From contig OZ241892.1 in NCBI GenBank assembly GCA_965203485.1, positions 192,001 to 256,000 of the forward strand: a stretch of DNA of 64,000 nt. Reading direction: 5' to 3'. This DNA comes from Longimicrobiales bacterium (GTDB taxonomy: Bacteria > Gemmatimonadota > Gemmatimonadetes > Longimicrobiales > Gaopeijiaceae). Shown piece by piece: positions 1 to 64,000 of this stretch; within the stretch, counting starts at the first letter, position 1; every line of letters starts with the position of its first letter. Both the position numbers and the translations under genes were made by a program. The notes beneath the pieces were generated by a model, which worked only from the letters and a program-made list of their open reading frames with translations, was not told where the DNA came from and ran no database searches.

Positions 1-1
1 G

Positions 2-892
2 TCGGCCGCGGCGGCTCCGGTAGTTGCCGGTTGCGGCATCGCCGTGGCCGACGGGGCGTTCGCGCGCGGGCCCGCGCTGGCTGCGCTCGTGGGCGCGTTG
101 CTCGTGCAGGTCGCGACCAACTTCGCCAACGACTACTACGACTTCGTGAAGGGATGCGACACCGAGGACCGGATCGGCCCGGTGCGCGCCGCGCAGGCCG
201 GGTTGCTGGCGCCGGCGGCCGTCAAGCGCGGAATCTTCGTGGCGATGGCTTTGGCGGCGATGGCCGGCGCGTACTTGGCGGTGGTGGCGGGGTGGCCGGT
301 CGTCGTGATCGGAGCCGCGTCGCTGGTCTGCGCCGTGGCCTACACGGGCGGCCCGTTCCCGTTGGCGTACCACGGTCTGGGCGACGTGTTCGTGTTCGTG
401 TTCTTCGGGCCGGTGGCGGTGGCGGGGGCATACTACGTGCAGGCGTTGTCGTGGTCGCCGGACGCGCTTCTGGCGGGTGTGGGAGTGGGTGCTTTCAGCA
501 CGGCGATTCTCGTCGCCAACAACGTGCGCGACCGCGAGACGGACGCCGCTGCGGGCAAGCGGACGCTGGCGGTCCGCCTGGGCGACAAGGTCGCGGCGGC
601 GGAGTACGCGGCGTGCCTGGGCGTGGCGGCGGCGGTTCCGGCGGCGGGCTGGGCGTGGGCGGGCTGGCCGGCGTGGTCGCTGGCGGGAGCGGCCGGCGTG
701 GTCGCTTGCCTGCCCGCGGCCGCCGTAGTGCTGCGGTTCGCGGGAGGGCAGGCTGGGAAGGGCGGACCGGGAAGGGCGGACGGAGACGGCGCCGACCGGC
801 GGGCGCTGGCGCCGGTGCTCGGCCGCACTGCGCGGGGGGTGGCGATGTACGGCGTGGGACTGGCGGCCGGTTTCGTCGCGGGGACCAGCTGA
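2..892 (+). CDS. menA: 1,4-dihydroxy-2-naphthoate prenyltransferase, 5' truncated by the window edge
   Basis: UbiA-family motifs [29 protein letters not shown] and [22 protein letters not shown]; frame open from base 2; adjacent to menE. Confidence 0.93.
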
Positions 893-909
893 GGGAGGGG
901 GACTCGCGG

Positions 910-2502
910 GTGGCGCGCGCGGGGTCGGCGGGAAGGCTCGGGCGACGGACGCCTTCGCGTTCCGGCCTCGGTGCGCTGTTCGGCGACGGCGACCAGCTTC
1001 GGGCTGCCGCGGAGGAGGATCCCGGCGGGCCCGCGCTCGCGTGGGACGGCGGACGCTGGACCTGGCGGGAGCTGGACGCGGCGGCCGCCGCGGCGGCCGA
1101 GCGGTGCCGGAGCGCGGGCGCGCGGCCCGGGACCGTAGGCGCGATTCACTTGCCTGCGGGCCCGGACGCGGCCGCGGCCGTCTTCGGCCTGTGGCGGGCG
1201 GGCCTTGTTGCGTCGCCCATGCACGAGCGGCTCTCCGAGACGGAACTGGACTACGCCGCGCGGCTCGTGCGCCCGGCCCTTCGCCTCTTGCCGGGCGCCG
1301 AGGGCGCTCCCCCGGCGCTTCGGGGTCCGGCCGCCCAGGCGCGCGCGCCGCTGCACCTCGGGCGCTTCCCCGGCGTCGCGGTCCTGCTGCTCACGTCGGG
1401 CACGTCGGGCGGGCCGAGGGCCGTGGGGCTTTCGCGCGCCGCGTTCGCCGCCAGCGCGGCGGCGGCGGCCCGGCGGCTGTCGCTCGGCAGGGGCGACCGC
1501 TGGGGCCTCTGTCTGTCGCTGGCCCACGTCGGGGGCTTGGCCCTCCTTCTCCGCGCGGTCGCCCTCCGCTGCTCCGTGCGGTCCTGGGTCCGCTTCGACG
1601 CCGGCGCGGTGGCGGACGCCATGGCGGCGGGCGAGCTGACGCACGTTTCCTTGGTGCCCGTCATGCTGAAGCGCGTGCTGGAGCAGCTGGGGGGGCGCGC
1701 GCCGCCGGCCAGCCTCCGGTGCGTGCTGGTCGGGGGCGGCGCGTTGTCTCCCGCCTTGCTTGCGCGGGCCGCCGCCGCTGGACTGCCCGTCGCTCCGACT
1801 TGGGGCATGACCGAGACCGCGTCGCAGGCGGCCACGGCCCCGCCCGCCCTGGCGCGCCGGGCGCCCGGCACGGTGGGGCGACCGCTTGCGGGCCTTGAGG
1901 CGCGGGCCGGCCGCGCAACGGGCGTCCGCTTGGGAGGCGGGCGCCGGGATGCGCGGCGGGGCGTCGCAGGCCCGGCGCGCCGGGACGGCCCTGCGCGCGT
2001 CCTCTGCGTGCGTGGTCCAACCCTCGCGTCGGCCGTGGTCGGGCGGCCCGGCGGCGAGCCCGAGCCTCTGCCCGTCGACGCAGACGGCTGGTACCACACG
2101 CCCGACGCGGGCCGCATCGACGAAGACGGTTGCGTGTGGGTGCAGGGAAGGGCCGACGACGCGATCGTCACGGGGGGCGCCACGGTTGCTCCAGCCGAAG
2201 TGGAGCGAGTCATCGAGGGGATGCCCGGCGTGTTGGAGGCCGTGGTGTTCGGCGTGCCGGACGGCGAGTGGGGCCAGCGAGTGGAGGCCGTCGTCGAGGC
2301 GGAGGGCGGCGCGGTGCGCGAGGCCGACGTGGACCGCCATTGCCGCGCCCGGCTTTCCCGGGCCCGTTGCCCGTCGAGAATAAGCATCGTCGACTCGCTC
2401 CCGCGCACTCCGACCGGCAAGGCCGACCGGGCCGCGATCGCTCGAGACCGCGGCGGCGCCCGCCGCCGTGCGCGGACGTCCGTCCCGGCGAGTCCGGAAT
2501 AA
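910..2502 (+). CDS. menE: o-succinylbenzoate-CoA ligase (AMP-binding enzyme); start approximate
   Basis: LLTSGTSGGPRAV, LSLAHVGGL, WGMTETASQ, GRADDAIVTGG and LPRTPTGK motifs; GTG at 910 after a GGAGG-like site; follows menA. Confidence 0.85.
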   Translation: MARAGSAGRLGRRTPSRSGLGALFGDGDQLRAAAEEDPGGPALAWDGGRWTWRELDAAAAAAAERCRSAGARPGTVGAIHLPAGPDAAAAVFGLWRAGLVASPMHERLSETELDYAARLVRPALRLLPGAEGAPPALRGPAAQARAPLHLGRFPGVAVLLLTSGTSGGPRAVGLSRAAFAASAAAAARRLSLGRGDRWGLCLSLAHVGGLALLLRAVALRCSVRSWVRFDAGAVADAMAAGELTHVSLVPVMLKRVLEQLGGRAPPASLRCVLVGGGALSPALLARAAAAGLPVAPTWGMTETASQAATAPPALARRAPGTVGRPLAGLEARAGRATGVRLGGGRRDARRGVAGPARRDGPARVLCVRGPTLASAVVGRPGGEPEPLPVDADGWYHTPDAGRIDEDGCVWVQGRADDAIVTGGATVAPAEVERVIEGMPGVLEAVVFGVPDGEWGQRVEAVVEAEGGAVREADVDRHCRARLSRARCPSRISIVDSLPRTPTGKADRAAIARDRGGARRRARTSVPASPE

Positions 2503-2611
2503 GGCCGGCCAAGCAGGAACTGGTTCGGCCGCCTCTTGGACCGGTGCCCCCGCGGAGAAGCGGTGCGGTCCCGCGGCCGGCGATGCGCGGGGCCGCGTTA
2601 GCTTCGACCCC

Positions 2612-3883
2612 ATGATCGAGGAACTCCGCTGGCGGGGCTTGCTCGCCGACGCCACCGAGCATGCCGCGCGGGCTCTGGCGCAGGGCCGGATCTCCGGCTA
2701 CGTCGGCTTCGATCCGACGGCGCCGTCTCTCCACGTGGGCTCTCTGGTCCCGATCATGGGCCTCGTCCACCTGCAACGGGCGGGCCACACGCCCATCGCG
2801 CTGGTCGGCGGCGGCACGGGGCTGGTCGGCGACCCGTCCGGAAAGAGCAGCGAGCGCCCGTTGCTGGACCGCGCCGAGATGGAGGCCAACGCCGAAGCGC
2901 TGCGCAAGCAGCTGGCTTGGTTCTTGGACTTCGAAGCGAGCGACAACGCGGCGCGGATGGCGAACAACATCGATTGGCTGGACGGACTCAAGCTGGTGGA
3001 CTTCCTGCGCGACGTGGGCAAGCACTTCTCGGTCAACGCGATGTTGCGCAAGGACTCCGTGAAGCGCCGCCTCGAGGACGAAGAAGCGGGGATATCGTTC
3101 ACCGAGTTCAGCTACCAGCTGCTTCAGGCCTACGACTTCCTCGAGCTCTCCAAGCGCTTCGGATGCACGTTGCAGATGGGCGGCTCCGACCAGTGGGGCA
3201 ACATCACCGCCGGCATCGACTTGGTCCGCCGCATGGGCGGGCCGCAGTGCCACGGCGTGGTCTTTCCGCTGCTCGAGACGGCACGCGGCGCGAAGTTCGG
3301 CAAGTCGGAAGCCGGCGAAGCCGTCTGGCTCGACCCGGACCGCACTTCTCCCTACCGCTTCTACCAGTTCTGGCTCAACGTCGGCGACGCCGACGTGATT
3401 CGTTGCCTGAAGTTCTTCACGTTGCTGGGACGCGACGAAGTGGGAGAACTGGACAAGGCCGCGCGCGCGGCTCCGCAGCGGCGCGAAGCGCAGAAGCGGC
3501 TGGCCGCCGAAGTCACGCGAACCGTTCACGGCCAGACGGGACTCGATGCCGCAGTTGGGGCGTCGCGCGTGCTGTTCGGCGGCGACCCCAAGGGCCTGTC
3601 GGCTTCCGAGATCGAGGAGGTATTCGCCGACGTGCCGTCCACCGCGTTGCCGCGAGACCGCCTCGAGGGCGCCGGCGTCGGCCTCGTCGCCGTGATGACC
3701 GAGTCCGCCGTGGTTCCGTCGCGAAGCGAGGCGCGCCGCCTGTTGCGCGCCGGAGGCGTATACGTGAACGGCGACCGCGTTTCGGCGCCCGAAGCCGTCC
3801 TGTCGGCGGCCGACTTGCTGGACGGTCGCTTCGTGGTCGTGCGCCTTGGCAAGAAGCGGTACTTCGTGGTGGACGCCAAGTAG
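2612..3883 (+). CDS. tyrS: tyrosine--tRNA ligase
   Basis: [15 protein letters not shown] (HIGH-like), [17 protein letters not shown]-terminal S4-like domain. Confidence 0.97.
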
Positions 3884-3992
3884 GCCGCGCCTGCGGGCGC
3901 CTCCACCGTTCCTCGGGGCGGGCGCCGGGCTCTCGCGACGCGTCGCTCCCTCCGGCTTGACAATGGCGGCCCGGAGCCGCAGGCTGCGCACG

Positions 3993-4496
3993 ATGAGCAG
4001 GCCAACGGTGGGAGTCGTCATGGGCTCCCGAAGCGACTGGAAGACGATGGAACCCGCGGCGGCGACGCTGGACGCGGTCGGGGTTCCGCACGAGGTGCGG
4101 GTCGTGTCGGCGCACCGGACGCCGGACCTGCTCCACGAATACGCGTCGTCGGCCGAGGCACGGGGCTTGCGCGTGATCGTCGCCGGAGCCGGCGGCGCGG
4201 CGCACCTGCCGGGCATGATCGCGTCCATGACGGTGTTGCCGGTCTTGGGCGTGCCGGTGCAGTCGAAGGCGCTGCGGGGACTCGACTCGCTCCTGTCGAT
4301 CGCGCAGATGCCCGGCGGCGTTCCCGTCGGGACGCTGGCGATCGGCGTCGCGGGAGCGGTCAACGCGGCGTTGCTCGCCGCGCGCATCCTGGGCCTGGAC
4401 GACGCCGAAGTCCGCGAAGCCGTCCGAGCCCACGCGCGTGCGCGGGCCGAGGAGGTCCTCGCCGGGCCGGACCCGCGGCGGCCCGCAAGGCGGTGA
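3993..4496 (+). CDS. purE: N5-CAIR mutase
   Basis: [38 protein letters not shown]. Confidence 0.97.
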
Positions 4497-4508
4497 AGGG
4501 GCCGCGCC

Positions 4509-5651
4509 GTGACGATCGGGGTCCTCGGCGGCGGGCAGCTGGCGCGGATGCTTGCCTTGGCCGGCGTTCCGCTCGGGCAGCGGTTCGTTTTCCTGGAGCC
4601 GTCCGCCGACCCTCCCGCGGGCGCGTTGGGGAGCGTGGTGCGCGGCGCCTACGACGACCCCGCCTCGCTGAACCGCGTAGCCGCGGCCGCCGACGTCGTC
4701 ACGTTCGAGTTCGAGTCGGTGCCCGCCGAAGCCGTCCGCGCCCTGGCGGCGAAGATCCCGGTCCGACCTTCTCCGGACGCGCTTGCGGCGGCGCAGGACC
4801 GCTTGGCGGAGAAGCGCCTGTTCCGGGAACTCGGCATCGCCACGCCCCGCTTTCGGGCGGTGAATCCGGGCGACGGCATGGAGGATGCGCTGGCGGCGAC
4901 CGGCCTGCCGGCCGTGGTGAAGACGCGCCGGGGCGGTTACGACGGCAAGGGCCAAGCCGTGGTGCGCTCGCGGGACGAGGCCGCGGTGGCGGCGCAGGCG
5001 CTCGGCGACGGGCTGATCGTCGAGTCGTTCGTCGCCTTCGAGCGCGAGCTGAGCATCGTGGCGGCAAGGGGCGTGGACGGCGCCTCCGTCTTCTATCCGT
5101 TGACCGAGAACCACCATCGCGAAGGCATCCTCCGAGCCAGCTACGCTCCGGCGCCGAACACGCAGCCGCGCCTCCAGGCCGAGGCCGAGGCGCTGGCGGG
5201 CAGGATATTGGAGCGCTTCGACTACGTCGGGACGCTCGCGGTGGAGCTGTTCGAGAGCGGGGGACGCCTGCTGGCCAACGAGATGGCCCCGCGCGTCCAC
5301 AACTCAGGGCACTGGACGCTGGACGGCGCCGCCGCGAGCCAGTTCGAGAACCACGTCCGCGCCGTGGCGGGACTCGCGTTGGCTCCGGCGGCCCCGCGCG
5401 GCCCCTCCGCGATGCTCAACGTCGTGGGCGAACTGCCGTCCCTGCCGGCGCTGGCCGCCGTGCAGGATGCGCGCGTGCACCTCTACGACAAGACTCCCCG
5501 GCCCGGGAGGAAGCTCGGCCACGTGAACGTGACGGGGACGAACGCCGCCGCGGCGGCCGTCGCCGCCGAACAGGTGTGGCGCTTGTTGCCGGGCGCGGGG
5601 CCGTTGCCGGGTCCGTCCGTCGCGCGACCGCAGCGCGCCGTCGCAGTCTGA
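4509..5651 (+). CDS. purK: N5-CAIR synthase (ATP-grasp)
   Basis: IGVLGGGQLARM, GGYDGKGQ, NEMAPRVHNSGHWT, RKLGHVN; directly after purE. Confidence 0.96.
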   Translation: MTIGVLGGGQLARMLALAGVPLGQRFVFLEPSADPPAGALGSVVRGAYDDPASLNRVAAAADVVTFEFESVPAEAVRALAAKIPVRPSPDALAAAQDRLAEKRLFRELGIATPRFRAVNPGDGMEDALAATGLPAVVKTRRGGYDGKGQAVVRSRDEAAVAAQALGDGLIVESFVAFERELSIVAARGVDGASVFYPLTENHHREGILRASYAPAPNTQPRLQAEAEALAGRILERFDYVGTLAVELFESGGRLLANEMAPRVHNSGHWTLDGAAASQFENHVRAVAGLALAPAAPRGPSAMLNVVGELPSLPALAAVQDARVHLYDKTPRPGRKLGHVNVTGTNAAAAAVAAEQVWRLLPGAGPLPGPSVARPQRAVAV

Positions 5652-5711
5652 CGAGGCCGTGCAGCCGGCGTGGCCCCGGAACAAGCGCTGTGGCCCCCCG
5701 GGGTCAGCGGG

Positions 5712-7112
5712 CTAGCGCAGAGCTTCGTCGGAGTAGAAGACCCCGGCGTTGGCGAACCTCGCGACGACGCCCGCGGCGCCGAACGAGGGGTGTCCCGCCA
5801 TCCTGTGCAAGTGATCGAACTGGGCCAGCACGGCCCCGTCTTCGACGCGCACCTCCACGGCCCGCCCCACGCCCCTGAACGACGCGATCAGCCGCGTTCT
5901 GTCCGGCGAGATCGATATGCGGCCGCCGTCTCGGGCGCGCCAACCGAAGCGCTCGGGGTCCCTTGGAAAGACGACGGTCTCCGCGCCGCTCTCGACGTCC
6001 ACCAGGAGCACGCGCGAGTGAAAGCGGAGGTCGCCGCGAGCGCGCGTCATGCCCCCTCGGCCGTCGAACACGACGAACTCCGGCCCTCGCCAATGCTTCA
6101 CGCTGTGCGGGCGCTGGAACGTGCCTCGCACGTAGCGCTTCATCTCGTACGTCTCGCGGTCCAGGATAGCCAGCGCGTCGAGATCCCGGAACGACAGGAC
6201 CAGGTCTCCCGGGCGCGCACCGTCCAGCCCGGCGACGTCGTCGCCCACCAGAGACACCGAGCTCACGTGGACGGGCCGGCACGGATTCGCACGCTGCAAC
6301 TCCGGCGCCCAGCGCGACGCCAGAAGCGCACCCGCCGCAGAGACCTGCTCGACGAGCCGCCCCTGGCCGTCCAGGATCTGCACCACGTCGAGCGTCGCCT
6401 CGCCGCCCTCGCAAGCTCGGCCCGGAATCCCCTGCGTCTGCGCCGCCCAGCCGCCGGTGCGCCGCGTGCCCACGACCAGCGCGGTGTCGCCCGCCGCAAC
6501 GAGGGGCTCGCCCCGGCTGTAGTCGCGGCGGTACCAGAGCGCGTGCCCCGATCCTCCGATCCGCGCCACGCCCGCGTCCGCCGGGAAGTGAAAGTCGAGG
6601 TAGCGGAAGACGACCAGCAGATCGCCGTTCGAGTAGCGGGCGACATGGGCCGCGTCCATCGCCTCTTCGCCGTCGATGCCGAACGTGCCTTCCACCTGCG
6701 CCGCGGGCATCGCCTCTGCCACGGGCGGCGGCCGAAACGGCCACGACCGCACCACTTCGCCCCCGGGCGAGTACTCGACCGCCAAGCATCCGCGCGCGGC
6801 CGGACAGTGCTCCCCGAAGTGCCAGCCGCCTCCCGTCGCCGTCGCGGCGCCGGCCAGCTCGCTTCCTTCCGCCAGAACGAGGTGCCGCCCGTCGACCGCT
6901 CCGGAGGCCACGTTGGCGCGTTCCCAGTCCTGCAGGAGGGGCTTGTCCGCCCGGACCGCCCGGACCATGTCGCGCGCAACGCTCGCGCCTTGCGAGAAGC
7001 GCCCCCACGGAAACACGCCGGCCCACGCGACGTACAGTCCGCCTCCGAACGCCAAGAGGACCACCGCCGCCCGGACGAAGAACCGCCAGAACCACCCGTT
7101 TCGCCTAGCCAA
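5712..7112 (-). CDS. membrane-anchored arylsulfotransferase (ASST)-like beta-propeller protein
   Basis: N-terminal TM with FPW; NGDLLVVF, HVSSV, GDLVLSFRDLDALAILD, FQRPH resemble ASST-family motifs. Confidence 0.65.
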   Translation of the reverse strand: MARRNGWFWRFFVRAAVVLLAFGGGLYVAWAGVFPWGRFSQGASVARDMVRAVRADKPLLQDWERANVASGAVDGRHLVLAEGSELAGAATATGGGWHFGEHCPAARGCLAVEYSPGGEVVRSWPFRPPPVAEAMPAAQVEGTFGIDGEEAMDAAHVARYSNGDLLVVFRYLDFHFPADAGVARIGGSGHALWYRRDYSRGEPLVAAGDTALVVGTRRTGGWAAQTQGIPGRACEGGEATLDVVQILDGQGRLVEQVSAAGALLASRWAPELQRANPCRPVHVSSVSLVGDDVAGLDGARPGDLVLSFRDLDALAILDRETYEMKRYVRGTFQRPHSVKHWRGPEFVVFDGRGGMTRARGDLRFHSRVLLVDVESGAETVVFPRDPERFGWRARDGGRISISPDRTRLIASFRGVGRAVEVRVEDGAVLAQFDHLHRMAGHPSFGAAGVVARFANAGVFYSDEALR

Positions 7113-7242
7113 TCAACGGGACTCCGCGTTGCGTGGCCCGAGCCTGTGCCGACTCAAGAACCCGAACATAACGCGCCGTCCGCCTCCGCGGCCGCCCCCG
7201 CCCTTTGGCCTCGGGCGCAACAGCGACGCCCCCCGGCCCGAA

Positions 7243-7707
7243 CTACCCTGCCTCCGCCGGCCGCGCCCCGCGAACCGACCGCCGGCCGGCCACCAGCCAA
7301 TCGAAGGTCGCCATCTGCGAGGGCGTCGGGTCGCGCGGCAAGGCCACCACGAAGGTCGGCGCGCGTCCCTCCGGCAGATGCAGAATCATGTCGGCGGTGT
7401 CCCCGGGGGGCTCGTAGGGCCGCCGCCGGCCCGTCGCGTCCACGGCCCACACGCGGCCTGGAGCGCAGATTTCCGCTAGGCGCGCGCCGAAGTCCGTCCA
7501 CGCCTGGATCGGATCGGCGCGTCCCTCGGCAATGGACGGGACGGTCTCGGCTTCGTAGTATTGGACCGCTTTCCCGTAGCCCGGCGGATTCGCCTTCCTG
7601 AGCTCCTTGAGGCGCTTGCGGTAGTGTTCGCGAGGGTCTCTCGCGCCCGAAGCGGCAAGGGCTTCGTCGAAGCGGGCGTCGGCCGCTTGCTTCAGGTCGG
7701 GGTCCAT
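7243..7707 (-). CDS. hypothetical protein (154 aa)
   Basis: Protein-like segment starting MDPDLKQAADARFDEAL within the 7243..8379 ORF; divergent from the PRTase gene. Confidence 0.7.
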   Translation of the reverse strand: MDPDLKQAADARFDEALAASGARDPREHYRKRLKELRKANPPGYGKAVQYYEAETVPSIAEGRADPIQAWTDFGARLAEICAPGRVWAVDATGRRRPYEPPGDTADMILHLPEGRAPTFVVALPRDPTPSQMATFDWLVAGRRSVRGARPAEAG

Positions 7708-7806
7708 TGGGCTGGGTGCGCTCCGCGGCAACGGGCCGGCGAGTCTCGGGGCGTTAGGGAGTTGGGGAACGCCGGTACAGTCTTGGGCCTCCACCGGGAG
7801 AAGGCA

Positions 7807-8328
7807 ATGTTGTCCACGCGCGCCGAACCGTCGGAAGAAGTCTTCGACCTCTCCTGGGAGATGTTCGGCGAGCTTTGCCGCGCGCTGGCCCTCAAGGTGG
7901 CGCGCGACTACGACCCCGACATCGTGGTCGGGATCGCCAAGGCGGGCGTCATCCCCGGCGCCGTCGTCGCGTCGATGCTCCAGCGCGACTTCCATTCGCT
8001 CAAGGTGTCCCGGCGCGAGGGCGCCGAGATTGTTCGCCAGCGCCCGGCCGTGCTGTCCGCGGCCCCCCCGGAGGCGCGCGGCAAGCGCGTCCTGATCGTG
8101 GACGAGATCACCACCTCCGGCGACACCCTGCGACTTGCGCTGGCGGCTGTTCGCGCCGTGGCGCCCGCCGAAGTCCGCACCGCCACGAACTTCGTGCGTC
8201 CCGGCGGGCACCAGCCCGGCTTCTTCGCGCTCTCCACGTCGGCCAAGCTGGTCTACCCGTGGAACCGCAAGATCTTCGAGGACGGCAGGCTGGTCGTCAA
8301 TCCGCGCTACCACGGGCTCGACGGCTAG
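7807..8328 (+). CDS. type I phosphoribosyltransferase (Gpt/Hpt-like)
   Basis: PRPP-binding VLIVDEITTSGDT, VVGIAKAG, LVYPW; RBS-like GGAGAAGG upstream. Confidence 0.85.
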   Translation: MLSTRAEPSEEVFDLSWEMFGELCRALALKVARDYDPDIVVGIAKAGVIPGAVVASMLQRDFHSLKVSRREGAEIVRQRPAVLSAAPPEARGKRVLIVDEITTSGDTLRLALAAVRAVAPAEVRTATNFVRPGGHQPGFFALSTSAKLVYPWNRKIFEDGRLVVNPRYHGLDG

Positions 8329-8440
8329 GCAGGAGCCGCGCGCCTCCGCTGCGCCGGACGCGCCGTCGGCGGCGGGCATCCCGTCCGCGGCGGTTGCCAG
8401 GCTCGCCGGCGCCCCGGCGGCCGGCCTCTTCCTCCGCTGC

Positions 8441-9694
8441 CTACTCGCCCGCGGCCATGGCGTCCAGGAACTCCGCGTTGGTGTCGTGGCGCGCCAAGCG
8501 CTGCGAGAGAAACTCCACGGCGTCGGCGGGCGGCATGTCGGCCACGAAGTTGCGCAGCAGGAAGGTGCGGTTCAGCTCGGTCTTGGTGAGCAACAGCTCC
8601 TCGCGGCGCGTGCCCGAGCGGGCCAGGTCGATGGCGGGAAATACGCGCTGGTCGGCGATGCGGCGGTCCAGGAGGAGCTCCATGTTCCCGGTCCCCTTGA
8701 ACTCCTCGAAGATCACCTGGTCCATGCGGCTCCCGGTGTCGACCAAGGCGGTCGCCACGACCGTCAGCGATCCGCCGCCGGGAATGTTGCGGGCCGATCC
8801 GAAGAAGCGCTTCGGATGCTGCAGGACCTTCGCGTCGAGCCCGCCCGACAAGATCCGCCCGGAATGCCGGGCAAGCGTGTTGTAGGCGCGGGCCAGCCGC
8901 GTGATCGAGTCGAGCAGAATCACTACGTCTCGGCCGTGCTCCACTTGGCGCTTCGCCTTCGCCAGCGCCATTTCGGCGACTTGGCGGTGGCGCTTGGCCG
9001 GCTCGTCGAAGGTGGACGCCAGGACGTCGCCGACGACGCATTCCTCCATTTCGGTGACTTCTTCCGGGCGTTCGTCGATCAGCAGCACGATGAGTTGGAC
9101 GGCGGGATGATTGACCGATATCGCCTGTGCCATCTCGCGCAGAATCGTCGTCTTGCCCGCCTTGGGCGGAGAGACGATTAGACCGCGCTGTCCCATGCCC
9201 ACTGGCGCGATCAGGTCCATGATCCGCATGGCGATGCTCCCGCCGGGCGACTCCAGCCCGAGGCGGCCGTCGGGGTAGCCGGGGCGGAGCGAATCGAACG
9301 TGGCGCGCTGGCCCAGCCCTTCGGCTCGTTCGCCGTTGACGCGCTCCACCGTCGCCAACGCCAAGTACCGTTCGGCGCGCCGCGGCGGCCGCACGCGTCC
9401 CGCCAGCGTGTCGCCCGTGCGCAACGCCAAGCGCCGAATGTGACCCGGGCTCACGTAGACGTCGTCGGGGCCGTACAGATACTGCCATTGTCCAGACCGC
9501 AGGAAGCCGTAGCCCTCTGGGCGGATGTCGAGCACGCCCTCGGCCGTGGGAACGGCGTCCGCCGGCGCCATGCCCTGGTGAATCCGGAAAACGAGTTCCG
9601 GCTTGCGCAGGGATGCGTAGTACGGAATGTTGAGCGTCTCGGCGTACTCGTGGAGTTCGGCCACCGAGCTGTTCGATAGTTCGGCTATGTCCAT
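8441..9694 (-). CDS. rho: transcription termination factor Rho
   Basis: GYGFLR, GQRGLIVSPPKAGKT, LLIDERPEEVT, DSITRLARAYN, FEEFKGTGNME. Confidence 0.97.
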   Translation of the reverse strand: MDIAELSNSSVAELHEYAETLNIPYYASLRKPELVFRIHQGMAPADAVPTAEGVLDIRPEGYGFLRSGQWQYLYGPDDVYVSPGHIRRLALRTGDTLAGRVRPPRRAERYLALATVERVNGERAEGLGQRATFDSLRPGYPDGRLGLESPGGSIAMRIMDLIAPVGMGQRGLIVSPPKAGKTTILREMAQAISVNHPAVQLIVLLIDERPEEVTEMEECVVGDVLASTFDEPAKRHRQVAEMALAKAKRQVEHGRDVVILLDSITRLARAYNTLARHSGRILSGGLDAKVLQHPKRFFGSARNIPGGGSLTVVATALVDTGSRMDQVIFEEFKGTGNMELLLDRRIADQRVFPAIDLARSGTRREELLLTKTELNRTFLLRNFVADMPPADAVEFLSQRLARHDTNAEFLDAMAAGE

Positions 9695-9910
9695 CTAGGT
9701 GCTGGAGGAAGCCTAGGGACTGGTGGAAGGCGGCGACGGCGAGGCGTCCCGCAACCGCGAACGGACGGCGTGACCGGAAGGTTGTTGCCGGGAGCCGGGA
9801 TGCTGGCCGGGGCGGCCCGTTGAACTACCTCTGCCTGCGACCGCGCCGCGGAGACCCGAACGGCGCTTTCAAGAAGACGACGATGGCGCTACGACTAACG
9901 ATTGCGAACG

Positions 9911-10306
9911 ATGCCACGGATGTCAAGGCTCGCGCGGGGGCGGAGACGCGTTGCCGTGGCTCGGCATAACCGGCAGGGCGGAGGCGAGGACCAGCGCGGA
10001 TTCGCTTATGAAGTCAGCTACGCTCCCGACTGGCTGGACCAGATTCGCGTGACGCGCGTCCTTCCTTCCGGCCGCCGCTCCACCAAGACGCTCTTCCGCA
10101 ACCCTGCGCGCGCGCCCCGAGGCGAACCCGGCTCCGTGGCGAGGACGCGCATCGACAGTCCGGTCCAGGGCCTCTCCGTCGAGGTCGCGGTCGGGACGCG
10201 GGGATGCGTGCGCGCGGTCGATGTCCACTGGAACAAGCCGAACAGCTTGCGGCCCGCTCTCGACCGCGTGTCCTTCACTCTGAAGGCGTTTCCGCGGCCG
10301 CGCTGA
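9911..10306 (+). CDS. hypothetical basic protein; start uncertain
   Basis: ORF filling the rho-mlaE gap with plausible codon usage (YEVSYAPDWLDQIRVTR). Confidence 0.55.
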   Translation: MPRMSRLARGRRRVAVARHNRQGGGEDQRGFAYEVSYAPDWLDQIRVTRVLPSGRRSTKTLFRNPARAPRGEPGSVARTRIDSPVQGLSVEVAVGTRGCVRAVDVHWNKPNSLRPALDRVSFTLKAFPRPR

Positions 10307-10417
10307 CAGGGGGCGCGCGCGGGCGCCGGGCCGGCCGTGCTCCTTGGCGTTTGCGGCAACCTCGGGGCGCCGGTCTCCGTGTCCGTCCCAGGAACGGCCA
10401 TCCGTTATGATTCCGCC

Positions 10418-11200
10418 ATGCCCGAACTGTTCGCCGAGGGTCTCGCAGCGGTCGGACGCGCCGCGACGAACGGGCTGGCCGCGGTGGGCCGCGCATCGCG
10501 CTTGGCGGCGGCGGCGGGCCGGGCGCTCGGCAAGACGAGCACGTGGTGGCCGCAACTGTCGCCGCAGATGGCCCGCGTGGGCGTGGCGTCGGCGCCGATC
10601 GCGCTCTTCATCGCAACGTTCACCGGCATCGTGATGTCGCTCCAGGCGTCCTACACGCTGACCGGGGCGATCCCGCTGTACTTCGTGGGCGTGCTGGTGA
10701 GCAAGACGATGATCCTGGAGCTGGGACCGGTGCTCACCGCGCTCACGCTGGCCGGCCGCGTCGGCGCCGGCATTGCGGCCGAGCTGGGCACGATGAAGGT
10801 GACCGAGCAAGTGGACGCCCTCGAGACGCTGGCCTACGACCCGGTCGCCTATCTGGTTGTTCCGCGCGTGCTGGCCGGGACGCTCATGTTCCCCGTCGTG
10901 GCGCTTCTGGCGGTGACGGCCGGCATCGGCTCGGGCTGGGTGGCCGCGCTCCAGTTGCTGGACATGTCGTCGGCGGAGTTCGTCAAGGGACTGCGCCTTT
11001 TCTTCGCGCCTTGGGACGTGTGGTTCTGCGTCGTCAAGTCGGTGTCGTTCGGGCTCGTGGTGACCGGTGTCGGCTGCGGCTTCGGTCTGGGCGCCGCGGG
11101 CGGGGCCGAAGGCGTGGGCCGTTGCGCTACCCGCTCGGTGGTGGCGTCGAGCATGATCATCCTCTTCCTGGACGCGGTATGGGCGGCCACGCTGCTGTAG
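10418..11200 (+). CDS. mlaE: MlaE-family ABC permease
   Basis: ELGPVLTALTLAGRVGAGIAAELGTMKVTEQVDALE, GAEGVGR. Confidence 0.92.
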   Translation: MPELFAEGLAAVGRAATNGLAAVGRASRLAAAAGRALGKTSTWWPQLSPQMARVGVASAPIALFIATFTGIVMSLQASYTLTGAIPLYFVGVLVSKTMILELGPVLTALTLAGRVGAGIAAELGTMKVTEQVDALETLAYDPVAYLVVPRVLAGTLMFPVVALLAVTAGIGSGWVAALQLLDMSSAEFVKGLRLFFAPWDVWFCVVKSVSFGLVVTGVGCGFGLGAAGGAEGVGRCATRSVVASSMIILFLDAVWAATLL

Positions 11201-11204
11201 GCCG

Positions 11205-11948
11205 GTGAGCATCCGCATCCGCGGACTCGCGAAGTCGTTCGGGACGAAGGCCGTGCTGAGCGGCTTCGACCTGGATGCCGGCGAGCACGAGACGGTGGTC
11301 ATCGTGGGTCCGTCGGGCGCGGGCAAGTCGGTGCTGCTCAAGCACGTCGTCGGCCTGTTGCGGCCCGACGCGGGATCGGTCGAGGTGGACGGGGCGGACG
11401 TTGGGGCGCTCGGCGGGGGCGGGCTCGCGGAGCTGCGTCGCAAGATCGGCTACGTGTTCCAGTTCGCCGCGCTCTTCGATTCGATGACGGTCGCGGACAA
11501 CGTGGGCATGGCGCTGCGCAGAGCCGGAGGGCGCACTCCGGCTCGTGTGCGCGCCCGCGTCGAGGAGTGCTTGGCCCTGGTCGGCCTCGACGGCATGGGC
11601 GGCCGTCGTCCTGCGGACCTGTCCGGCGGACAACGCAAGCGCGCCGGCTTGGCCAGGGCGATTGCCGCCTCGCCCAAGTACCTGCTCTACGACGAGCCCA
11701 CTACGGGCCTCGACCCCGTGACGACCACCTCGATCGACCGCCTGATGCTGCGCATGAGGGACGAACTGGGAGTCGCCGCGCTCATGGTCACGCACGACAT
11801 GACCAGCGCTTTTCGCGTGGCCGACCGGATCGCGCTGCTTCACGCGGGCCGCGTCTGGTTCTCGGGCACGCCCGCGGAGGTGAAGTCGGCCGACGATCCC
11901 GTGGTCCGGGGTTTCGTCGAGGGCGACCCGAGCCTGTACTATGGATGA
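11205..11948 (+). CDS. mlaF: MlaF-family ABC ATP-binding protein
   Basis: GPSGAGKS, FQFAALFDSMTV, LSGGQRKR, YDEPTTGLDP; between mlaE and mlaD. Confidence 0.92.
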   Translation: MSIRIRGLAKSFGTKAVLSGFDLDAGEHETVVIVGPSGAGKSVLLKHVVGLLRPDAGSVEVDGADVGALGGGGLAELRRKIGYVFQFAALFDSMTVADNVGMALRRAGGRTPARVRARVEECLALVGLDGMGGRRPADLSGGQRKRAGLARAIAASPKYLLYDEPTTGLDPVTTTSIDRLMLRMRDELGVAALMVTHDMTSAFRVADRIALLHAGRVWFSGTPAEVKSADDPVVRGFVEGDPSLYYG

Positions 11949-13050
11949 GGAGACCGCAAGGGGCGGAGGCGGCGGCGGGCGGGTGGCGAGCAGGCCTGGG
12001 GCTGGGCCGGTCCGCGCCGGGCCTGCTGAAGTCGCGGCTCTGCGCGGAGGGGAGACCGAACGCATGGACAGACGACGAGACGCGCTGGTCGGAGCCGTGG
12101 TGCTCCTGGGGATCGCGGCGGGCATCGGCGGCGGCTTGTGGCTCAAGGGCGGGTGGGGAAGCGACGGCCGCACCCTGAGGGCGGTTGCGGCGGACGCGGG
12201 CCAGACTATGGCGGGCGCGTCGGTCAAGTTCCGGGGGGTGGAGGTGGGACGCGTGGACCGCGTCGGCATCGCCCCCGGCGGCGAAGCCGTCCTGATCGAG
12301 ATGACGGTGCGCCCCGAGATCGCGCTCCCGGAAGGCGCGGCGGTGCTCTTGGCGCCCGAGTCCATGTTCGGCGACTGGCAGGCCGAGATCGTCGCCCGCG
12401 CGGACTTTCCGGAGCGGCCCTTCCTCGACCGGCCGGGCTTGGACGCCCTGCCGGGAGCGGCGTTGCCGGACGTCTCCCGGCTCACGGCCACTGCGGACGA
12501 GATCGCCCGCAACCTCACGATCATCTCGGACCGCTTCCGCATCGCCTTCACCGAGGAGACCGCCGAGAACCTGCGCCGCGCCATCGACAACATTTCGGCG
12601 GTCAGCGACGGCCTTGCCGAAGTGATCGACCAGCAGGCGGCCCGTTTCGACGACTTGGCCGACGGCGTGGGCCGGTCCGCCGAAGACCTCGGCGCCGCCG
12701 CTCGGGCGGCCCGGCTCTCGTTCGAACGCATCGACGCCATCGTTCAGGAGGGCGAGGTCGAGACGATGGTCGCGGACGCCGGCGCCGCGGTGGCCAACGC
12801 GCGCGGCGTCACCGAAGACGCCGGGGCCTTCCTGGACGAACTGCGGTCCGCGGTGCAGCGCGCCGACTCCACGTTCGCGCGCCTGGACCGGCTGGCGGCG
12901 GCCGCCGAGGAGGGCGACGGCTCCCTGGGCCGCTTGCTGACGGACCCGGCCCTCGCCGACGGCGCCGTCGAAGCGATGCAGGAGATCAAGTCGCTACTGG
13001 CCGACATCCGCGAGAATCCGGGCCGGTACCTTCGATTCTCCGTCTTCTAG
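11941..13050 (+). CDS. mlaD: MCE/MlaD-family protein (alternative start 12064)
   Basis: TM followed by GASVKFRGVEVGRV, helical tail, GSLGRLL and DIRENPGRY. Confidence 0.88.
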   Translation: MDEETARGGGGGGRVASRPGAGPVRAGPAEVAALRGGETERMDRRRDALVGAVVLLGIAAGIGGGLWLKGGWGSDGRTLRAVAADAGQTMAGASVKFRGVEVGRVDRVGIAPGGEAVLIEMTVRPEIALPEGAAVLLAPESMFGDWQAEIVARADFPERPFLDRPGLDALPGAALPDVSRLTATADEIARNLTIISDRFRIAFTEETAENLRRAIDNISAVSDGLAEVIDQQAARFDDLADGVGRSAEDLGAAARAARLSFERIDAIVQEGEVETMVADAGAAVANARGVTEDAGAFLDELRSAVQRADSTFARLDRLAAAAEEGDGSLGRLLTDPALADGAVEAMQEIKSLLADIRENPGRYLRFSVF

Positions 13051-13057
13051 CCCTGCC

Positions 13058-13510
13058 GTGCGCGCTTCCCGAGCCACCGTCCCGGCCGTCGTCGAGCGAA
13101 GCGCCGGCGGCGTGCTCGTGCGATCTCTTGCGGGAGATTGGCAGGCGCTGCTGATCCGCACCGCGGACGGACGCTGGTCGCTCCCGAAGGGCCACGTGGA
13201 AGCCGGCGAGTCGTTGCGCGAGGCGGCTGCGCGCGAGGTGGAAGAGGAGACCGGCCTGCGGCCGAGGACGGTCGGTCCGAAGGTGGGCACGGCCGACTGG
13301 TTCTTCAGCAAGGATGGCGCAACCGTGCACAAGTACTGCACCTACTTCCTCATGCGGGCCGCCGTCGGCCGGCCGGTCCCTCGAGCGGACGAAGGAATCA
13401 TCGACTGCCGCTGGATGCCGGTGGAGGACGCGGCCGCGAGAGTGTCTTTCGCCAATACGCGTCAAGTCGTCGAGGACTCCCTCGCGACGATCGAGAGGGC
13501 GGGATGGTAG
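13058..13510 (+). CDS. NUDIX hydrolase
   Basis: Nudix box GHVEAGESLREAAAREVEEETG. Confidence 0.93.
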   Translation: MRASRATVPAVVERSAGGVLVRSLAGDWQALLIRTADGRWSLPKGHVEAGESLREAAAREVEEETGLRPRTVGPKVGTADWFFSKDGATVHKYCTYFLMRAAVGRPVPRADEGIIDCRWMPVEDAAARVSFANTRQVVEDSLATIERAGW

Positions 13511-14958
13511 AGCGAGGCGGCCGCGGGCGCGACGGGAGCTCTCGGCCGCGAGCGGCTCGAGCGCGCGGGACGGAGGAGCCGCCCCGGCGCGACGACGGCG
13601 CCGGAGAGGCGCCCCGGCGGTCCCGCGGACCAAGGCGCCGCCGACCCCGGCGGCGAGGAAGCCCCCCCGGCGCAGGCGAATCGCGTCGGCCGGACGCCGG
13701 CCCGCCGCTTCCGGGGGCGGCCGCGCCGACGCCTTGGCGGCTCTTCCAGGCGGCCGTGCTGGCGATCGTGGCGGCGCTCTTCCTGACCAGCATCGGTGAC
13801 CTCCTCAACCCGTTCCTGCTGTACTGCGCCCTCGTGGCGCTGCTTGCGCCCTTCCGATCGGTCCGGGGCTACGCCCACGTCATGGTCGTGGCCACCGTCC
13901 TGGCGCTGCTTTGGCTGCTCAAGACGACCGGGTCGCTGATGGCGCCGTTCTTCTTGGCCTTCGTCCTCGCCTACATCCTGGACCCGCTCGTCGACCGGCT
14001 GTCCGCCCGCCCTCGCATCGGCCGGCAGACCGCGATCTTCCTGATTCTCGCGCCGGCGCTCGCGGCGGTCGGGCTTGTTGCGATGGTCGGCGTGCCCGCC
14101 ATGCTTCGCCAAGCCGGCCGGCTCATGCTCGACGCGCCCGCGGCCTTGGCGGCGGCCCACCGCTGGGCCGTCGGCCTGGCCGCCAAGGCCGTCGAGGCCG
14201 ATCTCCCCTTCGTGGACGACGCCCAGCTCCTGGCGCGCGTGCAAGCCTTCGACGGACAGGCGGCGGCCGACCTGCTGGCCAGCCAAGCCTCGCGGATCGC
14301 GAGCGGCGCCTGGGCGGCCTTCCTGGGCCTTGGCCGCGGACTCGGCACGCTGGTCACCGTGGCGAGCTACGTCGTCCTGACGCCGGTCCTCACCGTCTAC
14401 CTGCTGCGCGACTACGACCACATCGTGGCTCGGGCCGGACGGCTCGTTCCCGTGCGCTACCAAGCCTCGACCCGCGGCTGCTTCCGCGAGTACGACGCCA
14501 TTCTGTCGCGCTACCTGCGCGGCCAGATATCGGTCGCCGCAATCGTGGGAGGGTTGACGTGGCTGGGCTTGGCCGCCACGGGGTTTCCGCACGCCTTCTT
14601 CCTGGGGGCGACGGTGGCCGTGCTGGGCGTGGTTCCGTACTTGGGCTTGGTCCTCTCGCTGATTCCGGCCCTCGTCATCGCGTTGGCCGGCGGCGATCCC
14701 GGCGCCGGACTGCTCAAGGTCGTGGTCGTCTACGGCGTCGCGCAGACGCTCGAAGGCACGGTCGTCAGCCCCAGGATCGTGGGCGGATCAGTGGGCCTGC
14801 ACCCCGTGTGGATTGTGCTCGCGCTTGCGCTGGGGGGTCTCTACTTCGGATTCGCGGGCCTGTTGCTGGCCGTCCCGGCGGCCGCGGGAATCAAGCTGCT
14901 CGCGGTGCGCGCCGAGGCCAGCTACCGAGCGTCCGCCTTCTACGGCAGGAAGAACTAA
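13504..14958 (+). CDS. AI-2E family transporter
   Basis: LAYILDPLVDRL, YLRGQ, VVPYLG, PRIVGGSVGLHP; low-complexity N-terminus makes the start uncertain. Confidence 0.88.
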   Translation: MVERGGRGRDGSSRPRAARARGTEEPPRRDDGAGEAPRRSRGPRRRRPRRRGSPPGAGESRRPDAGPPLPGAAAPTPWRLFQAAVLAIVAALFLTSIGDLLNPFLLYCALVALLAPFRSVRGYAHVMVVATVLALLWLLKTTGSLMAPFFLAFVLAYILDPLVDRLSARPRIGRQTAIFLILAPALAAVGLVAMVGVPAMLRQAGRLMLDAPAALAAAHRWAVGLAAKAVEADLPFVDDAQLLARVQAFDGQAAADLLASQASRIASGAWAAFLGLGRGLGTLVTVASYVVLTPVLTVYLLRDYDHIVARAGRLVPVRYQASTRGCFREYDAILSRYLRGQISVAAIVGGLTWLGLAATGFPHAFFLGATVAVLGVVPYLGLVLSLIPALVIALAGGDPGAGLLKVVVVYGVAQTLEGTVVSPRIVGGSVGLHPVWIVLALALGGLYFGFAGLLLAVPAAAGIKLLAVRAEASYRASAFYGRKN

Positions 14959-15197
14959 GGCCGAGCTGATGGCGCGGGCCGGCCTCGGCAGCACGGACGC
15001 CGAGCCGGGCCTGCCTCCGGAGGTTGCGGCCCGGAACAACAAAGCGAGGCCGCTCGGCCCGCTCGGCCGCCACTTGCCGCGCTCGGTCTCGGCAGGCTTA
15101 TTTGTTCTTGAACGCTCCGACCGCGCGCATGCTGTTTCGCCTCCTCCTCCGGCGCTCGCGGCTTCCCTTGCCATTTGCCGTCCAGGAAGGCTTCGCC

Positions 15198-16118
15198 ATG
15201 GCGGTCATCGAGGCGCGCGCCCTGAGCAAGCGCTACAAGGAAGTCGTCGCGGTCGACCAAGCCACGTTCGATGTCGAACCGGGCCAAGTGTTCGGGTTCC
15301 TCGGGCCCAACGGAAGCGGCAAGACGACGACCATCGGCATGTTGCTGGGGATCATTCGGCCCACGTCGGGCGCGTTTCGGCTCCTCGGCGCATCGGCTCC
15401 TGCGGAGCTCGTCGCCGTCCGAAGGCGCGTCGGGGCGACGCTCGAGGTCCCGAACTTCTATCCGTACCTGAGCGGCCGCGACAATCTCCGCATCACGGCG
15501 CGGGTCAAGGGCGCCGGCCCGGAGCGCATCGAGGAGTGCCTGGGCCTGGTCGGCTTGACCGCTCGCGCAAGGCATCGCTTCAAGACGTACTCCCTGGGCA
15601 TGAAGCAGCGCCTGGCCCTGGCCGCCGCCATGCTGAACGACCCGGAGCTGGTGATCTTGGACGAGCCCGCCAACGGCCTCGATCCGCAGGGCATGATCGA
15701 GATCCGCCAGCTCATTGGCGACTTGGCGGGACGCGGCAAGACGATATTCCTGTCGAGCCACCTGCTCTGGGAAGTCGAGCGGACGTGCACGCACGTGGCC
15801 ATCATCCGCAACGGCAGGGTCATGACGACCGGGGCCGTGGAGGACATCGTGGCGGGCGACCCGCACGTCGTGGTCAAGTCCGACGACTTGGAGCGCCTCC
15901 GGCAGGCCCTGGAGGAGTATCCCGGCGTCTCGGCCGCGCGCGTCGAGGGCGACGGCGTCGTGGCGCGGCTTGCTGCCGGCGACATCGGGCGCCTGAACGG
16001 CCACCTGGCAAGCCGCGGCATCCACCCGTCCCATTTGGCCGCGAAGGAACGCTCGCTCGAGGACGTGTTCATGCAGATCACGGGCTCCGCCGCGCCGGAT
16101 GCCGGAGAGAGCTCGTGA
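15198..16118 (+). CDS. ABC exporter ATP-binding protein (BcrA-like)
   Basis: GPNGSGKTT, YSLGMKQRL, LDEPANGLDP, SSHLL. Confidence 0.93.
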   Translation: MAVIEARALSKRYKEVVAVDQATFDVEPGQVFGFLGPNGSGKTTTIGMLLGIIRPTSGAFRLLGASAPAELVAVRRRVGATLEVPNFYPYLSGRDNLRITARVKGAGPERIEECLGLVGLTARARHRFKTYSLGMKQRLALAAAMLNDPELVILDEPANGLDPQGMIEIRQLIGDLAGRGKTIFLSSHLLWEVERTCTHVAIIRNGRVMTTGAVEDIVAGDPHVVVKSDDLERLRQALEEYPGVSAARVEGDGVVARLAAGDIGRLNGHLASRGIHPSHLAAKERSLEDVFMQITGSAAPDAGESS

Positions 16119-16960
16119 ACGAACGGATCGGCGGCGAGCAGGACGGCATGTTGCGCGTCGTCCTCGCCAACGAAGCGCTGAAGACGGCGAGGCGTCCCGC
16201 CTTCTGGGTCCTCATCGGCGTCTTCGCCGGATGCATCGCGTTCGTGGCCGTCGTCAGCGAGCTGCTCGCGAGAGCGGATGGCGTGCGCCTAGTCAGCAGG
16301 AGCTGGACTGTCGTCCCAGCGGGTGCGGCTGCGGTTGGACCGATATGCGCAGGACTGGCGCTCGCGTTGCTGTTCGTGCCCGAGTTCAAGTGGCGCACCG
16401 CCAGACAGAACGTGATCGACGGCGTCAGCAAAGACTCCTTCTTCGCGGGCAAGTTGTTGCTGGTGCCGGCGCTCATCGTTGCGTTTCTGGCGTTGGCGTG
16501 GGCGCTGGGCGCGGCCGCCGCGCTGATCTTCCCGCCTCCGGACGGACTCCAGGCGCCTGCGCTCGCCGACCTTCAGGCATGGACCGGTCTCGCATTGGCG
16601 ATGGGCGTGTGGGCGGGGGCCGCCTTCTTGCTGGCCGCGGTCCTGCGGGCGGGCGGCGCCACCGTCGGCGTCCTGCTCGGCTACTTTGTCGTCGAGGGCG
16701 TTGCCGCGAGCCTTGGGAAGGCCACGGCGGCGATGCGCGGGTTGGAATTCCTTTTCACCGCGCTCGACTACCTGCCGGGCCGGGTCTCCGAGGCGCTCGG
16801 CGGCTATAGGCTTCACTACGGCTCGACGGCGCCGGTGGAGTGGAACGGGGTCGTCTTTGGGGAGCCGCCGGGCTTTTGGCCGCTTGCCGGGATTGCCTGC
16901 GCGTACGTTGCGGCGTTCGTCGCGCTGGCGTATGCGAACTTCCGCAGGCGGGATCTCTAG
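16115..16960 (+). CDS. ABC-2 type permease
   Basis: Multiple TM segments, EFKWRTARQNVIDGVS; GTGA overlap with the ATPase gene. Confidence 0.85.
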   Translation: MNERIGGEQDGMLRVVLANEALKTARRPAFWVLIGVFAGCIAFVAVVSELLARADGVRLVSRSWTVVPAGAAAVGPICAGLALALLFVPEFKWRTARQNVIDGVSKDSFFAGKLLLVPALIVAFLALAWALGAAAALIFPPPDGLQAPALADLQAWTGLALAMGVWAGAAFLLAAVLRAGGATVGVLLGYFVVEGVAASLGKATAAMRGLEFLFTALDYLPGRVSEALGGYRLHYGSTAPVEWNGVVFGEPPGFWPLAGIACAYVAAFVALAYANFRRRDL

Positions 16961-17026
16961 GCGTGCCGCGCAACCCAGGCGCCGGGCCCACGCGTGCCGG
17001 CGCATTCTGCTGACGAGGACGACGAC

Positions 17027-18187
17027 ATGAGATCAAGCCGCAGGCGATTCCTCAAGGTCGCCGCAACCGCGGGCAGCGGGCTGGCGGCCGGCGCGGCGCT
17101 TCGCGCGGAGCCGAGCACGCCGGGCGCCGAGGACGGAGAATCCGGGGCGCGTCGCGCGCCTGGGCTGGCGAAGAAGCTGCTGTTCCTCGGCGGCACCAAC
17201 TTCATCGGGCCGCACCAAGTTCGGTACGCGCTGCGGCGCGGGCACGAAGTCACCCTGTTCAACCGGGGTCGCACGAACCCGCACCTCTTTCCGGACCTGG
17301 AGAAGCTGGTGGGCGACCGCGAAAGCGACCTGAGCGCGCTCGAAGGACGCCGGTGGGACGTGGTCGTGGACACGTCGGCGACCAACCCAGCCTGGGTCGA
17401 GCGCAGCGCGCGCATGCTCGAGGACGCGTGCGAGCGCTACGTCTTCGTGTCGACGCGGTCCGTCTATGCGGACACGAGCCGGGTGCCGATGTCCACGGCC
17501 GCCCCTGTGTGGACCTACGAGTCCGCCGGGGTCGAACCGGGTGCGGGGCGGTTGCCCTACGGCCTCAGCAAGGCGCTGGCCGAACGGATCGTCCGCGAGA
17601 AGTTCGGCCGGGAACGCAGCTTGGTGTTCCGCCCCGGCCTGATCGTCGGCCCGGGCGATCCGACCGACCGGTTCACCTATTGGCCCGTCCGCATTCACCG
17701 AGGCGGCGAGGTGCTCGCTCCCGGCGACGGCTCGGACCCCGTGCAGGTGATCGACGTGCGCGACTTCGCCGAGTGGCTGGTCGAGATGGTGGAGGCGGAC
17801 GAGTCGGGCACCTACAACGTGGTGGGACCGCGCACGCCGCGCCCGATGGCCGAGCTGCTGTACGGCATCCGCGCCGTGACCACGGCCGAGACCACCTTCA
17901 CGTGGGTGGATGCGGACTTCGCGGTCAATGCGGGCCTGCGGCCCTACGCCGAGATGCCCGTGTGGCGGCCGGCGCGCGGCCGCTTCGCCGGCTTCGCCCG
18001 CTTCGATCTCACGCCCGAGGTGGAGAAGGGCCTCGCGTTCCGGTCCTTGGCGGACACCGCAGCGGCAACGTTGGAGCACCACTTCTCCCGCCCCGCGGAC
18101 CGGCAGGCGGCGTTGCGCTCCGGCGTCGGCGCCGAACGCGAACGCGAGGTGCTCGACCTTTGGCGAGCCTTTCAGCGGGCCGGATAG
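17027..18187 (+). CDS. Tat-signal NAD-dependent epimerase/dehydratase (extended SDR)
   Basis: SRRRFLK twin-arginine signal, LGGTNFIG, YGLSK, RPGLIVGPGDPTDRFTYW. Confidence 0.85.
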   Translation: MRSSRRRFLKVAATAGSGLAAGAALRAEPSTPGAEDGESGARRAPGLAKKLLFLGGTNFIGPHQVRYALRRGHEVTLFNRGRTNPHLFPDLEKLVGDRESDLSALEGRRWDVVVDTSATNPAWVERSARMLEDACERYVFVSTRSVYADTSRVPMSTAAPVWTYESAGVEPGAGRLPYGLSKALAERIVREKFGRERSLVFRPGLIVGPGDPTDRFTYWPVRIHRGGEVLAPGDGSDPVQVIDVRDFAEWLVEMVEADESGTYNVVGPRTPRPMAELLYGIRAVTTAETTFTWVDADFAVNAGLRPYAEMPVWRPARGRFAGFARFDLTPEVEKGLAFRSLADTAAATLEHHFSRPADRQAALRSGVGAEREREVLDLWRAFQRAG

Positions 18188-18211
18188 CCCCTTCACCGAA
18201 CGAGACCGACC

Positions 18212-19951
18212 ATGGCGCCCGGAAGACAGCTGCACCGATCTCGCCCGCTGTTCTTCCTCCTGCTTGCCGCGGCCTGCGGCCGGGACGGCGGCGGACCCCG
18301 CGAAGCCGGCCTCGTGCTGCGGGGCGGCATCGTGGCCACCATGGACGCGCGGAACTCCACGGCGGAGGCCGTCGCCGTCGACGACGGGCGGATCGTGGCG
18401 GTCGGCAGCGACGCCGACGTGGCGTCGTTCATAGGCGGCGACACGAAGGTGATCGAACTCGGCGGACGCTTGGCCGTGCCCGGCTTCATCGAGGGACACG
18501 GCCACTTCATGGCTCTAGGCGACGCGCGCGCGATCCTCGACCTGACCCGCGCCGCCAGTTGGGAGGAGATTGTGGCCATGGTCGCCGAAGCCGTTGCCGA
18601 AGCCGCTCCGGGCGCTTGGATCCGGGGGCGCGGCTGGCACCAGGAGAAGTGGGACGTCCCGCCACATCCCGTGGTTGAAGGCGGGCCGACGCACGCCACG
18701 CTCTCGGCGGCGGCGCCCGGCAACCCGGTCCTGCTCACCCATGCGTCCGGCCATGCGGCCTTCGCGAACGCCGCCGCCCTAGCGGCCGCGGGCTTGAGTC
18801 GCGGTTCCGAGCCTCCTCCGGGCGGCGAGTTCGTTCGCGACGAGAACGGCGAGCTCACGGGCCTGCTTCGCGAGACGGCCCAGCGCCCGGTCGCGGCGGC
18901 CTTCGCGCGCGTCCAGGCCGCGCGTTCGCCGGACGAAATCGACGCCGACTTCCGTCGCCAAGTTCACCTTGCAGGAGAGGAAGCCCTGTCCAAGGGCGTG
19001 ACCTCCTTCCAGGACGCGGGCGCCAGCTTCGCGACGATCGACCGCTTCAGGGAACTCGAAGCGGAGGGCGCGTTGCCGGTGAGGTTGTACGTCATGGTGC
19101 GCCCGGAGTCCAACGCCGAGATGGACGCCCGCCTGGCCGACTACTACATGCCGTCCGAGGGCGACGACTATCTCGCCGTGCGGTCGGTCAAGCGCCAGAT
19201 CGACGGTGCCCTGGGATCGCACGGCGCGTGGTTGCTCGAGCCCTACGACGACATGCCGGAGTCCACCGGACTCGTGCTGGAGACCGTCGAAGAGATCACG
19301 GGAACGGCCCACGTCGCCCTCAAGCACGGCTTCCAAGTCAACACCCACGCCATCGGCGACCGGGCGAACCGGGAGACGCTGGACATCTACGAAGCAGTCT
19401 TCGACTCGGCCGGCATCGCCGAGAGCGGCCTGCTTCGCTGGCGCATCGAACATGCTCAGCACGTCCATCCCGACGACGTGGAACGGTTCGCCTCGCTGGG
19501 CGTCGTCGCGTCGATGCAGGGCGTCCACGCCACCTCCGACGCCCCTTGGGTGTACGTCCGCCTGGGAGCCGGCCGGGCCGAATCCGGAGCGTATCTGTGG
19601 CGCTCGTTCCTGGACGCCGGAGTCGTCGTCAGCAACGGCACCGACGCTCCGGTCGAGGACGTCGATCCCTTGGCCAACTTCCGGGCATCGGTGCTGCGTT
19701 CGACTGCGGAGGGCCAGGAGTTTTTTCCGGCGCAGCGCATGACCCGCATCGAGGCGTTGCGCAGCTACACGATCAGCGCCGCCTTCGCGGCGTTCGAAGA
19801 CGAGTTCAAGGGGTCGGTGGAGGTCGGCAAGCTGGGCGACATCGTGGTGCTCGACCGCGACATTCTGACCGTGCCCGACGACGAACTCGCCGGCGCCAAG
19901 GTGGACATGACGATAGTGGGAGGGGTCGTGCGCTACGCCGCGTCCCGCTGA
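18212..19951 (+). CDS. amidohydrolase_3 (YtcJ-like) lipoprotein
   Basis: Lipobox LAAAC, PGFIEGHGH, HAIGDRAN, RIEHAQH, GTDAP. Confidence 0.88.
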   Translation: MAPGRQLHRSRPLFFLLLAAACGRDGGGPREAGLVLRGGIVATMDARNSTAEAVAVDDGRIVAVGSDADVASFIGGDTKVIELGGRLAVPGFIEGHGHFMALGDARAILDLTRAASWEEIVAMVAEAVAEAAPGAWIRGRGWHQEKWDVPPHPVVEGGPTHATLSAAAPGNPVLLTHASGHAAFANAAALAAAGLSRGSEPPPGGEFVRDENGELTGLLRETAQRPVAAAFARVQAARSPDEIDADFRRQVHLAGEEALSKGVTSFQDAGASFATIDRFRELEAEGALPVRLYVMVRPESNAEMDARLADYYMPSEGDDYLAVRSVKRQIDGALGSHGAWLLEPYDDMPESTGLVLETVEEITGTAHVALKHGFQVNTHAIGDRANRETLDIYEAVFDSAGIAESGLLRWRIEHAQHVHPDDVERFASLGVVASMQGVHATSDAPWVYVRLGAGRAESGAYLWRSFLDAGVVVSNGTDAPVEDVDPLANFRASVLRSTAEGQEFFPAQRMTRIEALRSYTISAAFAAFEDEFKGSVEVGKLGDIVVLDRDILTVPDDELAGAKVDMTIVGGVVRYAASR

Positions 19952-20027
19952 ACCGAGCGGGGAATCGAGCCCGGCGAAAGGCTTCGGACCGGTCATTGCG
20001 AGAACTTAGGGCGCGGGCGACCGACGG

Positions 20028-20760
20028 GTGGGCCGCCGGCTGTTTCGGCTTCGATCGTGGCGCTCGCGTTCGGCGTCGGCATGTACTTGGCGTGGGCGCG
20101 CGTGTTCCCGTGGGGAGTGGTCTCCAATGGCGCCAAGACGGGCTGTCGGTCGTGGCCGCGTGGAGGACCGACATGCCCTGGTTGCGTCGCGGACGTGCCG
20201 CCGGACAGCGCGAAGGCGCGCAGGGTGCGACCCGTGAAGGGAACGGAATTGCAGGATGCCGTCGTCCTGGTGGGCGGACGGTGGGGCATTGGCGAGCGCT
20301 GTCCCGGCGCGGACGGTTGCATGGCCGTCGAGTACACCGGTCGCGCGCAACCGCGCCGGACGTGCCCGTTCCGGACGGATGTTCTCGATGCTGTGCTGAG
20401 GGCGAACTCGCGCACGCTGGAGAAGTTTCCGGGCGTCGCCGCCATGGACTTCCTTCGGCCGCACTACGTGTCGCCGTACGCCAACGGCGACCTGCTGGTC
20501 AGCTTCGTGTGCACGGACCCGGAGCGGCTGGAGCAGTGGCGCACGCACCGCGAAGGCCGACTGTCGATCCCGACCGAACGCGCGTCGTCGCGTCGTTCAC
20601 GGAGTCGGGCCGAGCGGCGGAGGTGCGAATTGCGGACGGCGCGGTACTAGCGGATTTCGACTTCGTTCACGACACGCGGGGCTTCGAGCGCTTCCCCGCC
20701 GGCCGGAGCGTGATCCGCTTCGGAACGGGCGAAGCCTTCTACGCTCACGAGGCGCGATAG
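20028..20760 (+). pseudogene. degraded paralog of the ASST-like gene at 5712..7112
   Basis: Matching segments YLAWARVFPW, CPGADGCMAVEY, YANGDLLVSF, DPER and PDRTRVVASF lie in different frames; large central deletion. Confidence 0.8.
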
Positions 20761-20766
20761 GCGGGG

Positions 20767-22131
20767 CTAGTCCTTGTTCCCGGATCCGCGAATGCGATAC
20801 AGGCCGGGCGACTGCCGAACCATCAGCGGGCCCACGAGTATCTGGCGAGCGCGAGCGAGCGAGTATCCCTCGGCGAGCATGCGCGCCGAGAACTCGGTGC
20901 TGGCGATTACGTTCCCCGCGGCCCGCGCCAGCCGCATCCCGGCAGCCTCCGCCTCCGACAGCGGTTGTGCGTGGCGGGCGCCTTCGGCCAAGCGGACCAA
21001 CTTGCCGGACACGTCGAAGTCCGGATGGCTCGAGAGCAGCAACCGCACCACCGGAGGCGGTGGCGAGACGCCGCACCTCCGAGCGACCGCCACGGCCAGC
21101 TCGGCCGCGCTCAGCGCCTCCGCAACCGACAGCACCTTGCGCGCGGTCCGCACCAACACGTTCTCGCGGGCGGGCAGGGCCACGAGCCACCCGCTCCGCT
21201 CCCGCAACCGCCTTCCCTCGGGGGTCAACGCGGTCACGACGTCGTCGGAGCGGATGCCGTCGTCCGCTCCACCCCAGAACTTCGCCACTGCGCCCACGCG
21301 GCCGAGTTCCCTTCGCGCCACGCTCACGCGCGCCTTGAAGCGCACCGCGTACACTGCGGCGTCCGCCTCGGACCCGGGCACGACCCACTGCATGATGTCG
21401 CCGTGCCAAGCGATCTCCGGCATGAGCCGCAACCGTGCCAGGGAGGGCAGCACGCACAAGTCGGCCTCGTTCACCGACAGTCCGCGCTCGCGGCACGTCG
21501 CCACGATCGTCGCGGGCCCCGCCATGCCTCCGGCTCGCTTCACCACGGCCGCGACCGCGCAAGCGATGGGCAACCGAAGGCCGGACGAGGTCAGCAACGC
21601 GGCGTGCTGGGCGCATACTTGCCGGACGCGTTCGCGCGTCACGCCGAACTCCGCTCCCAGCGCCTCGAGCGTCGGCACGGGGCCGTGACCGGCGCCCAGC
21701 CGGCGCAGGAAGGCATCGGCGTCCCTGGCGCGCAGACCCGCCACCAAGCCGCGCACCTCCGCCGAAAGCGTCTTCGCCGAAGCGACGGCGACGACGATCG
21801 CGGCGGGCAGCAAGCGCCACGGACTGTCGGCGCCGGGGCGGGCCAGCGCCGCTATCTGCTTCGGGGACAGCGAGGCCAGCGCGCCGACCAGCTCTTGGAT
21901 GCGCGCCAGATCGCTGGGGGCCATTTCAGGCACGCTTCGGATGCGGCGCTGGCCCGCGCCCAGCACGTCGCCGAACGTGGCGTAGCCGGCCCGGGCCAGC
22001 GCGGCCGAGGCGCGGGAGCTCAAGCCGAGCGACGATACGGGCAGACCGGCGAGTTCGCGCGGCAGTCCCCTGTTGCCGCTCCGCCCCGGCGGCGTCTTGC
22101 CCTTCTCCCGCCGCCCGCCGTTCGCCACCAT
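20767..22131 (-). CDS. RNAP alpha-CTD-like + sigma70 region-4 HTH fusion protein (454 aa)
   Basis: LPVSSLGLSSRASAALARAGYATFGDV (alphaCTD-like) and PTLEALGAEFGVTRERVRQV (sigma region 4). Confidence 0.72.
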   Translation of the reverse strand: MVANGGRREKGKTPPGRSGNRGLPRELAGLPVSSLGLSSRASAALARAGYATFGDVLGAGQRRIRSVPEMAPSDLARIQELVGALASLSPKQIAALARPGADSPWRLLPAAIVVAVASAKTLSAEVRGLVAGLRARDADAFLRRLGAGHGPVPTLEALGAEFGVTRERVRQVCAQHAALLTSSGLRLPIACAVAAVVKRAGGMAGPATIVATCRERGLSVNEADLCVLPSLARLRLMPEIAWHGDIMQWVVPGSEADAAVYAVRFKARVSVARRELGRVGAVAKFWGGADDGIRSDDVVTALTPEGRRLRERSGWLVALPARENVLVRTARKVLSVAEALSAAELAVAVARRCGVSPPPPVVRLLLSSHPDFDVSGKLVRLAEGARHAQPLSEAEAAGMRLARAAGNVIASTEFSARMLAEGYSLARARQILVGPLMVRQSPGLYRIRGSGNKD

Positions 22132-22178
22132 CGCGGCCGTGCGTCCGGACCCGCCGGACAAGCTCCTGTTCTGCGGGG

Positions 22179-24776
22179 TCAAGATCCGGCGGGGTCGAGG
22201 ACGGCGTCGATGCGGGCTGCCGCGTCGCGGAAGTGCAAGCGGGTCGCACGGTCCCGCAACCGGTCCCTGGCGCCGTCCAGCTCGCCGCGCAGCAATTCCA
22301 GCTGTTCTCGAACGAACGCAGCGACGTCCGTCTCGATCGCGTCCTCGTCCTCCAGCAGCGCCTTGGCCCGCGCGAGGTAGGCGCGTTGCAAGTTGCGGCG
22401 ATAGGCGTCCGTTGCCTCGCCGCGGGCCGCCTCCGACCAAACCGTCTCCCGCAGGTCGTCGAGCATCTCGGCGAGGGCGTAGGCGTCCGACCCGTGGAAC
22501 GCCTCCTGCTCGATCAACCGCTTCATCCGGCTCACGTCGAGCACCCGGCCGAGGGCGGCGGCCTGCCGCCCACCCACTAGGTCCAGCGCTCCGTCTCCCT
22601 GAAACAGGTTGAGCAGTCCGTCGTCCAGCAACCACTGCGGCGTGGAAAACACTTGGCGGCCGAGGTACTCCATCGCGCGCTCCTGCTTTTCCTTTGACAC
22701 CATCGCGTACTGGGGACCGTCCTGTCCTTGCCGCTTGCGCGTACGAACGACTCCGCCGATGTTCGCGGTGACGTGACCCGTGTAGCGGCTCCACTGCGAA
22801 AGCACGTTGCCGTAAAGCTCCTGGAGTTGCGAGTAGTCTTCGCCTTCCTCGTAGGTCCAGTCGGCCAGCCTGTCCACGATCCGCTTCAGGTTCTCGACGC
22901 CGTAGTCCGAGGCCCGCATGGCGTCGTCGCCGATCGCTTCCGTCAGTGCGGTAGGATCGGCGCCCGTGGGGCTCGAGAAGCGATACACCGGGTCTTTCTG
23001 CATCTCCTGCACCATCTTGCGCAAGTCGTCCTGTTCCGCAACGGCGTCCTTGCCGGGGAACGGCCGGTAGCCCCATTCGACGGCAAACTCGTCGTACGGG
23101 CCGACGACGGGCATCACGCAGGTGTCGTCGCCCGGCTGCGCGACGTAGTTGAAGCGCGCATAGTCCATGATCGACGGCGCCACGCCCATCTCGCAGACGA
23201 AGCGCGTGCGCAGCCGCTCGACCGGGTACGCCGCCGAAGCTTGCATGTTGTGTTGCAGACCGATCGTGTGTCCCACCTCGTGGGCCGACACGAACCGTAC
23301 CAGCTCTCCCATTACGTCGTCGTCGAACTTGACGCCGCGCGCATCCTCGTTGACGGCCGCAGTCTGCACGAAGAACCAGTTGCGCAACAAGTTCATGACG
23401 TTGTGGTACCACTGAATGTCGCTCTCCAAGATCTCGCCGGTGCGCGGGTCGTGCACGTGCGGACCCGACGCGTTCTGGACCGGCGACGCCAAATAGCGGA
23501 TGACGGAATAGCGAGCGTCCTCCGGATGCCAGTCCGGGTCGTCCGGCGCGTCTCGGGCCACGACGGCGTTGCTGAAGCCGGCGCGCTCGAAGGCCGGTTG
23601 CCAGTCTTCGACGCCCTGCTTGAGATAGGGCACCCACTTGGGAGGCGTGGCGGGGTCGATGTAGTAGACGATCGGCTTGACCGGATCGACGAGTTCGCCG
23701 CGGGCAAAGGCATCGGGATCGCTGGGCTCGAGGCGCCAGCGGGTCACCAAGCAGCGCGTCACCGCTCGCTGCTCGTCGAGTCCGTAGTCGGTCATGCGCG
23801 TGCTGAAGAAGCCGACCCGCTCGTCGCACAGCCGCGGTTGCATCGGATCGCCGGGCAGGACGAGCATCGAGTGATGCATCTCCATCGACAGCGTGTGGCT
23901 TGCCGCGTTCGAAGGCGCTTCGGTTGCCACGTACGTGAGCACTCGCCGCACTTCCACGTTGGTGGGGAAGGCGCTGGCGCGCACGATGTAGGTGCGGTCT
24001 CCGTCGACGCGGCGCACGCCGTATTGCTCGCGGCGAAAGCCCGGCAGGCCCAGCATCGGCACGTCTTCGGTGAACAAGCCGGTCACGTCGACGACGACCG
24101 CGGACGAATCCTCCGGCATCGCTTCGACGTCGAAGGCCATCAGAATCGGATCGAAGTTCGAGTTCCTGACCGCGTCCGCGACGGCGGTCGTGTCGTCGGC
24201 CACGTTGTCGTAGCTTACTAGACGAAGCAGGATGCGGTCGTCCAGCCGCTCCCAACGGACCGTGGCCGTGTTGGCCTTGGAACCGCCGTAGCCGGCGCCG
24301 TCGGCTGTGCGCGCGATGCGGGTGAGCAACAGCATTTCGCGGCCCATCATGTCCAGCGGGATCTCGTAGAACAGGTCGCCGTCGATCATGTGCGCGTCGA
24401 AGAGGCCCTCGCTGGTCACCGCCTCGTCGGTGATCACGTCGGCGTAGGACTTCGCGTCTCCCTTGTCCTCTTCCTCTTCCTGGGCTTCCTCCTCCTGGAA
24501 CCACGCCGCCGCGGCAGGACGTGCCGGAGACGCGAGCGGCCCGGGCCGGGGAGCGTCTGCGCCGACTAGCGACGATGCGTTCGCAGCCAGCCCCGCCTTG
24601 GCCGGTTCGGGCGCCTCGGCGTCTCCCGGCGGCAAGGCGCCGGCCGCGGACGATACGGGCGCCGACAAGGCGGCTCCCGTTGCGGCGACGGCGAAAAGAA
24701 GCGAGCGGCGCCACGTCCGCGCCGGTCGTGTCCCCGCTGCCGCGGCGACGGCGAACCACAATGAACGACAGTCCAT
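22179..24776 (-). CDS. secreted zinc-dependent metalloprotease (EcxA / DUF5117-DUF4953 type)
   Basis: HEVGHTIGLQHN metzincin motif, SIMDY Met-turn, DPRTGEI, PIVYYID; signal-like N-terminus. Confidence 0.9.
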   Translation of the reverse strand: MDCRSLWFAVAAAAGTRPARTWRRSLLFAVAATGAALSAPVSSAAGALPPGDAEAPEPAKAGLAANASSLVGADAPRPGPLASPARPAAAAWFQEEEAQEEEEDKGDAKSYADVITDEAVTSEGLFDAHMIDGDLFYEIPLDMMGREMLLLTRIARTADGAGYGGSKANTATVRWERLDDRILLRLVSYDNVADDTTAVADAVRNSNFDPILMAFDVEAMPEDSSAVVVDVTGLFTEDVPMLGLPGFRREQYGVRRVDGDRTYIVRASAFPTNVEVRRVLTYVATEAPSNAASHTLSMEMHHSMLVLPGDPMQPRLCDERVGFFSTRMTDYGLDEQRAVTRCLVTRWRLEPSDPDAFARGELVDPVKPIVYYIDPATPPKWVPYLKQGVEDWQPAFERAGFSNAVVARDAPDDPDWHPEDARYSVIRYLASPVQNASGPHVHDPRTGEILESDIQWYHNVMNLLRNWFFVQTAAVNEDARGVKFDDDVMGELVRFVSAHEVGHTIGLQHNMQASAAYPVERLRTRFVCEMGVAPSIMDYARFNYVAQPGDDTCVMPVVGPYDEFAVEWGYRPFPGKDAVAEQDDLRKMVQEMQKDPVYRFSSPTGADPTALTEAIGDDAMRASDYGVENLKRIVDRLADWTYEEGEDYSQLQELYGNVLSQWSRYTGHVTANIGGVVRTRKRQGQDGPQYAMVSKEKQERAMEYLGRQVFSTPQWLLDDGLLNLFQGDGALDLVGGRQAAALGRVLDVSRMKRLIEQEAFHGSDAYALAEMLDDLRETVWSEAARGEATDAYRRNLQRAYLARAKALLEDEDAIETDVAAFVREQLELLRGELDGARDRLRDRATRLHFRDAAARIDAVLDPAGS

Positions 24777-24990
24777 CGCATTCTCCTTGCGAGTTTTTGG
24801 TGAGCAGTGAATCTAGGCGACAGGCGTTGGGCCGGGCAATTGGACGCCCGTGCTCATCCCCGGCGGCGGGACCGCCTCTGATCGAGGCGGGAGTCCGGCG
24901 CTCGACACGTTGGTCGCGCTCTTGTCCGCGCGCGCCGCTCGAACCGTTGCGTCCGCATGTGCCCTCGGCGCGTGGACGCGGGCTTTGCGG

Positions 24991-26883
24991 TCACGGGCGC
25001 GGCGGGATCAGCCATCGCACCACGCGCCCGTCTGCGCCGAGCACGCCCAAGGGACCCTTGCGGACGTCTCCGTCCAGCGAGACGATCCGCCGCGGCCCCG
25101 ACGCCCGCCCGGACGAGGCGGCCGACAGGCGGAACGCGTCCGCCGCCGCGTAGGCGACTTCGGCGTAGCCCAAGTCCTCCATCGCGGCGATCGTCACGGC
25201 ACTGAGCGGGTTCGGTTTGCCGGCGTCGATCAGCCCCGTTAGGAGTTCATCGCCGAAGACGGACTCGCGCCAGTGCACGTTCCGGGTGCCGACGCCGTAC
25301 CGGTTTTCCACCGGCACCTTGCTGCCGGCATGGTCCGTGCCTCCGGCCGCGTCGAACTCGCGGACGGCAATCGCTCCCGCGAAGTGCGTGTCGGCGGTCC
25401 CCGATGCGTCTTCGGCGGCTCCGCGCAACAGCCCGTGGTAGCGCCAGAGCGTGCCGAAGCCCAGCACGTGGGCCACCTCGTGCAGCAACGTCCCGAACAG
25501 ATGACCGGACTCGTTCAGCCCGGCGACGTCCGCCTCGTCCAACGACAGCACGCCGACCGCGGGCAGACCGTTGCTCTCGCGCAGAAAGCACGGACCCGCC
25601 GACGCGATGACGCCGCCCGGCCCGTCGGCTTCCTCGACGACGGCGAAGACGAGCACGTCGTCCACCTTCCGAACCGGCGGATGCTCCATCGCGTCGGTGC
25701 ACCGCGCCAAGTCCGCGCCGCCGACGGCCACGGGCGCCAAGTTGCCCCGGATCGCCGCCTCCCAGCGCGCCTCGGCGGCCTCGAACGCTTGGCGCAGCTC
25801 GGGCGCAAGCCGGGACGGACGCGCGTGCACCAGGCGCACGTCGAACGAAGGAGGGATGCCCACTGCCGAGAACATCACCCGCGTGCCGGCGAATTCCGCG
25901 CCGCCGGTTGCCGCGGTCGCCTCGAGAGCGTGCTGCGGACCCAGCTCGTGCCCGACGGTCCACTCGTCCGGCTCGGCCTGTCCGGCGCTGTCCGTGACCT
26001 GCTCGGCCCCGGTAACGCGGCCGCTCCCCTTGGCGACGGCGAACGCCACGCGCACGCCGGGCACGCCGTTGCCGTACGCGTCGTCCACTCTCACGCGCGG
26101 GGCCACCAGCGCGGGCGAACCGGCTTCGACTTCCTGGCCGTCCCCGGCCGCCGCCGCCATCGACGTGGGCGGCCCCGGCGCGGCAATGGCGCGCACCGTG
26201 GCTGGATTGCCGGCGATTCCGCCGCCCGGCACGGCCGCCAACAGCTCCTGGGGGCCCGCGACCGGGCCCAGCGTCCACGCGCCCGGCGACGCCTCGCCCC
26301 GCCCGGAAGTCACCGCCTGCGCCCCCTCGACCGCGCCGTTGCGCGCAATGAACGCCACCGCGACGCCCTCCAACGGAGCCCCGTCTGCGTCCAGCACGCG
26401 CACGGCCGGCCGAACCCGCACCGGCTGGCCCACCATTCCGGCTTGGCCGTCGCCCGCAACGATGCGCACGGCGGCGGGCGCTCCGGTCGCGACGGCGGCG
26501 AACACCGCCGGCGACAAGCCGTCCACGATCGCCTCGAGGCGCTGGGCGCCCACGGCTTCGCCCAGCGTCCACGCGCCTGCCGACGCTCTTCCGCCCGTCG
26601 CCGTCTTGACTTGCCCGAACTCCACTTCTCCCGACCCGGACGCCGGACGAAACGTCACGTCCACGCCCGCGACCCCGTCGCCGTCCGCGCCGACGACCCT
26701 GACCACCAGTTCCACCGGCAACGCGCGTCCGGCTCGTCCCTTCTGCCCGCCGCCGGACTCGGCCAGCACGGCCACCGGAGCCGCGGGAGCGGCCGTGCCC
26801 GAGCCGCCGTCGCATCCGAGAACGGGCGCCGCGAGCCCCGTCGCGACGATCCGCCAGGAGGCTCGGAGGCGCGCGGCGCTCAC
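24991..26883 (-). CDS. lipoprotein with Big_1-like Ig repeats and leishmanolysin (M8)-like zinc protease domain
   Basis: VLGC lipobox-like; three GDGQ..V.F..WTLG repeats; HEVAHVLGFG, HWRESVFGDELL. Confidence 0.82.
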   Translation of the reverse strand: MSAARLRASWRIVATGLAAPVLGCDGGSGTAAPAAPVAVLAESGGGQKGRAGRALPVELVVRVVGADGDGVAGVDVTFRPASGSGEVEFGQVKTATGGRASAGAWTLGEAVGAQRLEAIVDGLSPAVFAAVATGAPAAVRIVAGDGQAGMVGQPVRVRPAVRVLDADGAPLEGVAVAFIARNGAVEGAQAVTSGRGEASPGAWTLGPVAGPQELLAAVPGGGIAGNPATVRAIAAPGPPTSMAAAAGDGQEVEAGSPALVAPRVRVDDAYGNGVPGVRVAFAVAKGSGRVTGAEQVTDSAGQAEPDEWTVGHELGPQHALEATAATGGAEFAGTRVMFSAVGIPPSFDVRLVHARPSRLAPELRQAFEAAEARWEAAIRGNLAPVAVGGADLARCTDAMEHPPVRKVDDVLVFAVVEEADGPGGVIASAGPCFLRESNGLPAVGVLSLDEADVAGLNESGHLFGTLLHEVAHVLGFGTLWRYHGLLRGAAEDASGTADTHFAGAIAVREFDAAGGTDHAGSKVPVENRYGVGTRNVHWRESVFGDELLTGLIDAGKPNPLSAVTIAAMEDLGYAEVAYAAADAFRLSAASSGRASGPRRIVSLDGDVRKGPLGVLGADGRVVRWLIPPRP

Positions 26884-29015
26884 CGCGACTCCCTCCGGGC
26901 GGCGGCCGGCTTGGCGCTCGGCGACGCCCGTGGAAGCGCGGCGGGGTCGTTCGCCGGGGACGTCCCGCTGGCGGCGGCGACCGCCCAAGGCGCCAAGGTC
27001 GGCCGGTCCGGACCGCCGGCGCGGCTCACTGCGCCGGTCTTGGCGTCCAGCACGCGCCGGGGCAGGGCCAGCCCGTCGTCCCCCAGCCAGAGCCAGCGGG
27101 TCGCCGCTTCCGTCGGCAGCCCGGCGCCGCCCGCGCTCGGGCCGGGCAATGCGTAGTCGTCCGCCACGCTCAAGTCCACGTCGCGATAGCCGGCGTCGCG
27201 CATCGTGGCCAGCGTCACGACGCTGAGTGGGTTGGGACCGCCCGCCCGCACGACCTCCGTGAGAAGCTCCGGTCCGAACACCGACGCTCGCCAGTGAAGG
27301 TTCCCTTCCGCCTCCGAGACTGGATCAAGGGGGGTGCCGGCGCCCGCAACGACGCTTCCTCCGAGCGACTTGAACGCGGACAGCGCCTCCGAGCCCGTGA
27401 AGTAGAGGCCCGACGGCGCACCGACGGCGCCTCCCAGCAAGTCCTTGCCCCGCCACAGCGTCGTGCCGAAGCCGAGCGCGTGGGCCAGCTGGTGCCGCGC
27501 CAAGTCGGCCAGGGTCGCCGCCGACAGCGTCGGGACGTCGGCGGCATCGAACACGACCACCGAGATCGCCGGCCAGACTTCGCCCTCGTCCGTCAAGGCC
27601 CAGCACCACCCGGACCGCGCCAACGTGCCGCCCGGCCCGTCCAGAGGCGCCGCCACCGAAAAGACCAGGTGGTCGTCGATCACGAACCGGGCCGGGAGGC
27701 CCATCCAGGCCGCTTCGTCGTCGGAAAAGCAGCGCGCGACGGTCTCACGGCGCCAGAAGAGGCCCAGCACGTCCGCTTCGACGACGGACTGCCAAGTCGC
27801 TCGCGCGTCGTCAAGCGCGGCCACGAGCGCGGGGACGGGTTCGGGGAGGTGGAGAACTTCGATGTCGAAGTCGGCGGCTTCGGGTGCGGCCGCGATCGTG
27901 GCGGAAGCGCCGGTCACGGCCGAGCCCACCGACAAGATCGTGGCCGTGAGCGCGTTGCGCGCGCCTGCGGTCGGGCCCATCACCCAGCGGTCCACGACCG
28001 CCACGCCGCGCCCGTCCGTGTATACGACCGAGTCCATGACCCGTCCGCCGCCCGAAGCCTCGACGCCCACTGCCACCCAGGGCACCCCGTTGCCGTGAAC
28101 GTCCGTGACCCGCAGCGTCGCCGGGGGCCAGTAGTAGCGGTCCACTTCCGGTTCCGCCGCACCCGGCCGCAACGCGAACTGCGCCGGCAGCGCAGGCGTG
28201 GCGGTGGCGCGAAAGACCACCGGGTTGTTCGCGATGCCGCTCCCCGCGACGCCCGCGAGCAGCCGTTGCGGCCCCGCGGCCGGACCCAGCCTCCAGACGC
28301 CTGGGGACGCGCGCCCGGCGTCGTCCGTGTAGACTTGTCCCTGTCCGACGCTTCCCTGGTCGGCGGCGAACGTCACGAGCACGAACGGCGCCGGCTCCCC
28401 GTCCGCTTCAAGGACCCGCACCGCGGGCGCCGTCGGCGTCGCCGATGCGACCTCCGCCGCCTGTCCGTCGCCCGCAACGACGACGATTGCGGCCGGATCG
28501 CCCGCCGCCCCGGCGCTGAAGAACACCGGATCGAGCCCGGCCGCGGCCGCTTCCAGGCGCTGTCTTCCCTTGGCGCCCAGCGTCCAGCGGCCCGCCGCCG
28601 CCGTTCCGTCCGCGCCGGTGGCCGCCGACTGGGATGCGACGCTCCCGCCGCCCTGCACGACTCGGAACGTCACGGCGACGCCGGCGACGCCCGCTCCCGA
28701 GGCGGCCACCGCCTTCACCGACGGCTCCACCGCGACGGGCTCGCCAGCGGCCGCCACTTGCTCGGCGCCCGCCTCGACCACAAGCGCGACAGGAGCCTCC
28801 GAGTCCGGTCCCGTTCCCGAGTCGCACGCGCCCAGGCCCAGCACGAGCAACGCGCGGGCGCGACGGGCGCAACGCGCGCGCAAGTTCCTTCCGCTTCCCG
28901 TGTCGCCGCAGGAAAGGTCCGGCCCAGGTTGCTCGTCGGCGCGACGGGCGTGCAGTCTCCGCCCGCCGCCCTGTCCGCCGCCGCCGGGACGCGTTTGGTG
29001 CGGCGGGCGGCTCAT
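26880..29015 (-). CDS. paralogous Ig-repeat M8-like lipoprotein, catalytic Glu replaced by Gln (alternative TTG start 28883)
   Basis: LGLGAC lipobox, Ig repeats, HQLAHALGFG, HWRASVFGPELL; its stop overlaps the downstream GTG. Confidence 0.8.
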   Translation of the reverse strand: MSRPPHQTRPGGGGQGGGRRLHARRADEQPGPDLSCGDTGSGRNLRARCARRARALLVLGLGACDSGTGPDSEAPVALVVEAGAEQVAAAGEPVAVEPSVKAVAASGAGVAGVAVTFRVVQGGGSVASQSAATGADGTAAAGRWTLGAKGRQRLEAAAAGLDPVFFSAGAAGDPAAIVVVAGDGQAAEVASATPTAPAVRVLEADGEPAPFVLVTFAADQGSVGQGQVYTDDAGRASPGVWRLGPAAGPQRLLAGVAGSGIANNPVVFRATATPALPAQFALRPGAAEPEVDRYYWPPATLRVTDVHGNGVPWVAVGVEASGGGRVMDSVVYTDGRGVAVVDRWVMGPTAGARNALTATILSVGSAVTGASATIAAAPEAADFDIEVLHLPEPVPALVAALDDARATWQSVVEADVLGLFWRRETVARCFSDDEAAWMGLPARFVIDDHLVFSVAAPLDGPGGTLARSGWCWALTDEGEVWPAISVVVFDAADVPTLSAATLADLARHQLAHALGFGTTLWRGKDLLGGAVGAPSGLYFTGSEALSAFKSLGGSVVAGAGTPLDPVSEAEGNLHWRASVFGPELLTEVVRAGGPNPLSVVTLATMRDAGYRDVDLSVADDYALPGPSAGGAGLPTEAATRWLWLGDDGLALPRRVLDAKTGAVSRAGGPDRPTLAPWAVAAASGTSPANDPAALPRASPSAKPAAARRESR

Positions 29016-30253
29016 GCGCCGCTTGCTCCCGCCCGGGGCGCTGCGGCGCCGGGAGGCCGTTGGGCGCGCCGGCGACCTCCGTCGGCCGGGGGTTCCGTCC
29101 GATCCTGCGCCTTGGCGATCAGGTCGTCGTAGACGTAGCGCCGGTTGCGGCGGCCGCCGGTGATCTCGCGGACGATCCCGCAACCGGCCAGCGCGTCCAT
29201 GGCGGAGTCCGCGGTCTGGAACGCGAGGCCAGTGGCCCGGCAAGCCGCGGGAATCGACAGGTAGGGGCGCACGATCAACGCTTCGTAGAGGCGAAGTGCC
29301 GTCGGCGTCCGCCGGCCGGCATCGGCCGCGATCCGCGCCCGCGCGCCCGCGAAAGTCTCGACCAAGCGAGCCGCGACGGAAGCGGCATGCGCGGCGGCCG
29401 CCTCCACCGCTTCCAGGAAGTACCCCAGCCACGCCTCCCAGTCGCCAGTTTGGTGCACGCCTCTGAGCGCTTGGTAGTACGACGGACGGCGCCACGCCAA
29501 GCGGAGGCTCCAGGGCAGCAGAGGCCGGCGCAGCACGCCGGTTTCGAGCAGGATGCACGTCGCAAGGAGCCGGCCCACGCGCCCGTTGCCGTCCACGAAG
29601 GGATGGATCGTCTCGAACTGGGCGTGGGCCAACCCGGCCCGGAGGAGCACCGGCATGCCGTGGCCGCCCCGTTGCACGAAGCGCTCGAGCGTCCGCATGC
29701 ATCCGGCCACGGCGCCGTGGGGCGGGGGAACGAAGGCCGCGACGCTCGGCCGCCGGCCGCCGATCCAGTTCTGGACGCGCCGGAACTCGCCCGGACAGGC
29801 TGTCCTTCCGTGGGGACCCTGCATCAGCTCTCCGTGCATCTCGCGGAGCAGCCGGTTCGACAGGCGGACACCCTCGTTCATCCGCCGGAGCCCGTGGTCC
29901 AGGGCCGCCACGCAGTTGGCCGTCTGGGCGGCGGCCGCGTCGGCGGGCTCCTCCGCGTCGCCGTCCAAGTCGAAGCGCAGAAGCTCCAGGAGCGAGCAAC
30001 GGATGCCCTCGATCCTCGACGAAAGCATGGCCTCCTCGCGGACGAGCGTCCGGATCACCGCGGCCGCGTCGGCGCTTCCATGCGCCGCTCCTTCCAGCCG
30101 TCCCACCGCGAGGGCCGCCGCCTCCATCTTCCCCTGCAACGCTTCGTCCACGACCAGTCCCGGTCTCGGCGGCAACGGCGCCGGCACCAAGGCTTGGACC
30201 CGCTCCCCTGCGACGGCCACGACCTCGTACCTGCCGGTTTGGTCGCGTCTTAT
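29012..30253 (-). CDS. Fic-family protein (class II, N-terminal inhibitory helix, C-terminal HTH); start uncertain
   Basis: HPFVDGNGRVGR Fic motif, SSRIEG inhibitory motif, PGEFRRVQNWIG, EITGGRRNRRY. Confidence 0.92.
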   Translation of the reverse strand: MRRDQTGRYEVVAVAGERVQALVPAPLPPRPGLVVDEALQGKMEAAALAVGRLEGAAHGSADAAAVIRTLVREEAMLSSRIEGIRCSLLELLRFDLDGDAEEPADAAAAQTANCVAALDHGLRRMNEGVRLSNRLLREMHGELMQGPHGRTACPGEFRRVQNWIGGRRPSVAAFVPPPHGAVAGCMRTLERFVQRGGHGMPVLLRAGLAHAQFETIHPFVDGNGRVGRLLATCILLETGVLRRPLLPWSLRLAWRRPSYYQALRGVHQTGDWEAWLGYFLEAVEAAAAHAASVAARLVETFAGARARIAADAGRRTPTALRLYEALIVRPYLSIPAACRATGLAFQTADSAMDALAGCGIVREITGGRRNRRYVYDDLIAKAQDRTEPPADGGRRRAQRPPGAAAPRAGASGA

Positions 30254-30293
30254 TGCAAGTTCCCTTGGTTTCGTGGAATAACGAGACGTCTTA

Positions 30294-30319
30294 TTACGTT
30301 TTCGGTACTGAAAACGTAA
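30294..30319. promoter_or_regulatory. perfect 10-bp inverted repeat upstream of fic (operator or terminator)
   Basis: TTACGTTTTC-ggtact-GAAAACGTAA in an AT-rich patch between the thiC stop and fic. Confidence 0.55.
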
Positions 30320-30376
30320 CACGTTGCGGCGTGGCGGCCACGGATGGCCGCGAGCCGCGGTCACGCCCGGTGGGTG

Positions 30377-33963
<3,587 letters not shown>

Positions 33964-34154
33964 AGGACGACGGCTCCAAGCGTGGAAGCGCGCGGGCTAG
34001 GCCGCTTGGCCGGGACGGGGCCCAGGCCGCGTTCCCGGAGCGTCGGTTGCGGCCACGGATGTCCCGTGCGCAACGCCGCGCTGGACCCGCGAGCGACGGG
34101 CGCAGGCGCGAAGGGGCCGCTGTTGCGCCGGCGGGCGCTGGAGGGAGTGGTTGG

Positions 34155-35447
34155 ATGGCACGGTCCGTGACGGCGGCAGGCGCGAGGGCGCCGCTGTTGC
34201 GCTTGTCTTCGGAAGAGGCCGCGATGCTCGACGGCGGCGCCGGGCCGGCGGTCCAGCTGGCGATGCGGATCGTGGTGCGAATGGCCGGCATCCTGGGCGC
34301 GCGCGACCTGGCGAGGATCGCGTCCGCCCACATCGACGGTTGCCTGCACCACGGCGACGGCGGAGTGGAGTTCGCCGAGCGGCTGGTGGAACTCGGGGGA
34401 GCTTCGGCGGTGCCGGCCACGCTGAACGTGGGCGCCCTGGACCTGCTGCATCCTGGGCGCGTGCGGGTTGGCGCGCACAGGCGGCAGATGGCGCTTCGGC
34501 AAATGAGAGCGTACGAGGCGCTCGGCTGCCGTCCCACGTGGACCTGCGCCCCCTACCAAGCCGGACACAGGCCGCGCCTGGGCGAAGACGTGGCTTGGGG
34601 CGAGAGCAATGCCGTGGCCTTCGCCAACTCGGTGCTTGGAGCCCGGACGAACCGGTACGGCGACTTCATGGACATCTGCTGCGCGCTGGCCGGGCGCGCG
34701 CCGCGCACGGGTCTCCACCTCGCCGAGAACCGCCGGGCGACCGTCCTCGTCGAAACGGCCGCCTTGGCGCCCGAGCTCAAGGAGCGCGACGTGTTCTTTC
34801 CGGTCCTGGGGACTTGGCTGGGCCGGGCGGTGGGCGACCGCGTAGCCGTGGTGACGGGGTTGCCCGAGACGACGACGGAGGACCAGCTGAAGGCCATGGG
34901 CGCGGCGGCCGCTTCTTCGGGCGCCGTGGGGCTGTTTCACGTGGAGGCCGTGACGCCCGAGGCGCCGGACGCGACGACGGCCATGGGCGGTGGCCCGGCC
35001 GAGACCGTGCTGGCCGCGGCTCCCCCGACTCTCCGGCGCGTCCGCGACGGCCTGAGCACGGTTCCCGCCGGCCGAATCGACGCCGTCGCCGTCGGCAGCC
35101 CGCACTTCTCCCTTCGCGAGTTCGCCCACTTGGACGCTCTCCTGCCCGCGGCGCCGTTCGCCGTTCCGTTTTATGCGTGCACGGGCAGGCACGAGCACGG
35201 GAGCCTGTCCAAGGCCGGGCGCCTGCGGCGCCTTGAAGACGCGGGCGTGCAGGTCGTCGTGGACACGTGCGTCGTCGTCACCCCCGTGCTGCCGGCGCGC
35301 GGCGGCGTGCTCATGACCAACTCGGGCAAGTTCGCCCACTACACTCCCGCCAACACGGGCTACGGCGTCGTCTACGGCAGCCTGGAGGACTGCGTCGCCT
35401 CCGCGAAGCAGGGACGCGTGGTTCGCGACGAGACGCTGTGGAGCTGA
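34155..35447 (+). CDS. aconitase X large subunit (DUF521)
   Basis: AHIDGC, TWTCAPY, WGESNAVAFANSVLGARTNRYG, GSPHFS, TNSGKFAHY. Confidence 0.9.
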   Translation: MARSVTAAGARAPLLRLSSEEAAMLDGGAGPAVQLAMRIVVRMAGILGARDLARIASAHIDGCLHHGDGGVEFAERLVELGGASAVPATLNVGALDLLHPGRVRVGAHRRQMALRQMRAYEALGCRPTWTCAPYQAGHRPRLGEDVAWGESNAVAFANSVLGARTNRYGDFMDICCALAGRAPRTGLHLAENRRATVLVETAALAPELKERDVFFPVLGTWLGRAVGDRVAVVTGLPETTTEDQLKAMGAAAASSGAVGLFHVEAVTPEAPDATTAMGGGPAETVLAAAPPTLRRVRDGLSTVPAGRIDAVAVGSPHFSLREFAHLDALLPAAPFAVPFYACTGRHEHGSLSKAGRLRRLEDAGVQVVVDTCVVVTPVLPARGGVLMTNSGKFAHYTPANTGYGVVYGSLEDCVASAKQGRVVRDETLWS

Positions 35448-35700
35448 AGGGCCGGATCGGGACCGTCGCGAGCGGCGATCCGCTTCCGAATGGTCCCGTC
35501 GCGTTCACGGGGTTCCGCCTCGGGCACGGCTGGGACGCTCGCGGGCAGCGATCTGCTTCCGGGTGGGTCCCATCCGGCCATGGGAGCGTCCCGAGGGCCG
35601 CCTCATCTTTCTTCCGGGGGCGCCGAGGCCCGCGGCTCGGGCGGGACGACTCGCCGCGCGCTACTTTCTTGACCGAACCAATCCGCCGGAAGGAACGATC

Positions 35701-36177
35701 ATGGAGTACTGGGCCGCAACGTTGACGACGACGGTGATCGTCGGGGGAGCGACGCTCAGCCTGGGACGTTGGTTCGGCAGTCGCCTTGCGGAGATGAGGG
35801 AGGACATGGACCGTCGTTTCCGCGAAGCGGGGGAGGACATGGACCGCCGCTTCGCCGAGGTCGACCGCCGCTTTGGCGAGGTCGACCGCCGCTTCGGCGA
35901 AGTTGACCTCCGCTTCGGCGCAGCCGGAAGAGATGCCGACCGCCGTTTCCGGGAGACGATGGGACTCATTCAGCGTCATGCCGAGGAAAACAGGGAGGCG
36001 CACGCGGCGATCGGGCGGAGCATCAAGGATTCCGAGACGCGCATCGTCACGGTCATGAACCAGCGTTTCGAGGACGCCGGCAAGCGGGTCGACGAGATGA
36101 GCAAGCGGATCGACGATCTGCGGTCCACGGAACTGATTCAGGACCTGAGAAAGCACTTCGGTTCTTCCGGCGGCTGA
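35701..36177 (+). CDS. membrane-anchored coiled-coil protein with DRRF(G/A)EV heptad repeats
   Basis: Hydrophobic N-terminus, tandem heptads, RBS AAGGA; 158 aa. Confidence 0.8.
   Translation: MEYWAATLTTTVIVGGATLSLGRWFGSRLAEMREDMDRRFREAGEDMDRRFAEVDRRFGEVDRRFGEVDLRFGAAGRDADRRFRETMGLIQRHAEENREAHAAIGRSIKDSETRIVTVMNQRFEDAGKRVDEMSKRIDDLRSTELIQDLRKHFGSSGG
35801..35950 (+). repeat. coding tandem repeat (21-nt units plus a duplicated GAGGACATGGACCG)
   Basis: GACCGCCGCTTCG(C/G)CGAGGTC-like units encoding DRRFAEV/DRRFGEV. Confidence 0.85.
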
Positions 36178-36217
36178 GGCGCCCAGACTGGTGCGGGAGG
36201 GGCGAGAAACGAATGCC

Positions 36218-36736
36218 GTGGAGCTGACCGGCCGGCCGGTCAGCGGCGGCAAGGCCCAAGCGCGGCTGCTCGTGCTGAGCGAGCCTCTGAGCTTCTGGGG
36301 CGGCGTCGATCCTCGCTCAGGGCTCGTCGCGGACCCGCGCCATCCGCATCACGGCGAGAGCCTGCAGGGCCGCATCCTGGTGATGGAACGCACCATCGGC
36401 TCCAGCTCGTCGAGCGCGATCATGCTGGAAATGCTCCGCTCGAGCACCGCGCCGTCCGGGATCGTGGTGGGTGCGCCCGACGCCATTCTGGTGCTGGGCG
36501 TCCTGGTCGCCGAAGAGCTCGGCTATCCCACGATACCGTGTCTCGAAATCGGAACTGGCGCCGCCCGGCGGTTGCGGCGACAAAGCGGATCCTGGGCGGA
36601 ATTGCGGGACGACCGCCTGAGCATCCGGCCGAGAGCGAACCGAACCGGCCGAGTTGCGGACAACGGGGCGGAAGTTGCGCAGACGCAGCCTGCGCACCCC
36701 CGACTTAGCGGCCGATGGAGTCCAGCGGAAGGCTGA
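36218..36736 (+). CDS. aconitase X small (swivel) subunit (DUF126)
   Basis: EPLSFWGGVDP, HPHHGESLQGRILV, GSSSSS. Confidence 0.88.
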   Translation: MELTGRPVSGGKAQARLLVLSEPLSFWGGVDPRSGLVADPRHPHHGESLQGRILVMERTIGSSSSSAIMLEMLRSSTAPSGIVVGAPDAILVLGVLVAEELGYPTIPCLEIGTGAARRLRRQSGSWAELRDDRLSIRPRANRTGRVADNGAEVAQTQPAHPRLSGRWSPAEG

Positions 36737-37307
36737 CGTTCACCCCGCAGAAATCGCCCGCGACCGTTCCCGAGAGAACGAGTTCTCCGTCGGTTCCGAT
36801 CTCGCCGCGACCGGTCAAGTCCATGTCGAGTGGGCACGAACCGGCCCGGGACGGGTTCGCGACCCGCCAGTCGAAGCCGCCCGTGATCTCGTAGGCCAAG
36901 TCTATGGACTCGAAGAAGCCGTGAACGATGGTCGTCCCTTGCTGGTTCACGCCGGGGGCGCCGTCCAACGTGAAGACGACATCGTCGACATCCATGCCGC
37001 ATTGCGTGAGACCCATGACAAGGTTTACCGCGAGGATGCTGTCGGCGAGGGGATCGGGAGCGACGGACCCGGATACGGCGGCAGTTCCTCCGCGGGGGCA
37101 TGCGAACGTCGTGTCGGACACAGGGGGGCCGACTGCCGTCAATCTCGCAATTCCGTACGCCAACCCCGTGGCCTCGGCTGGGGAAAGCGAGTCCTCGGCA
37201 GCAGGTTCGGCGTTGTTCCCGCACGCCGACAGCGCGGTCGCGCAGGCAAACGCGGCGATGGCGCCGGTCTTCTTCCGGTCGGGAGCGGGCGCAGTGCAGC
37301 GAATCAT
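36705..37307 (-). CDS. hypothetical lipoprotein
   Basis: ALSAC lipobox; beta-rich, Cys-paired mature region; RBS GAGG. Confidence 0.7.
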   Translation of the reverse strand: MIRCTAPAPDRKKTGAIAAFACATALSACGNNAEPAAEDSLSPAEATGLAYGIARLTAVGPPVSDTTFACPRGGTAAVSGSVAPDPLADSILAVNLVMGLTQCGMDVDDVVFTLDGAPGVNQQGTTIVHGFFESIDLAYEITGGFDWRVANPSRAGSCPLDMDLTGRGEIGTDGELVLSGTVAGDFCGVNVSLPLDSIGR

Positions 37308-37344
37308 GGAGTCCTCTCGTCTCGAGTTGGGGCAGACCGCGACA

Positions 37345-38520
37345 TCAGGGCAGAACGTAGCGCTCCAAATGCTGCATTCCGAGTTCGTCCGTGTGCACTA
37401 CGTAGGCCCTGCCGGGGCCGAAGGCCGCGACCCGGCGGCCCGGACGCAGGTGAACCCGGGCCTCGCGCTCGCCCGACGGGCCGAACAGGTCGTAGGCCGA
37501 CGCGGCGTCGGCTCCCGTGTGCACGCGCACCCAAGCGCGGCCGACGGAGTCGACCCTGATCGGCGAATCGTAGAAGGGGGGCAGCGCGTCGGGCCAAGGC
37601 TGGGCGTCGAGATCGGTGTTGGACGGTCCGCCTCGCGACGCCTGCACCGACATCCCGCCGTCGCTCGACTCCGAAATGCCTATGCTGAGGGAACTCCCGG
37701 AGCTGGTTGCCAGCCATTCCTCCTTCTCTTCTCGGCCGATGGGGAGCGGATCGTATTCGACCGGCGGGCCGTGCACGATCGAACCCTCGAGCATGACCCA
37801 CTCGACGCTGTAGTCTTCGGCGCGCGCGATCACCAACCTGCCGTCCTCCGCGACGCCCCACGCGTCGGCCGGCGACAACGGAACCTGCCGCACGGACGCT
37901 CTCCGGTTGTTCTCGGGGCCGGACGAGGTCCGAATTGTCGAGGGCGTCTTGATGCGCGCCAGCGAATCGACGGTCCCGGTGGCCAGGTCCACGCGCAGCA
38001 CGTAGGCGGAGTCCACGCCCGTCCGCATTCCGCCAAAACCGCGGAGATAGACGCGGCCGTCGCGGTCCACTGCGTTCGGCAACGCCAAGATGAGCGGCCG
38101 GCCCGGCGTCATGCCGCCGACCACGAAGGAGCGGGAGTCCTCGAACGCCAGGTCGGGCCCGAGTTCCGTGAGCCTCGAGTTGCCCAGGTCCACCAGCAGC
38201 GTCTTGCCGCCGGGCAGCGGCCACACGGCGTCCGGCTGCATGTACTCGTCCGGGCCGGGGCCGACCCCCCCGAGCGTGTCCGCCGTGCCGGCCTCCATGT
38301 CCGCGAGCGCCAGGACCTGGCCCAGCGGATCGGCCACGAGGACTTTGCCGTCCGGCATCTCGCGCACTGTGCGCACGAGCGCGAACGCCTCCGGGAAGAC
38401 GGCGTCCGGATCGTCCATTTCCAGATGGCTCGCGCCGCCCCCGTCCATCGGCCCTCCGTCGGCGCAACCGGTTGCCAAGATGGCCGACGCAACCAGCGCC
38501 CGTCCCGTCCTCTTCGTCAT
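37345..38520 (-). CDS. 6-bladed beta-propeller (TolB/NHL-like) lipoprotein
   Basis: LATGC lipobox, GVGPGPDEY, VDSVGRAWV, TDELGMQHLERY. Confidence 0.8.
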   Translation of the reverse strand: MTKRTGRALVASAILATGCADGGPMDGGGASHLEMDDPDAVFPEAFALVRTVREMPDGKVLVADPLGQVLALADMEAGTADTLGGVGPGPDEYMQPDAVWPLPGGKTLLVDLGNSRLTELGPDLAFEDSRSFVVGGMTPGRPLILALPNAVDRDGRVYLRGFGGMRTGVDSAYVLRVDLATGTVDSLARIKTPSTIRTSSGPENNRRASVRQVPLSPADAWGVAEDGRLVIARAEDYSVEWVMLEGSIVHGPPVEYDPLPIGREEKEEWLATSSGSSLSIGISESSDGGMSVQASRGGPSNTDLDAQPWPDALPPFYDSPIRVDSVGRAWVRVHTGADAASAYDLFGPSGEREARVHLRPGRRVAAFGPGRAYVVHTDELGMQHLERYVLP

Positions 38521-38569
38521 CTTCTCTCCGTTCTTCGCTTGTGTCGAGCCTTCTCTCCGCCCGTTGCCG

Positions 38570-40756
38570 CTACTTGACGAACAACATATCGCGGTAGTTG
38601 GGCAAGGGCCACATGTCGTCGGGGATCACGGCCTCCAAGCGGTCGACGACGTCGCGGACCGCGTTCATGGCCGGAATCACGTTGTCCCTCATGTGGATCG
38701 TCTTGGACGCCATGTCGGCGCCCCCCAGCTCGGCGTTCTGCATGTCCAGCGCGTCGAGCGCGGCCACCAGTTCGTCCACGAGTGCCCCGGTGCGCCGGGC
38801 GGAGGCGGCGAGTCCCTCGGTCGCGAGCCCGGCCCGGTCGGCCTTGTCGCAGGCCGACAGCAACTGGTCGAAGTACCGCACCGCGGCGGGAAGAATCATG
38901 GTGCGGCCCATGCTGGCCGCGGTCTCGCCCTCGATGTTGACCCGGATGAAGTACTGCTCCAGGCGCACTTCGAGGCGCGACTCCAGCTCGCGCGGGCTCA
39001 GCACGCCGAACTTCTCGAACAGCGTTCGGTTCTTGGGCGACGCCATGGCCGGAAGGGCGTCCACGGCGGTGCGCAGGTTGAGCAGGCCTCGCCCCTCGGC
39101 CTCGGCGACCCATTCGGACGAATAGTTGTCGCCGTTGAAGACGATGCGCTTGAACGACTTGGCCTCGCGCGAAAGGAGCTTCCGCAGTGCGTCCTTGCGG
39201 TCGGCGCCCGAGTTGGCGGCTTCCTCCAGCTGCTCGGCCAGCTCGTCGATGGATTCGGCCACGACCGCGTTCAGGACCGTCGCTGGAAACGACACGCTGA
39301 TCGACGACCCCAGGGCCCGGAACTCGAACTTGTTGCCGGTGAACGCGAACGGCGACGTGCGGTTGCGGTCGCCGGAGTGCTTGGGCAGCACCGGCAGCAC
39401 GTCCACTCCCAGGCCCAGCAGTCCTTCGCGGCGTTCCGCCTGGGCGGACCCGGCCCGCTCGAGCTGCTCGAATACGTCCTGTAGCTGGTCGCCCAGGAAC
39501 ACCGAGATGATCGACGGCGGCGCTTCGTTGGCGCCGAGGCGATGGTCGTTGCCGGCGCTGGCGATCGAGGCGCGGAGCAGGTCTTGGTGGCGCTCGACCG
39601 CGCGCAGGACCGCGGTGCAGAAGAAGAGGAACTTCTCGTTGTCGTGCGGCGTGTCGCCCGGCTCGAGCAGGTTGCGGTCGGCAGTGCCGAAGGACCAGTT
39701 GAGGTGCTTGCCGCTCCCGTTGAGGCCCGCGAACGGCTTTTCGTGCAGCAGGCAGACGAAGCCGTACTTGCGGGCGTTCTTCTCCAGGATGCGCATCATC
39801 AGCTGCTGGTGGTCCGACGCCACGTTGGCGTTCTCGTGCACGGGGGCCATCTCGAACTGGTGCGGCGCGACCTCGTTGTGGCGCGTCTTCATCGGAACGC
39901 CGAGGCGGTAGAGGGCGACTTCCACCGACTGCATGAACGCGAGCACGCGGTCGTGAATGGAGCCGAAGTAGTGGTCGTCGAGCTCCTGTCCGCGCGGGGG
40001 CTCCGCTCCGAACAGCGTGCGGCCGGCGGTCATCATGTCGGGCCGCCGGTAGTAGAACTCCTGGTCGATCAGGAAGAACTCCTGCTCGGGCCCCAGACTG
40101 GCCGTGATCCGTCCGCTCTCCTCGCCGAAGAAGCGCAACGCGCGGCGGGCGGCGCGATCCAGCGCATCCATCGACCGCAACAGCGGAATCTTCTTGTCCA
40201 GGCTGTCGCCGGCCCAGCTGGAGAAGGCCGTCGGGATGCACAGGAAGGTCGCGGCCTCGCCCTCGAGGATGAACGCGGGCGACGTCGGGTCCCAGGCGGT
40301 GTATCCCCTCGCCTCGAAGGTGGCGCGCAGGCCGCCGGACGGAAACGACGAGGCGTCGGGCTCTCCCTGCACCAGCTCGGTGCCGCCGAACGCGGTGAGC
40401 GCCCTGCCCTCCTCGCCGACCTTGAGGAACGAGTCGTGCTTCTCGGCCGTGTTGCCGGTGAGCGGCTGGAACCAGTGCGTGTAGTGGGTCGCGCCGCGCG
40501 CGAGCGCCCACTTCTTCATGGCGTCGGCCACCGTCTCGGCGATGGAGGCGTCGAGCGGGCTGCCGTCGCGGATCGTCGCGGTCAGCCGGTCGAAGACGTC
40601 GCCCGGCAGGAAGGCTCGCATTTGGGGGACGCCGAAGGCGTTCTCGCCGAACAGTCGCTCCAGGTAGCCCGGATCGGCGGGGCGGGAGGTCTCGGGATCG
40701 GGTCGCCAAGTCTTCGCGGCCCTCAAGGAGTCGAAGCGTCCTTGGGTGGTGATCAT
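38570..40756 (-). CDS. glnN: glutamine synthetase type III
   Basis: HWFQPLTG, EPDASSFPSGGLRATFEARGYTAWD, HNEVAP, NGSGKH, DRNRTSPFAFTGNKFEFRA. Confidence 0.95.
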   Translation of the reverse strand: MITTQGRFDSLRAAKTWRPDPETSRPADPGYLERLFGENAFGVPQMRAFLPGDVFDRLTATIRDGSPLDASIAETVADAMKKWALARGATHYTHWFQPLTGNTAEKHDSFLKVGEEGRALTAFGGTELVQGEPDASSFPSGGLRATFEARGYTAWDPTSPAFILEGEAATFLCIPTAFSSWAGDSLDKKIPLLRSMDALDRAARRALRFFGEESGRITASLGPEQEFFLIDQEFYYRRPDMMTAGRTLFGAEPPRGQELDDHYFGSIHDRVLAFMQSVEVALYRLGVPMKTRHNEVAPHQFEMAPVHENANVASDHQQLMMRILEKNARKYGFVCLLHEKPFAGLNGSGKHLNWSFGTADRNLLEPGDTPHDNEKFLFFCTAVLRAVERHQDLLRASIASAGNDHRLGANEAPPSIISVFLGDQLQDVFEQLERAGSAQAERREGLLGLGVDVLPVLPKHSGDRNRTSPFAFTGNKFEFRALGSSISVSFPATVLNAVVAESIDELAEQLEEAANSGADRKDALRKLLSREAKSFKRIVFNGDNYSSEWVAEAEGRGLLNLRTAVDALPAMASPKNRTLFEKFGVLSPRELESRLEVRLEQYFIRVNIEGETAASMGRTMILPAAVRYFDQLLSACDKADRAGLATEGLAASARRTGALVDELVAALDALDMQNAELGGADMASKTIHMRDNVIPAMNAVRDVVDRLEAVIPDDMWPLPNYRDMLFVK

Positions 40757-40947
40757 TGTCTCCGTGGCTCTTGGGGGTGGGGTGGATGGAGGCCGGGGTC
40801 GGCGGGCGGGGTGCGCGCGTCGGTGCGCGGACGACGGCGGCTGACTAGGCCGCGTCCATGACGTAGTGAGGACTGGCGCCTTGCTCGTGCTCGCGCGGGC
40901 CGTTCGTTTGGATAAAAGATGGGGCCCGGCGGACGGAAGCGGAAGCA

Positions 40948-40995
40948 CTTTTGGCAGTATTTCATTTAAGTTATTTTTGATTATGATATTCGACT
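40948..40995. promoter_or_regulatory. AT-rich divergent promoter patch between glnN and the ATPase-like gene
   Basis: TTTTGGCAGTATTTCATTTAAGTTATTTTTGATTATGATATT stands out in a very GC-rich background. Confidence 0.5.
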
Positions 40996-42536
40996 TGGCC
41001 AAGGATCGGCTTCGGGGGCTGGCCCGGCGGGCAGGGCCCGTCCTGGCCTCGGTGGAAGGGCGTCCTGGCCTCTCGCCTCTGCCGTTCGTGCTGGAGGCGA
41101 CGCAGTCGTTCCGCCGGGTCGTGTTCGAGCCGCCGGGGCTGAGCGACCGAGCCAATCTGGCGGCCTTCGCGGAGCAGGTCCGTCCCCTCGTGAGCGATGC
41201 CCGGGCGGCCTCGCCGCGACGGCGGACGGACGTCTGGAACCTGCCTGCGTGGGACCCGTGGTCGTCTGCGCCTGCGGCGTCGGCGCTTCCCCGAGAGTGG
41301 CCCGGCCTGCTGGCCCTCCTGCCGCGGTCGGCGCCGCTCACGCTGGTGATCAACGAGCCGGACGGGCTCGCGGCGGTCAACCGGAGGTTCTGGCGGCTCT
41401 TGGGCGACGCGTGGCTGGCCGCTCGCCGCCGGGGCCAGCGCGTCCACGTCTTCCTCGTTCGGGCCGAACGCGGGCTCGGCCGCCGGCTGAACGCGCCCGG
41501 ATCTCCCTTTCGCGAGCCCAGCGCGGCCTTGGGATCCCGGCCGGTCGCCGATCCGGCCGAAGTCATGGAGGTCGGCGTCGGCAGCCACTACGACTTGGCG
41601 AGCGCGTTCCCCGAGTGGCGCGGCCGGCATCTGCTGCTGGGCTGGGCTCTCTTCGGCGGCCTTCCGAGCACGTGGGCGGCGGTACGGAGCGTCGCGGAGC
41701 CGAACGCGAACCCGCCCTTCGGCCCGGCGGACGCGCTGCGCGCCTGCTTGGCCCGCGCGGACAGCCCGCTCGCGTCGGCGCCCAGGGACCGCCTCGAACG
41801 GCGAGTCCAGAAGGTGTCCCGCTACGCGTCGATCCTGAGCGCGGTGGCCCAAGGCGCCGCCAGCTGGGGCCAAGTGTCGGCGGCTCTCGGCGCCAGCGCG
41901 CCCGGCGCGGCGGGCCCGTACCTGCACCGGCTTCGGCGCTTGGGCCTGATCGACGCCGAGCGGCCCTTGGGAGCGTCTCGCTCCGGCCGGCGCACGCGCT
42001 ACCGCTTGGCCGACCCCTTCGAGGCTCTCTGGTGGTCCGCGCTGCACCCGTTGCGCTCGGCGCTCCTGACCCCGGGCGGCGCCGAACGCGCTTGGGCCGA
42101 CCGCCTGGAACCCGCCCTGCAGGCGGTTCTCGCTGCCGCCCTGCCGGCGATCTGCCGCAACTTCCTCCGCTTCGGATGCGGGGCTCTGCTGGGCGCCACG
42201 GCGCGGCGCGCAGGGCCGTTGTGGGGAGACGACTTCGACTTCCCGGCTGCCGCGACGCTCGAGAACGGCGCCGTTTGCCATGCCCACGTCCATGCGGGTC
42301 CGGGACCCGTGGAATCCTCCGCCCTTGAGGCGCTGGAAGGCGAAGTGCGCAGGTGCCCCTACGGTCGCGGCCGCCAATCCCGCTTTCGCCTTCTCGTGTC
42401 GCTCGGCGGCTTCGCGGAGCCGCTCCGCCGAGAAGCCGCCCGCAATCCCCTCGTCCGCCTAGTCGGCGCCGAAGTTCTCGGGGCGCCCCCCACCTCGGTT
42501 GCGCCGGAAGTGTTGCGCTCGACCAGGGGGGCATGA
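40983..42536 (+). CDS. degenerate archaeal-type ATPase (ATPase_2 / wHTH / DUF234-like)
   Basis: LVINEP (Walker-B-like), FGGLP, YASILSAVAQG..YLHRL wHTH, YRLADPFEALW; no intact Walker A. Confidence 0.65.
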   Translation: MIFDLAKDRLRGLARRAGPVLASVEGRPGLSPLPFVLEATQSFRRVVFEPPGLSDRANLAAFAEQVRPLVSDARAASPRRRTDVWNLPAWDPWSSAPAASALPREWPGLLALLPRSAPLTLVINEPDGLAAVNRRFWRLLGDAWLAARRRGQRVHVFLVRAERGLGRRLNAPGSPFREPSAALGSRPVADPAEVMEVGVGSHYDLASAFPEWRGRHLLLGWALFGGLPSTWAAVRSVAEPNANPPFGPADALRACLARADSPLASAPRDRLERRVQKVSRYASILSAVAQGAASWGQVSAALGASAPGAAGPYLHRLRRLGLIDAERPLGASRSGRRTRYRLADPFEALWWSALHPLRSALLTPGGAERAWADRLEPALQAVLAAALPAICRNFLRFGCGALLGATARRAGPLWGDDFDFPAAATLENGAVCHAHVHAGPGPVESSALEALEGEVRRCPYGRGRQSRFRLLVSLGGFAEPLRREAARNPLVRLVGAEVLGAPPTSVAPEVLRSTRGA

Positions 42537-42614
42537 CTCGATTCGCGCTGCTTGCAAGCCTGCCGGTCGGCGCCGGCGCCCGCTTCGCGTCCTGGACGTT
42601 GCCGATGCCCGTCG

Positions 42615-44315
42615 TCAGCCTTCCACGGCAAAGTGCGTCATCATTCCCGCGTGCAAGTGCTCCGCGATGTGGCAGTGCAGCATCCAAGCGCCCGGGTTCG
42701 ACATCTCGACGAGAATGTCCATCGTGGACCCTACCGGGACGATCGCCGTGTCCTTCCACGCGAGGTTGTCGTTGGGCACGTCGTCGCGGGCGAGGACGAC
42801 GAAGCGCTGCCCGTGCACGTGCACGGGGTGGTTCATGGGGTGAAACGAGTTGGGCGAGTTGAAGACGCGAATCTTCACTAGGTCGCCCAGCTTGAACCGC
42901 CACTGAATCTCTTCGTTCTCCCGGCCCGTCTCGGCGTCGCGAAGAATCCACTTCACCTGCGTGCCCGTCGACAGCCAGTTCATCATCGGCATGGCGTCGT
43001 TCCATTCGACGGGGGGCACGTAGAGCGTGTCCGCTTCCATCGAGCGCACGATCGGCAACGGGAGACCCTGCACGCGGACGTCTGCGACCAGGGTGTGATC
43101 GGGCGGGCGGGCCACGTGTGCGCGCAGCGGAGCGAGCTCGGCGGCGACGGCCTCGTTGCGGCGCAAGACGGCGTGCGCTTCGGCGACGGCGTCGCGGACG
43201 GGCGGGCCGGAGACTTCGACCAGTGCGAGCGTGTCCACGCGCGGATAGAACTCGCCGCGGAAGTGGTTGACGGCCTGGATCGTGTTGGCGATCGCGACGC
43301 GCCCCGCCTCGGGGAACGAGACGTCCACCACGTAGCGCTCGGCGGGAGCGACCACGACGCTCCGCACCCAGGTCTCCCTCTCGAACAGGCCCACGTCGGA
43401 CGCCACCAGCTTCACGCTCGCCGAGCCGAAGGTGACGTTGAAGGTGCGCGTGTTGGCCACGTTGGTGATGAAGAAGCGAATCACCTCGCCGGGGGCCGCG
43501 TCCAGCGAATGGCCGGTCGCGCCGTTGACCAGCATCACGTTGCCGAACCGGCCCATGAGCGCGTGCGTGGGAGCTTCCTTGCCCCACGGCGCCAACCCCT
43601 GCTCGTCCATCAGGATGTCGTCGAGCGCCAGCAGCTCGTCGCGGTGGGCCGGCCCGTAGTGCTCCGGGTCGGGCGACGAAACAAGGAGGTTGCCGTACAG
43701 GCCCAGGTCCTGCTGCACGTCCTCGCGCACGTGCGGATGATACCAGAACATGCCCGCGTCGGGGACCTTGAGTTCGTAGGTGAAGGACTCGCCGGGCTGG
43801 ATCGGCGCTTGCGTGAGGCCGGGCACGCCGTCGAAGCGGTTGTCGAGGCGAAGGCCGTGCCAGTGAACCGTCGTCGGACCCTCGATCCGGTTGGTGACCC
43901 GCACCACGACGGTCGATCCCTGCGCCGCATGGATGAAGGGGCCGGGGTGCTGGCCGTTGTATCCGTACATCGCGGCGACGTGTCCGCCCAACGCGCGGCG
44001 CACGATCGACACGTCCACGTCCAGCGTGTCGCCATGCGCCATCCGCACGACTTCGCTGGGACGCGCTTCGGGCAAGTCGGCCAAGTCGACGCCCTCTCCC
44101 GCCAGGAATGCGCCCACCGGCGGCTGCGCTCCCGCCAGTCCCGGCAACATGGGCATGTTCGGGTCCATCGGCGGCATCCTCCACCCGGTCGCGGCCGTGT
44201 CGTGCCCGGCGTGCGCTCCATGTTCCATCTGCTGGGCTGCGACGGGGAAAGGAAGCGTCCCTGCCGCGACGAGCCCTGCGCAAGCGAGCCCGCGCGTCTT
44301 CGCGCGACCTGTCAT
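42615..44315 (-). CDS. multicopper oxidase, secreted
   Basis: All four Cu motifs present: VHWHG, WYHPH, HPVHVHG, HCHIAEHLHAGM; Met/His-rich N-terminus. Confidence 0.93.
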   Translation of the reverse strand: MTGRAKTRGLACAGLVAAGTLPFPVAAQQMEHGAHAGHDTAATGWRMPPMDPNMPMLPGLAGAQPPVGAFLAGEGVDLADLPEARPSEVVRMAHGDTLDVDVSIVRRALGGHVAAMYGYNGQHPGPFIHAAQGSTVVVRVTNRIEGPTTVHWHGLRLDNRFDGVPGLTQAPIQPGESFTYELKVPDAGMFWYHPHVREDVQQDLGLYGNLLVSSPDPEHYGPAHRDELLALDDILMDEQGLAPWGKEAPTHALMGRFGNVMLVNGATGHSLDAAPGEVIRFFITNVANTRTFNVTFGSASVKLVASDVGLFERETWVRSVVVAPAERYVVDVSFPEAGRVAIANTIQAVNHFRGEFYPRVDTLALVEVSGPPVRDAVAEAHAVLRRNEAVAAELAPLRAHVARPPDHTLVADVRVQGLPLPIVRSMEADTLYVPPVEWNDAMPMMNWLSTGTQVKWILRDAETGRENEEIQWRFKLGDLVKIRVFNSPNSFHPMNHPVHVHGQRFVVLARDDVPNDNLAWKDTAIVPVGSTMDILVEMSNPGAWMLHCHIAEHLHAGMMTHFAVEG

Positions 44316-44343
44316 CGGAGTCGTGCCGTGCCTGGAGCGCGCG

Positions 44344-45012
44344 CTATTCGTAGCCGTAGGCGGCGCAGTTCTCCTGCTCGAACGCGCCGTGCCCCGCCAT
44401 CGTGTGCATCATCCCGGAACGCGACATGCCGCGAACGACGACCGGGCCCGTCCAGGCCGTGGCGCCGGGGTCGAATTCGGGCTCCAGCGTGATCACGACC
44501 AGGAACTTGTTCCATGCGACGCTGCCCTTGAAGATGCCGGGATCCTCCAACGGGCCCGCGACGGCCACTTGGTCCAGCGCCGGCGTGGCGGTCCAGACGA
44601 CGAACACGCCCTGCGGCGGCAGCCTCAGCCGCTCGAAGCGCAGCGCGAAGTCGTACTCGTAGCTTCCGTCCTCGCCCAGCGCGACGCCGAAGGGAGAAGC
44701 CGAGAAGGCGACCTCGCCGGTGCCCGTCGCTGCGGCGGTGCCCGGAACGCGCCTCGTGGAGACCATCGGAAAGCGATAGTACTCGGGCCCGCGAATGTTC
44801 GTCGCGCCGCACGGCCCCGGGACGGCCGTCGCCGCCGGTTCCGCCGCGTCGCCACCCGGCGTCGCCCCCGAAATCGCGGCGGCTCCGAAGCCCAGCGCCC
44901 CCAGCGCGACGAGCCGTCTCGCCCGGGCGCCGGCGCGCCGCCGTGCCGCACTCGTGCCGGCCGCGGCCGCAGGAAGCTCCTGCCGCGACGCCGTCTTGCC
45001 GCCGGCCGTCAA
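44344..45012 (-). CDS. exported hypothetical protein with Met/His-rich C-terminus; start uncertain
   Basis: TTG overlapping the upstream TGA; signal-like RRLVALGALGFG; GMSRSGMMHTMAGHG. Confidence 0.65.
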   Translation of the reverse strand: MTAGGKTASRQELPAAAAGTSAARRRAGARARRLVALGALGFGAAAISGATPGGDAAEPAATAVPGPCGATNIRGPEYYRFPMVSTRRVPGTAAATGTGEVAFSASPFGVALGEDGSYEYDFALRFERLRLPPQGVFVVWTATPALDQVAVAGPLEDPGIFKGSVAWNKFLVVITLEPEFDPGATAWTGPVVVRGMSRSGMMHTMAGHGAFEQENCAAYGYE

Positions 45013-46376
45013 CTGATCGGACGCCTGACCGGGCCGTTGTCCCAGTCCTGCACCGACGAGATGTTGGGCATCCCCCAGCGCTCGCCGTTCCATCCGCTGA
45101 AGCCCTCCATCTTGAAGGTCCACAGGCCAGTGGTCATGTCGCTCACCACGATCAGGCCGTCGGCGTTGCGCACGTCCACGCCGAAGGCTCCGTTGAACAT
45201 CGGGTAGCGGTCCTTGTTGGGCGGGCCGACGTACGTGTCGTAGTAGCCCACCGTGACGGGATTCTCCGGGTCCATCAGCGAGAAGACCTGCAGGCCGTCC
45301 AGGTAGCCGGACGCAAAGACGTAGGGCCAACGGACTTCGTGGTTGTGCACGAGGTTCTCCCAGTCCGCGGTCCAAGCCGAGATCGGTCGGCTGATGTTGG
45401 TCGTCTCGCCGTCGAGCGCGGGCTGGAGGTCGAAGATGCGGATCGGGGCGTACTGGTACTCGGTCTCGGCGATCACGTAGCGGCCGTCGGGGCTGGGCGT
45501 GAAGGTGTGGCCGTAGCGGACGCCGCTGATCCCCGCGAGCGAGACGCGCAGCTCCGGATTGTCCAGATCGCTCACGTCGTACACGTAGTAGCCGCCCGTG
45601 CCGCCGCCGTAGAAGCGGTCTTCTCCGGTGTCCGGATGATAGCCGACGTAGAAGTCGTGGTAGCCGCGCCCCGCGCCGCTTCCCTCGGCGGACTCCGGCA
45701 CGGGCACCTTCCCGGCCAGCGCGTTCTCCATGTCGCCCGCCACAACGCTGGCCATGTCGTAGACGTGGGCGAAGGGGCCGCGCACGGTGGCGAAGAGCAA
45801 CACGCGGCCGTCCGAATGCTTGTAGACGAAGATGTTGTGGAAGCCGCCGGGCAGACCGGGCTCGCGGATGCGCGCCACCTCGCGGACGGTGGACGGATCG
45901 GGAAGGCCGGTCACGTCGAGGACCACGGCGCCGAGGTCCGGGTTGGGGCCGCCTTGGCCGAACTGCAGGGACTGCACCACGTAGTAGCGCCCGGCCAGCT
46001 TGAAGTGCTTCACGTCCATGCCGCCGGTCCGCATGTGCAGGTCCTGGTTCTCGATCCGCCACTCGTACAGCACTTCGGGACTCTCGGGGTCGGCTATGGA
46101 CACGATGTCCAAGCCCTTGGGGCCGACGTCGCCGTACACCATGCGGCCGACGTAGGCGTAGGGCCGGTCCAGCTCCTGCTCCAGGTCCAGGTCGGAAACC
46201 GACAGCCGCGGGCCGAGCGGGGCGTGGCCGAGGACGTCCATGTTGTCGCTGCCCGGCGCCGAGGGCGTCCACTGCTGGGCGTGGGCGGCGGGGGCGGGGA
46301 GCGCGAGGAGGAGGGCGACGGCGAGCGCGGCGACGGAACGCCCGGCGCCGAGGTGACGGCAAGCGAGTACGTGCAT
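45009..46376 (-). CDS. secreted LVIVD-repeat / choice-of-anchor-B-like beta-propeller
   Basis: Signal AHA-Q; GLDIVSIADP, VLDVTGLPDP, YVYDVSDLDNP, LQVFSLMDPENP repeats. Confidence 0.8.
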   Translation of the reverse strand: MHVLACRHLGAGRSVAALAVALLLALPAPAAHAQQWTPSAPGSDNMDVLGHAPLGPRLSVSDLDLEQELDRPYAYVGRMVYGDVGPKGLDIVSIADPESPEVLYEWRIENQDLHMRTGGMDVKHFKLAGRYYVVQSLQFGQGGPNPDLGAVVLDVTGLPDPSTVREVARIREPGLPGGFHNIFVYKHSDGRVLLFATVRGPFAHVYDMASVVAGDMENALAGKVPVPESAEGSGAGRGYHDFYVGYHPDTGEDRFYGGGTGGYYVYDVSDLDNPELRVSLAGISGVRYGHTFTPSPDGRYVIAETEYQYAPIRIFDLQPALDGETTNISRPISAWTADWENLVHNHEVRWPYVFASGYLDGLQVFSLMDPENPVTVGYYDTYVGPPNKDRYPMFNGAFGVDVRNADGLIVVSDMTTGLWTFKMEGFSGWNGERWGMPNISSVQDWDNGPVRRPIS

Positions 46377-46550
46377 GGTTTGGGGCTCCTGCTGCTTGGG
46401 GACTTCGCGGCTTCGGGAGATGCTTCCTCAAGATGGCGAGTCGGCGCGTCTTCCGAAACCTTGGGTTGCCGGACAGCCGACCGGGGCGCATTCTGGGCAA
46501 CGGCGCATTCCGATTCGGGAACGACATCACTTGGCGTATGGAGGCAAACG

Positions 46551-47288
46551 ATGGACCGGACGGCAACCGGCGCTTCGGCGGAGATTCGATGCTACTCGGC
46601 AGGGCCGAAACAAGTCTACGCCACCGAGCTGGTGCGCTCCGGCGAGGCTGGGCGGCCGGGCCGCAGGTGGGTGGGACACAGCGCCGAGGGCGAGACGGCG
46701 GACACGGTCGAGGCGCTGCCGGGGGCGGGGGAACCGGGGCGTCATGTGCGAGTGGGGCGAAGGCATGATCGGCTTCTTCGAGGTTCCGTTTGGCGCGAGG
46801 CGCGTCCAGCACCCGGGCCCGGACGGCTTGCGGTACTCGGCCATGACCGACGAGTACAAGATCGTCGCGACCCGCGGAGCCGACACCGTGCGGGTGATCT
46901 AGCGCGTATTGCCCGCGGAGCAGGTGAGCGACGCGGAATGGAGCGCCGTGGAAGAGGAATGGGACCAGTGGATCGCGGAGCGTCCCGGCGCATCCTGCGA
47001 TCCTCGGCGTTCGGTCCGCCCAGTCGCAAAGCCCGTCGTGGTCGATCTCTTTTTGGGACCTCGGCGGCACGATGTTCGTCGAGGTTGAGCACGACGGCGG
47101 GAACTACTGGGAAGCCTTCGACCCCCGGCGCGCTGGTGGGCCGCCTGCCGGCGCCGCGCCGAAAAGAGGGCATCGGAACCTCGTCGCTCGTGCCCCCCGC
47201 CTTCGGAGACGATCTCGTCGCGGCGATCCGACAGGACAGCCTCGACCTGGACCACATGGACGTCTTCGGGATCGGAGGGAGACGCTGA
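46551..47288 (+). pseudogene. decayed 6-bladed beta-propeller protein
   Basis: In-frame TAG at 46900 inside DTVRVI*RVLPAEQVSDAEW; frameshifts; C-terminus DSLDLDHMDVF resembles that of 37345..38520. Confidence 0.65.
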
Positions 47289-47474
47289 CGGCCGCCGAGT
47301 CAGCGTCGACTGCGCCGCGGCCGCGTGTCCGCCCCCCGACCTCGGCCGCTCTCCTTGCAGCGTGGGCCGCTCGATCGTAGATTCCTGCATTGTGCGTGCG
47401 TCCGTGCAACTCCAACCCACTCGCTCCGGCCGTGTTCCGGCGAGATGATGGACAACCCTAACGCCGAGGCTGCA

Positions 47475-48650
47475 ATGTTCCTCCACGAGGTTATTCTCAG
47501 CAATGTTCTGTCGTTCGGTTCTGAGACTACCCTAGGGATGAAGCCCCTGAACGTCCTCGTCGGACCAAACGGCTCTGGCAAGTCTAACTTCATCGAGGCC
47601 CTTGGGTTGGTACGCGCCGCGCCAACCGACATTCGCGTACCAATCCGAGAAGGGGGAGGCATTGTGGATTGGCTGTGGAGAGGGAAGTGCCGACCCTCGT
47701 CGGCTCGCCTGGAAGTCGTGGTGGACAACCCTGGAAGGCAACAGTCGCTCCGCTATAGTCTGGAGTTTGGGGCAAGCGCCGGGCGCTTCGAGCTATTGAC
47801 CGAAAAACTCGAGAATCAACACCCATATCCTGGCAAGAACGACCCGTACATTTACCTGACCTCCACCGGCGGACGGGCCACGTTGAACTACCGTGACCCC
47901 CACAATGAGCAGCAACGTCGACAACTCCGACCGGAAGATGTCGATTTCGATCAATCCATCCTAGCGCAGAGGAAGGATCCAGATCACTATCCAGAGATCA
48001 CATACTTGGGACGCCAGCTAGGCAAGATGCGTCTGTATCGTGAGTGGACCTTTGGGCGCAACACGCCTCCGAGACTGCCGCAGAAGCCCGACCTTCCCAA
48101 CGACTTTCTCTTGGAAGACGGCAGCAATCTTGGACTCATCCTCAGCCGCTTGGCGTTGGATGTCGAGACGAAGCAAGCCGTGCTGGAGGCGTTGCATCAG
48201 CTATACGACGGCATATCTAACTTTCACGTCGTTGTCCAAAATAACGCCGCCCAGTTGTTCTTGCAGGAAGGCAACATGATGATTCCCGCGACGAGATTGT
48301 CAGACGGCACTCTGAGGTACCTGTGCTTGTTGACCGTGTTGTGCGACCCCGAGCCGCCCCCGCTAGTGTGCTTGGAGGAGCCGGAGCTGGGTCTTCACCC
48401 GGACGTGTTGCCGCAGTTGGCCGACCTTCTGCGCGACGCTTCCCGGCGATGTCAGTTGGTCGTCACCACGCATTCGGACACGTTGGTCGATGCGCTCACT
48501 GAAGACGCGGACGTGGTCGTGGTGTGCGAGAAGCATGACGGCAAGACAACTATGAAGCGGCTGGATCCGGCAAAACTGTCCGATTGGCTGAAGGAATACC
48601 GCTTGGGCCAACTGTGGAGTGCAGGAAAGATCGGGGGGAACAGATGGTGA
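47475..48650 (+). CDS. ABC-type (AAA_21 / AAA_15-like) ATPase
   Basis: GPNGSGKSN, LSDGTLR signature, CLEEPELGLHP, VVTTHS; lower GC than flanks. Confidence 0.92.
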   Translation: MFLHEVILSNVLSFGSETTLGMKPLNVLVGPNGSGKSNFIEALGLVRAAPTDIRVPIREGGGIVDWLWRGKCRPSSARLEVVVDNPGRQQSLRYSLEFGASAGRFELLTEKLENQHPYPGKNDPYIYLTSTGGRATLNYRDPHNEQQRRQLRPEDVDFDQSILAQRKDPDHYPEITYLGRQLGKMRLYREWTFGRNTPPRLPQKPDLPNDFLLEDGSNLGLILSRLALDVETKQAVLEALHQLYDGISNFHVVVQNNAAQLFLQEGNMMIPATRLSDGTLRYLCLLTVLCDPEPPPLVCLEEPELGLHPDVLPQLADLLRDASRRCQLVVTTHSDTLVDALTEDADVVVVCEKHDGKTTMKRLDPAKLSDWLKEYRLGQLWSAGKIGGNRW

Positions 48651-49249
48651 CGGTGTTTGTCGAAGGAGGAGGAGATACACGCGAACTGAAAAGCCGTTGC
48701 CGCAAAGGGTTTAGCGAGTTCTTTCGCCACGCCGGCCTTAAGAACCGAATGCCTCGCGTTGTAGCGTGCGGTGGGCGGGGCAACGCCTACGACAAATTCT
48801 GCCGTAGCTTGGACATTCCGGTGGACGGCCATGTTGCCATCCTGCTCGTCGACAGTGAGGAGCAAGTCAGCCAAGAAGTTGGGCCATGGTCCCACTTGCG
48901 AAAGCGGGATGGGTGGCAGAAGCCGCCGGGTGCCACTGACGACCAGGCGCAACTGATGGTTCAGTGCATGGAGGCGTGGTTCTTGGCGGACAGGGAATGC
49001 TTGGCGAAGGTCTTTGGCAAGGATTTTCGAGCAAAAGCGCTTCCGGGCAGTAAAGACATCGAAGGAATCGCGAAGGAAGACGTGATGGCCGGCCTCAAGA
49101 AAGCGACACGCCGTGGCGGAAAGCTGTACCACAAGGGCCGTCATTCATTCGTCTTGTTGGCGAAGATCGACCCGAAGAAGGTTGCCGACGCCTCGCCACA
49201 CGTAAAGCGACTGCTTGACTGCCTCGACCGGGTGTCGTGCGCGACGTGA
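48644..49249 (+). CDS. DUF4276-family TOPRIM-like protein
   Basis: VFVEGGGD, ACGGR, LLVDSE, MVQCMEAWFLAD, YHKG; overlaps the ATPase 3' end. Confidence 0.85.
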   Translation: MVTVFVEGGGDTRELKSRCRKGFSEFFRHAGLKNRMPRVVACGGRGNAYDKFCRSLDIPVDGHVAILLVDSEEQVSQEVGPWSHLRKRDGWQKPPGATDDQAQLMVQCMEAWFLADRECLAKVFGKDFRAKALPGSKDIEGIAKEDVMAGLKKATRRGGKLYHKGRHSFVLLAKIDPKKVADASPHVKRLLDCLDRVSCAT

Positions 49250-49261
49250 GCGTTACGCGAC

Positions 49262-49301
49262 TTGACGGATTGACACAGTAATCTGGCGGAGAATCTGTCA
49301 A
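49262..49301. terminator. hairpin between convergent DUF4276 and vapC genes
   Basis: TTGACGGATT-N20-AATCTGTCAA (one G.U pair); no U-tract. Confidence 0.35.
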
Positions 49302-49347
49302 CGACGCCTCTGCACGGCAGAAAGCGCCGGAGCCGAGATCAGGAAAG

Positions 49348-49750
49348 TTAGTTGGTGACCAAGGGCACGCCTTCTGCCGAAGCCGCACTTCGGAGTCGGT
49401 TGTCCAGGGTAGCCAGCGGGAGCCGTCGTCGGCCAGCGAGCGCCAAATAGGCGGCGTCATAGGCCGACAGCTTCCGGCGGCGCGCTACTTCCAGGATGTC
49501 CGCGTCCTCGTCGCCTTCGTCGACTGTGATCGGAAGTTGGGCCAAAAAGGCCAGCGTATCGGCTACCTCCCGGGAGTTCTATTCGCCCTCGTCGCTCGGC
49601 AACCAGCAGTGCGTTCAGCATCTCGTATCGCCATATCCTGGGAACGACAGCGCCGGTCCGCACGACTTGTCGCATCACTTCCTCGGTTTCCGGGGTGCCC
49701 TCGTCGGCCAGGACCCAGGACAGCGCGACCGAAGCGTCCAGAACGATCAA
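49348..49750 (-). pseudogene. vapC: VapC PIN-domain toxin, frameshifted near 49578
   Basis: IVLDASVALSW..EMLNAL in one frame, LSAYDAAYLALA..LATLD in another. Confidence 0.85.
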
Positions 49751-49940
49751 CGGCGACGCCCCTCGTGAATCCAGCGCACCAGTTCGGCAAGCGGAACGGT
49801 CCGCAGGCGCGCGCGCCGTGTTTCGAATCCGCCCTGCGGCTTGGGAAGCTCTCCGCCTTGCGTCGTCTTCCACGGGCACTAGCCGGGCGATGGGGCATCC
49901 GTGTCTCGTAGTCGGCACGGCTGGCCTCCTTCTGGCCGCA
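49747..49940 (-). pseudogene. Phd/YefM-type antitoxin remnant
   Basis: TTRHGCPIARLVP, then frameshift to LAELVRWIHEGRRR* whose TGA overlaps the vapC TTG; N-terminus missing. Confidence 0.72.
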
Positions 49941-50042
49941 TAAATCGACTGGTCGTTTAAGACTGGACGGTTCTGACGGTACTGGCTCCTCTCGGATTCG
50001 ATCAAGCCCGCGACCTGTGCGCCAAGGTCCCGGAACCATACC

Positions 50043-51530
50043 TTGGTCCCCGTGACCGCCCCCGACCTCATCCGCCGCCTGGTGCGCGAAGCCGTGGCGC
50101 GCCCGCTGACCGCCCCCGGCGCCGAAGCGCTCCCCCGCGCCACCATCGGCGACATCGACCTTGCGGCTTCCGCCTCAACCACCGACGCCGCCATGCGAGC
50201 CGAATGGCGCGTGCTGTCCGCAGCCGTCGCCCGGCGTTGCCTGCTGCTGGCCGACGACCCCAAGCGCCCCGGCCGCCTCCGCGTCCTGGGCCCGGTCACG
50301 CACCAAGGCCCAGTGCGCTCCGTGGACGCCAGCCACCTGGCCAAGTCGCTCGAATCGCTGGCGGACCTGTCGCCCCTGGAAGCGGTGCGCCGGCTGACGG
50401 CCGAGCTGAACCGCGCCGCGGGGAACGGGCTGGCCTTCAACGGCCTCCTCACCCGTCACACGCTGGAATCCCGCTGTCGGCGCGACCCTGCCCGATGGGA
50501 GCGCGCCCGCCGCGCGGTGGCCGACCTCCCGCCCGCGCCGAGCTCGTGGCGCCAGACGTTGTCGGCGCTGGGCTACCGCCTGGACCGCCTTCCGCGACGG
50601 GGATACTTGGCCGTCCACGAAGGCCGGCCGGTGGCGGTCGTGCATCCCAAGAAGACGAGCGCGCTGGCCCGCTTGGACAGCGACGGCCGCCCGCCCGAGG
50701 GACTGCTGGCGGCGGACTGCAAGCAACGAGGCGCTCGCTACGGCATTCTGGCGTTTCGCGGCTACTTCCGTCTGTTCGACATGGAGTCCCCCGGCGGAAC
50801 CCGTCACTGGCTCGAACTGGACGACGACCTGCTGGACGACGACCGGCGCGCCTTCCTGGCGTTGCTGGCGCCCCCGTCCCTGGTCGGCGACGGCTTCGCC
50901 AACCTGCAACAGGAGGCGATCAACTTCGGCGTCCGGCTGCGTGCCCGGCTGGACCGCACGATCCGTCAGGAGGCCCTTCCCGCGCTGGCCGCCGACATGG
51001 AGCACTGGGCCAAGGAGCACGGCCTGGACCTGCACGACGACGCCCAGCGCGACAAGCTGGAGAAGGCCGCGATGACGCTGGGCTTCCGCGCCGTCTTCAT
51101 CCTCTTTGCGGAAGCCGCCGACCATCTGCCGATGAACAACGAATCCTACCGCAAGGCGTCGCTGTCGGAGCTTGTAACCGAGGCCCACGCGACCAAGGGC
51201 AAGCTGAGCCCGGCGTCGTCCGCGCTGTGGAACGGGTTCACGCGGCTGGTCAAGGCGATGCGATCCGGCAACCCGGCGTGGGACGTGCCCGCCTACAACG
51301 GCGCACTCTTCGCGGCCAAGGACTTCGCGGGCGCCGAGCTGCTGGAGCGGATGGAGCTGCGCGCCCCCGAGTTCGGGCGCGTGCTGTCGGCCGTCGGCCA
51401 CGACGCCGAGCAAGGGAGGGGAGTGGACTTCTCGACGCTGGAGATCGCCCACATCGGCCATACCTACGAGTCCCTGCTGGGCCTGCGCCTGTCGCTGGCC
51501 GCCCGCCCGCTCCGCTACGACGCCGCCCGT
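50043..51530 (+). pseudogene. N-terminal fragment of a type IIG / Eco57I-like restriction-modification enzyme
   Basis: FRAVFILFAEA, VPAYNGALF, VDFSTLEIAHIGHTYESLLG; stops before MTase motifs (no GxG or NPPY/W). Confidence 0.7.
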
Positions 51531-51590
51531 AGCGACGCCCCCGTCAGTGGCCGCTCCTCCGCTCTCCGTGCCGAGGACGCCTTCCCGAGG

Positions 51591-51824
51591 CTCCACTGGG
51601 TGATCGTCCGGGGCGAGAGCGGCCACGATGCCCGTCAGATGGCCCCTGAGTGGGCGCGCACCGTCCGGGACCATTGTGCCGCTAGCGGCGTACCGTTCTT
51701 CTTCAAGCAGTGGGGCGGTCGGACCCCGAAGGCGGGTGGCCGGGAACTGGACGGTACGACCCGGGACGGCTTTCCCGTCCCCGACAACACGGTCCTGCTC
51801 GTCGGCAACGCAGCGTTTCCGTAG
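51591..51824 (+). pseudogene. C-terminal fragment of DUF5131 (phage Gp37/Gp68), fused in frame to the RM fragment
   Basis: LHWVIVRGESG..ARQM..W..RDHC..GVPFFFKQWGG..GRELDG. Confidence 0.82.
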
Positions 51825-51962
51825 CGCCCCTCCCGGCCATGCCGCTTGTTGATCCCAGGTGGTGATGTTATCGTGTAGGATACGATGAGTACCATTGGGG
51901 AGAGCGAATGTCACACGAGGTGGCACACACAATCCAAGGGACATTCCAACAGGAGTCGACGA

Positions 51963-52457
51963 ATGAAACGACGAGTATTCTACAGCTTCCACTACCAGCC
52001 GGACAGCTGGCGTGCGAGCCAAGTGCGCAACATGGGTGTCGTTGAGGGCAACCAGCCCGCATCCGACAATGATTGGGAGGCGATCACCGAGGGGGGTGAA
52101 AACGAAATCGAGGACTGGATCGACGATCAGATGCACGGTAGGTCCTGCGTTGTCGTATTGGTCGGCACCAACACGGCAGAGCGAAAATGGATCGACTACG
52201 AGATCAGAAAGGGATGGAAGGACGGCAAGGGCGTGGTCGGGATTCGCGTCCACGGGCTTAGGGACCAGGACCGCCAAGTATCAAGGCCAGGCAAGAATCC
52301 TTTCGCTCACATGTCGATAGGCGACAAATCTTTTTCGTCCATCGTAAAGTGTTACAATCCCGCCGGTTCGACCAGTCAGGATCGCTATGCCTGGATCAAT
52401 GAAGACCTTGTATCGACAATCGAGGAAGCGATACAGATACGCAACGACTACAGCTAA
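51963..52457 (+). CDS. thsB: ThsB-type TIR-domain protein (DUF1863)
   Basis: RRVFYSFHY..DSWRASQVRN, SCVVVLVG, RKWIDYEI (catalytic Glu kept); RBS AGGAG. Confidence 0.88.
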   Translation: MKRRVFYSFHYQPDSWRASQVRNMGVVEGNQPASDNDWEAITEGGENEIEDWIDDQMHGRSCVVVLVGTNTAERKWIDYEIRKGWKDGKGVVGIRVHGLRDQDRQVSRPGKNPFAHMSIGDKSFSSIVKCYNPAGSTSQDRYAWINEDLVSTIEEAIQIRNDYS

Positions 52458-52471
52458 CAGGAAGAACTCCA

Positions 52472-53629
52472 ATGTCGTGCTCCTATGAAGTTGTTCTTCT
52501 GCACCGTGGTCTCGACCAGTTTGCCGATGAGGTTGCTAATGATGTGAATCAGGCGGCAGACGGGGTCTTGGGACGTTCCGGTGTTTTGCGATGTAGCACG
52601 GCACTCCCTCAAGCAAACAACACGGCCCACGTCGTGGTTGTCTACCTGGGCAACAAAGCTGGCCAACGGGATGATGCCATTCGCAGAGCACTGAGTCGAG
52701 CACTCAAGTCACATTTCCCGATTCTTCCAATCGTGCGACGAGAAGATTTTGGTGATATCCATGAGAAGCTTCCGTCAGCTATCTCGCAAGTCAATACGAT
52801 CAACTGGAACGACACCCCGGATCGAGCGGTGACAACTATTCTGGGGATGCTTGGGCTTGTGACGCAAGAGCGCAGGGTGTTTCTGTCATACGTTCGACGC
52901 GATTCAGGCCCAGTGGCGGAACAGCTACACGGGTTGCTCGTGCAGTCCGGCTTCGACGTGTTTTTAGATCGATTCACCGTTCCACCGGGAAGTGACTTCA
53001 GCGAACGAATCGACGACGAGCTGGCCGACAAAGCTTTTGTGGTTCTTTTGGAGAGTCCTGGACTAGCGGAATCCAAGTGGGTCGAACACGAGATTTCATA
53101 CGCTCTACAACATCGAATCGAAATACTGGCTGTCGCATTGCCCAGTGCGAGCGAACCGACTCCATTGATTGACGATGCCTTCCGCATTGACCTTGGGGAA
53201 CAAGATTTCTCGGGTGGCAAGCTCACCGAGAGTGCATCGAATGCGCTTATCGGGAAGATTGAATTTGCCCACGCACGCGCAATTCGGAGACGTCGTGAGC
53301 AGATACTTGGCACGCTTACCGGGAGGCTCGATGAATTTGACCACACTTGGACTCCGATTGGGACATGGACGATTCAGGCTTTGTCGCCTGACAGCGTTTC
53401 CTCGGTGTACCGCGTCACGCCCCGTCGCCCACGATCGCATGATATGTATGCACTTGACATCGAACGGACCAAGGTCAGTTCGCCTAATGCTACCAGCACG
53501 CGGGCATCCGTCGTGCATGGTGGGGGACGCATCGACGAGCGAAAGCAAGCTGTATTGGAGTGGATTGGCCAGGCAACTCACATGGCGGTCAGGTCGATCG
53601 ACACATGGACTCAGGATGTGGCGGCTTAG
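52472..53629 (+). CDS. TIR-domain protein: degenerate TIR-like N-domain, intact TIR, unknown C-domain
   Basis: RVFLSYVRRD, GFDVFLD, SKWVEHEISYA; N-domain VVVVYLG..FPILPIV. Confidence 0.85.
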   Translation: MSCSYEVVLLHRGLDQFADEVANDVNQAADGVLGRSGVLRCSTALPQANNTAHVVVVYLGNKAGQRDDAIRRALSRALKSHFPILPIVRREDFGDIHEKLPSAISQVNTINWNDTPDRAVTTILGMLGLVTQERRVFLSYVRRDSGPVAEQLHGLLVQSGFDVFLDRFTVPPGSDFSERIDDELADKAFVVLLESPGLAESKWVEHEISYALQHRIEILAVALPSASEPTPLIDDAFRIDLGEQDFSGGKLTESASNALIGKIEFAHARAIRRRREQILGTLTGRLDEFDHTWTPIGTWTIQALSPDSVSSVYRVTPRRPRSHDMYALDIERTKVSSPNATSTRASVVHGGGRIDERKQAVLEWIGQATHMAVRSIDTWTQDVAA

Positions 53630-53631
53630 CG

Positions 53632-54258
53632 ATGGATTCCCTTGGGGGGCGCCACGTCTTTCTGTCGGCGAGCTTTCCTTCCGGCGAAAGGGGAGAAGCA
53701 GTGCGGCCGTACGATCCATCAGCCGTCGCCGATGCCGTAACGGCCCTGGTGCGGGCTGTACTATCCCGCGACGGCAGGTTGCTGTTCGGAGGGCATCCTA
53801 CCATTACGCCGCTGGTGCTCGCGATCGCCATGGAGCATCGCTCCAAGCACTCGGTGGACGTCTTCCAGTCGGAATGGTTTCGGGGGCGGGTTACATCGGA
53901 AACCAAGAGGCTGGCAAGCCTTGGCTATGGAGACGTCCATTGGACAGAGAGGCGTGGTGACCTGGATCGCACACTGAGGACGATGCGGCGGCGGATGCTG
54001 AGTTTTGGACAGATCGCCGGGGCGGTGTTCGTGGGTGGGATGGATGGTATCGAAGAGGAGCACCGAATGCTTGGGCACATGCTGCCGGGTGTTCCGAGGA
54101 TACCCGTGCGTGGCCCAGGCGGAGCGGCGGCACGGTTGCAGACGATGGAGGCTGAGGTTCCAGAATACTTGGCGCGACAACTCGATTCGAGAGCCTATCC
54201 GCTCCTTTCGTCGAAGATCGTGGAATACCTGATTGCCTCTGATTCGAGGCCTCGCTAG
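53632..54258 (+). CDS. stand-alone SLOG-family protein (cluster-3-like)
   Basis: VFLSASFP, LLFGGHPTITPLV, MRRRM, AVFVGGMDGIEEE, GPGGAA. Confidence 0.82.
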   Translation: MDSLGGRHVFLSASFPSGERGEAVRPYDPSAVADAVTALVRAVLSRDGRLLFGGHPTITPLVLAIAMEHRSKHSVDVFQSEWFRGRVTSETKRLASLGYGDVHWTERRGDLDRTLRTMRRRMLSFGQIAGAVFVGGMDGIEEEHRMLGHMLPGVPRIPVRGPGGAAARLQTMEAEVPEYLARQLDSRAYPLLSSKIVEYLIASDSRPR

Positions 54259-54524
54259 CTACCGCCGCCCCCCGGGTTCGTCGGCGGGCACTTGCGCAGG
54301 GAATTCAACGAGGCATGGCGGGCTCCGTGACTTGCTAGGAGGCTGGCGGCGGAGGCGAGGCCGCCCCCGAAACGCGACGTGTCTTGGGAATGTACAGCGG
54401 GCGAGCGAGCCGGGCACGTCCTGCAGACGGCTCAAGTCCGGGTCGAAGGCACCGGCGGCTTCCCGAAGCGGCAAATCGGCAAATGGGACTTGGCGCGGCC
54501 AAGGCGCGGAAGCGGGAAGACGGA

Positions 54525-54830
54525 ATGGACGTGCTTCACCACGAAATCGTCGCGGTGCCAGGGGCGACCCGCGTCCGGAGCGGACGCTGATCGTGCCGCA
54601 CGGCATCTTCGGCCATGGGCGCAACTGGAAGTCCGTCGCTACGCGCCTCGTCCGCGACCGGCCGCGACTGGGCTGTGGCGCTGGTGGGACCTGCGAGGGC
54701 ACGGACGATCGCCCGGCTGGCCGGAGACGCCGACGGTCGAGGCGTGCGCCCGCGACGTGCAACGGCGGCCACTGGTTGCACGTCGACAATCCGGACGCGC
54801 TGCACCGGCTCCTCATTCGACGCCTGCCCG
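54525..54830 (+). pseudogene. alpha/beta hydrolase (YbfF-like) remnant
   Basis: HGIFGHGRNW, DLRGHGRS and GHWLHVDNP in different frames; GxSxG region deleted. Confidence 0.75.
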
Positions 54831-54953
54831 GCAATCGCAGGCGGTCCTCGCACGAAGCCTTCGGCCGGCACCGTCCGACCAAACTGAACGGCCCAAGCGG
54901 CCCGGCCGGATCACGTCGTCGCGCCCCGGCCGGCCGCCTTGGTCGTACTCGCG

Positions 54954-57698
54954 TCAGTGGAAGATCTGGAAGCCGAAGTTGAACGACCGCGGGTATCCGA
55001 GGAAGATCTCTGCGTCGTCGGCCTTGTGGCTCGGTCGGCCGCGGGCCCTCTCGGCGTCGTCGCGGTAGGCGTTGAATCTGGAGTTGTCGGTCGCGTCCTG
55101 CACGTACACTGCGTCCGTGACGTTGAAGATGTTCATGAACAGCCTCACGTTGCCTCCGAAGGCCGCCGCCACGTCGGACGCCAATCGGTAGGACATGTGG
55201 ACGTCGAAGACCGTGTATCCGGGAGGACTCCACGACTGCACGCCTTCGTCCGCGCCGTCCGTCCGATCGAAGGGATTGTAGTTTGCATAGTGCTTGCCGA
55301 AGGTCTTGCCGACGCCTTGCACGTACAGCCCGCCGGTGGGGAACAGAGACAGCGCGTACGCGACTTGGAACTGCGGCGCGTCGCCTACGTACAGGTCCCT
55401 GACGTAGAAGGTGTACTGCTCCGTCTCCGATCGCCGGTCGTCGGGCCGGTACTCGCCCTCGGCGTTGGCGGTGTGCTTCCAGTCGCCCCAGGAGAGCGCG
55501 GCGTCGAAGCGCATGTAGTCCGTCGGCTGAAACGCGCCTTCCAGCTCCACGCCCATGTGGCGGGCGTCCAGGCCCAGCAGGTTGATCAAGCCTTCGGTGT
55601 CCTCGTCGAGACGGATGTTGCGCGTGCGCGTCCGGTCGTTCCACTGCGTGAAGTAGATGTTCCCGTCGAGAGAGAAGCGGCGATCCAGCGAGCGGAACCG
55701 AGCGCCCGCCTCGAACGACAGGAAGGTCTCGTTCCTGGGATTGGCGTTGAGAAGGCCGTTGTTGTCGTCGATCACGCCGTCGAAGATCGGAACCTTGGAC
55801 ACGTACCCGGCGTTGCCGTAGACGGACCACTCGGAGTTGACGTTGCGCATTGCGCCGCCCTTGAGCTGGTAGCCGGTCAGTCCGCCGCTGCTGAGCTCAA
55901 GGAATCCCCCGCCCATGCCCCTCCTGAAGAAGTCGGTGTAGTCGTAGGAGATGCGCGAGACGCCCATCATGCCGTAGAGGGAACCGGCCAGCGTGGACCG
56001 CTCGGCCTGCACGTGGGCGCCGATCCAGTTCACGTCGTTCTCGTTGTGGTAGTGAATCTTGTCGCCCAGACCCCGGTCGCCTTCGGCCTCCGTCCAGAAC
56101 TCGGAACTGCAACCGCGGAAGCAGTCGTTGTAGAACGAGCCGCCCAACAAGTCCCGGACTTCGCGGTAGTGCTCGATCGTGGCGGTGCGCCAGTCGACGC
56201 CGAGCTCGGCGGCCCAATCCCCGCCGAAGTCCTTGTGCATCTTGGCGATGGCGCCGTACGTGTCCTGGTTGTTGACCGAGTTGCGGAGAATGCCGCGCGA
56301 CGCGCCTTCGTCGCTGCCGCCGTTGCGCGCAATCGTCGCATTCCAGTTGGGGAACCTCTGGCCGTAGGTGTTGTCCCAGACAAGCGATCCGTACGTTCCT
56401 GTTCCGCCGCCTTGGCCGCCCGAGTAGTAGGCCACCGTGTTGAGCGTCCATCCGCCGCCGAAGGCCGAGTACCAGTTGAGGTTGACCTGCGGCTTGTGGA
56501 AGTAGTTCTCGCGCTCGTTGATGAAGTTGGCGCTGTGCCTGCTGAAGACGCCGGCGCCGGGCCCGGTGCTGGTGAACTGGCGCCCCCTGTAGCTCGGGTC
56601 GACACCTCCGAAGTTTGGGCTCCAATAGCGGCCGGCCTCCGTGGAAAACCTCTCCAAGCCGCCCGGGTCGTAGCCTTCGAGGCCGGCGGCAAAGTCGCGG
56701 TTCAGAGTGGCGGCGTTGAGCTTGTACAGATTCTGCCCGTGCCGCTGGGGCGCGCCGACCGCGTAGAGTTCGACGCGGTTGTGGTCGCTGATCCTGTACT
56801 GCGAGGCCAGATAGTACGACCACGCGTCGGTCCACGTGCCGTCGATCAAGCCGTCGCCCGTCTTGCGCACGCCCGAGGCCGTCAGGGCGAACTTGCCGAT
56901 CTGCCCGGTGGACGCCGTCATCGTCGTCTTGCGGAAGTTCCCGCTTCCAAACTCTTGCTTGAGGTTGTAGCCGGCCGACTGCTGGCTCGGGTCGGTGATC
57001 ACGTTGAGCGTGCCGCCGATCGACGGCGTGGCCAGGTTGACCGCGCTCAGGCCGCGTTGCAACTGAATGCTCGTGGCGGCGTCGCCGAGTCCGTCCCAGT
57101 TCGACCAGTAGACCCAGCCGTTCTCCATGTCGTTGACGGGCACGCCGTTGATCATGACGGCCGTGTTGCGCTGGCTGAACCCGCGCACGTTGATGCGGGC
57201 GTCGCCTGCCCCGCCGCCTTGGGCCGTCGAGTACACGGACGGCGTGACGCTCAGCACCAGCGGCAGGTCGCGCGAGCCCAGCTGGCGCTGGATCTGCGGC
57301 TTGGCCACGTCGGTGAACGCCACCGGCGTCCGGCGCTCTTCGGCCCGCTCGGCGAGCACATCGATGCTTCCGAGCGCCACCGCGTTCGACGTCATCGCGA
57401 AGTCCACGACCGTGGCGCCGCCCGATTCGACCGCGACGTCCCGGCTCTCGGACACGAAGCCGATCATGCGCGCCGTCACGTGGTACGCGCCGGCGGGCAC
57501 GCCCATCACGTTGAAGCGCCCGTTGGCGTTCGTGATGCCGCCGTACTCGGCGCCGGTCTCGGTCTGCGCGACCACCACGTGCACGCCTTCCAACCCTCCC
57601 CCCTCCGCGGTGACCGCCCCGGTCACCGATCCCGTCTCCTGGGCGGTCGCGGGCATCGCGACCAGCCACAGGAGCCCCACAGCGCACATCGACTTCAT
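54954..57698 (-). CDS. TonB-dependent receptor
   Basis: Signal peptide, carboxypeptidase-regulatory-like N-domain, plug INVRGF..INGVPVND, beta-barrel ending PRSFNFGFQIFH. Confidence 0.92.
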   Translation of the reverse strand: MKSMCAVGLLWLVAMPATAQETGSVTGAVTAEGGGLEGVHVVVAQTETGAEYGGITNANGRFNVMGVPAGAYHVTARMIGFVSESRDVAVESGGATVVDFAMTSNAVALGSIDVLAERAEERRTPVAFTDVAKPQIQRQLGSRDLPLVLSVTPSVYSTAQGGGAGDARINVRGFSQRNTAVMINGVPVNDMENGWVYWSNWDGLGDAATSIQLQRGLSAVNLATPSIGGTLNVITDPSQQSAGYNLKQEFGSGNFRKTTMTASTGQIGKFALTASGVRKTGDGLIDGTWTDAWSYYLASQYRISDHNRVELYAVGAPQRHGQNLYKLNAATLNRDFAAGLEGYDPGGLERFSTEAGRYWSPNFGGVDPSYRGRQFTSTGPGAGVFSRHSANFINERENYFHKPQVNLNWYSAFGGGWTLNTVAYYSGGQGGGTGTYGSLVWDNTYGQRFPNWNATIARNGGSDEGASRGILRNSVNNQDTYGAIAKMHKDFGGDWAAELGVDWRTATIEHYREVRDLLGGSFYNDCFRGCSSEFWTEAEGDRGLGDKIHYHNENDVNWIGAHVQAERSTLAGSLYGMMGVSRISYDYTDFFRRGMGGGFLELSSGGLTGYQLKGGAMRNVNSEWSVYGNAGYVSKVPIFDGVIDDNNGLLNANPRNETFLSFEAGARFRSLDRRFSLDGNIYFTQWNDRTRTRNIRLDEDTEGLINLLGLDARHMGVELEGAFQPTDYMRFDAALSWGDWKHTANAEGEYRPDDRRSETEQYTFYVRDLYVGDAPQFQVAYALSLFPTGGLYVQGVGKTFGKHYANYNPFDRTDGADEGVQSWSPPGYTVFDVHMSYRLASDVAAAFGGNVRLFMNIFNVTDAVYVQDATDNSRFNAYRDDAERARGRPSHKADDAEIFLGYPRSFNFGFQIFH

Positions 57699-57979
57699 CG
57701 TGCCGTCCTCTCCTTATGGAATGCTGGGTTTGCGCTCCCCGAGCCGGACGCGCCCGAACCCTCGCGGCGGTTGCCTGACCGAGCGCGCGGCTTCGCGGCA
57801 AGCGACGGATGGGCACGGACGGACCCTCGAGGTCAAGGAGCAATCTACGGACTTCAGCTTATGGTGCGCGCAACGTTTCGGCAACGACTTCGCTACGCGG
57901 GAAGAGGGCGGGCGGGGCGAGGCCGGCGCCGGATGCTCGGCGAGCCGCGCGCCCCGGCCCCTGCGGACCGGCGGCAACC

Positions 57980-58008
57980 TGGACACGCTCCGCCGCGTCT
58001 CGTATAAT
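57980..58008 (+). promoter_or_regulatory. sigma70-type promoter for the Gld-like ABC operon
   Basis: TGGACA-17 nt-TATAAT. Confidence 0.65.
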
Positions 58009-58209
58009 CGGTGCCCGCAAGAACGGCTTCGAGGCGTGGCCTTGCCCGGATTGCCCGGTGATCGCGATGGACCGGACGCAATGAGCCGGGGGGCCGAACG
58101 CGCTTGCGGCCCAGCGGCTTCGCAGGACTGGGAATGGCCGGCCCGACCGTGCGCCGACGGCGGCGCGGGCCCGGTTGCGAGCAAGGAGAGCATCAAGAGG
58201 AGGAGGCGA

Positions 58210-59241
58210 ATGATCTCGGTCGAGGGCGCTACCAAGCGGTTCGGCCCGATCGCGGCGGTGAACCAAGCCAGCTTCGAGGTGGGCCGGGGAGAGGTGGTCG
58301 GCTTCCTGGGACCGAACGGGGCGGGCAAGACCACGACGATGCGGTTGATCACGGGCACGCTTCAGCCGGACGAGGGCCAGATCCGGTTCGACGGCGCCCC
58401 GATCGGCGACGACCTGACGGCGGCCAAGGCCCGCATCGGCTATCTGCCCGAAGCGAACCCGCTCTACGACGAGATGCTGGTTTGCGAGTACTTGGAGTTC
58501 GTGGCGCGGCTCCGCGGCTTGGGGGGCGCGGAGGCGCGCTCGGCGATCTCGGCGGCGGTCGACGAGACGGGCCTGGACGCCGTCTTCTTCCGGCCCATCA
58601 GCCAGATCTCGAAGGGCTACCGGCAACGGACGGGGATGGCCGGAGCGATCCTGCACCGGCCGGAAATCCTCGTCCTCGATGAACCCACCGAGGGCCTCGA
58701 TCCCAACCAGCGAGTCGAGATCCGCAAGCTGGTGAGTTCGCTGGGCAGCGAGCGGACCGTGATCCTGAGCACGCACGTCATGCAGGAAGTCGAGGCCACT
58801 TGCGGGCGGCTCCTGGTGATCTCGCAAGGGGCGATCGTGGCGGACGGGACCGTCGCGCAGCTGCTCGAAGGCGGCCGAGGCCGGGCGCGGTACCACGTCG
58901 AAGTCGAGGGCGAAGGAGCGGCCGAGGCGTTGCGGGCGTTGCCGGGGGCCGTGAGTTGCGAGGCCAAGGCGGTCAACGGGCGGACGCGGGCGTGGATCGA
59001 GGGTGCGGAAGGGCACGAGCTTCGACCGGAGATATTCAAGCTGGCGGCGGCCCAGGGCTGGGTGCTCTGGGAACTCGGGCGCGAACAGGCGTCGCTGGAG
59101 CAGGTCTTCCACCAGCTTACCGCGACCGCCGGGGAAGAGACCGCGGAAGCGGACGAAGGAGCCGCGCCCTCCGGGAGGGCGGAAACGGCAACGGCGGCTC
59201 GAGACGCCGGCGAAGGGACCGCCGCAGGAGATACCCGATGA
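58210..59241 (+). CDS. GldA-like ABC ATP-binding protein
   Basis: GPNGAGKTT, ISKGYRQR, LDEPTEGLDPNQ; RBS AGGAGG. Confidence 0.92.
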   Translation: MISVEGATKRFGPIAAVNQASFEVGRGEVVGFLGPNGAGKTTTMRLITGTLQPDEGQIRFDGAPIGDDLTAAKARIGYLPEANPLYDEMLVCEYLEFVARLRGLGGAEARSAISAAVDETGLDAVFFRPISQISKGYRQRTGMAGAILHRPEILVLDEPTEGLDPNQRVEIRKLVSSLGSERTVILSTHVMQEVEATCGRLLVISQGAIVADGTVAQLLEGGRGRARYHVEVEGEGAAEALRALPGAVSCEAKAVNGRTRAWIEGAEGHELRPEIFKLAAAQGWVLWELGREQASLEQVFHQLTATAGEETAEADEGAAPSGRAETATAARDAGEGTAAGDTR

Positions 59242-61568
59242 CGGCGCGCCAGACCTTCCTCGTGGCCCGCAAGGAATTGCGGAGCTTCTTCGACCAGCCC
59301 ACCGCCTACGTGCTGGCGGTGGCGTTCCTCGGGCTCAGCCTGTACTTGACGTTCCGCTCTCTCTACGCCATGGAGAGGGCCACGCTGCGGCCCTTCTTCG
59401 ACCTGCTGCCCTGGCTCCTCGTGGTCTTCGTGCCCGCCGCGGCGATGAAGGCTCTCGCGGAGGAGCGGCGCAGCCGGACGCTCGAATGGCTCGTGGCGCA
59501 GCCGCTCACCGAGACCGACATCGTGCTGGGCAAGTTTCTGGGCACGTGGGCGTTCGTGGGGCTGACGCTGGCGGGCACGCTCCCGGCGGCGGCGGGCGTG
59601 CTGGCGGCCTCGGAGGCCGACCCCGGGATCATGGCGGCCCAGTACGCGGGCGCCGCGCTTCTCGCCGCGCAGATGATCGCGATCGGATTGTGGGCCTCGG
59701 CGATGACCGGCAACCAGATCACCGCCTTCATCCTCGGCGCGTTCACGTGCTTCGGCCTCGTGCTGGCCGGGACGCCGGTCGTGCAGATCGGTCTGCCGCA
59801 GCCGGTGGGGGGATGGGTGTCCCAACTGGCGGTCCTCGGCCACTTCGAGAACGTGGCGCGCGGCGTGGTCGATCTGAGGGACCTGCTCTACTTCGCATCG
59901 ACGAGCGGCCTGTTTCTGCTGCTGGCGACGGCGGTGCTCAGCCGCAACCGCCTGAGCCTGCGCGACCCGGCGTACCGGCGGCTCCGCATCGGGGTGGGGG
60001 TGATCGCGGCGACCGTGCTGCTCGCCAACTTGGCCGGCGAACGCGTGCGCGGACGGCTCGACCTGACCCGCGACAACCTCTTCACGCTTTCCGCGGGAAG
60101 CCGCGACATCCTCGGCGGGCTCGACGACATCGTGAACCTGAGCCTCTTCGCGAGCGACGACCTGCCCCAGCAGATCGAGGTCACGATCCGCGACGTGAGG
60201 GACTTGGTGGCGGACATGGCAGACGCGTCCGACGACATGCTCGCAGTGCGCGAACTGAACCCGGACGACGACGAAGACGCCGCCGCCGAAGCCTCCTCGC
60301 TCGGAATCTCCCCGATCGAGTTCAACGTCCTGCGCGAGGACGAACTGCAGGTCAAGCGCGGCTACTTCGGCCTCGCGTTGACGTACGCCGACGAACAGGA
60401 GGTCATCCCCGTCATCGACCGCGTGCACGACCTGGAGTTCCGGCTGGTGTCGGCGGTCGCCCAGATGACCAGCGACGAGATGCCCACGGTGGCCTTCATG
60501 AGCGGCTTCCAGGCCAAGGAGGCGTACCAGTACGGCCAGTTCCGCGAGAGCATCTCCGACCGGTACCGCATCACGTCGATCGACGTCGCCAACGACAGCG
60601 CCGGCGCGCTTCGCCCGGACTCGATCGGCGTGCTCGTGGTCGCGGCTCCGGCGGAGCCCGTGTCGCCAGCGGTTGCGGACGCCGTCGGCGCCTACGTGGA
60701 CGCGGGCGGCAAGGCGTTCTTCCTGATGGAGCGTCACTTGCCCGATCCCCAGAGTCCCATCGCGAGGCCCGTCGTGACCGGCCTCGAGAGCGTCTTGGCG
60801 CGCTACGGCGTGGAGGCGCCGGGCGACATGGTCTTCGACCTCGTCTCTTCGCAGGCGGTGTCGATGCGGCGCGGATTCTTCGATGTCGTGCAGCCCTACC
60901 CGCTGTGGCCGATCGCCATGCGGGGCGACGAGCATGCCACCAACCGCGACCTCGGCAACGTGACCTTCGGCTGGGCGGCGCCGTTCACGTGGGACGACTC
61001 GGTGCGGGCAACCGCCCTGTGGACGACGACGGAAGGCGGAGGCACCAGGCCGGGCGGCGGGATGATCGATCCGTCGATGCAGCTGGCCTCCAGCGAGGAC
61101 GAGCTGGGCGTGCACGTGCTGGCGGTGGCCGTGGAGACGGGGGCGGGCGCGGATGCCGGCGATGCCGGGGATGCCGGGGAAGGCGACGGCGAAGAAGACG
61201 CGGCGGCGGGCGGGCGGATCGTCGCGGTGGGCGACGCCGACTTCCTCGAGGACCGGTTTGCGCAGGCCAGTCCGCAGAACCTGATCTTCGCGGCCAACGC
61301 GATCGACTGGCTGGCCCAGGACGAGTCGTTGATCGCGATCCGGTCGAAGGACCGCACGCCGCCGGCGCTGGTCTTCGAGTCGGAGTTCAGCAAGTCCGCC
61401 CTCAAGTGGGGGATGCTGGCAGGCGTGCCGCTGGTCTTCGTGGCCGTGGGCTTCGCGCGGGTGACGGGCCGGGCGGCGCGGGCCGAGCGGCGATGGACGG
61501 AGGCAGGCGGGGGCGAAGCCGCAAAGGGGAGAGCGGCGGGAGGACCGAAGGGAGGAGATGTCTCGTGA
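59238..61568 (+). CDS. GldF-GldG-like fusion (ABC permease + auxiliary domain)
   Basis: ARKELRSFF..AEERRSRTLEWL, RLDLTRDNLFTLS, VGDADF, NAIDWL; ATGA overlap. Confidence 0.87.
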   Translation: MTARQTFLVARKELRSFFDQPTAYVLAVAFLGLSLYLTFRSLYAMERATLRPFFDLLPWLLVVFVPAAAMKALAEERRSRTLEWLVAQPLTETDIVLGKFLGTWAFVGLTLAGTLPAAAGVLAASEADPGIMAAQYAGAALLAAQMIAIGLWASAMTGNQITAFILGAFTCFGLVLAGTPVVQIGLPQPVGGWVSQLAVLGHFENVARGVVDLRDLLYFASTSGLFLLLATAVLSRNRLSLRDPAYRRLRIGVGVIAATVLLANLAGERVRGRLDLTRDNLFTLSAGSRDILGGLDDIVNLSLFASDDLPQQIEVTIRDVRDLVADMADASDDMLAVRELNPDDDEDAAAEASSLGISPIEFNVLREDELQVKRGYFGLALTYADEQEVIPVIDRVHDLEFRLVSAVAQMTSDEMPTVAFMSGFQAKEAYQYGQFRESISDRYRITSIDVANDSAGALRPDSIGVLVVAAPAEPVSPAVADAVGAYVDAGGKAFFLMERHLPDPQSPIARPVVTGLESVLARYGVEAPGDMVFDLVSSQAVSMRRGFFDVVQPYPLWPIAMRGDEHATNRDLGNVTFGWAAPFTWDDSVRATALWTTTEGGGTRPGGGMIDPSMQLASSEDELGVHVLAVAVETGAGADAGDAGDAGEGDGEEDAAAGGRIVAVGDADFLEDRFAQASPQNLIFAANAIDWLAQDESLIAIRSKDRTPPALVFESEFSKSALKWGMLAGVPLVFVAVGFARVTGRAARAERRWTEAGGGEAAKGRAAGGPKGGDVS

Positions 61569-62461
61569 CCGAGAAGACGTTGCGCGGATCGCTCTACGCC
61601 CTGGTGGGCGTGGCGGCGCTGTACGTGGTGATCACGCTGAGCGGCGGCCGGGGCGGAGACGGTCCGTCCGGAAGTTCGCGGCTGGCGGAGGCGCTGGAGG
61701 ACATCGATCGCGCGGAGGTCGGGCGCGCCGACGTCGAGGGCCCGAGCGACACCGTCCGCCTGGCTCGCGAAGGCGACGCGTGGGTCGTCAACGGCTTTCC
61801 CGCGGACTCTGCCGCCGTGGAGCGGTTCCTGCGCGCCTTGGACGAGACGTCGGTGAGTTCGGTCGCGTCCACCAACGCCGACAATCACGCGCGCTTGGGC
61901 GTGGACGCCGACAGCGCGTGGACGCTCTCGGTGGACGGCGCGCCGCCGATCCTGCTGGGCAAGTCCGGCGCCCGCTACCGAACCGCGTTTGCGCGCATGC
62001 CCGGCGAGGACGTGGTAAGCCTGCTCTCGGGCGACCTGCGCTCGGCGGCGGCGCGCCCGCTCCTGGACTGGCGCGACAAGACGATCCTGCGCGTGGACAC
62101 GGCCGCGGCGGCCGCCATCCGCATCACCCGGGACGGCGGCCGCACCGACTACGAGCGCGGCGACTCGGCTTGGACCGCGGGCGGCGCGATGGCCGAGGAC
62201 GCCACCATCCGCGGCATCCTGCAGGAACTCGCCCATCTGCGGGCGAGCCGTTTTGCGCCCCCGGACTACGAGATGCCCGCGAGCCCGGAACGGGCCGTTC
62301 AGGTCTTGGACGCGGAGGGCGCCGAGATCGCCTCGCTCTCGTTGGCCGAAGCGGACGGCGACTTCCACGTGGTCACGCCGGCCAGCCCCTACGTGTTCGT
62401 GGTGGCGGCCTTCCGGGCGAACCGGGTCGCGCCCGGGCCGCCGGACGAGGAGGGGAGCTAA
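61565..62461 (+). CDS. DUF4340-like protein
   Basis: N-terminal TM, WVVNGFPADSAAVERFL, DWRDK; usual position after gldG-like genes; GTGA overlap. Confidence 0.75.
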   Translation: MTEKTLRGSLYALVGVAALYVVITLSGGRGGDGPSGSSRLAEALEDIDRAEVGRADVEGPSDTVRLAREGDAWVVNGFPADSAAVERFLRALDETSVSSVASTNADNHARLGVDADSAWTLSVDGAPPILLGKSGARYRTAFARMPGEDVVSLLSGDLRSAAARPLLDWRDKTILRVDTAAAAAIRITRDGGRTDYERGDSAWTAGGAMAEDATIRGILQELAHLRASRFAPPDYEMPASPERAVQVLDAEGAEIASLSLAEADGDFHVVTPASPYVFVVAAFRANRVAPGPPDEEGS

Positions 62462-62467
62462 GTCCGC

Positions 62468-64000
62468 GTGGGCCGCCGCCAGGAACGCTACGACGCGGTC
62501 GTAGTCGGGTCGGGGGCGGCGGGCGGCATGACGGCGTTCGTTCTCGCCGTGTCGGGGTTGCGGGTGCTCTTGCTGGAGGCGGGACGCCACTACGACCCCC
62601 TGCGCGAGACGCCCATGTTCCAGTTGCCGCGCGAGGCGCCGTTGCGGGCGGCGGGCACGCGCCACAAGCCGTTCGGCTTCTACGACGCCACCGTGGACGG
62701 CGGCTGGGAGGTGCCGGGCGAGCCGTACTCGGTGGCCGAGGGATCCGAGTTCTTGTGGTGGCGCTCGCGAATGCTGGGCGGGCGCACCAATCACTGGGGC
62801 CGCATCTCGTTGCGCATGGGCGAGTACGACTTCAAGCCGAAGAGCCGGGACGGGCTCGGCTTCGACTGGCCGATGAGCTATGGGGACTTGGCGCCCTACT
62901 ACGACAAGACCGAGGCGCTGATCGGCGTCTACGGCTCGAACGAGGGCCTGGAGAACACGCCCGACTCCTCTCCCGGCGTGCTCCAGCCGCCGCCCAAGCC
63001 GCGCGCCTACGAGTTGCTGACCCGCAAGGCGTGCCGCCGCATGGGGATTCCGGTCGTCCCGGCGCACTTGGCCATCCTCACCGAGATGCAGGACGCGGAC
63101 CGGCTCCCGGCTCGGCTCTTCCCGGGAAATCCGCTGGCCCAGCGCGTGACCGCGGATTCGATGCGCGGCCGCGCCGCCTGCTACTGGGCGACGCCTTGCG
63201 GCCGAGGCTGCTCGATCCGGGCCAACTTCCAGTCCACGACCGTGCTGCTGCCGCCCGCGCTGGCCACGGGGAACCTCGACGTGCGGAGCGGCGCCATGGT
63301 TCGCGAGGTCGCCGTGGACGCGAGCGGGCGAGCCAGCGGCGTCCATTACGTGGACAAGGAGACGTTGCGCGACGAGTTCGCTGGCGCGCGCGTCGTGGTG
63401 TTGGCGGCGAGCGCCTGCGAGTCCGCGCGCATCCTCCTCAATTCCAAGAGCGCCCTCTTTCCGGACGGCTTGGCCAACTCGTCGGGGCTCGTGGGCAAGT
63501 ACGTCATGGACACCGTGGGCGCCGGCGTGCAGGCCCACATTCCGGCGCTGGAGGGACTGCCGCCCCACAACGAGGACGGGGCGTCGGGCATGCACATGTA
63601 CATGCCCTGGTGGCTGTACGGCGAACAACGCGGAGGCGCATTGGATTTCGCTCGGGGATACCACGTGGAGTTCGGCGGAGGCCGCGGGATGCCCGGCTTC
63701 GGCGCGTTCTCCGGCGTCGAGCCGCTGACGGAGGGCAGCTACGGCCGGCAGTTCAAGGACGACTGCCGCCGCTTCTACGGTAGCTTCCTTCACTTCGACG
63801 GACGCGGCGAGATGATTCCCAACGAGGACTGCTACTGCGAGATCGACCCCGAAAAGGTGGACCGCTACGGAATTCCCGTCCTCAAGTTCCACTGGAAGTG
63901 GTCCGAGCACGAGACCAGACAAGCCGCGCACATGCACGGCGCCTTCGCCGAGATCGTCGACGAAATGGGCGGACGGGTGCTGACGCCGTTGCAGACCGAC
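62468..64000 (+). CDS. GMC-family FAD oxidoreductase, 3' truncated by the window edge
   Basis: YDAVVVGSGAAGG, LLEAG, LGGRTNHWGR, ESARILLNS; absent from the ORF track because there is no stop in the window. Confidence 0.9.
   Translation, partial: MGRRQERYDAVVVGSGAAGGMTAFVLAVSGLRVLLLEAGRHYDPLRETPMFQLPREAPLRAAGTRHKPFGFYDATVDGGWEVPGEPYSVAEGSEFLWWRSRMLGGRTNHWGRISLRMGEYDFKPKSRDGLGFDWPMSYGDLAPYYDKTEALIGVYGSNEGLENTPDSSPGVLQPPPKPRAYELLTRKACRRMGIPVVPAHLAILTEMQDADRLPARLFPGNPLAQRVTADSMRGRAACYWATPCGRGCSIRANFQSTTVLLPPALATGNLDVRSGAMVREVAVDASGRASGVHYVDKETLRDEFAGARVVVLAASACESARILLNSKSALFPDGLANSSGLVGKYVMDTVGAGVQAHIPALEGLPPHNEDGASGMHMYMPWWLYGEQRGGALDFARGYHVEFGGGRGMPGFGAFSGVEPLTEGSYGRQFKDDCRRFYGSFLHFDGRGEMIPNEDCYCEIDPEKVDRYGIPVLKFHWKWSEHETRQAAHMHGAFAEIVDEMGGRVLTPLQTD

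Follow-up and report, generated by a model that had tools for sequence, protein, structure and literature searches.

Does a compact operon of two TIR genes and one stand-alone SLOG gene in a Longimicrobiales bacterium belong to a described defence system, and which of its products carries out the attack? The operon lies in a window of 64,000 nucleotides (contig OZ241892.1, positions 192,001 to 256,000), to which all coordinates below refer. An earlier note on this DNA had called it an undescribed, Thoeris-like system with no recognisable effector. Its features are:

51963..52457, plus strand: gene 1, ThsB-type small TIR protein, 164 aa (WIDYE, Glu80)
52200-52202, plus strand: codon of the catalytic Glu80 of gene 1, in WIDYE
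52472..53629, plus strand: gene 2, ThcB4, 385 aa, core component with TIR-like, TIR and NucS-like domains (WVEHE, Glu207)
52472..52861, plus strand: TIR-like domain at the N-terminus of ThcB4 (aa 1-130), catalytic Glu not conserved
52862..53287, plus strand: ThcB4 central TIR, aa 131-272, catalytic Glu207 (codon 53090-53092)
53288..53626, plus strand: ThcB4 C-terminal NucS-like/PD-(D/E)xK fold, aa 273-385, catalytic motif absent
53632..54258, plus strand: gene 3, ThcA (ThsD), 208 aa, stand-alone SLOG cluster3 protein
within 53632..54258, plus strand: ThcA pocket residues S14, H55/P56, Q79, R119, G139 and E143, from conservation and mapping to ThsA
51951..54236, no strand assigned: cassette common to the relative L008 (blastn, 79% DNA identity; flanking genes differ)

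The description of three intact, tightly spaced genes of lower GC content was borne out: all three frames are open, the gaps are 14 nt (gene 1/gene 2) and 2 nt (gene 2/gene 3), and GC is 0.543, 0.546 and 0.614 compared to 0.693 for the genome. The open reading frames and Pfam also agree with the earlier assignments of a ThsB TIR with WIDYE (ThsB_TIR, PF08937, E 2.5e-27), a 385-aa TIR protein with WVEHE (TIR_2, PF13676, E 8.8e-21) and a 208-aa SLOG (SLOG cluster3, PF18180, E 3.4e-32). As claimed for the SLOG protein, no Sir2, Macro or caspase family of Pfam matched any of the three proteins, and the products of genes 2 and 3 are modelled as soluble alpha/beta folds. Across 2,291 nt the triad is 79% identical to that of L008 (blastn), with differences at 0.13-0.18, 0.07-0.14 and 0.35-0.38 of first, second and third codon positions. 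Since first and second positions differ less than third positions, the triad is under purifying selection, which, together with its identity to L008 between differing flanks, argues that it is a product of neither chance nor decay. The triad adjoins decayed DNA, a chimeric type IIG restriction/DUF5131 fragment. No sigma-70-like promoter was found at the locus, and terminator-like matches were near chance (4 versus 2.1 +/- 1.6).

Both downstream genes belong to a described system. Gene 2 matches the NCBIfam model for ThcB4 (NF058526) at 235.6 bits, a narrow margin over the cut-off of 220, across model positions 1-368 of 375; gene 3 matches ThcA (NF058525) at 160.8 bits against a cut-off of 110. 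As both exceed curated equivalog cut-offs, we conclude with high confidence that the locus is a type III Thoeris system of three genes, with one ThsB-type TIR and a ThcB4-ThcA core. Thus, the view of a Thoeris-like TIR/SLOG operon was right, while the claim that the system is undescribed falls with these matches, as the earlier note had itself said of an exact match to a known system. Gene 3 is without a model in PADLOC 2.0.0 (2023); this release predates type III, so the gap is no sign of novelty.

Type III Thoeris consists of a ThcA/ThsD SLOG protein and ThcB TIR proteins (van den Berg et al. 2024 Cell Host Microbe 32:1427, as cited by later work), and a preprint states that its activity is hypothesised to depend on a NucS domain (10.64898/2026.01.22.701046). 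Literature from December 2025 to April 2026 describes type III signalling as uncharacterised and the action of the phage inhibitor TadIII-1 as unknown; the sources that we searched, mostly outside subscription journals, held only passing mentions of mechanism. The locus resembles this type in its SLOG cluster3 ThcA, its full-length ThcB4 directly upstream, its several TIRs and its NucS-like domain. It differs in having only one small TIR and in belonging to a clade apart from the proteobacterial plasmid/P. aeruginosa type, with 27% identity between its ThcB4 and the P. aeruginosa ThcB4-clade protein P0437. The nearest genome in the same genus, that of L008, is labelled Longimicrobiales.

Gene 1 matches the PADLOC ThsB model PDLC00433 (E 8e-70); NCBIfam models matched neither it nor the small TIRs of L035 and L036. 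The catalytic Glu is present in 26/26 aligned small TIRs, gene 1 included, and the operon thus encodes two TIR proteins with a catalytic Glu (Glu80 in gene 1, Glu207 in ThcB4). We predict that gene 1 is both phage sensor and signal synthase. An extra TIR gene was detectable in 14 of the 25 genome loci scanned, in varying number and position, and no small TIR was detectable near the core in the other 11. Small TIRs are therefore the variable part of the system, like interchangeable ThsB sensors, and at those 11 loci a separate signal-maker is either dispensable or was missed. Several metagenome loci, L093 and L111 among them, likewise carry the core pair without a detectable small TIR in more than 4 kb on each side.

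The second TIR protein, ThcB4 (model pLDDT 93.7, pTM 0.87), has the TIR-TIR-X layout that had been proposed for it, with an X that proves recognisable as a NucS-like restriction-endonuclease fold. The HMM of its N-terminal domain also picks up the central TIR in these ThcB4 proteins; hhalign between the two is weak (prob 21%, E 0.001), and Atlas neighbours of the N-terminal domain include TIR_2 clusters at 0.90-0.91. As the fold search used whole ThcB4 and matches to the central TIR took up its lists, assignment of the N-terminal domain to the TIR fold is of moderate confidence. Glu occupies the equivalent column in only 11/145 homologues, and this domain is probably an inactive scaffold or a regulatory TIR. 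In the central TIR, Glu207 is invariant (145/145 homologues, and 114/114 in the P. aeruginosa clade). Its nearest folds are NAD-consuming TIRs (SARM1, SPARTA and AbTir, Z 15-16), with the SARM1 TIR first (Z 15.8, rmsd 2.3, 124 aligned) and ThsB structures at Z 12.8-13.0, a gap of 2-3 Z units that cannot separate an NAD-depleting from a signalling TIR. We predict that the central TIR is a NADase. Like SARM1, SPARTA TIR-APAZ and AbTir, it has the invariant catalytic Glu; unlike these NAD+-depleting proteins, it is accompanied by no SAM/ARM, APAZ, SAVED or STING domain, and the receptor would be a SLOG in trans. CBASS and Pycsar TIRs are further NAD+-depleting effectors, as cited by Yirmiya et al.

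ThcB4 and ThcA form a fixed core. Of 34 loci that a ThcA search found, 29 have a ThcB4 sequence upstream of it, and ThcA is present in 31 of the 33 ThcB4 loci with enough downstream DNA, a subset, with some near-duplicates, of the 44 found with ThcB4 alone. The two trees are congruent across phyla (that of ThcA being a quick one). ThcB4-ThcA fusions occur in L006, L030, P0068 and P0318, where the TIR precedes a C-terminal SLOG, an order that recalls SIR2-SLOG ThsA; some may stem from loss of the stop codon between tightly coupled genes. Complex prediction scored the pair at 0.80, compared to 0.00 for the best of three controls, with contact agreement of at least 79% and partner pLDDT of at least 86; among solved complexes 116 of 157 attain that mark, and among mismatches 2 of 215. 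PDB searches returned no ThcB4-ThcA-like complex. In the model, ThcA contacts the Glu207-bearing helix (residues 202-218) and the helix joining the TIR to the C-terminal domain. The ThcA side of the interface is more conserved than the protein average (0.77 versus 0.61), but the ThcB4 side does not exceed that average in a wide alignment (0.40 versus 0.41; 0.65 versus 0.59 in a close one).

At the loci surveyed, no further effector gene is conserved next to the core. Of the 245 candidate neighbour ORFs at 26 loci, 158 were scanned and gave no match to a Sir2, Macro or caspase family; the other 87 were mostly short or overlapping frames. A STALD search found nothing in 301 genomes of one phylum, and the same search detected ThsA elsewhere. 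Effector-like genes lie near some relatives: a SLOG2-patatin gene (L035), an annotated patatin (L063) and a small hydrophobic protein (L009).

ThcA itself is most similar in fold to the SLOG domain of BcThsA (7uxs; Z 15.3, rmsd 2.9, 166 aligned). PDB sequence searches returned no ThcA relative and, with ThcB4, generic TIRs only; fold searches with either protein gave no type III structure among the matches listed. ThsA pocket residues S290, R371, G399 and E403 map to S14, R119, G139 and E143 of ThcA, which are conserved in 89/91 (S14) and 91/91 (each of the others) proteins. ThcA keeps most residues of the ThsA 3′cADPR pocket. Since ThsA K388 has no ThcA counterpart and the mapping of Q359 is uncertain, the ligand may differ from that of ThsA. 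We predict that ThcA is the signal receptor and the partner of ThcB4. The locus thus resembles type I Thoeris (a ThsB TIR with SIR2-SLOG ThsA, signalling by 3′cADPR) in its ThsB-family TIR with catalytic Glu80 and in the fold and most pocket residues of its SLOG. Unlike type I, it has no SIR2, its SLOG is a separate protein of cluster3 rather than STALD and lacks K388, and the NADase would be a TIR in a different protein. No SIR2-SLOG (STALD) ThsA was matched in the three proteins or the genome, and no Pfam or PADLOC family of a type II or IV TM-Macro or caspase effector in the three proteins.

The reading that we favour, at a probability of about 0.5, is that type III is a split type I Thoeris in which a ThcB4-ThcA NADase complex is the effector. 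Family membership, domain anatomy, conservation and co-occurrence are observed, and every activity named here is a prediction. By analogy with type I, the small TIR would detect a phage protein and turn NAD+ into an ADP-ribose isomer. ThcA, as the conservation of its pocket suggests, would take up this isomer in its ThsA-like SLOG pocket, while seated, as modelled, on ThcB4 near the Glu207 helix and the helix linking TIR and C-terminal domain. The ligand would alter the ThcA-ThcB4 contact, whereupon the central TIR would assemble, hydrolyse NAD+ and stall the replication of the phage. Neither the Glu-less N-terminal domain nor the dead NucS-like domain would take part in catalysis; both may serve as scaffold, in autoinhibition or in nucleic-acid binding. 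The sketch in the earlier note, in which ThsB senses, the SLOG binds the signal and the second TIR protein acts as effector, coincides with this favoured mechanism. Slightly more tentatively, we see the effector as a two-chain TIR-SLOG enzyme and as neither a nuclease nor a SLOG effector as such. At that same, rather less than even, strength, the signal of one TIR would activate a second TIR by way of a SLOG receptor supplied in trans, and the dead TIR and dead NucS fold would be regulators. Counting against the favoured mechanism are the lack of abortive infection that the preprint reports for type III and the view of Yirmiya et al. that the effector, their ThsD, is the SLOG protein itself. 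The 11 genome loci without a detectable small TIR near the core, the missing counterpart of K388 and the conservation of the ThcB4 side of the interface also speak against it.

An unlikely alternative gives ThcA the opposite role, that of a brake. ThcB4 and ThcA would guard the cell as a pair sufficient in itself: ThcA, perhaps loaded with an ADP-ribose isomer made constitutively, would hold the TIR off until a phage binds the pseudo-nuclease domain or removes the ligand, and small TIRs would be optional. The modelled ThcA footprint, which covers the Glu207 helix, is consistent with this, as are the 11 genome loci and several metagenome loci (such as L093 and L111) whose core has no detectable small TIR. 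However, the fusions better fit a receptor-enzyme unit than a releasable inhibitor, and 14 of the 25 loci have extra TIRs, with the catalytic Glu kept in all 26 small TIRs aligned.

ThcA could also be a catalytic effector, as the name ThsD implies: a LOG-like N-glycosidase, triggered by ThcB4 or its product, that cleaves nucleotides or turns the signal into a toxic or inhibitory product, with ThcB4 as synthase or amplifier. We consider this improbable. ThcA does match the LOG phosphoribohydrolase 5ajt in fold (Z 13.8, rmsd 3.4, 173 aligned), and R119, GGxxGxxxE143 and the extra H55 are invariant. R119 and E143 presumably also match the LOG hydrolase motif; as they are common to this motif and the ThsA pocket, they cannot tell a binding site from a catalytic one. 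The comparison with LOG was made at the level of fold; ThcA has about 14% identity to these enzymes, carries a GGHPT motif instead and is genomically tied to TIR genes. N-glycosidases do occur among SLOG domains (PMC9503650), and Yirmiya et al. place the type III effector in the SLOG protein. Against this, ThcA is closest in fold to the ThsA SLOG, a non-catalytic domain in which this Arg and Glu are also found, and ThcA bears no conserved fused output domain.

We regard as somewhat less probable still the published hypothesis, in which the signal turns the NucS-like domain into an active nuclease against phage DNA while the cell survives. The fold itself is that of NucS/EndoMS and PD-(D/E)xK nucleases: residues 274-378 match NucS (2vld) at Z 10.6 (rmsd 2.9, 99 aligned) and AF1548 at Z 9.9. 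This link comes from the fold search and a register set by hand; profile alignment to four NucS proteins gave no significant match (prob 0.1 or less), the Atlas lead was 0.77 only, and the identity of this domain with the NucS domain of the preprint is presumed. A nuclease is favoured by the preprint, which reports both this hypothesis and an absence of abortive infection, and by conservation of polar residues within each clade (R318, D324 and H349 in this one, several His/Asp in that of P. aeruginosa). However, T316-P317-R318 occupies the expected ExK site, and (D/E)xK was found in 0/145 homologues and 0/114 members of the P. aeruginosa clade in a window of 12-13 columns over strand 3. An acidic residue stands at the expected first catalytic position in only 12/145 and 1/114, whereas four real NucS control proteins all keep D...ExK...QxxxY. 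Between clades, in a weak alignment (prob 31%), the polar residues do not coincide, though a Trp does. ThcB4 lacks not only D...(D/E)xK but also the NucS N-terminal domain. For each of the two clades examined, we predict that the C-terminal domain is a pseudo-nuclease. Thus, the statement that the operon has no recognisable effector stands insofar as this domain is without nuclease catalytic residues, and not insofar as a NucS-like domain sits in gene 2.

Very improbable is the remnant that the earlier note had offered as its own alternative, a non-functional relic of a larger multi-TIR locus or one whose effector is encoded elsewhere: decayed DNA adjoins, relatives L013, L017 and L019 are interrupted and effector-like genes lie near L035, L063 and L009, but the frames are intact under purifying selection, the triad recurs in L008, L012, L029 and the plasmid locus L036, the neighbourhood survey found no extra effector gene conserved beside the core, and the genome (95% complete) has no SIR2_2 or STALD match and a single SLOG cluster3 gene.

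The locus is thus not a new system; it offers a small test case for the attack step of type III Thoeris. Its predictions, a ThcB4-ThcA complex, a pseudo-nuclease and a key role for Glu207, depart from the printed readings of a SLOG effector or a NucS effector. If the effector is a two-chain TIR-SLOG enzyme, these three genes would be the most compact version of the system that is signal-complete, and bacterial NAD signalling would gain a TIR-to-SLOG-to-TIR circuit.

The locus is a cassette of three forward-strand genes, with gaps of 14 nt between genes 1 and 2 and 2 nt between genes 2 and 3:

51963-52457, + strand: gene 1, a ThsB-type TIR protein of 164 aa (Pfam ThsB_TIR)
52472-53629, + strand: gene 2, ThcB4, 385 aa (Pfam TIR_2; NCBIfam ThcB4)
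53632-54258, + strand: gene 3, ThcA, 208 aa (Pfam SLOG cluster3; NCBIfam ThcA)

The three tightly spaced ORFs described in the earlier note are real, their coordinates and gaps having been verified, and the lower GC content it remarked on was confirmed (0.54-0.61 compared to 0.69 for the genome). Longer starts are possible for genes 1 and 3; homolog alignments begin at the ATGs used here. Gene 2 scored 235.6 bits on the NCBIfam ThcB4 model (cut-off 220), covering almost its full length, while gene 3 scored 160.8 bits on the ThcA model (cut-off 110). Since both exceed the type III cut-offs, two curated equivalog models place the locus, judged from its sequence, in type III Thoeris. Thus, the proposal that it is an undescribed system was not borne out. 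Its clade is distinct in the tree from the proteobacterial plasmid group, and the gene 2 protein shares 27% identity with one of its members from P. aeruginosa. Compared to type I Thoeris, the locus lacks the defining SIR2-SLOG protein. The genome (95% complete) contained no SIR2_2 or STALD match, and gene 3 is its sole SLOG cluster3 gene.

The founding paper on type III Thoeris is reportedly that of van den Berg et al. in 2024. In the portions available, Yirmiya et al. (10.64898/2025.12.03.692087) describe type III as several TIR proteins plus a SLOG effector, newly named ThsD, and state that its signaling “remained uncharacterized.” The available part of Englert et al. (10.64898/2026.01.22.701046) reports no abortive-infection phenotype for type III and mentions a hypothesis that its activity relies on a NucS nuclease domain. 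Excerpts of PMC13276650 remark on the distinct SLOG of type III, and those of PMC13243611, PMC12390725, and PMC13513902 name a phage inhibitor, TadIII-1, whose mechanism is unknown according to PMC13243611. The accessible passages of 10.1101/2024.10.24.620036, 10.1101/2025.02.20.638879, and PMC13434031 gave no further mechanistic detail on type III, and a literature search, with most subscription journals outside its scope, found no type III mechanism paper.

ThcB4 and ThcA form a core pair. In a ThcA-seeded search, a ThcB4 sequence lay upstream at 29 of 34 genome loci (interrupted at three of the 29) and was missing at five. Searching with ThcB4 only yielded 44 metagenome loci, of which 11 with <450 nt downstream were excluded; ThcA was present at 31 of the 33 with enough downstream DNA, several of them near-duplicates, and one of the 31 also has a second ThcB4 copy beside ThcA. 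In one further order, ThcA occurred in 4 of 401 genomes, adjoined by ThcB4 at three of the four loci. The two proteins have congruent trees, and their pairwise identities covary across 325 non-independent pairs (Spearman 0.85). ThcB4-ThcA fusions were found at loci L006 (624 aa) and L030 (552 aa) and in proteins P0068 (593 aa) and P0318 (607 aa), some of which may be lost stop codons. The small TIRs are variable, with at least one extra TIR gene near 14 of 25 genome loci, none detected at the other 11, and up to four at plasmid loci. Sir2, Macro, and caspase families were absent among the 158 of 245 candidate neighbor ORFs scanned. Other effector-like neighbors occurred at few loci only (SLOG2-patatin at L035, an annotated patatin at L063, and a hydrophobic protein at L009).

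Other genes were recorded around these loci. The type III core lies inside multi-TIR clusters with a patatin phospholipase at L035:723-7397 and L063:458-7464; the patatin gene is SLOG cluster2-patatin by Pfam in L035 and annotated as a CBASS phospholipase in both, and these clusters are perhaps a second Thoeris type with shared sensors. A TIR, hypothetical, MazG-like pyrophosphohydrolase, and uracil-DNA glycosylase cluster adjoins the core on two unrelated plasmids (L063:6997-9890 and L066:796-3689). In actinobacterial L022:8105-10105 (-) and L025:3957-5802 (+), a TPR-S/MAP3K_TRAF_bd-like protein adjoins the core, and a small nucleoside-deoxyribosyltransferase/TIR-like gene replaces ThsB. At L023 (472-2139 and 4403-5659), the core has a TIR-FGE-sulfatase-domain protein on one side and a further long TIR protein on the other, the latter followed by a MoxR-like ATPase gene. 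ThcA carries a C-terminal LuxR HTH fusion in P0205 and tails with no domain assigned in an Asgard archaeon (L015:1731-2879, ~170 aa) and an Acidithiobacillus plasmid (L064:4539-5405, ~100 aa).

Within the window, an AAA_21 ATPase and DUF4276 pair at 47445-49249 (+), matching PADLOC HEC-01A/B (E 2e-168 and 1e-74), is a second defense-type system of likewise low GC, 2.7 kb upstream of the cassette. Frames at ~49457-49750 (-) resemble, by eye, a split PIN/VapC-like toxin fragment, with no Pfam match in the scanned segments. The ORF at 50043-51824 (+) is a type IIG restriction-methylase-like fragment fused to a DUF5131 C-terminal end, apparently a decayed chimera; locus L008 has a complete DUF5131 gene on the opposite side of its cassette. 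Elsewhere in the genome, a second ThsB-like TIR (L058:2613-4427; G000:C1 ~2667100-2668900) comes after an unknown gene, and behind it lies a truncated Nmad2 gene next to a transposase-like ORF. A TIR plus STAND-like NTPase spans two overlapping ORFs next to a helicase gene (L059:3358-6010; G000:C1 ~3498350-3501000), possibly a frameshifted TIR-nSTAND4 protein.

The ThcB4 structure model was confident (pLDDT 93.7) and divides into three domains:

Residues 1-130: N-terminal second TIR-like domain, assigned to TIR on moderate evidence
Residues 131-272: central TIR, with Glu207 in 145/145 aligned homologs and 114/114 of the P. aeruginosa clade
Residues 274-378: NucS-like domain (NucS nuclease domain, Z 10.6, rmsd 2.9, 99 aligned; AF1548, Z 9.9)

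Of the TIR-TIR-X architecture first proposed, the central TIR stood and the second TIR did so on that moderate evidence, but the “X” is recognizable, as it matches the NucS fold. The nearest folds to the central TIR were the SARM1, SPARTA, and AbTir TIRs (Z 15-16), above ThsB (Z ~13). The N-terminal domain has a catalytic-column Glu in only 11/145 sequences.

The ThcA model (pLDDT 96.3) was closest to the BcThsA SLOG with bound 3′cADPR (Z 15.3, rmsd 2.9, 166 aligned), followed by TM1055 and the LOG hydrolase (Z 13.8). The ThsA pocket, as given in the available part of Manik et al. (10.1101/2022.05.07.491051), comprises G289, S290, L326, Q359, R371, K388, G399, and E403. Mapping through four ThsA proteins (hhalign probability 90.7) placed, in that order, A13, S14 (89/91), P56 (90/91), R119, G139, and E143 (91/91 each) in ThcA; the K388 counterpart is Met, and the Q359 mapping is uncertain, with ThcA Q79 invariant. 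Plasmid and order-survey ThcA proteins keep the pocket residues, the exceptions being a few single substitutions and, in L120, the N-terminal positions. ThcA is thus predicted, very probably, to bind an ADPR-type nucleotide.

Complex prediction for ThcB4 and ThcA scored 0.80 (runs 0.77-0.84), while the best of three controls scored 0.00; contact agreement was at least 79% and partner pLDDT at least 86. Solved complexes reached this mark in 116 of 157 cases and mismatches in 2 of 215, counts that are approximate for the alignments used. The complex model supports binding through the Glu207-bearing TIR helix (202-218) and connector helix (266-285) of ThcB4 and residues 14-18, 26-45, 55-69, and 187-194 of ThcA, including pocket-lining S14 and H55-T57. 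Interface conservation exceeds the protein average for ThcA (0.77 vs 0.61) but not, when measured in the wide alignment, for ThcB4 (0.40 vs 0.41).

The locus most likely functions like type I Thoeris. In the reading we prefer, with a probability of about 0.5, ThcB4-ThcA would be a split version of the SIR2-SLOG protein ThsA: ThsB would detect phage and synthesize an ADPR isomer, ThcA, docked on ThcB4 as modeled, would bind it, and the central TIR of ThcB4 would be switched on as an NADase. The main objections are that abortive infection is reportedly absent in type III and that some loci have no detected small TIR. That ThcA, modeled against the Glu207 helix, is instead a brake seems unlikely. 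SLOG domains include N-glycosidases as well as sensors, according to an excerpt of PMC9503650; that ThcA is a LOG-like catalytic effector is similarly doubtful.

An active, non-canonical nuclease in the NucS-like domain of ThcB4 is rather improbable. Genuine NucS proteins carry D...ExK...QxxxY (4/4). Profile alignment of the ThcB4 domain to NucS was unsuccessful, so its register was inferred by hand; strand 3 ends in T316-P317-R318, and in Y-P-T-V-G in the P. aeruginosa clade. An acidic residue occupies the first catalytic position in 12/145 and 1/114 sequences, respectively, and a window over strand 3, a test independent of this register, contained (D/E)xK in 0/145 and 0/114. We infer that the domain is a pseudo-nuclease.

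The three-gene cassette is patchy, mobile, and under selection. Positions 51951-54236 are 79% identical to L008, labeled Longimicrobiales, whose flanking genes are not alike, and most substitutions affect the third codon position (0.35-0.38, against 0.07-0.18 at the first two). Of 61 genomes in the lineage, ThcB4 exceeded the cut-off in two, that of the window and G001. Locus L039 of G001 carries the same ORFs as L008. The same triad recurs in L008, L012, L029, and L036, and that the locus is a remnant is very improbable. Minimal and intact, it gives sharp predictions about the unsolved mechanism of type III Thoeris.
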